The position numbers were made by a program, and so were the translations under genes. DNA of 19,675 nt from Octopus sinensis (taxonomy: Eukaryota). How positions within the stretch are numbered: the first letter of the stretch is position 1; each line of letters starts with the position of its first letter. The stretch is from positions 1-19,675 of the forward strand of contig NW_021824117.1 of the NCBI RefSeq assembly GCF_006345805.1. The letters are read 5' to 3'. The notes beneath the pieces were generated by a model. The model was given only the letters and a program-made list of their open reading frames with translations, was not told where the DNA came from and searched no databases. Below, in pieces: positions 1-19,675 of this stretch.

Positions 1-27
1 GAAAATAAAAGATATTTTTCTAGTCAC

Positions 28-94
28 CCTCAGAATCGAGTCTCTGTATTAATGAGCAAATAAATAATTTGTCGTGTGTACTTCATCAGTGAGG
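28..94 (-). ncRNA. Degenerate minimal type-I hammerhead ribozyme (PLE-type)
   Basis: Minus strand reads CCTCA-CTGATGA-a-GTA...TAC-a-GAGAC-TCGA-TTC-TGAGG. Stem I is CCTCA/TGAGG and the CUGAUGA box is intact. The 3' core differs at two positions from GAAAC-TCGA-GTC. Confidence 0.5.
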
Positions 95-242
95 TCGCTA
101 AAATAAATACAATCTTAGCGACCTCTCTGATGAAGTACTGATGACAAATGATAAATGAAAGTATGTTGTCTATTGACTTATTACGCATGCTAGCCTCCGT
201 ATAAAGATTTTCTAAATTTGCTACCCTTATTATTTTCACAGT

Positions 243-296
243 TTATATATATATTATAATACATACATACATACATACACCCACACACACACACAC

Positions 297-376
<80 letters not shown>

Positions 377-590
377 TACATATATATATAGTATATACAT
401 GTATGTATATATATATAAATGTGTGGGGTGTGTATATATATGTATATATATATGTGTGTGTATATACATATATATATATATGTATATACACGCACACATA
501 TATATATACATGCATGTATGCATACATACATACATACATACATACATACTTAATACATACATATGTGTGTGTGTGTTGTGCGGGTGTGTG
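243..590. repeat. Compound (CATA)n/(CA)n/(TA)n/(TG)n microsatellite
   Basis: Directly visible. Overlapping ORFs are YI/CV/HT repeats. Confidence 0.95.
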
Positions 591-1273
591 TGGCGCGTGT
601 TAATTCTTCCTAATTGATAATTTTAATTTTAACTAAGTAGGAGATATTAAGGAAGTATATTTTATACCTGCTGGTGTACTGGTTATATCCTTAAAGTATT
701 ATTTCGTGATGTGCACACAGATACTCTGAGTTTACCTTCAGATATAATCATTGGTTATTTTTGTATTATCTGAAATACAATACCCGCATATCTATGAATC
801 CCCAAACTGAATTAGTATTGATTTCTATTATATATTTTGTATATTTCTAGATAAATATATGATAAAAAAAGATCCTCAGGGTACGTATGCAGATGCACAC
901 ATAATGCTAAAGGATTGTACCTGACTGATTCGGAAATTCGTTTTCCCAAATTATTTAAAGTTACACACATATACACACACACATATATATGAGTTAGAGG
1001 TTAGACAACCATCTAAGGGATAATAAATATCCAATATACTACTGGAGGGATAATATTTATATTCAAAGGCTTACTATGGCAAGGCAATAGTACAATGGAT
1101 AACAGGTACAAGTGGAGGTAAATAAAATTTTATCCAGAGTTTAAAGAGGCAAGGAAGAAAATGAGAGAAAGACTCCATTGACAAAACATCAGCAAGATCC
1201 ATTTATTAATTACAATCATAGGAATAAATAAATGAATAATAAATGACTACTTCTTCTTGCTTATATATGTATG

Positions 1274-1309
<36 letters not shown>

Positions 1310-1439
1310 CAAATAAGCAACAAGAATGTGCTTATTTTATTATAATCACCCCGCAAAATTTTTATGGATAACACATACAAAATTCTGGTGCAACTCAGTT
1401 AAGTATCATATTCATTCGAATCTAAATTTTTGCTGAATC

Positions 1440-1443
1440 ATAT

Positions 1444-1522
<79 letters not shown>

Positions 1523-1527
1523 TATAT

Positions 1528-1573
<46 letters not shown>

Positions 1574-1615
1574 TATGTATATATATATATATATGTTAAT
1601 ATATATATAATATAT

Positions 1616-1660
<45 letters not shown>

Positions 1661-1700
1661 ATATATATATAACATATATATTATACACATATATATATAA

Positions 1701-1748
<48 letters not shown>

Positions 1749-1894
1749 GTATGTATGCATGTATGTATGTATGTATATATGATGTATATGTGTGTGAGTT
1801 GTGTATGTGTATATATATATGTATATATACATGCATACACACACTCATACATACATATATATATATTGTGTGTGTTATATATTATATATATATG

Positions 1895-1932
<38 letters not shown>
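1440..1932. repeat. (TA)n-dominated microsatellite
   Basis: Directly visible. Confidence 0.95.
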
Positions 1933-1934
<2 letters not shown>

Positions 1935-3955
1935 TGTAACTTTGATAGGTTTCGGCCAGTATAGGCCCCAGGCCATGTCTAACTTAATAGCACCACCTGG
2001 TCAAGTCATTCAGTCACATATTGAGTACCACGTCTCACTCTAGCAAAGGGTTATTATTGTTGGAGACATACCCGGGTGTGTGAGGTTGGTCCGGGATTTT
2101 TTGAAGAAATCTGTCCAGTGAACTTTCAATTTTATGGGAACCATTTCCGTTTTGACGTATTTTGGTATGGTATTAAAGAGAGCTTTTGGTATGGTATTAA
2201 AGTAAAGTAGTTGTGACGTAATGTTGCTATGTGTCTTGAGTTCAAATTTTTGTGGTGAGCGGATACCACGGGGACCAAGTCTTGGATGGATTTTAAAATT
2301 GATGCCAACATCATTTGTGCAATATTGATGGAATATTTTCCACGTCACACAAATGGCGGTGTTGGAGAAAGTAGACGTTGAGTTTTTTAGTCAACCCCAA
2401 TAGTCAATGCCTCTCATGCCGCCTATCTTTCTTGTTATTGACCTCTGGAGTGCTTCCACTTTCATAATGAGTTGTTTCGTGTGGGGAGACCACAGTGGGC
2501 AACAGTACTCAAGGTGGGGTCGGACAAAAGTAGAGTAGAGAAGGATAATGTGGGCACCTCTAGACCGGAAAGTTCTCAGAATCCAGGAGCACATCTTGCG
2601 GGCCAAGCCAGCCTTGCTGTTTACGTGGGTCCTCCAGCTTAGATTGTTATCAACAATTACTCCAAGGTCTCTGGTGTTATTGGATGATACTATGCATATG
2701 GTAGTTTCCAAAGTGGATCAAATTAAACTTATCTTCATTTAAAAGCATATTGTTTTTTTCTTTCTATTGGACAATAGCAAACAGATCCGAAGGCATGTTC
2801 GGTCCTCCATACGGTTTATGGCTTTCTGGAGTTTGGAATCATCTGCAAAGATTTTCAATGTAGAATGTTTGATGACGTCTACTGAGTAATTGATGTAGCT
2901 AATGAAAGGGAGTGGGTCCAACACAATACCTTGTGGGACACCACTACTGACTTTGGTTAAGCTGGGTCGGATTCCCTCAAACACAACATGTTGGGTTCTG
3001 TTTGTCAGAAAACACTTTATCCACTTCAGCAGCTTTCCACGGGCTCCAATGTTGAACCGTTTCTTCAGCAGGATTTTGTGGTCCACTCTGTCAAATGCTT
3101 TGCTGAAATCAAGGTGTATGAGGTCAGTGTTGGGGCCCTCTCTCAACGCTTTTAAGATGTCATCAAAATGGTGCAGAAGCCGCGACACGCAGTCCCTGCC
3201 ATCAGGGAAACCATGCTGGTTGGGGTTCAGCAGATTGTTGTCTTCGAGGAATTGAGTTATTCGCGATCTCACCCCACTCTCAAATACTTTAATGATGTGA
3301 GAAGTGAGTGAAATGGGACGGTAGTTCACTGGAAGAGATTTGTTTCCCTTTTTGAAGACTGGAACGACAGACTGGGAAAGAAAATAATCAGGAATGTAGC
3401 CTGCATCAATTGAGCTTCTCCAGAGCTCAGTTAGAGGTGGGTGCAATTTGATGTCGATACATCTTCAGTACAGTGGCGGGGAACTCATCGGGACCTACTG
3501 CCGAGTTGTGCTTGATCTTATTTATTTCTGTTAGGATATCAGGGGCACCAAAATGTATGTCAGATATGGTTAGTTGTGGGTTCACATCACAGATATTAGC
3601 CAGATCAAACGCATTAGCGTTACTGAAAACAGAGCGGTATTGCCTCTGCAGTATCCTCGCACATGGATTTTGCATCTTCGTGTAGAGTGTTGTTCTCATG
3701 AACCAGAGGACCAACAGTGGAAGCAGTGACCTCATGTTTTGTTTTTTTTTTTTGCAAATGAAAAGAAGACTTTTGGATTGAGTTTTATTTTCTCCATGGC
3801 CCCAATTCTCCTCAGCTGCTCTTTGCTTGCTAATGATGGTCATCATGCTCTTTTGCGGGGTTGTGTCCTTTCGATTCGAGTGATGCAATGGCAGTGGAAT
3901 GGGTGCGTTGCTGCTGCAGCAGTATTTATGTTGATTGATTTTCTTGTTAATTCTA
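1933..3955 (-). mobile_element. 5'-truncated, frameshifted non-LTR retrotransposon (CR1/L2-group LINE): ORF2 reverse transcriptase plus 3' end
   Basis: Motifs across frames: IKLNPKVFFSFAK, VGPL, SAVGPDEFP, YRPISLTSHIIKVFE, QHGF, LDFSKAFDRVDH, SSGVPQG, IFADDSKL, RDLGVIVD, RPHLEYCCPLWSPH. Several frameshifts and deletions. Flanked by TA microsatellites. Confidence 0.92.
2739..3446 (-). pseudogene. LINE reverse transcriptase core fragment (235 aa open stretch)
   Basis: RT motifs LDFSKAFD, GVPQG and FADD in one frame, with frameshifts at both ends. Confidence 0.88.
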
Positions 3956-3979
3956 CATATTATGCTGTATGTATATAAC

Positions 3980-4035
<56 letters not shown>

Positions 4036-4061
4036 TATATATATAATTAATTAATAATAAT

Positions 4062-4314
4062 AATATTAGGGAATATATCCAAACTTACAGGGAAAAATAG
4101 ATTAGGATTAAATCCAATTTTATAGTATAATATATTATATTATATTATATTATATTAGAGATAAAACACTATTAGGCAAATCAAACAGTGAAAAATATAA
4201 GCCAATACATAAAATAATTAAAAAATATAAAAGTAAAATAAAAAAATAAAAAATAAAAATTATTTAAATAATTTAAACTTATAAATTCTATAAATTTTAT
4301 ATATATATATACAA

Positions 4315-4346
<32 letters not shown>

Positions 4347-4711
4347 ATTTTTATATTTATATATTATTTTATTTATTAATTAATTAATTAATTTAAAATT
4401 TTTTTAAAATATATATCAAAAGTATTATCTTTTATTAAACTTTTAATACTTTTGATATATATTTAAAAAAAAAAATAAATAAATTGATTAATTAATTAAA
4501 TAATATATAAATATAAAATATACATACATACATATATATATATATTTGTATATATATATAAAATTATTAAAATTTATAAGTTTAAATTATTTAAATAATT
4601 TTTTATTTTTTATTTTTACTTTTATATTTTTTAATTAATTTTATGTATTGGCTTATATTTTTCACTGTTTGATTTGCCTAATAGTGGTTTATCTCTAATC
4701 AATATAATATA

Positions 4712-4715
<4 letters not shown>
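4062..4715. repeat. Foldback of an AT-rich interspersed repeat (arms ~4140-4427 / 4444-4715, 16-nt loop), homologous to 9503-9722
   Basis: ctattaggcaaatcaaacagtgaaaaatataagccaatacataaaa is the reverse complement of 4639-4684. The same family is seen at 9560-9710. Confidence 0.85.
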
Positions 4716-4747
<32 letters not shown>

Positions 4748-5087
4748 ATATATAATGTGTGTATTGATGATTGTAAAATGAAAGTAATTGCATTTTGACT
4801 TCCTAACAATTACGTCTTATGCATTATTGAGCTAATCTCATGTCACGTGGTAGCAGTTTGAATATGCTTAACTAACATTATTTATATTATATAGACTCAA
4901 CTTGAAAGACGGCCGATATCTACTTAACAACGAAAATATTTTTAGTGAATTATACACAGAATTCAATAGTATAAAATATAGTATATATATACATACAACA
5001 TAATATATACATATATATATATATATATATATTATATATAATATTTATATATATATATTTATATATATATATATATATATAATCTAT

Positions 5088-5170
<83 letters not shown>

Positions 5171-5493
5171 TATGTTGTATGTATAATATATACTAATTTT
5201 ATACTATTGAATTCTGTGTATAATTCACTAAAAAATATTTCGTTGTTAAGTAGATATCGGCGTCTTTCAAGTTGAGTCTATATAATATACAATAATGTTA
5301 GTTAAGCATATTCAAACTGCTACCGCGCGTGACTGAGATTAGCCAAATAATGCATAAGACGTAATTGTTAGAAGTCCAAAATGCAATTACTTTCATTTTA
5401 CAATCAATCAATACACACATAATATATATATATGATATATATATATATATTATATGAATAGAGTAAAACCATATTAGGCAAATCAAACAGTGA
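4662..5493. repeat. Large inverted repeat (arms ~4662-5010 / 5161-5493) around a (TA)n spacer
   Basis: For example, tagactcaacttgaaagac (~4892) pairs with gtctttcaagttgagtcta (~5262). Arms differ mainly by small indels. Confidence 0.85.
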
Positions 5494-5839
5494 TGGACAT
5501 AATATATATATATATATAATATATATATATATATAATATATATATTATACCAAAATTTAATTTACGAAGTGGTCCATTATTCTATATTATCCATGTAAAC
5601 TAATTAAAAAAATGATAATAACAGAATCAATGACACAAGCAATAGCAGGCCAAAAATAGCCTTAAATAGCCGAGGGATTAGAATTAATCAAAGGACATAC
5701 TAAGTATGTCTACCTGCTTGAAATAACAGTCAAAGCTCTTATTAAATCGCCAAAAATACACTGATGAAAACTACAGAAATTAAACGAAGGCAAAATCAGG
5801 TTAAGACAATCTACTAACATACATTTAAGTTTCTGGACT

Positions 5840-5893
5840 CACGTGAACCGGTTTCTGCATTGGTAAAATAAGCCTTAGCTTCTTCAGCACGCG
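5840..5893 (-). ncRNA. Minimal type-I hammerhead ribozyme (left arm copy)
   Basis: Minus strand reads CGCGTG-CTGAAGA-aGC...GCa-GAAA-CCGG-TT-CACGTG. Stem III palindrome is ACCGGT. Stem II is weak. Confidence 0.68.
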
Positions 5894-5978
5894 TTACCAT
5901 GATTAGAGATTATCAACCCATCGTCTTGAAGTCTGTGCTGCAATTGATTCTGCAACTGGGAATCTCTAATCATGGTAA

Positions 5979-6032
5979 CACGTGCTGAAGAAGCTAAGGC
6001 TTATTTTGCCAGTGCAGAAACCGGTTCACGTG
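5979..6032 (+). ncRNA. Minimal type-I hammerhead ribozyme (right arm copy)
   Basis: CACGTG(5979-84)-CTGAAGA(5985-91)-aGC...GCa-GAAA(6017-20)-CCGGTT-CACGTG(6027-32). 6-bp stem I. Predicted GUU cleavage after 6026. Confidence 0.72.
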
Positions 6033-6647
6033 AGTCCAGATACTTAAATGTATGTTAGTAGATTGTCTTAACCTGATTTTGCCTTCGTTTGATTTCTGTA
6101 GTTTTCATCAGTGTATTTATGGCGATTTAATAAGAACTTTGACTGTTATTTCAAGCAGTTGAATCTTTTTACGGCAAAAGACACCATTTACAGAAACATT
6201 CAGTGTAGAAGTAATCTTTCATATTGAATATTCCTCTTTTCCTAGAGTTAGGATTTTTTTTTGAGAAAAAAAAAAGAGATTATTGTTGCAAATTGAAATA
6301 ACAAAATTCAAAAGAGCTTTTATAAATTTTCTCAGAAATAAATTTCATTCTATAGAAATGAAACTAACCAAAGCTAAACTTTACGATGATTCTGATAACA
6401 TTTGGTGTCATATCTAAACAGCAAAACACGATTTCTGTTCTGGTGATTTTAATACGATATATTATACGAACCAATGCTGTAATCTCTTAAAAGACAAAAT
6501 TCATGCAAATATCTGAATTTCTGTATGTTTGTATTATTTTACGACCAGCGGTTGCGACGATCTATTTGTTATATTTGACAAGCCATAAATGACTGCCACT
6601 GTTAAATAAATTAGCTTTTGAATAAAAAAAAAAACTGAAGTGTATTT

Positions 6648-6668
6648 AAACTTTTGGACGGTGGTGTG
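6648..6668. mobile_element. Possible orphan Tc1-like terminal inverted repeat end
   Basis: aaacttttggacggtggtg resembles the reverse complement of CACTACCGTyCAAAAGT-type Tc1 termini (recalled, not searched). No partner TIR seen. Confidence 0.25.
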
Positions 6669-6890
6669 TATGTGTGTGTGCGTGTGTAATTTTAATTATA
6701 TCATCCGCATGAGCAGTACAGTCCGACAAAACATTAGTTTTCTAAAAATTCTCAAATCTTTCATGACTCTTAAAATTTTAACAACTCTTTGAATCTCTTA
6801 ACTCTGGTAATAGAAGTAAAGATAATTGCCAGGGTTGGAGTTAGCTCACCCATACCAACCTATATCTTCCCGAAATGGCCGTATCGTATA

Positions 6891-6940
<50 letters not shown>

Positions 6941-7058
6941 GTATGTATAATATATATACACTTTATATATATATATATAATATATATACATATATATATC
7001 TATATATATATATATATATATATATGCGTATATACACACACACCACAGACACCACACG

Positions 7059-7096
<38 letters not shown>

Positions 7097-7100
7097 ATAT

Positions 7101-7281
7101 ATTCAACAATATAAGGAATGGCCATAATAGGCCATTCGACTCACTAGAAAGAGCAGCCAAACTCAACCGCTAAATAGTTGTAATTCTGAAATTGAAAGAG
7201 AAAGGAAAAAACATTTACCCCCTGGCTGCTCTTTCTAGTGAGTCGAATGGCCTATTATGGCCATTCCTTATATTGTTGAAT
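7101..7281. repeat. Perfect 59-bp inverted repeat (7101-7159 / 7223-7281), 63-bp spacer, embedded in (TA)n
   Basis: attcaacaatataaggaatggccataataggccattcgactcactagaaagagcagcca and its exact reverse complement. Confidence 0.95.
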
Positions 7282-7341
7282 GTATATTATATAGAGAATT
7301 TTTTCTAGAATTTTTTGCTACCCCCATATATTTATATATAT

Positions 7342-7394
<53 letters not shown>

Positions 7395-7435
7395 ATATAT
7401 ATATATAATATCTATATATATATATATATATATAT

Positions 7436-7550
<115 letters not shown>

Positions 7551-7569
7551 GTATGTATGCATGTATATA

Positions 7570-7866
7570 TGTGAGAAAATAGTTTCAGTATTAATAGTGA
7601 AAGTATTAAACTGAAAGTCTCATATTACAATAGACATGTTATAGTTTCACTTTTCACACGTAATACTGAAATGGTGTAAGAGATAAGAGATTGCTCCGGG
7701 CACGCATTAGGCAAGAAGTTGAAATTCTTTTGGCCCATGACACAACATGGACCCTCAGTAAGGCATGTGTAAAATTTGAATGAAATCGGTTGGGTAGCTC
7801 TAGAGTTTTAGTGATGCACACATACAGACATACAGACAGACACACATTCTCAGCATTATATATATC
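7570..7866 (-). mobile_element. Non-autonomous Helitron-like element, 5' portion
   Basis: Minus strand reads tatatataatgctgagaatgtgtgtctgtctg...caaccgatttcattcaaatttt. This layout (TATATA start, CTGT microsatellite, accgattt..aaattt) is typical of Lep1-like Helitron MITEs, recognised from memory. Confidence 0.45.
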
Positions 7867-7924
7867 TACACACACATATATATATAATATATAAATATTT
7901 ATATATATATATATAATATATAAC

Positions 7925-7956
<32 letters not shown>

Positions 7957-7977
7957 GATATATATAATATAATTATA

Positions 7978-8049
<72 letters not shown>

Positions 8050-8094
8050 GTAAAAAGTGAAAAAACTACAGAAGGCTTAAAGGTTAAGAAATAT

Positions 8095-9407
8095 ATATAT
8101 TTGCGTCAATATGTCTGAAGAATATTAAAAATTAAAAAAAAATTTTTTTTTTTCTTACAATGACATAATTTAGAAGAAAGACCGGTTTCGCGTTCAGCTT
8201 TTCAAATTTCTTGCGACGTTATGCTTATCTTGAACAGTTATCTTTATGTTTATGTTTAAAAGAGTTCTAAATAAGGGGAGGTAATGAGTGATTTCTTCCG
8301 GTGTAAGGGAGATAATCGCTTAAAATTGTTTTTTAATTTTTTTCCTTTCCCTTGGTGTAAATTTCTCTGTATCAGTATGTTGGCATGTACTTTTCAATGA
8401 AGAATGTTTCCTTGTTTAGTCTAATTTGTGTTGATGATCCGATAGCACATTGGTAAAATGGAAAGATTAAAAATTGTGGTAGTAATTGCTTTGCGCATTT
8501 CTCAATGTGCTCGCTAAAAGGTATCATTCTGTATTCTGGGAATGCAATCTGTTGTCGATGCAGTGTGCATCTACGTCTGAGTGATAGTCCCGTGGATCCC
8601 ACGTAGTCTTGGTGGCAGCCCGAGCATTTATGACATAAATTATGTTTTCAGAGGCACAAGTAAAGTTAGATTGATCTTGAATTTCTGTCCCTCTTTTAAA
8701 GAGGAATTCTGATCCTTCTAGCAGGTTGGACAGTTGCACAGTTCGATCTACCACATTTTTTTACTTTTGCATTCGTAATTTCAGAAAACAATTGTGCCTT
8801 TGTGAGAATCTTTTTAAGTGATTTAGGTTGTTTGTTTAGCTTTTAATGATTTGGTGTATGTTTAGAATTCCTTTAATTTGGGGTCCTTATGAAGTATTGG
8901 TAAATTCTGGGTGATGATGGTGAAGGCTTCTTTGTTTTGAGGTTGTATGTAGATATGTAAGGTAGTATTTTCGGGGAAGGTGTGTTGTGGTTGAACTTTC
9001 TTAAAGTTTCTATGTTGATTTCTGTTGCACGTCTGATCCCATCCTCTATGAGTTGAGCTGGGTAATGTCTGTCAGTTAGGGTGTTTTTGAGTTCTTGCAG
9101 TCTAAAGTTCCTGGTATTTTGTTCTGACACTATTGTGCATATCCTTCTTGCAAGGTTGAAGGAGATGTTTGTTTTAGTGTGTCTTGGGTGGCATGAATTA
9201 AAAAGAAGGTATTGTTTGGCGGTCTGTGGCTTTGTAAAAAATGTCTGTTTCTATTTTAAGTTTAATTTTTTAATTAGTATATCCAAGAACGGGAGCTCCT
9301 TTTGGTTGTATTCCATTGTGAACTGTATATTTGGGTTTATGCTGTTCAATAGGTTTTTAAATTTTAGGAGTTTATCTGTGTTTTCATTCCAGAGTATAAA
9401 ACAATTG
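8095..9407 (-). mobile_element. 5'-truncated Penelope-like element: RT C-terminus/thumb, GIY-YIG endonuclease and 3' UTR
   Basis: Minus-strand translations: CFILWNE, NPNIQFTME, ELPFLDILI, QYLLFNSCHPRHTKTNI, LARRICTIVS, RHYP, FTCASENIIYVI...DYVGSTGLSLRRRCTLH, RLNKETFFIEKY. Frameshifted. Confidence 0.92.
8174..8212 (-). ncRNA. Hammerhead-like motif with U3-A8 core in the PLE 3' UTR
   Basis: Minus strand reads AAGAAAt-TTGAAAA-GC-tgaac-GC-GAAA-CCGG-TC-TTTCTT. It lies ~160 bp 3' of the GIY-YIG stop on the same strand. Stem I needs a 1-nt bulge. Confidence 0.6.
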
Positions 9408-9722
9408 ATTAAACCTTCGCCAAGTTAAATATATAAACCACCTGAAGAATGACTGTAACTCGAAAATTTTAAGAATTGAACAGCCATGAAACGATCGTAG
9501 TGTAATATTAATTATCTTTTTTAATAATTTTGATATATATTTAAATAATATAAGTTAATTAATCTTATGTATTGGCTTAAGTTTTTCATCGTATGATTTG
9601 CCTAATAGTGGTTTTATCTCTAATTTAATATAATATAATATTTTACTATAAAATTGGATTCAATCCTAAATCTGATTTTTCCCTATAAGTTTGGATTTAT
9701 TCCCTAATATTTTCTTATTAAT
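9408..9722 (+). mobile_element. Non-coding HHR-bearing interspersed repeat (solo PLE pseudo-LTR or retrozyme-like)
   Basis: Contains the HHR at 9439-9502. Its downstream part is homologous to 4062-4215 (reverse) and 4441-4715. Ends in (TA)n. Confidence 0.6.
9439..9502 (+). ncRNA. Minimal type-I hammerhead ribozyme, intact core
   Basis: CAC-CTGAAGA(9442-48)-ATGACTGT...ACAGCCAT-GAAA(9488-91)-CGATCG-TA-GTG. Stem II has 7/8 pairs, stem III palindrome is ACGATCGT, and predicted GUA cleavage is after 9499. Confidence 0.82.
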
Positions 9723-9793
9723 TTATATATGTATATATATATACATATGCATGTTGCACACATGCATAGAACACACACACACATATAATTGTA

Positions 9794-10469
9794 TGAAAAT
9801 CTTTGCAGATGATTCCAAACTCTAGAAAGCCATAAACGGCATGAGAGACCAAACATGCCATCAGTCAGATCCATTTGCTATTGTCCAATGGATGGAAAGA
9901 AACAATATGCTTTTAAATGAAGATAAGTTTAATTTGATCCACTTTGGGAAAGAGGATACTCTGAAATGACCATATGCTCTTTCCCTCGGGCGACTCCCTA
10001 GTGTCATCCAACAACACCAGAGATCTTGGAGTAATTGTTGATAACAATCTAAGCTGGAGGACCCACGTAAACAGCAAGGTTGGCTTGACCTGCAAGATGT
10101 GCTCCTGGATTCTGAGAACTTTTCAGTCTAGAGATGCCTACACCATCATCCTTCTCTACTCTACTTTTGCCCGACCCCACATTGAGTACTTTTGCCCACT
10201 GTGCCCCCCCCCATACGAAGCAACTCATTGTGAAAGTAGAAGCACTCCTGAGGTCAATAACAAGAAAGATAGACGGCATGAGAGGCATTGACTATTGGGG
10301 TCGACTAAAAAAACGCAACGTCTACTTTCTCCAACACCGCCAGGAGCGCTACATCAATTGTGTGACGTGGAAAATATTCCATCAATATTGCACAAATGAT
10401 GTTGGCATCAATTTTAAAATCCATCCAAGACTTGGTCCCCGTGCTATCCGCCCACTACAAAAATCGAAC
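9794..10469 (+). mobile_element. Second, doubly truncated copy of the CR1/L2-group LINE at 1933-3955 (opposite orientation)
   Basis: Runs from KIFADDSKL to HPRLGPR and closely matches the reverse complement of ~2240-2857. Confidence 0.92.
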
Positions 10470-11174
10470 GTGCGTGTCTTATGTTTGCACTTTGCTGTGG
10501 TCTCCCCAGCAATATTCCACTGTTAATCGAGTATATTATACATCTATCCATGTTTATCACGGTTGTTTGGTTCTATGAAAAATCGCCGTGTTAAATGAAT
10601 CAGATAGCTAAATGCTAAAACGTATGGGTGAAAACGTTGTCCTGAGCAATGTGGATGGCTGCTGGAGTTAAATTTTACAGTCCAAGCAGAATCTTTCACT
10701 GATCGCCAACCTGTTTTGTCACACATCAATCCGTGATAAGCGTAACACGGTTCACAGCGTAACGTGTTATCCTGAATCCTTGATGAATGAATCAGCAATA
10801 AACGAGGACAGCTGGACTTGATTATATCCGCCACATCATTGTAGTTTCTTATATCTGTCGCCTATAACAATAATCCTTCCTTCGGAGTTCATTATGTAAT
10901 CTTCTAACCTCGACATCCTGCCTAACAGGTAGCTAATACCACTGACAGCTTGCTGGCAAATCTCAATCTTTTAACCACTGACCGGTGGTCAATTTTGGAA
11001 TCAGTGTCCACGACCAAGTCTCCTCCGAATGTTCTTCTACTTTTAAGATGCACTTATGTGTATGCATGTATATATATGTATATGAATATACGTATACATG
11101 CGTATACATGCGTATACATACGTATACATGCGTATAAAGATACAACGCGCGCACACACACACGCGCATATACAT

Positions 11175-11250
11175 CCCATCTTTTAAACCAAGATAACACT
11201 TTCAATCAGTGAAGATGTGAAGCCATGAGAGCCACTGCCTGGTATTGCAT
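11175..11250. mobile_element. Short, internally deleted copy of the 12053-12599 element end
   Basis: gataacactttcaatcagt...gaagccatgagagccactgcctggtattgcat matches 12541-12599. Confidence 0.75.
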
Positions 11251-11258
11251 TTGGGCAT

Positions 11259-11830
11259 TTATTATTATCCACTTCCATCTGTATGGCACGCTCTCTTTGT
11301 ATATCTTTCTTGTCCTTCTCTCCTATTCACCTGTTCTTTCTTAACTAGCTTTAGTAGTTTTTCTGAACTGCTCTGTAAATTTCTTCCCATCTCTACACAT
11401 TCTTCTACTGGTACTAAATCCCTTCCATCCTGGTCTCTCCTCGGGTACAGTCGGTTGACATCAGCTTTCGGATGGTGGGCTCTAGACATCGTCAACAACT
11501 TCCTAATTTTTCTGTCATGTTTCTTTTTATCGTTTCTGTTCCAGTTTATAATTTCAATTCTGTATCTGATTAAAGGTACAGCTCTTGAATTTATTGCTTC
11601 AATGATATTTTTGGAATCCAGCTTTCACTCCAATAATTTTCTGAATCTCCTTGTATACTCTCGACTGGAAATTTGCTTCATTTCTTCATCTGTTTTTTTT
11701 ACCTCGTCTGGTTTCAATTTTCCCAAATATTTATACGACTTTCTTTTTTCAACCACTCTCGTTGGTTGCTCATTTGACATTTCAATTCCCCTGCTTTCTT
11801 TCAAATCATCCTCGGTTCACTTTCAATACA
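11259..11830 (-). mobile_element. R4/Dong-clade non-LTR retrotransposon, post-RT fragment
   Basis: SYKYLG, NIIEAINSRAVPLIRY, DRKIRKLLTMSRAHHPKADVNRLYPRRDQDGRDL. Internal stops. Abuts (TAA)n. Confidence 0.85.
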
Positions 11831-11834
11831 CTAT

Positions 11835-11849
11835 GTATTATTATTATTA

Positions 11850-11927
<78 letters not shown>

Positions 11928-12052
11928 TTATTATTATTATTATTATATATTATTATTCTTATTATTATTTATTATTATTATTTATTATTTATTATTATAT
12001 TATCTTATATTATTATTATTATTATTATATTATTATTATTATCATTATTATT
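11835..12052. repeat. (TTA)n microsatellite
   Basis: Directly visible. Further tracts at ~12599-12688, 12929-13006 and 13474-13897 (mixed TTA/TCA). Confidence 0.95.
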
Positions 12053-12599
12053 GAGTGAGAGAGCAGAGCATGCCATCAAAGTGACACTGGAGTAAAATAT
12101 ACGAAGCCCAGTATACCCATCATGACTACCTGTCTGATAAGGGTACACCAGGCACATGCATCACAACCATATGTGCGCGACATGGTGATCTCATATCAAG
12201 GTAAACAACACATGACCTTGCAGGTGGGGCCCAGTTAGAATTTTCTTCTGGTCGAGTAACCCATCCCGCCCAAAAGGTCCCTGAATAAGGGTTGTTTAAG
12301 GATGTTGAAAGAACCACCCATGTTTCCAGAGGTGAATTATTCAAACCCCAAAGAATCCCTCTCAACACATGGCTATGATGCTCCCCCACTACTTCTGCTC
12401 GTGATCAGAGATGCACATATCGTCAGCCACTAAGGGACATGCTCAACTGGTTAAGGTCAAACAACTGACAAGCAAATCTGTGGTATTGAGCAGAATATTT
12501 GCTGTAGCCATCTTTTATACCAAGACAAAACAATGTACATGATAACACTTCCAATCAGTTAAGATCAGAAGCCATGAGAGCCACTCCCTGGTACTGCAT
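12053..12599. mobile_element. ~550-bp non-coding interspersed element (SINE-like) inserted in (TTA)n
   Basis: GC-richer block with sharp boundaries and TTA repeats on both sides. A partial second copy lies at 11175-11250. No clear A/B boxes. Confidence 0.65.
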
Positions 12600-12623
12600 T
12601 ATTATTATTTATTATTATTATTA

Positions 12624-12676
<53 letters not shown>

Positions 12677-12688
12677 ATTATTAATTAT

Positions 12689-12900
12689 TCAGTAGTTTTA
12701 TTTTTAGAGCGTGCTTTCATTTCACTACCGAGCGCAGCTCTGTGTGCCTTGGGTATGTGCTGTGATTTGTTGTGATGCTCTGATGGTTTTGTATGGAAAG
12801 TGTTCTGCGTAGGATGTGTGCATGCCTAGTAGTGCAATTTTCTGTATGTTATATGTGTTTGTAAGTCCTGGTGTTTTTGTTATGTATTTGTCTGAATATT
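12689..12900 (-). mobile_element. R4/Dong 3' terminal fragment
   Basis: KYITKTPGLTNTYNIQKIALLG, matching the end of an RLE-type ORF, followed by a short 3' UTR and (TAA)n. Confidence 0.75.
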
Positions 12901-12926
12901 TTTTTGTCTGAATATTTGTCTGAATA

Positions 12927-13006
<80 letters not shown>

Positions 13007-13007
<1 letters not shown>

Positions 13008-13474
13008 TATGTTTGACTTTTGCTTTATGTCTGTACAAGTTGGCTCCAAGTCTCACCCAGAGACCTCAAGAGACAACAGGTTGGAAGTTCACGTTGTTGT
13101 TATGCCTAGTGTGCCATATATTTGGGTTTTTTTGGTGTGGTACTAGTGAATGTCTAATACATAGATTTAAAAAAAAAAGTTTGTTTTAAAACTTGAGATT
13201 ACATAGAAAGTATTTTGCGTAGGATATGAGCAGTTCCCATGAGCACTATCTTTTGAATTTCTGCCATTTTGGGGTTTCCTGGTATCTGAGTTAGGTAGCA
13301 ATCAGCCCCTTTTGCTATCATTCCCAGGACATCTATGACAACAGGTATTGTTTTAGTCTTCAGGTCCCACATTTTGCTGATTTCTATTTCAAGATCTTTA
13401 TATTTGCTCAGTTTTTGGTAGGTCTTGACAGATACGTTATATCGATTGGGACAGTCATATCAATGAGGAGGCAT
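13007..13474 (-). mobile_element. R4/Dong restriction-like endonuclease 3' fragment
   Basis: CLLIDMTVP...KLSKYKDLEIEISKMWDLKTKTIPVVIDVLG...IQKIVLMGTAHILRKILSM*, then 3' UTR and (TAA)n. Confidence 0.88.
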
Positions 13475-13619
13475 ATTATTATTATTATTATCATTATTAG
13501 TATTATGTATTATTATTATTATTATGATTATTATTATTATTATTATAATTATTGGATTATTATTATTATTATCATCATTATTCTTATTATTACGATTATT
13601 ATTATTATTATTATTATTA

Positions 13620-13653
<34 letters not shown>

Positions 13654-13801
13654 CATTATTATTTTATTATATATTATTAATATTATAATTATATTATAAT
13701 TATTATTAATTATTATTATTATCATCATCATCATCATTATCATTATCATTACCATTATTATTATTATTATTATCATCATCATCATCATCATCATCATCCT
13801 C

Positions 13802-13863
<62 letters not shown>

Positions 13864-13897
13864 ATCATCATCATCATCATTATTATTAACATCATCA

Positions 13898-14420
13898 TAT
13901 ACACACATCAAATTAGACTGCTGGGAAAGAAAACATCCTAACATCGGGCTACAGCAAATAACCTTCGATGCCAAAACCCCACTAAGTATCCTAGCTGTCC
14001 CTAATAACACTGTTCTCTGCAGCAGTACTAAATTGGGTTCTATGTCTATTTCCTCTATATATCTCTTCAGATCTTTAGGGATAGTTCCCGATGCACCTAT
14101 AACTACTGGGATACCTTTTACCCGCACTTCCCATAGTCTCTGTAATTCGATGGCTAGGTCCTGGTACTTTGCTATTTTCTCTATTCCTCTCATATTAATT
14201 TTTTCATCATTTGGTATTGTAAAATCAATTTATCTGGCACTTTCTATTCGCTTTACCCACTACTACCAAATCAGACCTTCTAGCTTCTATTACTCTGTCA
14301 GTCTGAATGTTAAAGTCCCACAACATCCTGTATTCCTAACTTTCTACTACTTTACCAGCTTCGTGTTCATACCATTTATCAATATGTTCAAATCCTAGCT
14401 TTCTACTAAGCTCCCAGTGG
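13898..14420 (-). mobile_element. R4/Dong restriction-like endonuclease 3' fragment (different subfamily)
   Basis: HWELSRK...KWYEH...LWDFNIQTDRVIEARRSDLVVV...IDFTIP...EKIAKYQDLAIELQRLW...IPVVIGASG...LQRTVLLGTARIL. Confidence 0.9.
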
Positions 14421-14724
14421 TTCCTCTCCCCAGATCTAATTTTTATGTGTGTCCGAGCCATAAAACATTATTCCAAGTGTTTTTCCTGCATCATGGTTTC
14501 TGACCCAACATGATGCCATGTTGGTGAACATGACACCATGTTGGTGCCTGCACCAGTTGCCCTTTTTGGCCAGCTGCTGCCTCCATCTTCGAAGCTGGCG
14601 AAAAGAATGCTACGCGTGTCTTTTATGCCTCGTTTTGCATAAAATGAAAACATGCCACTAAATATGTAATGTGGACATACGTGCGTATGTTTCGATGGCT
14701 GTTGACTTGCCTAACTCCAGACCA

Positions 14725-14732
14725 ACACACAC

Positions 14733-14820
<88 letters not shown>
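14725..14820. repeat. Near-perfect (CA)n microsatellite
   Basis: Directly visible, with one interruption. Confidence 0.97.
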
Positions 14821-14822
<2 letters not shown>

Positions 14823-16036
14823 GCTTGTGTGCACGGATACAGAAATACACTCAAACACAAGCACAGACACTCATACATGTAGTCGTACATCTCAATGTAG
14901 ATGTAACATTAGCTATTATTTATAACAAGTATTCGAAGTACATTGTTTATATAAGACCCACATACACTCACAAACACACTCACACACACACATATATATA
15001 TATGTATTGCGTCATTCATATGTGGTGTGTGTGTGTGTGTGTGTGTGTGCGTGTGTGTGTGTGTGTGTGTCTATACATGTATGTAAGGCATTAAATAGCC
15101 CAATACTGGGAAATGATAAGAGTGAAAGGAGTGGAGAGTGAGAGAAAGTAGAAGAAAGGAAAAGACGTGCGTGCGTGCGTGCGTGTGTGTGCGCGCGCGC
15201 ACAGAAAAAGAGAGAAAGAGGAAGTAAGAGAGAAGGGGGAGTGAGAGAGAGAGAAACTGATAAGAATCTAGGCTATTCTATAAATAAATTTCCACGCTGT
15301 TTAGCTTTATATATTTTCTACAAACAGTTTGTATCAAATATTTCCTCCGAGTGCCTTTAAACCTTATTTCGTTGCTTATTTCCAATATCGAAATGCCATA
15401 TAAAACCACCAACTCCAACAGCATGCATTTAATATTCATTCTTATGAATTATTTGGTCTAAGGTAAGACCAGCTCTTCTAACTCTGACGTTTCAATTTAT
15501 CTCCGACTGTGTAATATTTTCTCTACATTTTCAAAGTTTGACAAGTTCAACCACTTCGCTGCTCCACTTCGTTTCATTGTAACACTTGCAACGATATTTT
15601 TCACAATTCAACGAATTTGTTTTATCAAAGTTTCCCTTTGTGCCGATACAGCTCACAGTCTGTCTATGGTTATAAAGGTAGCTTGTAGGCCAGACGGCCC
15701 TGCTTAAGCAGACCTAAAGGTTTCTCACCTGTGACATCCCGTTCTTCAGTCGCTCATATTCCATCTAGTTACATTGTCCTTTGTATCCTTTGATAATTGG
15801 AAACTTTAAAATGTGGTTTTATTTGAGAGGAATTTTGCTGCTATCTCTGGCAAACGGAGGGATTGGGTTCATGGTCGATCGACTTTAGAATGATATTTCC
15901 GTTTACTTGTAAAATATCGGAGATAACATGTATATATACATAAAATCATGCATGCATATATACCTGTACGTATGTATGCAGGTATTTAGGCATGCATCCT
16001 TGTATTTTTTACGTAACAACATACATAGAAACATAC

Positions 16037-16220
16037 ATGTATGTATGTATGCATGTATGTATGTATGTATGTATGTATGTATGTATGTATGTATGTATGT
16101 ATGTATGTATGTATGCGTGTATGTATGTATGTGTGTATGTATGTATGCATGTATGTATGTATGTATGTGTATGTATGTATGTGTATGTATGTATGTATTT
16201 ATGTATGTATGTGAGTGTAT
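16037..16220. repeat. (TATG)n microsatellite
   Basis: Directly visible. It continues at 16601-16758 on the other side of the SINE. Confidence 0.95.
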
Positions 16221-16592
16221 GGAACGTGGAAGCACTCCGTCGGTTACGACGATGAGGGTTCCGGTTGATCCGAATCAACGGAACAGCCTGCTCGTGAAAT
16301 TAACTCCACAGACACGTGCACCCTTAACGTAGTTCTCGGGGATATTCAGCGTGACACAGAGAGTGACAAGGCCGGCCCTTTGAAATACAGGTACAACAGA
16401 AACAGTAAGTAAGAGTGAGAGAAAGTTGTGGTGAAAGAGTAGAGCAGGGATCACCACCACCCCCTGCCGGAGCCTCGTGGAGCTTTTAGGTGTTTTCGCT
16501 CAATAAACACTCACAACGCCCGGTCTGGGAATCGAAACCGCGATCCTATGACCGCGAGTCCGCTGCCCTAACCACTGGGCCATTGCGCCTCC
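16221..16592 (-). mobile_element. tRNA-derived SINE, apparently near full length
   Basis: Minus 5' end reads GGAGGCGCAATGGCCCAGTGGTTAGGGCAGCGGACTCGCGGTCATAGGATCGCGGTTTCGATTCCCAGACC. A box is TGGCCCAGTGG and B-box-like motif is GGTTTCGATTCC. A ~300-bp tRNA-unrelated body follows, ending at (CATA)n. Confidence 0.88.
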
Positions 16593-16715
16593 ACCTGTGA
16601 GTGTATGTATGTATGTATGTATGTATGTATGTATGTATGTATGTATGTATGTATGTATGTATGTATGTGTGTGAATGTATGTATGTATGTATTTATGTAT
16701 GTATGTGTGTATGTA

Positions 16716-16746
<31 letters not shown>

Positions 16747-16758
16747 CTATGTGTGTGT

Positions 16759-16824
16759 GAGGCGCAATGACCCAGTGGTTAGGGCAGCGGACTCGCGGTT
16801 GTAGGATCGCGGTTTCGATTCCCA
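16759..16824 (+). mobile_element. tRNA-like head only of the same SINE family, head-to-head with 16221-16592
   Basis: Reverse complement of ~16526-16591 with about 3 substitutions. It stops right after the B box. Confidence 0.88.
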
Positions 16825-17470
16825 AAAACAGGAAAATAGCATTCAGCCAACACATAGACATTTGCGCCAATAACAAAAATGCAAGCTTCAGAATTGTTCC
16901 CCTCTACCAATTGAGGGACGATACAACCTGTAGCCAACGAATTAGTAAAGAGCCTCTCATTATTACGAAATACAGACCCTTTTTGAACACGTCTACAACA
17001 AGCGACATATCCACCACGGCCTTAGAATAACACAAACACACACACAAATATTAAAAAATGATACACTCAAGAGATCCCCAATCACTGCTATAATCCATAA
17101 CGAGTCACTTTTAGGTCACTTGACCATTTAATATCCTACTACTATCATACTACCTACATTCCTTCTTATTCTCCATTCTCTTTCTTCTTCTTCTTCTTCT
17201 TCTTCTTCTTCTTCTTCCCTACCAAGAATTCACAACGACCTCGAACCCACAAGAGAGACAGAGACAGGCAGAGACAGGCAGAGACAAGTAAAATGCCCCT
17301 TGTATTTGAATACTCTGCAAATATTCTTTAAAAAAACTTTTCTTTCAATTTTTCCAAAATTCAATTGTTTTCTATACTTGCAGTTGAAAAAGTCTCAATG
17401 ACTGAAACCGGTACTGAAATGTTTTTTATAAAATAATTTTAGCATTTTCTACATTGATTCTTTTCCAAAT
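16825..17470 (+). mobile_element. Penelope-like element 3' fragment (GIY-YIG C-terminus and 3' UTR)
   Basis: RKIAFSQHIDICA...FRIVPLYQL...QRISKEPLIITKYRPFLN aligns with RMIPFSEHIEKCA...FLIFPFYQC...IRLNKETFFIEKYMP at 8372-8602. Confidence 0.82.
17378..17419 (+). ncRNA. Minimal type-I hammerhead ribozyme with compensatory U3-A8 core
   Basis: ttgCAG-TTGAAAA(17384-90)-AGTC-tcaat-GACT-GAAA(17404-07)-CCGG-TA-CTGaaa. All three stems pair. Predicted GUA cleavage after 17413. Confidence 0.78.
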
Positions 17471-17495
17471 ACACATATATATATACACACGTATG

Positions 17496-17527
<32 letters not shown>

Positions 17528-17659
17528 TTATATTATATTATATATATGTTTATAACACACACATATAATATATACACATATATATATATGTATATATATA
17601 TACACGTATATATCTATATATATATGTATATATTGTATATATATATATATATATGTATG

Positions 17660-17706
<47 letters not shown>

Positions 17707-17835
17707 TTTTTTATATTATATACAAGTATATATATATATATACGTATATATATATATATATACATACACGTATATCTATATATACGTAATATATATATAG
17801 ATGTATATGTGTGTGTGTGTGTGTGTGCATTGCGA

Positions 17836-18120
17836 AACAGGATCTCCCAGCAGCCCCCCTCTTGACCCAGAGCAGCACTACCTCCTCCAGGCACTTGAAG
17901 TAGGCCTCCGTGTTGAGTGTGAGGCTGTGTTGGAAGAGAAGTGGAGCCATAACGTCTCCATCACTAGCGATCACTCCAGACACCACGAGGTTGACTGGAT
18001 GTTTGACATTTACCACTCTCCGTTCCTGTCTTCAGATTGCACTCTCCTCCGTTTGACACAAAAACATTCTGAAATGTTCGTATGGGAGCTTCCAGCGCGA
18101 ATGCCAAGCAGTACAGCAAA
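17836..18120 (-). pseudogene. Internally deleted Tc1/mariner-superfamily transposase remnant
   Basis: [24 protein letters not shown]...[20 protein letters not shown] matches the K(H/F)PxxxMVWG segment between the first and second catalytic Asp. It is cut off before the QQD motif. Confidence 0.8.
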
Positions 18121-18125
18121 TGCCT

Positions 18126-18196
18126 TCTACTATGGCCTCGGGCCAACCAAAGACTTGTGAGTGGATTTGGTTGACGGAAACTGAAAGAAGCCTGTC
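18126..18196 (+). mobile_element. Short 3' tail of an interspersed retro-repeat
   Basis: ttgtgagtggatttggttgacggaaactgaaagaagcc followed by (TA)n. Recalled as a common cephalopod SINE tail, not verified. Confidence 0.4.
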
Positions 18197-18228
<32 letters not shown>

Positions 18229-18274
18229 CTATATTATATAGATATATATAACATGTTTCTATGTATGCATGTAT

Positions 18275-18337
<63 letters not shown>

Positions 18338-18574
18338 ACACTACATACATATATATATAATTATATAATTATATTTATACATATATAATTATATAAATAT
18401 ATATACACATGTATATTTATATATATACATACATATAAATATATATACACATATATATTTATTATATAACTGACCAAACTCTCACCCATCAATTTCAGTC
18501 AAATTTATTTAATATATACTTAAACTATCTCAATACTACATTAATAATATTTTTAAAAATATCATTTATGTAGT

Positions 18575-18606
<32 letters not shown>

Positions 18607-18625
18607 CAACAAGAATGGATTAAAA

Positions 18626-18712
18626 TCTCGGTACAATTGTTTCGTACGAGGACATCTTTAATAAGCTACAAAAATGCAGTAAATATAGCTGGCTCGTACT
18701 CGTCAGCCGAAA
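18626..18712 (-). ncRNA. Type-I hammerhead ribozyme, intact (left arm)
   Basis: Minus strand reads TTTCGG-CTGACGA-GTACGAG...CTCGTAC-GAAA-CAATTG-TA-CCGAGA. Confidence 0.88.
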
Positions 18713-19172
18713 AAACATCAGAGATTCCCAAACATCAAAAGGGGTAGATACAAATGAGGGTGTAAGTTTAACTGCATTTGTACCCAAAATTTCTTCACAT
18801 AACTTGATTAATAATTCACTATGAACTATATGGACATGCACATATTCTGTAAGTTCAAGACTTTTCATCGGATCTCCAGGAATCGAACTTCTCTGTGATT
18901 CTTGTAAATTTCAATAACAATCTGTTCTTCTACACGATATGACAGTCACTTTGCTTCTTACTCGGATTCTCAGAAATTTCGCATGACTGTATCCAAAATT
19001 TCTTCACATAACTTGATTAACAATTCACTATGAGCTATATATGGACATGAACAAATTCTGTAAGTTCAAGACCTTTCATCGGATCTCCAGGAATCGAACT
19101 TTCTTCAATGCAGTTAAACTTACACCCTTATTTGTATCTACCCCTTTTGATGTTTGGGAATCTCTTATGTTT

Positions 19173-19260
19173 TTTCGGCTGACGAGTACGAGCCATCTAT
19201 ATTTACTGCATTTTTTGTAGCTTATTAAAGATGTCCTCGTACGAAACAATTGTACCGAGA
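19173..19260 (+). ncRNA. Type-I hammerhead ribozyme, intact (right arm)
   Basis: TTTCGG-CTGACGA(19179-85)-GTACGAG/CTCGTAC (7-bp stem II)-GAAA(19243-46)-CAATTG-TA-CCGAGA. Stem III palindrome is ACAATTGT. Predicted GUA cleavage after 19254. Confidence 0.9.
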
Positions 19261-19411
19261 TTTTAATCCATTCTTGTTGCTTTTTCCTATTTGTAATCAC
19301 CCCACTTGTCGTATGGTTAACACCATATAGATTTCCGGTGCATCCTAGTTAAGGAGCATATTCATGTGAATTCATTAGAATTCACTTGAATCTCAATTAC
19401 TTAAACCGAGT

Positions 19412-19446
<35 letters not shown>

Positions 19447-19675
19447 TGCATTTCGGGATGGTCACTATATATTTTTTCTACGCTCGTTTGTTATTGTTCT
19501 CCTGTTATTATTTTAACTCACGTCCATTGTCCGGAAATCTTTTGTCACACATCTGTGACCTATTCAGCGACATTTTTCGCTTTCGTGTGTGTTCTTGCTC
19601 TACGTACTCCATTGAAGTGACTATCGACATGAGTTAAATTACTAAAATATAAGAATAGCAATAAACGAGTCAGAA

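Follow-up and report, generated by a model that had tools for sequence, protein, structure and literature searches.

A hammerhead core usually pairs C3 with G8, and the covariant U3-A8, found in a motif behind a PLE endonuclease of Octopus sinensis, poses the question of whether the letters at 3:8 mark a PLE lineage by descent, and whether this particular copy could still cut RNA. The motif lies in a stretch of 19,675 nucleotides (NCBI RefSeq assembly GCF_006345805.1, contig NW_021824117.1), hereafter the window, and a sequence-only reading had placed a U3-A8 hammerhead at 8174-8212. The motif is indeed there, in sense orientation to a PLE that we call PLE-A and 155 nt 3' of its frameshifted Neptune-type ORF; both the motif and its position 3' of the endonuclease are seen directly. 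The best explanation, to which we give a probability of about 80%, is that this is a type I minimal U3-A8 hammerhead in the 3' terminal region of a Neptune-type PLE that is broken and 5'-truncated and whose active family likely cut RNA after C17 as a dimer, and that the copy itself is likely impaired.

The minus-strand letters of 8205-8180 fit a type I minimal hammerhead: the core is U3-A8, stem II has 2 bp, helix III is the palindrome ACCGGU and the site is GUC. Its parts are the following:

8199-8205, minus strand: core box UUGAAAA, positions 3-9 (U3 U4 G5 A6 A7 A8 A9), from the sequence and a descriptor match
8190-8198, minus strand: stem II of 2 bp (G10.1-C11.1, then C-G) with a 5-nt loop and no bulged base after A9
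8180-8189, minus strand: G12-A13-A14-A15.1, palindromic helix III (ACCGGU) and U16.1-C17; in the sequence, GAAA is at 8189-8186, CCGG at 8185-8182 and U16.1-C17 at 8181-8180

The core residues U4 G5 A6 N7 N8 A9 and G12 A13 A14, the A15.1-U16.1 pair and H17 are all in place, and Watson-Crick pairing at 3:8 is present. Judged by these letters the motif is a hammerhead with a U3-A8 core, and from the hammerhead consensus cleavage is predicted between 8180 and 8179. It is not a new kind, because PLEs with U3-A8 hammerheads were already described in 2014 (PMC4209133), in the one paper on U3-A8 hammerhead ribozymes that our literature search found. Stem II, closed by G10.1-C11.1 and only 2 bp long, is unstable and is not predicted to form by itself; the minimum predicted for the homodimer differs from the clean active fold. 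The ACCGGU palindrome has a self-duplex energy of -8.3 kcal/mol, which permits dimer formation.

A chance match in AT-rich DNA would fit the silence of Rfam and the weak fold. There is no hammerhead among the Rfam matches listed for the whole window (the best 150 of 204, almost all of them microsatellite artefacts), neither of the two matches at E up to 10 in 8100-9700 is a hammerhead, and the related loci L001, L002 and L004, described below, have no hammerhead match; the test is weak for minimal motifs, since the canonical-core hammerhead at 9442 was missed too. Freely folded, 8165-8225 is no stabler than its shuffles (z +0.92), and all four stretches folded in this way are indistinguishable from shuffles. 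Against chance stand the position behind an endonuclease, the recurrence in a second element of the window (PLE-B) and in L002 and L004, and the shuffle controls, which refute such an origin. The pattern TTGAAAA-N5-30-GAAACCGGTH matches twice in the window (8180-8205 minus and 17384-17413 plus); 200 shuffles gave no match at all. A hammerhead descriptor, the strict rule of which was chosen after the motifs were known, matched 0 of 3000 shuffles (strict) and 6 of 3000 (relaxed) for the 315-nt 3' region of PLE-A, and in its strict form 0 and 3 of 3000 shuffles for L004 and L002, respectively, where the motif stands 111 and 174 nt after the stop. It finds five motifs in the 14,685 unmasked bases of the window, compared with averages over 150 shuffles of 0.007 under the strict and 0.27 under the relaxed rule. 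We regard a chance match as very improbable. One-mismatch matches at 614 (plus) and 18280 (minus) are low-complexity and were dropped.

The element behind which the motif lies is incomplete and decayed:

8361-9425, minus strand: PLE-A, a 5'-truncated, frameshifted Neptune-type ORF (tblastn and frame-aware alignment)
8046-8162, minus strand: PLE-A 3' tail, then a (CT)n/(TA)n microsatellite (from the sequence, with a presumed exact end)

The ORF comprises the end of the RT from the catalytic motif, the thumb, a CxxxxCxxC linker near 8757-8728 and, at the C-terminus, a GIY-YIG endonuclease ending at about 8372-8361 (minus strand). Read with X at the breaks it is identical to the protein P0001 at 286 of 315 positions (91%), with seven frameshifts against P0001 in about 950 nt, and a frame-aware alignment gives 248/346 identities with P0003, a relative that has RVT_1 plus a GIY-YIG match below the cutoff. 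Mytilus-named proteins are among the relatives of PLE-A; P0001 has no match in plasmids or phages, and Pfam has none for three window fragments of PLE-A and PLE-B. PLE-A combines an RT with a CCHH-bearing GIY-YIG endonuclease at the C-terminus, which is one of the Neptune criteria, and the linker, compared by eye with two Neptune and two Nematis rows, fits CX2-5CxxC with the longer Neptune spacing. In the account of PMC8557442 this linker is absent in Penelope/Poseidon and modified in Hydra, and the Nematis spacing is short. By the criteria in that account PLE-A is Neptune-type, a label that comes from motifs rather than from a tree of reference elements, and the Neptune clade is itself paraphyletic in the tree of PMC8557442. 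From the Neptune EN+ PLEs described there PLE-A differs in being a truncated, frameshifted copy. Truncated PLE copies normally retain the 3' hammerhead only (PMC4209133), and the arrangement here agrees, with a 3' hammerhead carried by a 5'-truncated copy; BLAST found no pLTR pair and no inverted 5'-truncated copy of PLE-A within the window.

Whether the copy is sound depends on stem I, which had been called imperfect, with the suspicion that the copy may be dead. The parts that bear on this are:

8207-8212, minus strand: proximal stem I, 5' strand, forming 6 Watson-Crick pairs with 8179-8174
8174-8179, minus strand: proximal stem I, 3' strand, pairing with 8212-8207
8206, minus strand: unpaired U between stem I and U3, either an extra base or U2.1 with a lost 1.1 partner
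8219-8224, minus strand: distal stem I, 5' strand, past an internal loop (predicted fold only; p 0.053)
8163-8168, minus strand: distal stem I, 3' strand (predicted fold only)

There are no pairs in register (2.1-1.1) and six Watson-Crick pairs at an offset of 1. The description as imperfect can be refined: the six pairs form once U8206 is kept out of the pairing, and the fold prediction adds another 6-bp helix (8224-8219 with 8168-8163) beyond them. Such a 6-bp proximal stem arises in 0.24% of shuffled flanks with Watson-Crick pairs only and in 1.6% with G-U pairs, and the energy of the two-part stem I alone does not differ significantly from shuffles (p 0.053). A two-part stem I is also predicted for L002, L004 and the 5985/5887 motifs, and not for the 17384 and 9442 motifs.

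The one-base shift, like the decay of the ORF, is directly seen, and would be accounted for by a single indel beside the core. L002 and L004 have U2.1-A1.1 where PLE-A has the unpaired U8206, so that the loss of a base at 1.1 is the simplest reading; the gain of a U would be equally possible. Given seven frameshifts in about 950 nt of the ORF, one indel in the 39-nt motif is unsurprising (about 25%, by a hand estimate). Because stem I is one nucleotide off register the copy is probably impaired, and it is probably dead; a natural hammerhead is known to be impaired by insertions next to position 3 (PMC3088659).

The same base could be seen in two other ways. U8206 might be a true family feature, a '2a' insertion in an attenuated yet active ribozyme, and not decay at all: natural insertions at this place are known, one of them in a U3 core (PMC3088659, PMC7151607), and the remainder of stem I pairs well. 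The natural core variants of Perreault et al. 2011 (PMC3088659) share U3-A8, a 2-bp stem II and insertions by position 3 with PLE-A, but the insertion examples given there are saltern RNAs, whereas the motif studied here is PLE-borne. That the known examples come from halophile RNAs and are impaired, that an unpaired U like 8206 is absent from the other six hammerheads scored in the window, L002 and L004 (0/6), and that the adjacent ORF is rich in small indels all make a family feature quite improbable. A sequencing or assembly indel, with the genomic copy intact, is in our view also unlikely. The damage to the ORF is mostly of 1-2 nt indels, five of the seven being losses, and this is a pattern that long-read assemblies also produce; however, PLE-A differs from P0001 at about 9% of amino acids and has apparently lost a longer stretch near its C-terminus, and both point to real age. 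We prefer decay of the copy by an indel beside the core.

The window holds further hammerheads with which that of PLE-A can be compared:

16821-16995, plus strand: PLE-B, consisting of the final ~57 codons from a related GIY-YIG endonuclease
17381-17416, plus strand: PLE-B U3-A8 hammerhead, core at 17384, with a 4-bp stem II, an ACCGGU palindrome and a 3-bp stem I in register
9439-9502, plus strand: canonical C3-G8 hammerhead, core at 9442, site at 9499, with a tail to ~9723
5979-6032, plus strand: C3-G8 hammerhead with the GAAACCGGU segment as in the U3-A8 copies, in the right arm of inverted repeat 5714-5911/5961-6158
5840-5893, minus strand: C3-G8 hammerhead, in the left arm of inverted repeat 5714-5911/5961-6158

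The motif at 8174-8212 does stand behind an endonuclease from a PLE family other than that of the 17384 copy, as had been proposed. The two endonuclease C-termini are related, as was also claimed, with 40% identity over 57 columns compared with a median of 36% for 93 relatives, and the claim of dissimilar UTR DNA and unrelated stems agrees with non-coding flanks that cannot be aligned (p 0.69 upstream and 0.24 downstream of the two U3-A8 hammerheads). Beside PLE-B there is a repeat head in two 95% identical copies, 16526-16590 (minus) and 16760-16824 (plus), the second of which is fused directly to PLE-B. This head looks tRNA-derived and resembles a SINE; ARAGORN detected no tRNA in it.

None of the three C3-G8 hammerheads (5887, 5985 and 9442) is tied to an ORF. 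The 9442 hammerhead lies head-to-head with the 5' truncation of PLE-A, an arrangement like that in Fig. S4 of PMC4209133, where a truncated PLE has a second, opposite-strand hammerhead at its 5' end. Its stems are unrelated to those of PLE-A, and an origin as PLE-A's own inverted copy was rejected, with unrelated tails (p 0.18) and no BLAST match; it imitates the inverted-copy arrangement but belongs to another family. A template switch and an independent insertion are candidate origins of the junction. Part of the 9442 tail is shared with an AT-rich repeat in palindromic arrangement (4049-4700, 5456-5493 and 9558-9723), and the other copies of that repeat, at 4049-4700 and 5456-5493, contain no hammerhead.

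The inverted repeat at 5714-6158 has 198-nt arms that are 96% identical, with an outward-facing C3-G8 hammerhead in each, and is likely a head-to-head PLE end that lacks an ORF. Stem II of its hammerheads apparently has an extra A on both sides. The 5887/5985 motifs have GAAACCGGU in common with both U3-A8 copies (four matches, 0.04 expected). A donor-like GT hexamer, CTTAAC and CTGTAG occur in this order in the tails of two hammerheads, at 8158-8066 (minus) and 6050-6101 (plus), which suggests a short spliceosomal intron. Overall, the tail of PLE-A is not significantly like those of the 5985/5887 elements (p 0.16 and 0.04 among 28 comparisons), and a kinship seen by eye from tail likeness was accordingly not used.

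A scan of genome contigs yielded five loci from 11 candidates (L001-L005). In L002 the stop is followed after 174 nt by a U3-A8 hammerhead, and in L004 an A3-U8 hammerhead lies 111 nt after the stop of the PLE ORF:

L004:3267-3306, plus strand: hammerhead with an A3-U8 core, a 7-bp stem I, an AGCGCU palindrome and a weak stem II (U-U then 2 bp)

L002 and L004 share only 29-36% identity with PLE-A. In L001, closely related to L002, the stop is followed by 155 nt of sequence with no hammerhead, and the contig ends short of the 174 nt of L002; the L003 contig ends within the ORF, and the match in L005 spans 36 residues and lacks a convincing motif. L001-L004 are four PLE contigs within one Campylobacteraceae-labelled MAG, and P0006 is likewise labelled as a bacterial MAG protein; the four contigs are likely eukaryotic contamination, from an animal host, of a bacterial MAG.

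For the trees, proteins were gathered with PLE-A as query, and L003 and L005 were excluded. FastTree was run on a rougher alignment of 105 of the 120 relatives (280 aa or longer), and IQ-TREE and AU tests on 33 hand-picked relatives plus five focal rows, by a quick search under LG+G4 with no mixture model. A HMMER search with PLE-B found 14 matches that were left out of the trees, and a word-indexed search with PLE-B yielded none from six candidates. IQ-TREE places PLE-A and PLE-B, the latter through 57 residues, in one 12-row subclade (SH-aLRT 98), and the six closest relatives of PLE-B all fall within the subclade of PLE-A; FastTree puts PLE-B outside it. P0002-P0005, P0007, P0008, P0010, P0011 and P0014 belong to this subclade as well. 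With PLE-B again represented by 57 residues, the AU tests reject none of four alternative groupings (p 0.11-0.20); for a clade uniting the 12-row subclade with L002, which is not rejected, p is 0.11.

When positions 3 and 8 are left free, all seven perfect-core hammerheads (five in the window, L002 and L004) prove to be Watson-Crick at 3:8, with C-G in three, U-A in three and A-U in one. What is conserved is the pairing at 3:8 and not its letters, which are a labile, compensated trait (C-G, U-A, A-U) gained more than once among PLEs. The hammerheads linked to an ORF all have A or U at 3:8 (three U3-A8 and one A3-U8), and none of the four is C3-G8, whereas our own count of the 56-row alignment of PMC4209133 gives 53 C3-G8, two U3-A8 and one U3-G8.

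Published U3-A8 hammerheads in PLEs include those of the Schistosoma Cercyon elements, where the covariation is described with about 1,300 copies in S. mansoni (PMC4209133). These have in common with PLE-A the type I form, the position 3' of the ORF, a palindromic helix III and U3-A8, and in one S. mansoni row the core box, UUGAAAA, is identical. PLE-A differs from them in its Neptune-type host, the lack of a bulge after A9, a stem II of 2 bp rather than 4-8, a longer helix-III palindrome (ACCGGU) and a stem I predicted in two parts. The Marsupenaeus japonicus PLE hammerhead (PMC4209133, Fig. S3) is like those of the window, L002 and L004 in that A9 is directly followed by stem II and the helix-III palindrome is longer, but unlike PLE-A it is C3-G8. 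A literature search on octopus hammerheads gave no title on this motif among the matches listed. A paper by Lunse, Weinberg and Breaker (RNA Biol) reportedly deals, to judge from the title, with small variants that are associated with PLEs and cleave as dimers, and it may cover the architecture of PLE-A. It lay outside our search, which found no paper on A3-U8 hammerheads, and prior print is possible.

The sequence-only reading had gone further and made U3-A8 a clade-level trait of this PLE lineage, kept as an inherited, fixed marker while the stems turn over. This stands in part. The two members of the subclade scored, PLE-A and PLE-B, are both U3-A8, share the core box and have unrelated stems, and the distant L002, whose grouping with the subclade is not rejected, is U3-A8 as well. 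The predominance of U3-A8 among the ORF-linked hammerheads sets them apart from the 2014 alignment, and in the Hydra clade, where all 26 rows are C3-G8 (PMC8557442, File S2), a single core type does prevail. Nor does host composition alone force U3-A8, because the C3-G8 hammerheads of the window sit in equally AT-rich flanks (GC 0.22 and 0.37). What does not stand is the firmness of the claim. Only two of the 12 subclade rows have a known core, the placement of PLE-B is unstable, and PLE-A was the query with which the protein set was collected. In L004 the pair is A3-U8, the window contains three C3-G8 hammerheads, one of which abuts the 5' end of PLE-A, and in PMC4209133 the Neptune-labelled Acropora row is C3-G8, as are three of three mollusc rows. 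Within Cercyon, the row S. mansoni (4) is U3-A8 and S. japonicum is C3-G8 with nearly the same stems (PMC4209133), the reverse of a core that is kept while stems turn over. The published sets are also biased, having been found with C3-G8 descriptors, as in the case of the Hydra-clade rows and their canonical descriptor (PMC8557442). An inherited marker seems to us possible, with the odds leaning somewhat against it, and that U3-A8 is fixed in the subclade holding PLE-A and PLE-B is a suggestion that we hold only tentatively. More doubtful is a broader proposal, namely that a widespread invertebrate Neptune-type branch has largely left C3-G8 for A/U, with U3-A8 in three families and A3-U8 in a fourth, on a compact build (no A9 bulge, a 2-4 bp stem II, a 4-nt helix-III palindrome and a two-part stem I) that CUGANGA descriptors and Rfam miss, and that the common ACCGGU permits heterodimer cleavage between families, even across core types.

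In the active family of PLE-A, transcription through tandem copies would bring two hammerheads together, and these would pair through ACCGGU to form helix III; the RNA would then be cut after C17 and the precursor trimmed, probably with help from the element's protein. PLE hammerheads are described as having low activity and depending on dimers (PMC4209133), and for a Poseidon PLE there are reports of rescue by a 3:8 swap, of protein-assisted cleavage, and of insertion in vitro for which hammerhead cleavage is dispensable (PMC11167929). U3-A8 would retain the tertiary pair, and plausibly arose from C3-G8 by way of a U-G intermediate such as that in the Saccoglossus row of PMC4209133.

Taken alone, the PLE-A hammerhead is an ordinary relic, with its value as a data point. 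Of the by-products, the A3-U8 motif of L004 and the lack of C3-G8 among the four ORF-linked motifs are the most interesting. Because all four have A/U and the published sets relied on C3-G8 descriptors, the number of ribozymes counted in invertebrate PLEs may be an underestimate. If the series C-G, U-G, U-A and A-U were mapped, it would put compensatory evolution at a catalytic tertiary pair to a natural test, and would bear on the question of selection for cleavage in PLE hammerheads.

Elsewhere in the window, the long inverted repeats at 4755-4975/5198-5420 and 18601-19285 (94-98%) have no hammerhead match. The minus-strand frames 13199-13459 and ~14000-14229, for which Pfam gave no match, resemble the restriction-like endonuclease ends of non-LTR elements, and the minus-strand frame 17828-18160 by eye resembles a piece of a Tc1/mariner transposase. 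A LINE-type RT remnant lies at 2040-3464 on the minus strand (Pfam RVT_1, E 7e-23), and an inverted partial copy of it, 84% identical, is present on the plus strand at 9794-10464.

Follow-up and report, generated by a model that had tools for sequence, protein, structure and literature searches.

The inverted pair of hammerhead-bearing arms near the right end of the window (the window being the whole stretch analysed, 19,675 nucleotides from Octopus sinensis) is very probably part of one truncated insertion (18601-19410), in which the enzyme of a Penelope-like element (PLE) placed unequal copies of one RNA end back to back within an (AT)n run. It is most likely an ordinary PLE insertion scar, not a purpose-built ribozyme cassette. 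The feature is real and of a known kind of element, and the family member itself is new. A sequence-only reading had proposed a minimal PLE product with an inverted pseudo-LTR as one possibility, and the one-sided tail, the (AT)n target and the variable inversion breakpoints support it. The parts of the insertion and of a smaller relative in the window are these.

18576-18600, no strand: (AT)n run that forms the left half of the target site (repeat scan)
18601-18778, minus strand: inverted, 5'-truncated pLTR-like end, the 178-bp left arm, without the tail (alignment)
18626-18712, minus strand: left type I hammerhead motif, core starting at 18706, predicted cut 18632/18631 (motif scan, z -1.9)
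18779-18890, plus strand: repeat X, the 5' end of the direct piece, with the inversion joint at 18778/18779 (alignment)
18891-18987, plus strand: segment Y, which with X makes up the 209-bp period (other family copies also have X next to Y and Y next to X')
18988-19106, plus strand: repeat X' (93% to X), which runs into the right arm (alignment)
19107-19285, plus strand: direct pLTR-like segment, the right arm (alignment, contigs)
19173-19260, plus strand: right type I hammerhead motif, predicted cut 19254/19255 (motif scan, z -3.9), with stem I at 19173-19178/19255-19260, core at 19179-19185, stem II at 19186-19192/19236-19242 and palindromic stem III at 19246-19253
19286-19410, plus strand: one-sided 125-bp tail with two hairpins, same repeat family (contigs bridging 19285/6, z -4.15)
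19411-19446, no strand: (TA)n run that forms the right half of the target site (repeat scan)
1308-1446, plus strand: older family member with the same layout in miniature, without ribozyme, between (TA)n runs (alignment)

The arms are near-identical inverted copies. The left arm (18601-18778) and the reverse complement of the right arm (19107-19285) are identical at 175 of 178 positions; the alignment has 3 mismatches and 1 gap. It scores 302 bits, and no inverted repeat in 20 block-shuffled windows exceeded 67 bits. With both motifs pointing outward, this bears out the earlier description of inverted arms of ~178 bp, each carrying an outward hammerhead. The arms diverge at four places, and the left arm, unlike the right, agrees with the commonest letter of public runs at 19129 and 19166.

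The insertion is longer than the arms and their spacer. The span given before, 18601 to 19285, was right at its left end and too short at its right, where a 125-bp tail had been overlooked and the insertion reaches 19410. The full unit lies inside an (AT)n run and is made up of a 178-bp inverted piece and a 632-bp direct piece, the latter terminating in the one-sided, structured tail (folding z of -4.15 for 19286-19410). The 5' end of the direct copy is immediately preceded by an inverted, 5'-truncated one, the tail (family sequence) is at one end only, and (TA)n or AT-rich DNA forms both flanks of this insertion and both flanks of the miniature copy. No target-site duplication is visible, and a TA duplication would be indistinguishable inside (TA)n. 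Within the spacer is a direct repeat, absent from the earlier reading, of 112-114 bp and 93% identity (18779-18890 and 18988-19101). The ribozyme-bearing direct segment is single, with no partial tandem of two direct pLTRs; lacking a second direct pLTR, the copy is not a complete element, as expected of a stump.

Three smaller observations concern the same region. Segment Y carries a 39-bp local duplication at 18925-18963, a subfamily mark found in contigs of two runs (depth 307 and 404). The five bases just past the predicted cut (19255-19259) are the same as the last five of the tail (19406-19410), by chance or as an alternative stem I partner. Beyond the left (AT)n run, 18470-18555 is a different abundant repeat, whose upstream continuation is common to all four runs analysed.

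Both arms carry a type I hammerhead motif of the dimer type, with a conserved core, three stems and a palindromic stem III. Each has a stem I of 6 bp, a basal stem II of 7 bp that encloses a further-foldable insert of 42-43 nt and, instead of a stable stem III, an 8-nt palindrome. With a relaxed motif scan, the window has three matches, of which the third is at 9442; 200 block shuffles had none. Searches with Rfam gave no hammerhead match in the whole window at E 1 or in 18601-19410 at E 10, so the call rests on our motif scan and the description of PLE hammerheads in PMC4209133. Both ribozymes had been called intact: this holds for the motif (core, stems and palindrome), and cleavage is predicted from the sequence. 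In the left motif a change at 18689 weakens the extension of stem II, and its folding z-score is only -1.9, compared to -3.9 for the right motif. Among 40 of 45 variant rows from four runs, none affects the core, stem I or basal stem II. The ribozyme patterns had 0 matches in metagenome contigs, viral contigs and prokaryote genomes, collections that are not expected to hold an animal repeat.

Stem III exists in two palindromic forms. Changes at 19248 and 19251 occurred at nearly equal depth in all four runs (37-51% of depth, with identical figures in runs X2 and X15), and from these depths they appear to sit on the same contigs. Together they produce a second perfect stem III palindrome, the one that also forms stem III of the motif at 9442. 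For stem III, the predicted duplex energies are -6.4 and -10.0 kcal/mol when two like palindromes pair and -1.9 kcal/mol when unlike ones do. A paired change that keeps the palindrome fits selection for dimer formation in the family, and dimer formation is described for PLE hammerheads in PMC4209133.

The hammerhead motifs are likely inert at this locus. In the folding prediction for read-through RNA over both arms, all ribozyme stems had probabilities of 0.00 on either strand, and the earlier suggestion that a long hairpin would compete with ribozyme folding is thereby borne out in silico. Since the stems are predicted to give way to the long hairpin in read-through RNA, no self-cleavage is expected of such a transcript. 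For plus-strand RNA starting in the spacer, the predicted probabilities were 0.95-0.99 for stem II, 0.20-0.25 for stem I, which would form in part, and 0.04-0.05 for stem III. The motifs lie on opposite strands, in agreement with the earlier statement that each transcript strand would carry one sense ribozyme, and a single sense motif per strand allows no dimer within one RNA. That inverted Penelope regions can give rise to siRNA in Drosophila has already been reported (PMC3681739).

The repeat family is abundant in public sequencing runs. Part of 18601-19410 was contained in 20 of 24 listed runs (9 studies; four organism codes among the 24; best share of sampled words 0.49). None of the runs listed as containing it was marked as RNA, although X15 may be. 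Mapping was to contigs only, which carry no information on strand, ends or editing, at 85% likeness, in four of the 24 runs from four studies, and what we list from it covers 32 of 2620 contig pieces, 24 of 270 loose ends and the variant rows given above. The family was high-copy in all four runs. In the three large runs, the summed depth over spacer, arms and tail was between thousands and hundreds of thousands; these sums are no copy number, and we call the family very abundant because they are far above the depth of 20-90 of many single pieces.

The tail and the outer arm end are both properties of the family. The boundary 19285/6 was bridged, with at least 31 letters on each side, by two of the 32 listed pieces (of 2620), both of which begin in the ribozyme core and have 8 and 4 letters other than ours. 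The tail is thus part of the family, as these pieces connect it to the ribozyme core, and its depth was of the same order as that of the ribozyme. In run X1, 11 contigs stop at 19285 and pass into (AT)n, indicating that insertions recurrently end at this point of the arm.

The layout is not peculiar to one insertion, since the miniature copy at 1308-1446 has it too. Its inverted piece is 17 nt long (1312-1328 equals 19269-19285 at 16 of 17 positions, a match reached in 0 of 300 shuffles), and its direct piece (1329-1445) resembles 19278-19399. Aligned to the tail (19286-19410), 1329-1445 has 90 identities, 21 mismatches and 17 gaps, with a score of 91 against 51 for the best of 1000 shuffles. 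We also considered 1308-1446 as an empty target, which would make the outer 17 bp of the arms host-derived, and dropped this; 19255-19410 is contiguous family sequence in contigs.

The inversion breakpoint differs from copy to copy. Three of the four joints listed connect the antisense arm to sense sequence: 18648/19377, 18673/19219 (25 letters between) and 18726/19255. Each was seen in one contig, the three in three runs, and their short sides of 28-29 letters are below our caution limit of 30. The five inversions (this locus, the three contigs and the miniature copy) have five breakpoints. The check proposed earlier, for inverted pairs elsewhere, thus turned up the inverted layout in three contigs and at 1308-1446, each with its own breakpoint, and the arm-spacer-arm arrangement is not a fixed unit because other copies show different inversion breakpoints. 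At 18726/19255 the direct piece starts at 19255-19257, 0-2 bases from the predicted cut, and the inverted piece spans the cut; among three joints with one contig at this position, this could be chance. The joint of our locus, 18778/18779, was bridged by 0 of the 32 listed pieces (of 2620). At 19106/19107 none of the 32 did so by the 31-letter rule, and one reaches 14 letters into the arm. One contig of run X1 matches 18778-18856 without differences (depth 453), and its fit ends 1 base into the arm.

These results bear on four other explanations of the locus. A fixed non-autonomous arm-spacer-arm(-tail) unit that moves whole, MITE-like or as a hairpin RNA, would account for the high copy number of all parts, the recurrence of X-Y and Y-X' neighbours in other copies and the lack of any coding trace, and with 32 of 2620 pieces listed a recurring joint could stay hidden. 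We consider such a unit very unlikely: the four other inversions have four other breakpoints, the X1 contig that is exact over the start of the spacer stops fitting 1 base into the arm, and the insertion has asymmetric ends and no visible target duplication. The proposal of a distinct unit with fixed arm-spacer-arm boundaries was therefore not upheld, the right boundary being 19410. A MITE or fold-back DNA transposon would have inverted repeats at both termini with fixed boundaries; here 125 bp lie beyond the right arm, and this together with the variable breakpoints argues against that identity. Tandem hammerhead units of a non-LTR retrozyme array, yielding circular RNA, share with our locus a type I hammerhead, AT-rich and non-coding sequence and, in the 209-bp period of the spacer, a tandem element, and retrozymes exist in molluscs (PMC7229834). 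Retrozymes are tandems of 170-400 nt units that each contain a hammerhead; the 209-bp unit has none, no tandem array was found there, and no monomer can be cut out because the two motifs are on opposite strands, so that we regard a retrozyme array as extremely improbable.

That a plain direct insertion was inverted later, by slippage during host replication or by repair, is also highly improbable. The arms are 98% alike and the joint is spanned by a weak hairpin of 10 pairs, three of them G-T, as such an event might leave, but this hairpin is no better than chance (z -1.18). Moreover, the inverted arm ends at the second recurrent end of the family, beside (AT)n and with no flank DNA included, and the same layout recurs in other copies. 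An assembly artefact, either a fold-back chimera or a misjoining of repeat copies, would be compatible with the lack of a listed contig across the joint and with a best run that holds 0.49 of the sampled words. Against this stand the four differences between the arms, with the commonest letters at 19129 and 19166 in the left arm and not in the right, the asymmetric layout known from real insertions, and the other inversions in independent runs, which leave an artefact a barely credible explanation.

The preferred reading, an insertion by a PLE enzyme, agrees with the published anatomy of PLE insertions in most respects. A typical insertion has an adjacent inverted 5'-truncated copy and a tail of 30-40 bp (PMC8557442, Craig et al. 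2021), and the inverted truncated copy, one-sided tail and (TA)n bias are described in both PMC8557442 and PMC3846280 (Arkhipova et al. 2013). Our locus shares with truncated insertion units of EN+ PLEs the inverted copy, the one-sided tail, the pLTR hammerhead, the (TA)n target and the absence of a visible duplication. Unlike them, it has no ORF, no second direct pLTR and an internal 209-bp duplication upstream, and its tail of 125 bp (~115 bp in the miniature copy) is outside the published 30-40 bp, at 3-4 times that length. The 400 bp upstream gave no coding match to an ORF with RT and GIY-YIG, such as full-length members may have upstream of the pLTR; the copy is truncated. Because the tail length and the single direct pLTR depart from the published pattern, we filed the locus as a PLE-type insertion of an unplaced family.

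The ribozymes also resemble those described for PLEs. PMC4209133 (Cervera and de la Pena 2014) reports opposite-strand hammerhead pairs with spacings of 100-700 bp, and the two cores here are 473 bp apart. As far as the description in PMC4209133 goes, shared traits are type I, the long basal helix II of 7 bp, the G10.1-C11.1 pair and the small palindromic helix III suited to dimers. The motifs here differ in having no extra base between 9 and 10.1, a helix I of 6 bp and a structured insert of 42-43 nt in helix II, and in escaping the Rfam models.

The two ends of the copies are reminiscent of the Anolis Poseidon protein PAc, which in vitro cuts and extends both strands of AT-rich DNA (PMC11167929, Frangieh et al. 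2024). According to PMC11167929, PAc starts copying at two internal RNA sites, which define the tail, mainly on uncut RNA. Our locus likewise has two copy ends downstream of the ribozyme cut, an AT-rich target, a structured tail region and copies that span the cut site, as expected of an uncut template. The ends here are 31 and 156 nt past the cut and thus 125 nt apart, and no ORF start was recognised in the tail (19286-19410), in which our locus differs from PAc. Among the results of PMC11167929 drawn on here, formation of inversions is not shown. Non-LTR retrozymes (PMC7229834; bioRxiv 10.64898/2026.07.22.740005) and MRC1 (PMC8557442) are, as described there, non-coding, high-copy and hammerhead-bearing like our family, which also shares with retrozymes and with non-autonomous PLEs such as MRC1 the likely mobilisation by a PLE enzyme. 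In contrast to retrozymes, it has no tandem of ribozyme-bearing units, and its layout is inverted with a tail.

Based on this anatomy, we infer a mechanism with two primers. The endonuclease would cut both strands of the (AT)n run. One strand would prime copying at a far start site (~19410) and be extended by 632 nt, and the other would prime at a near start site (~19285-19290) and be extended by 178 nt. Joining of the two copies at their 3' ends would give head-to-head arms with the tail on one side, and would explain both the layout and the variable breakpoints. The template was presumably uncut RNA because both copies read through the cut site, and the hammerheads would be passengers, built for dimers in tandem RNA. 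Another possible route to the inversion is self-priming on an antisense template, as proposed in PMC3846280.

A broader reading joins these points, and we think it unlikely as a whole. Here a very abundant, non-autonomous, PLE-mobilised family would record the copying mechanism: there would be two start sites 125 nt apart, each inversion would come from two RNA molecules, some RNAs would be cut by the hammerhead in vivo (because the direct piece of one contig starts at 19255-19257), and the stem III palindromes would work as dimer codes, each specific to itself, and divide the family into two.

The template may have been non-autonomous or may have had a long untranslated end, as the sequence upstream of the ribozyme yielded no coding trace. 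No autonomous partner was found. The 400 bp upstream did not match any of 42 PLE proteins (best tblastn E 0.054), and three protein searches with the sense frames of 18779-19178 gave no match. With Pfam, the six frames of 18779-19178 and three frames of the tail gave one weak match below the cut-off and none at it. Stop codons in 18779-19178 numbered 4-12 per frame, with 7.9 expected.

PLEs are present in this genome, as indicated by a decayed, 5'-truncated ORF remnant with an RT thumb, a Zn-finger-like linker and GIY-YIG (8378-9412, within 8170-9430, minus strand). The remnant is 88% identical to protein P0001, and its named relatives are from Octopus and Mytilus. Its linker has a decayed CX4CxxC motif that is intact in P0001. 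In PMC8557442, this motif is a feature of the Neptune and Nematis clades and is linked to (TA)n targeting. The arm could not be aligned to the end of this ORF (the 8.2-kb PLE end).

The cassette in itself matters little because opposite-strand hammerhead pairs and inverted PLE stumps have already been published. After the PLE reading, what is left over is the 125-bp structured tail, the 209-bp period and the joint at the predicted cut. A description of the family was not found in open-licence papers, nor was a paper on Penelope inversion by twin priming, judged by title and start of abstract. The main text of a paper on Octopus vulgaris repeats (PMC13282606) has 'hammerhead' 0 times, and a term search of PMC12602865 gave nothing relevant. 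PMC11167929 and PMC8557442 leave open how inversions of PLEs arise and whether their hammerheads ever act in vivo. Numerous copies, a long tail and breakpoints that vary could make this family useful for a simple genomic test, by counting breakpoints at the cut site and recording the palindrome carried by each arm of a pair.

Other parts of the window hold further hammerhead-like motifs. With the PLE ORF remnant is a shortened hammerhead relic, near 8180-8200. At the truncated end of the ORF, and pointing away from it, is a weak hammerhead motif (9435-9505, plus strand; core at 9442, predicted cut after 9499). Its flanks do not align to the arm family despite the equal variant palindrome. One copy of an AT-rich repeat (9499-9748) begins at its predicted cut, and other pieces of this repeat, 73-85% alike, are at 4021-4221, 4579-4715 and 5419-5557. 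A second outward inverted pair, of an unrelated family, is at 5714-5911 and 5961-6158 (198 bp, 96%, 49-bp spacer). Each of its arms has a hammerhead-like motif (cores at 5985, plus strand, and 5887, minus strand) with a 6-nt palindromic stem III; the motifs are probably decayed because there is one extra base before the second core box. Comparison of the arm with these 5.7-kb arms and with the 9.4-kb motif region gave no significant likeness, and a word shared upstream of the cores was also not significant.

The window also contains remnants of other elements. The C-terminal part of a PLE endonuclease remains at 16761-16988 (plus strand), partly overlaid by a short repeat that has an inverted copy at 16526-16591 and that we take to be SINE-like from its look. 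Two non-LTR retrotransposon fragments (2246-3464 and 9999-10464; Pfam RVT_1, E 7e-23) are in opposite orientation, 91-96% alike and ~7.3-8 kb apart.
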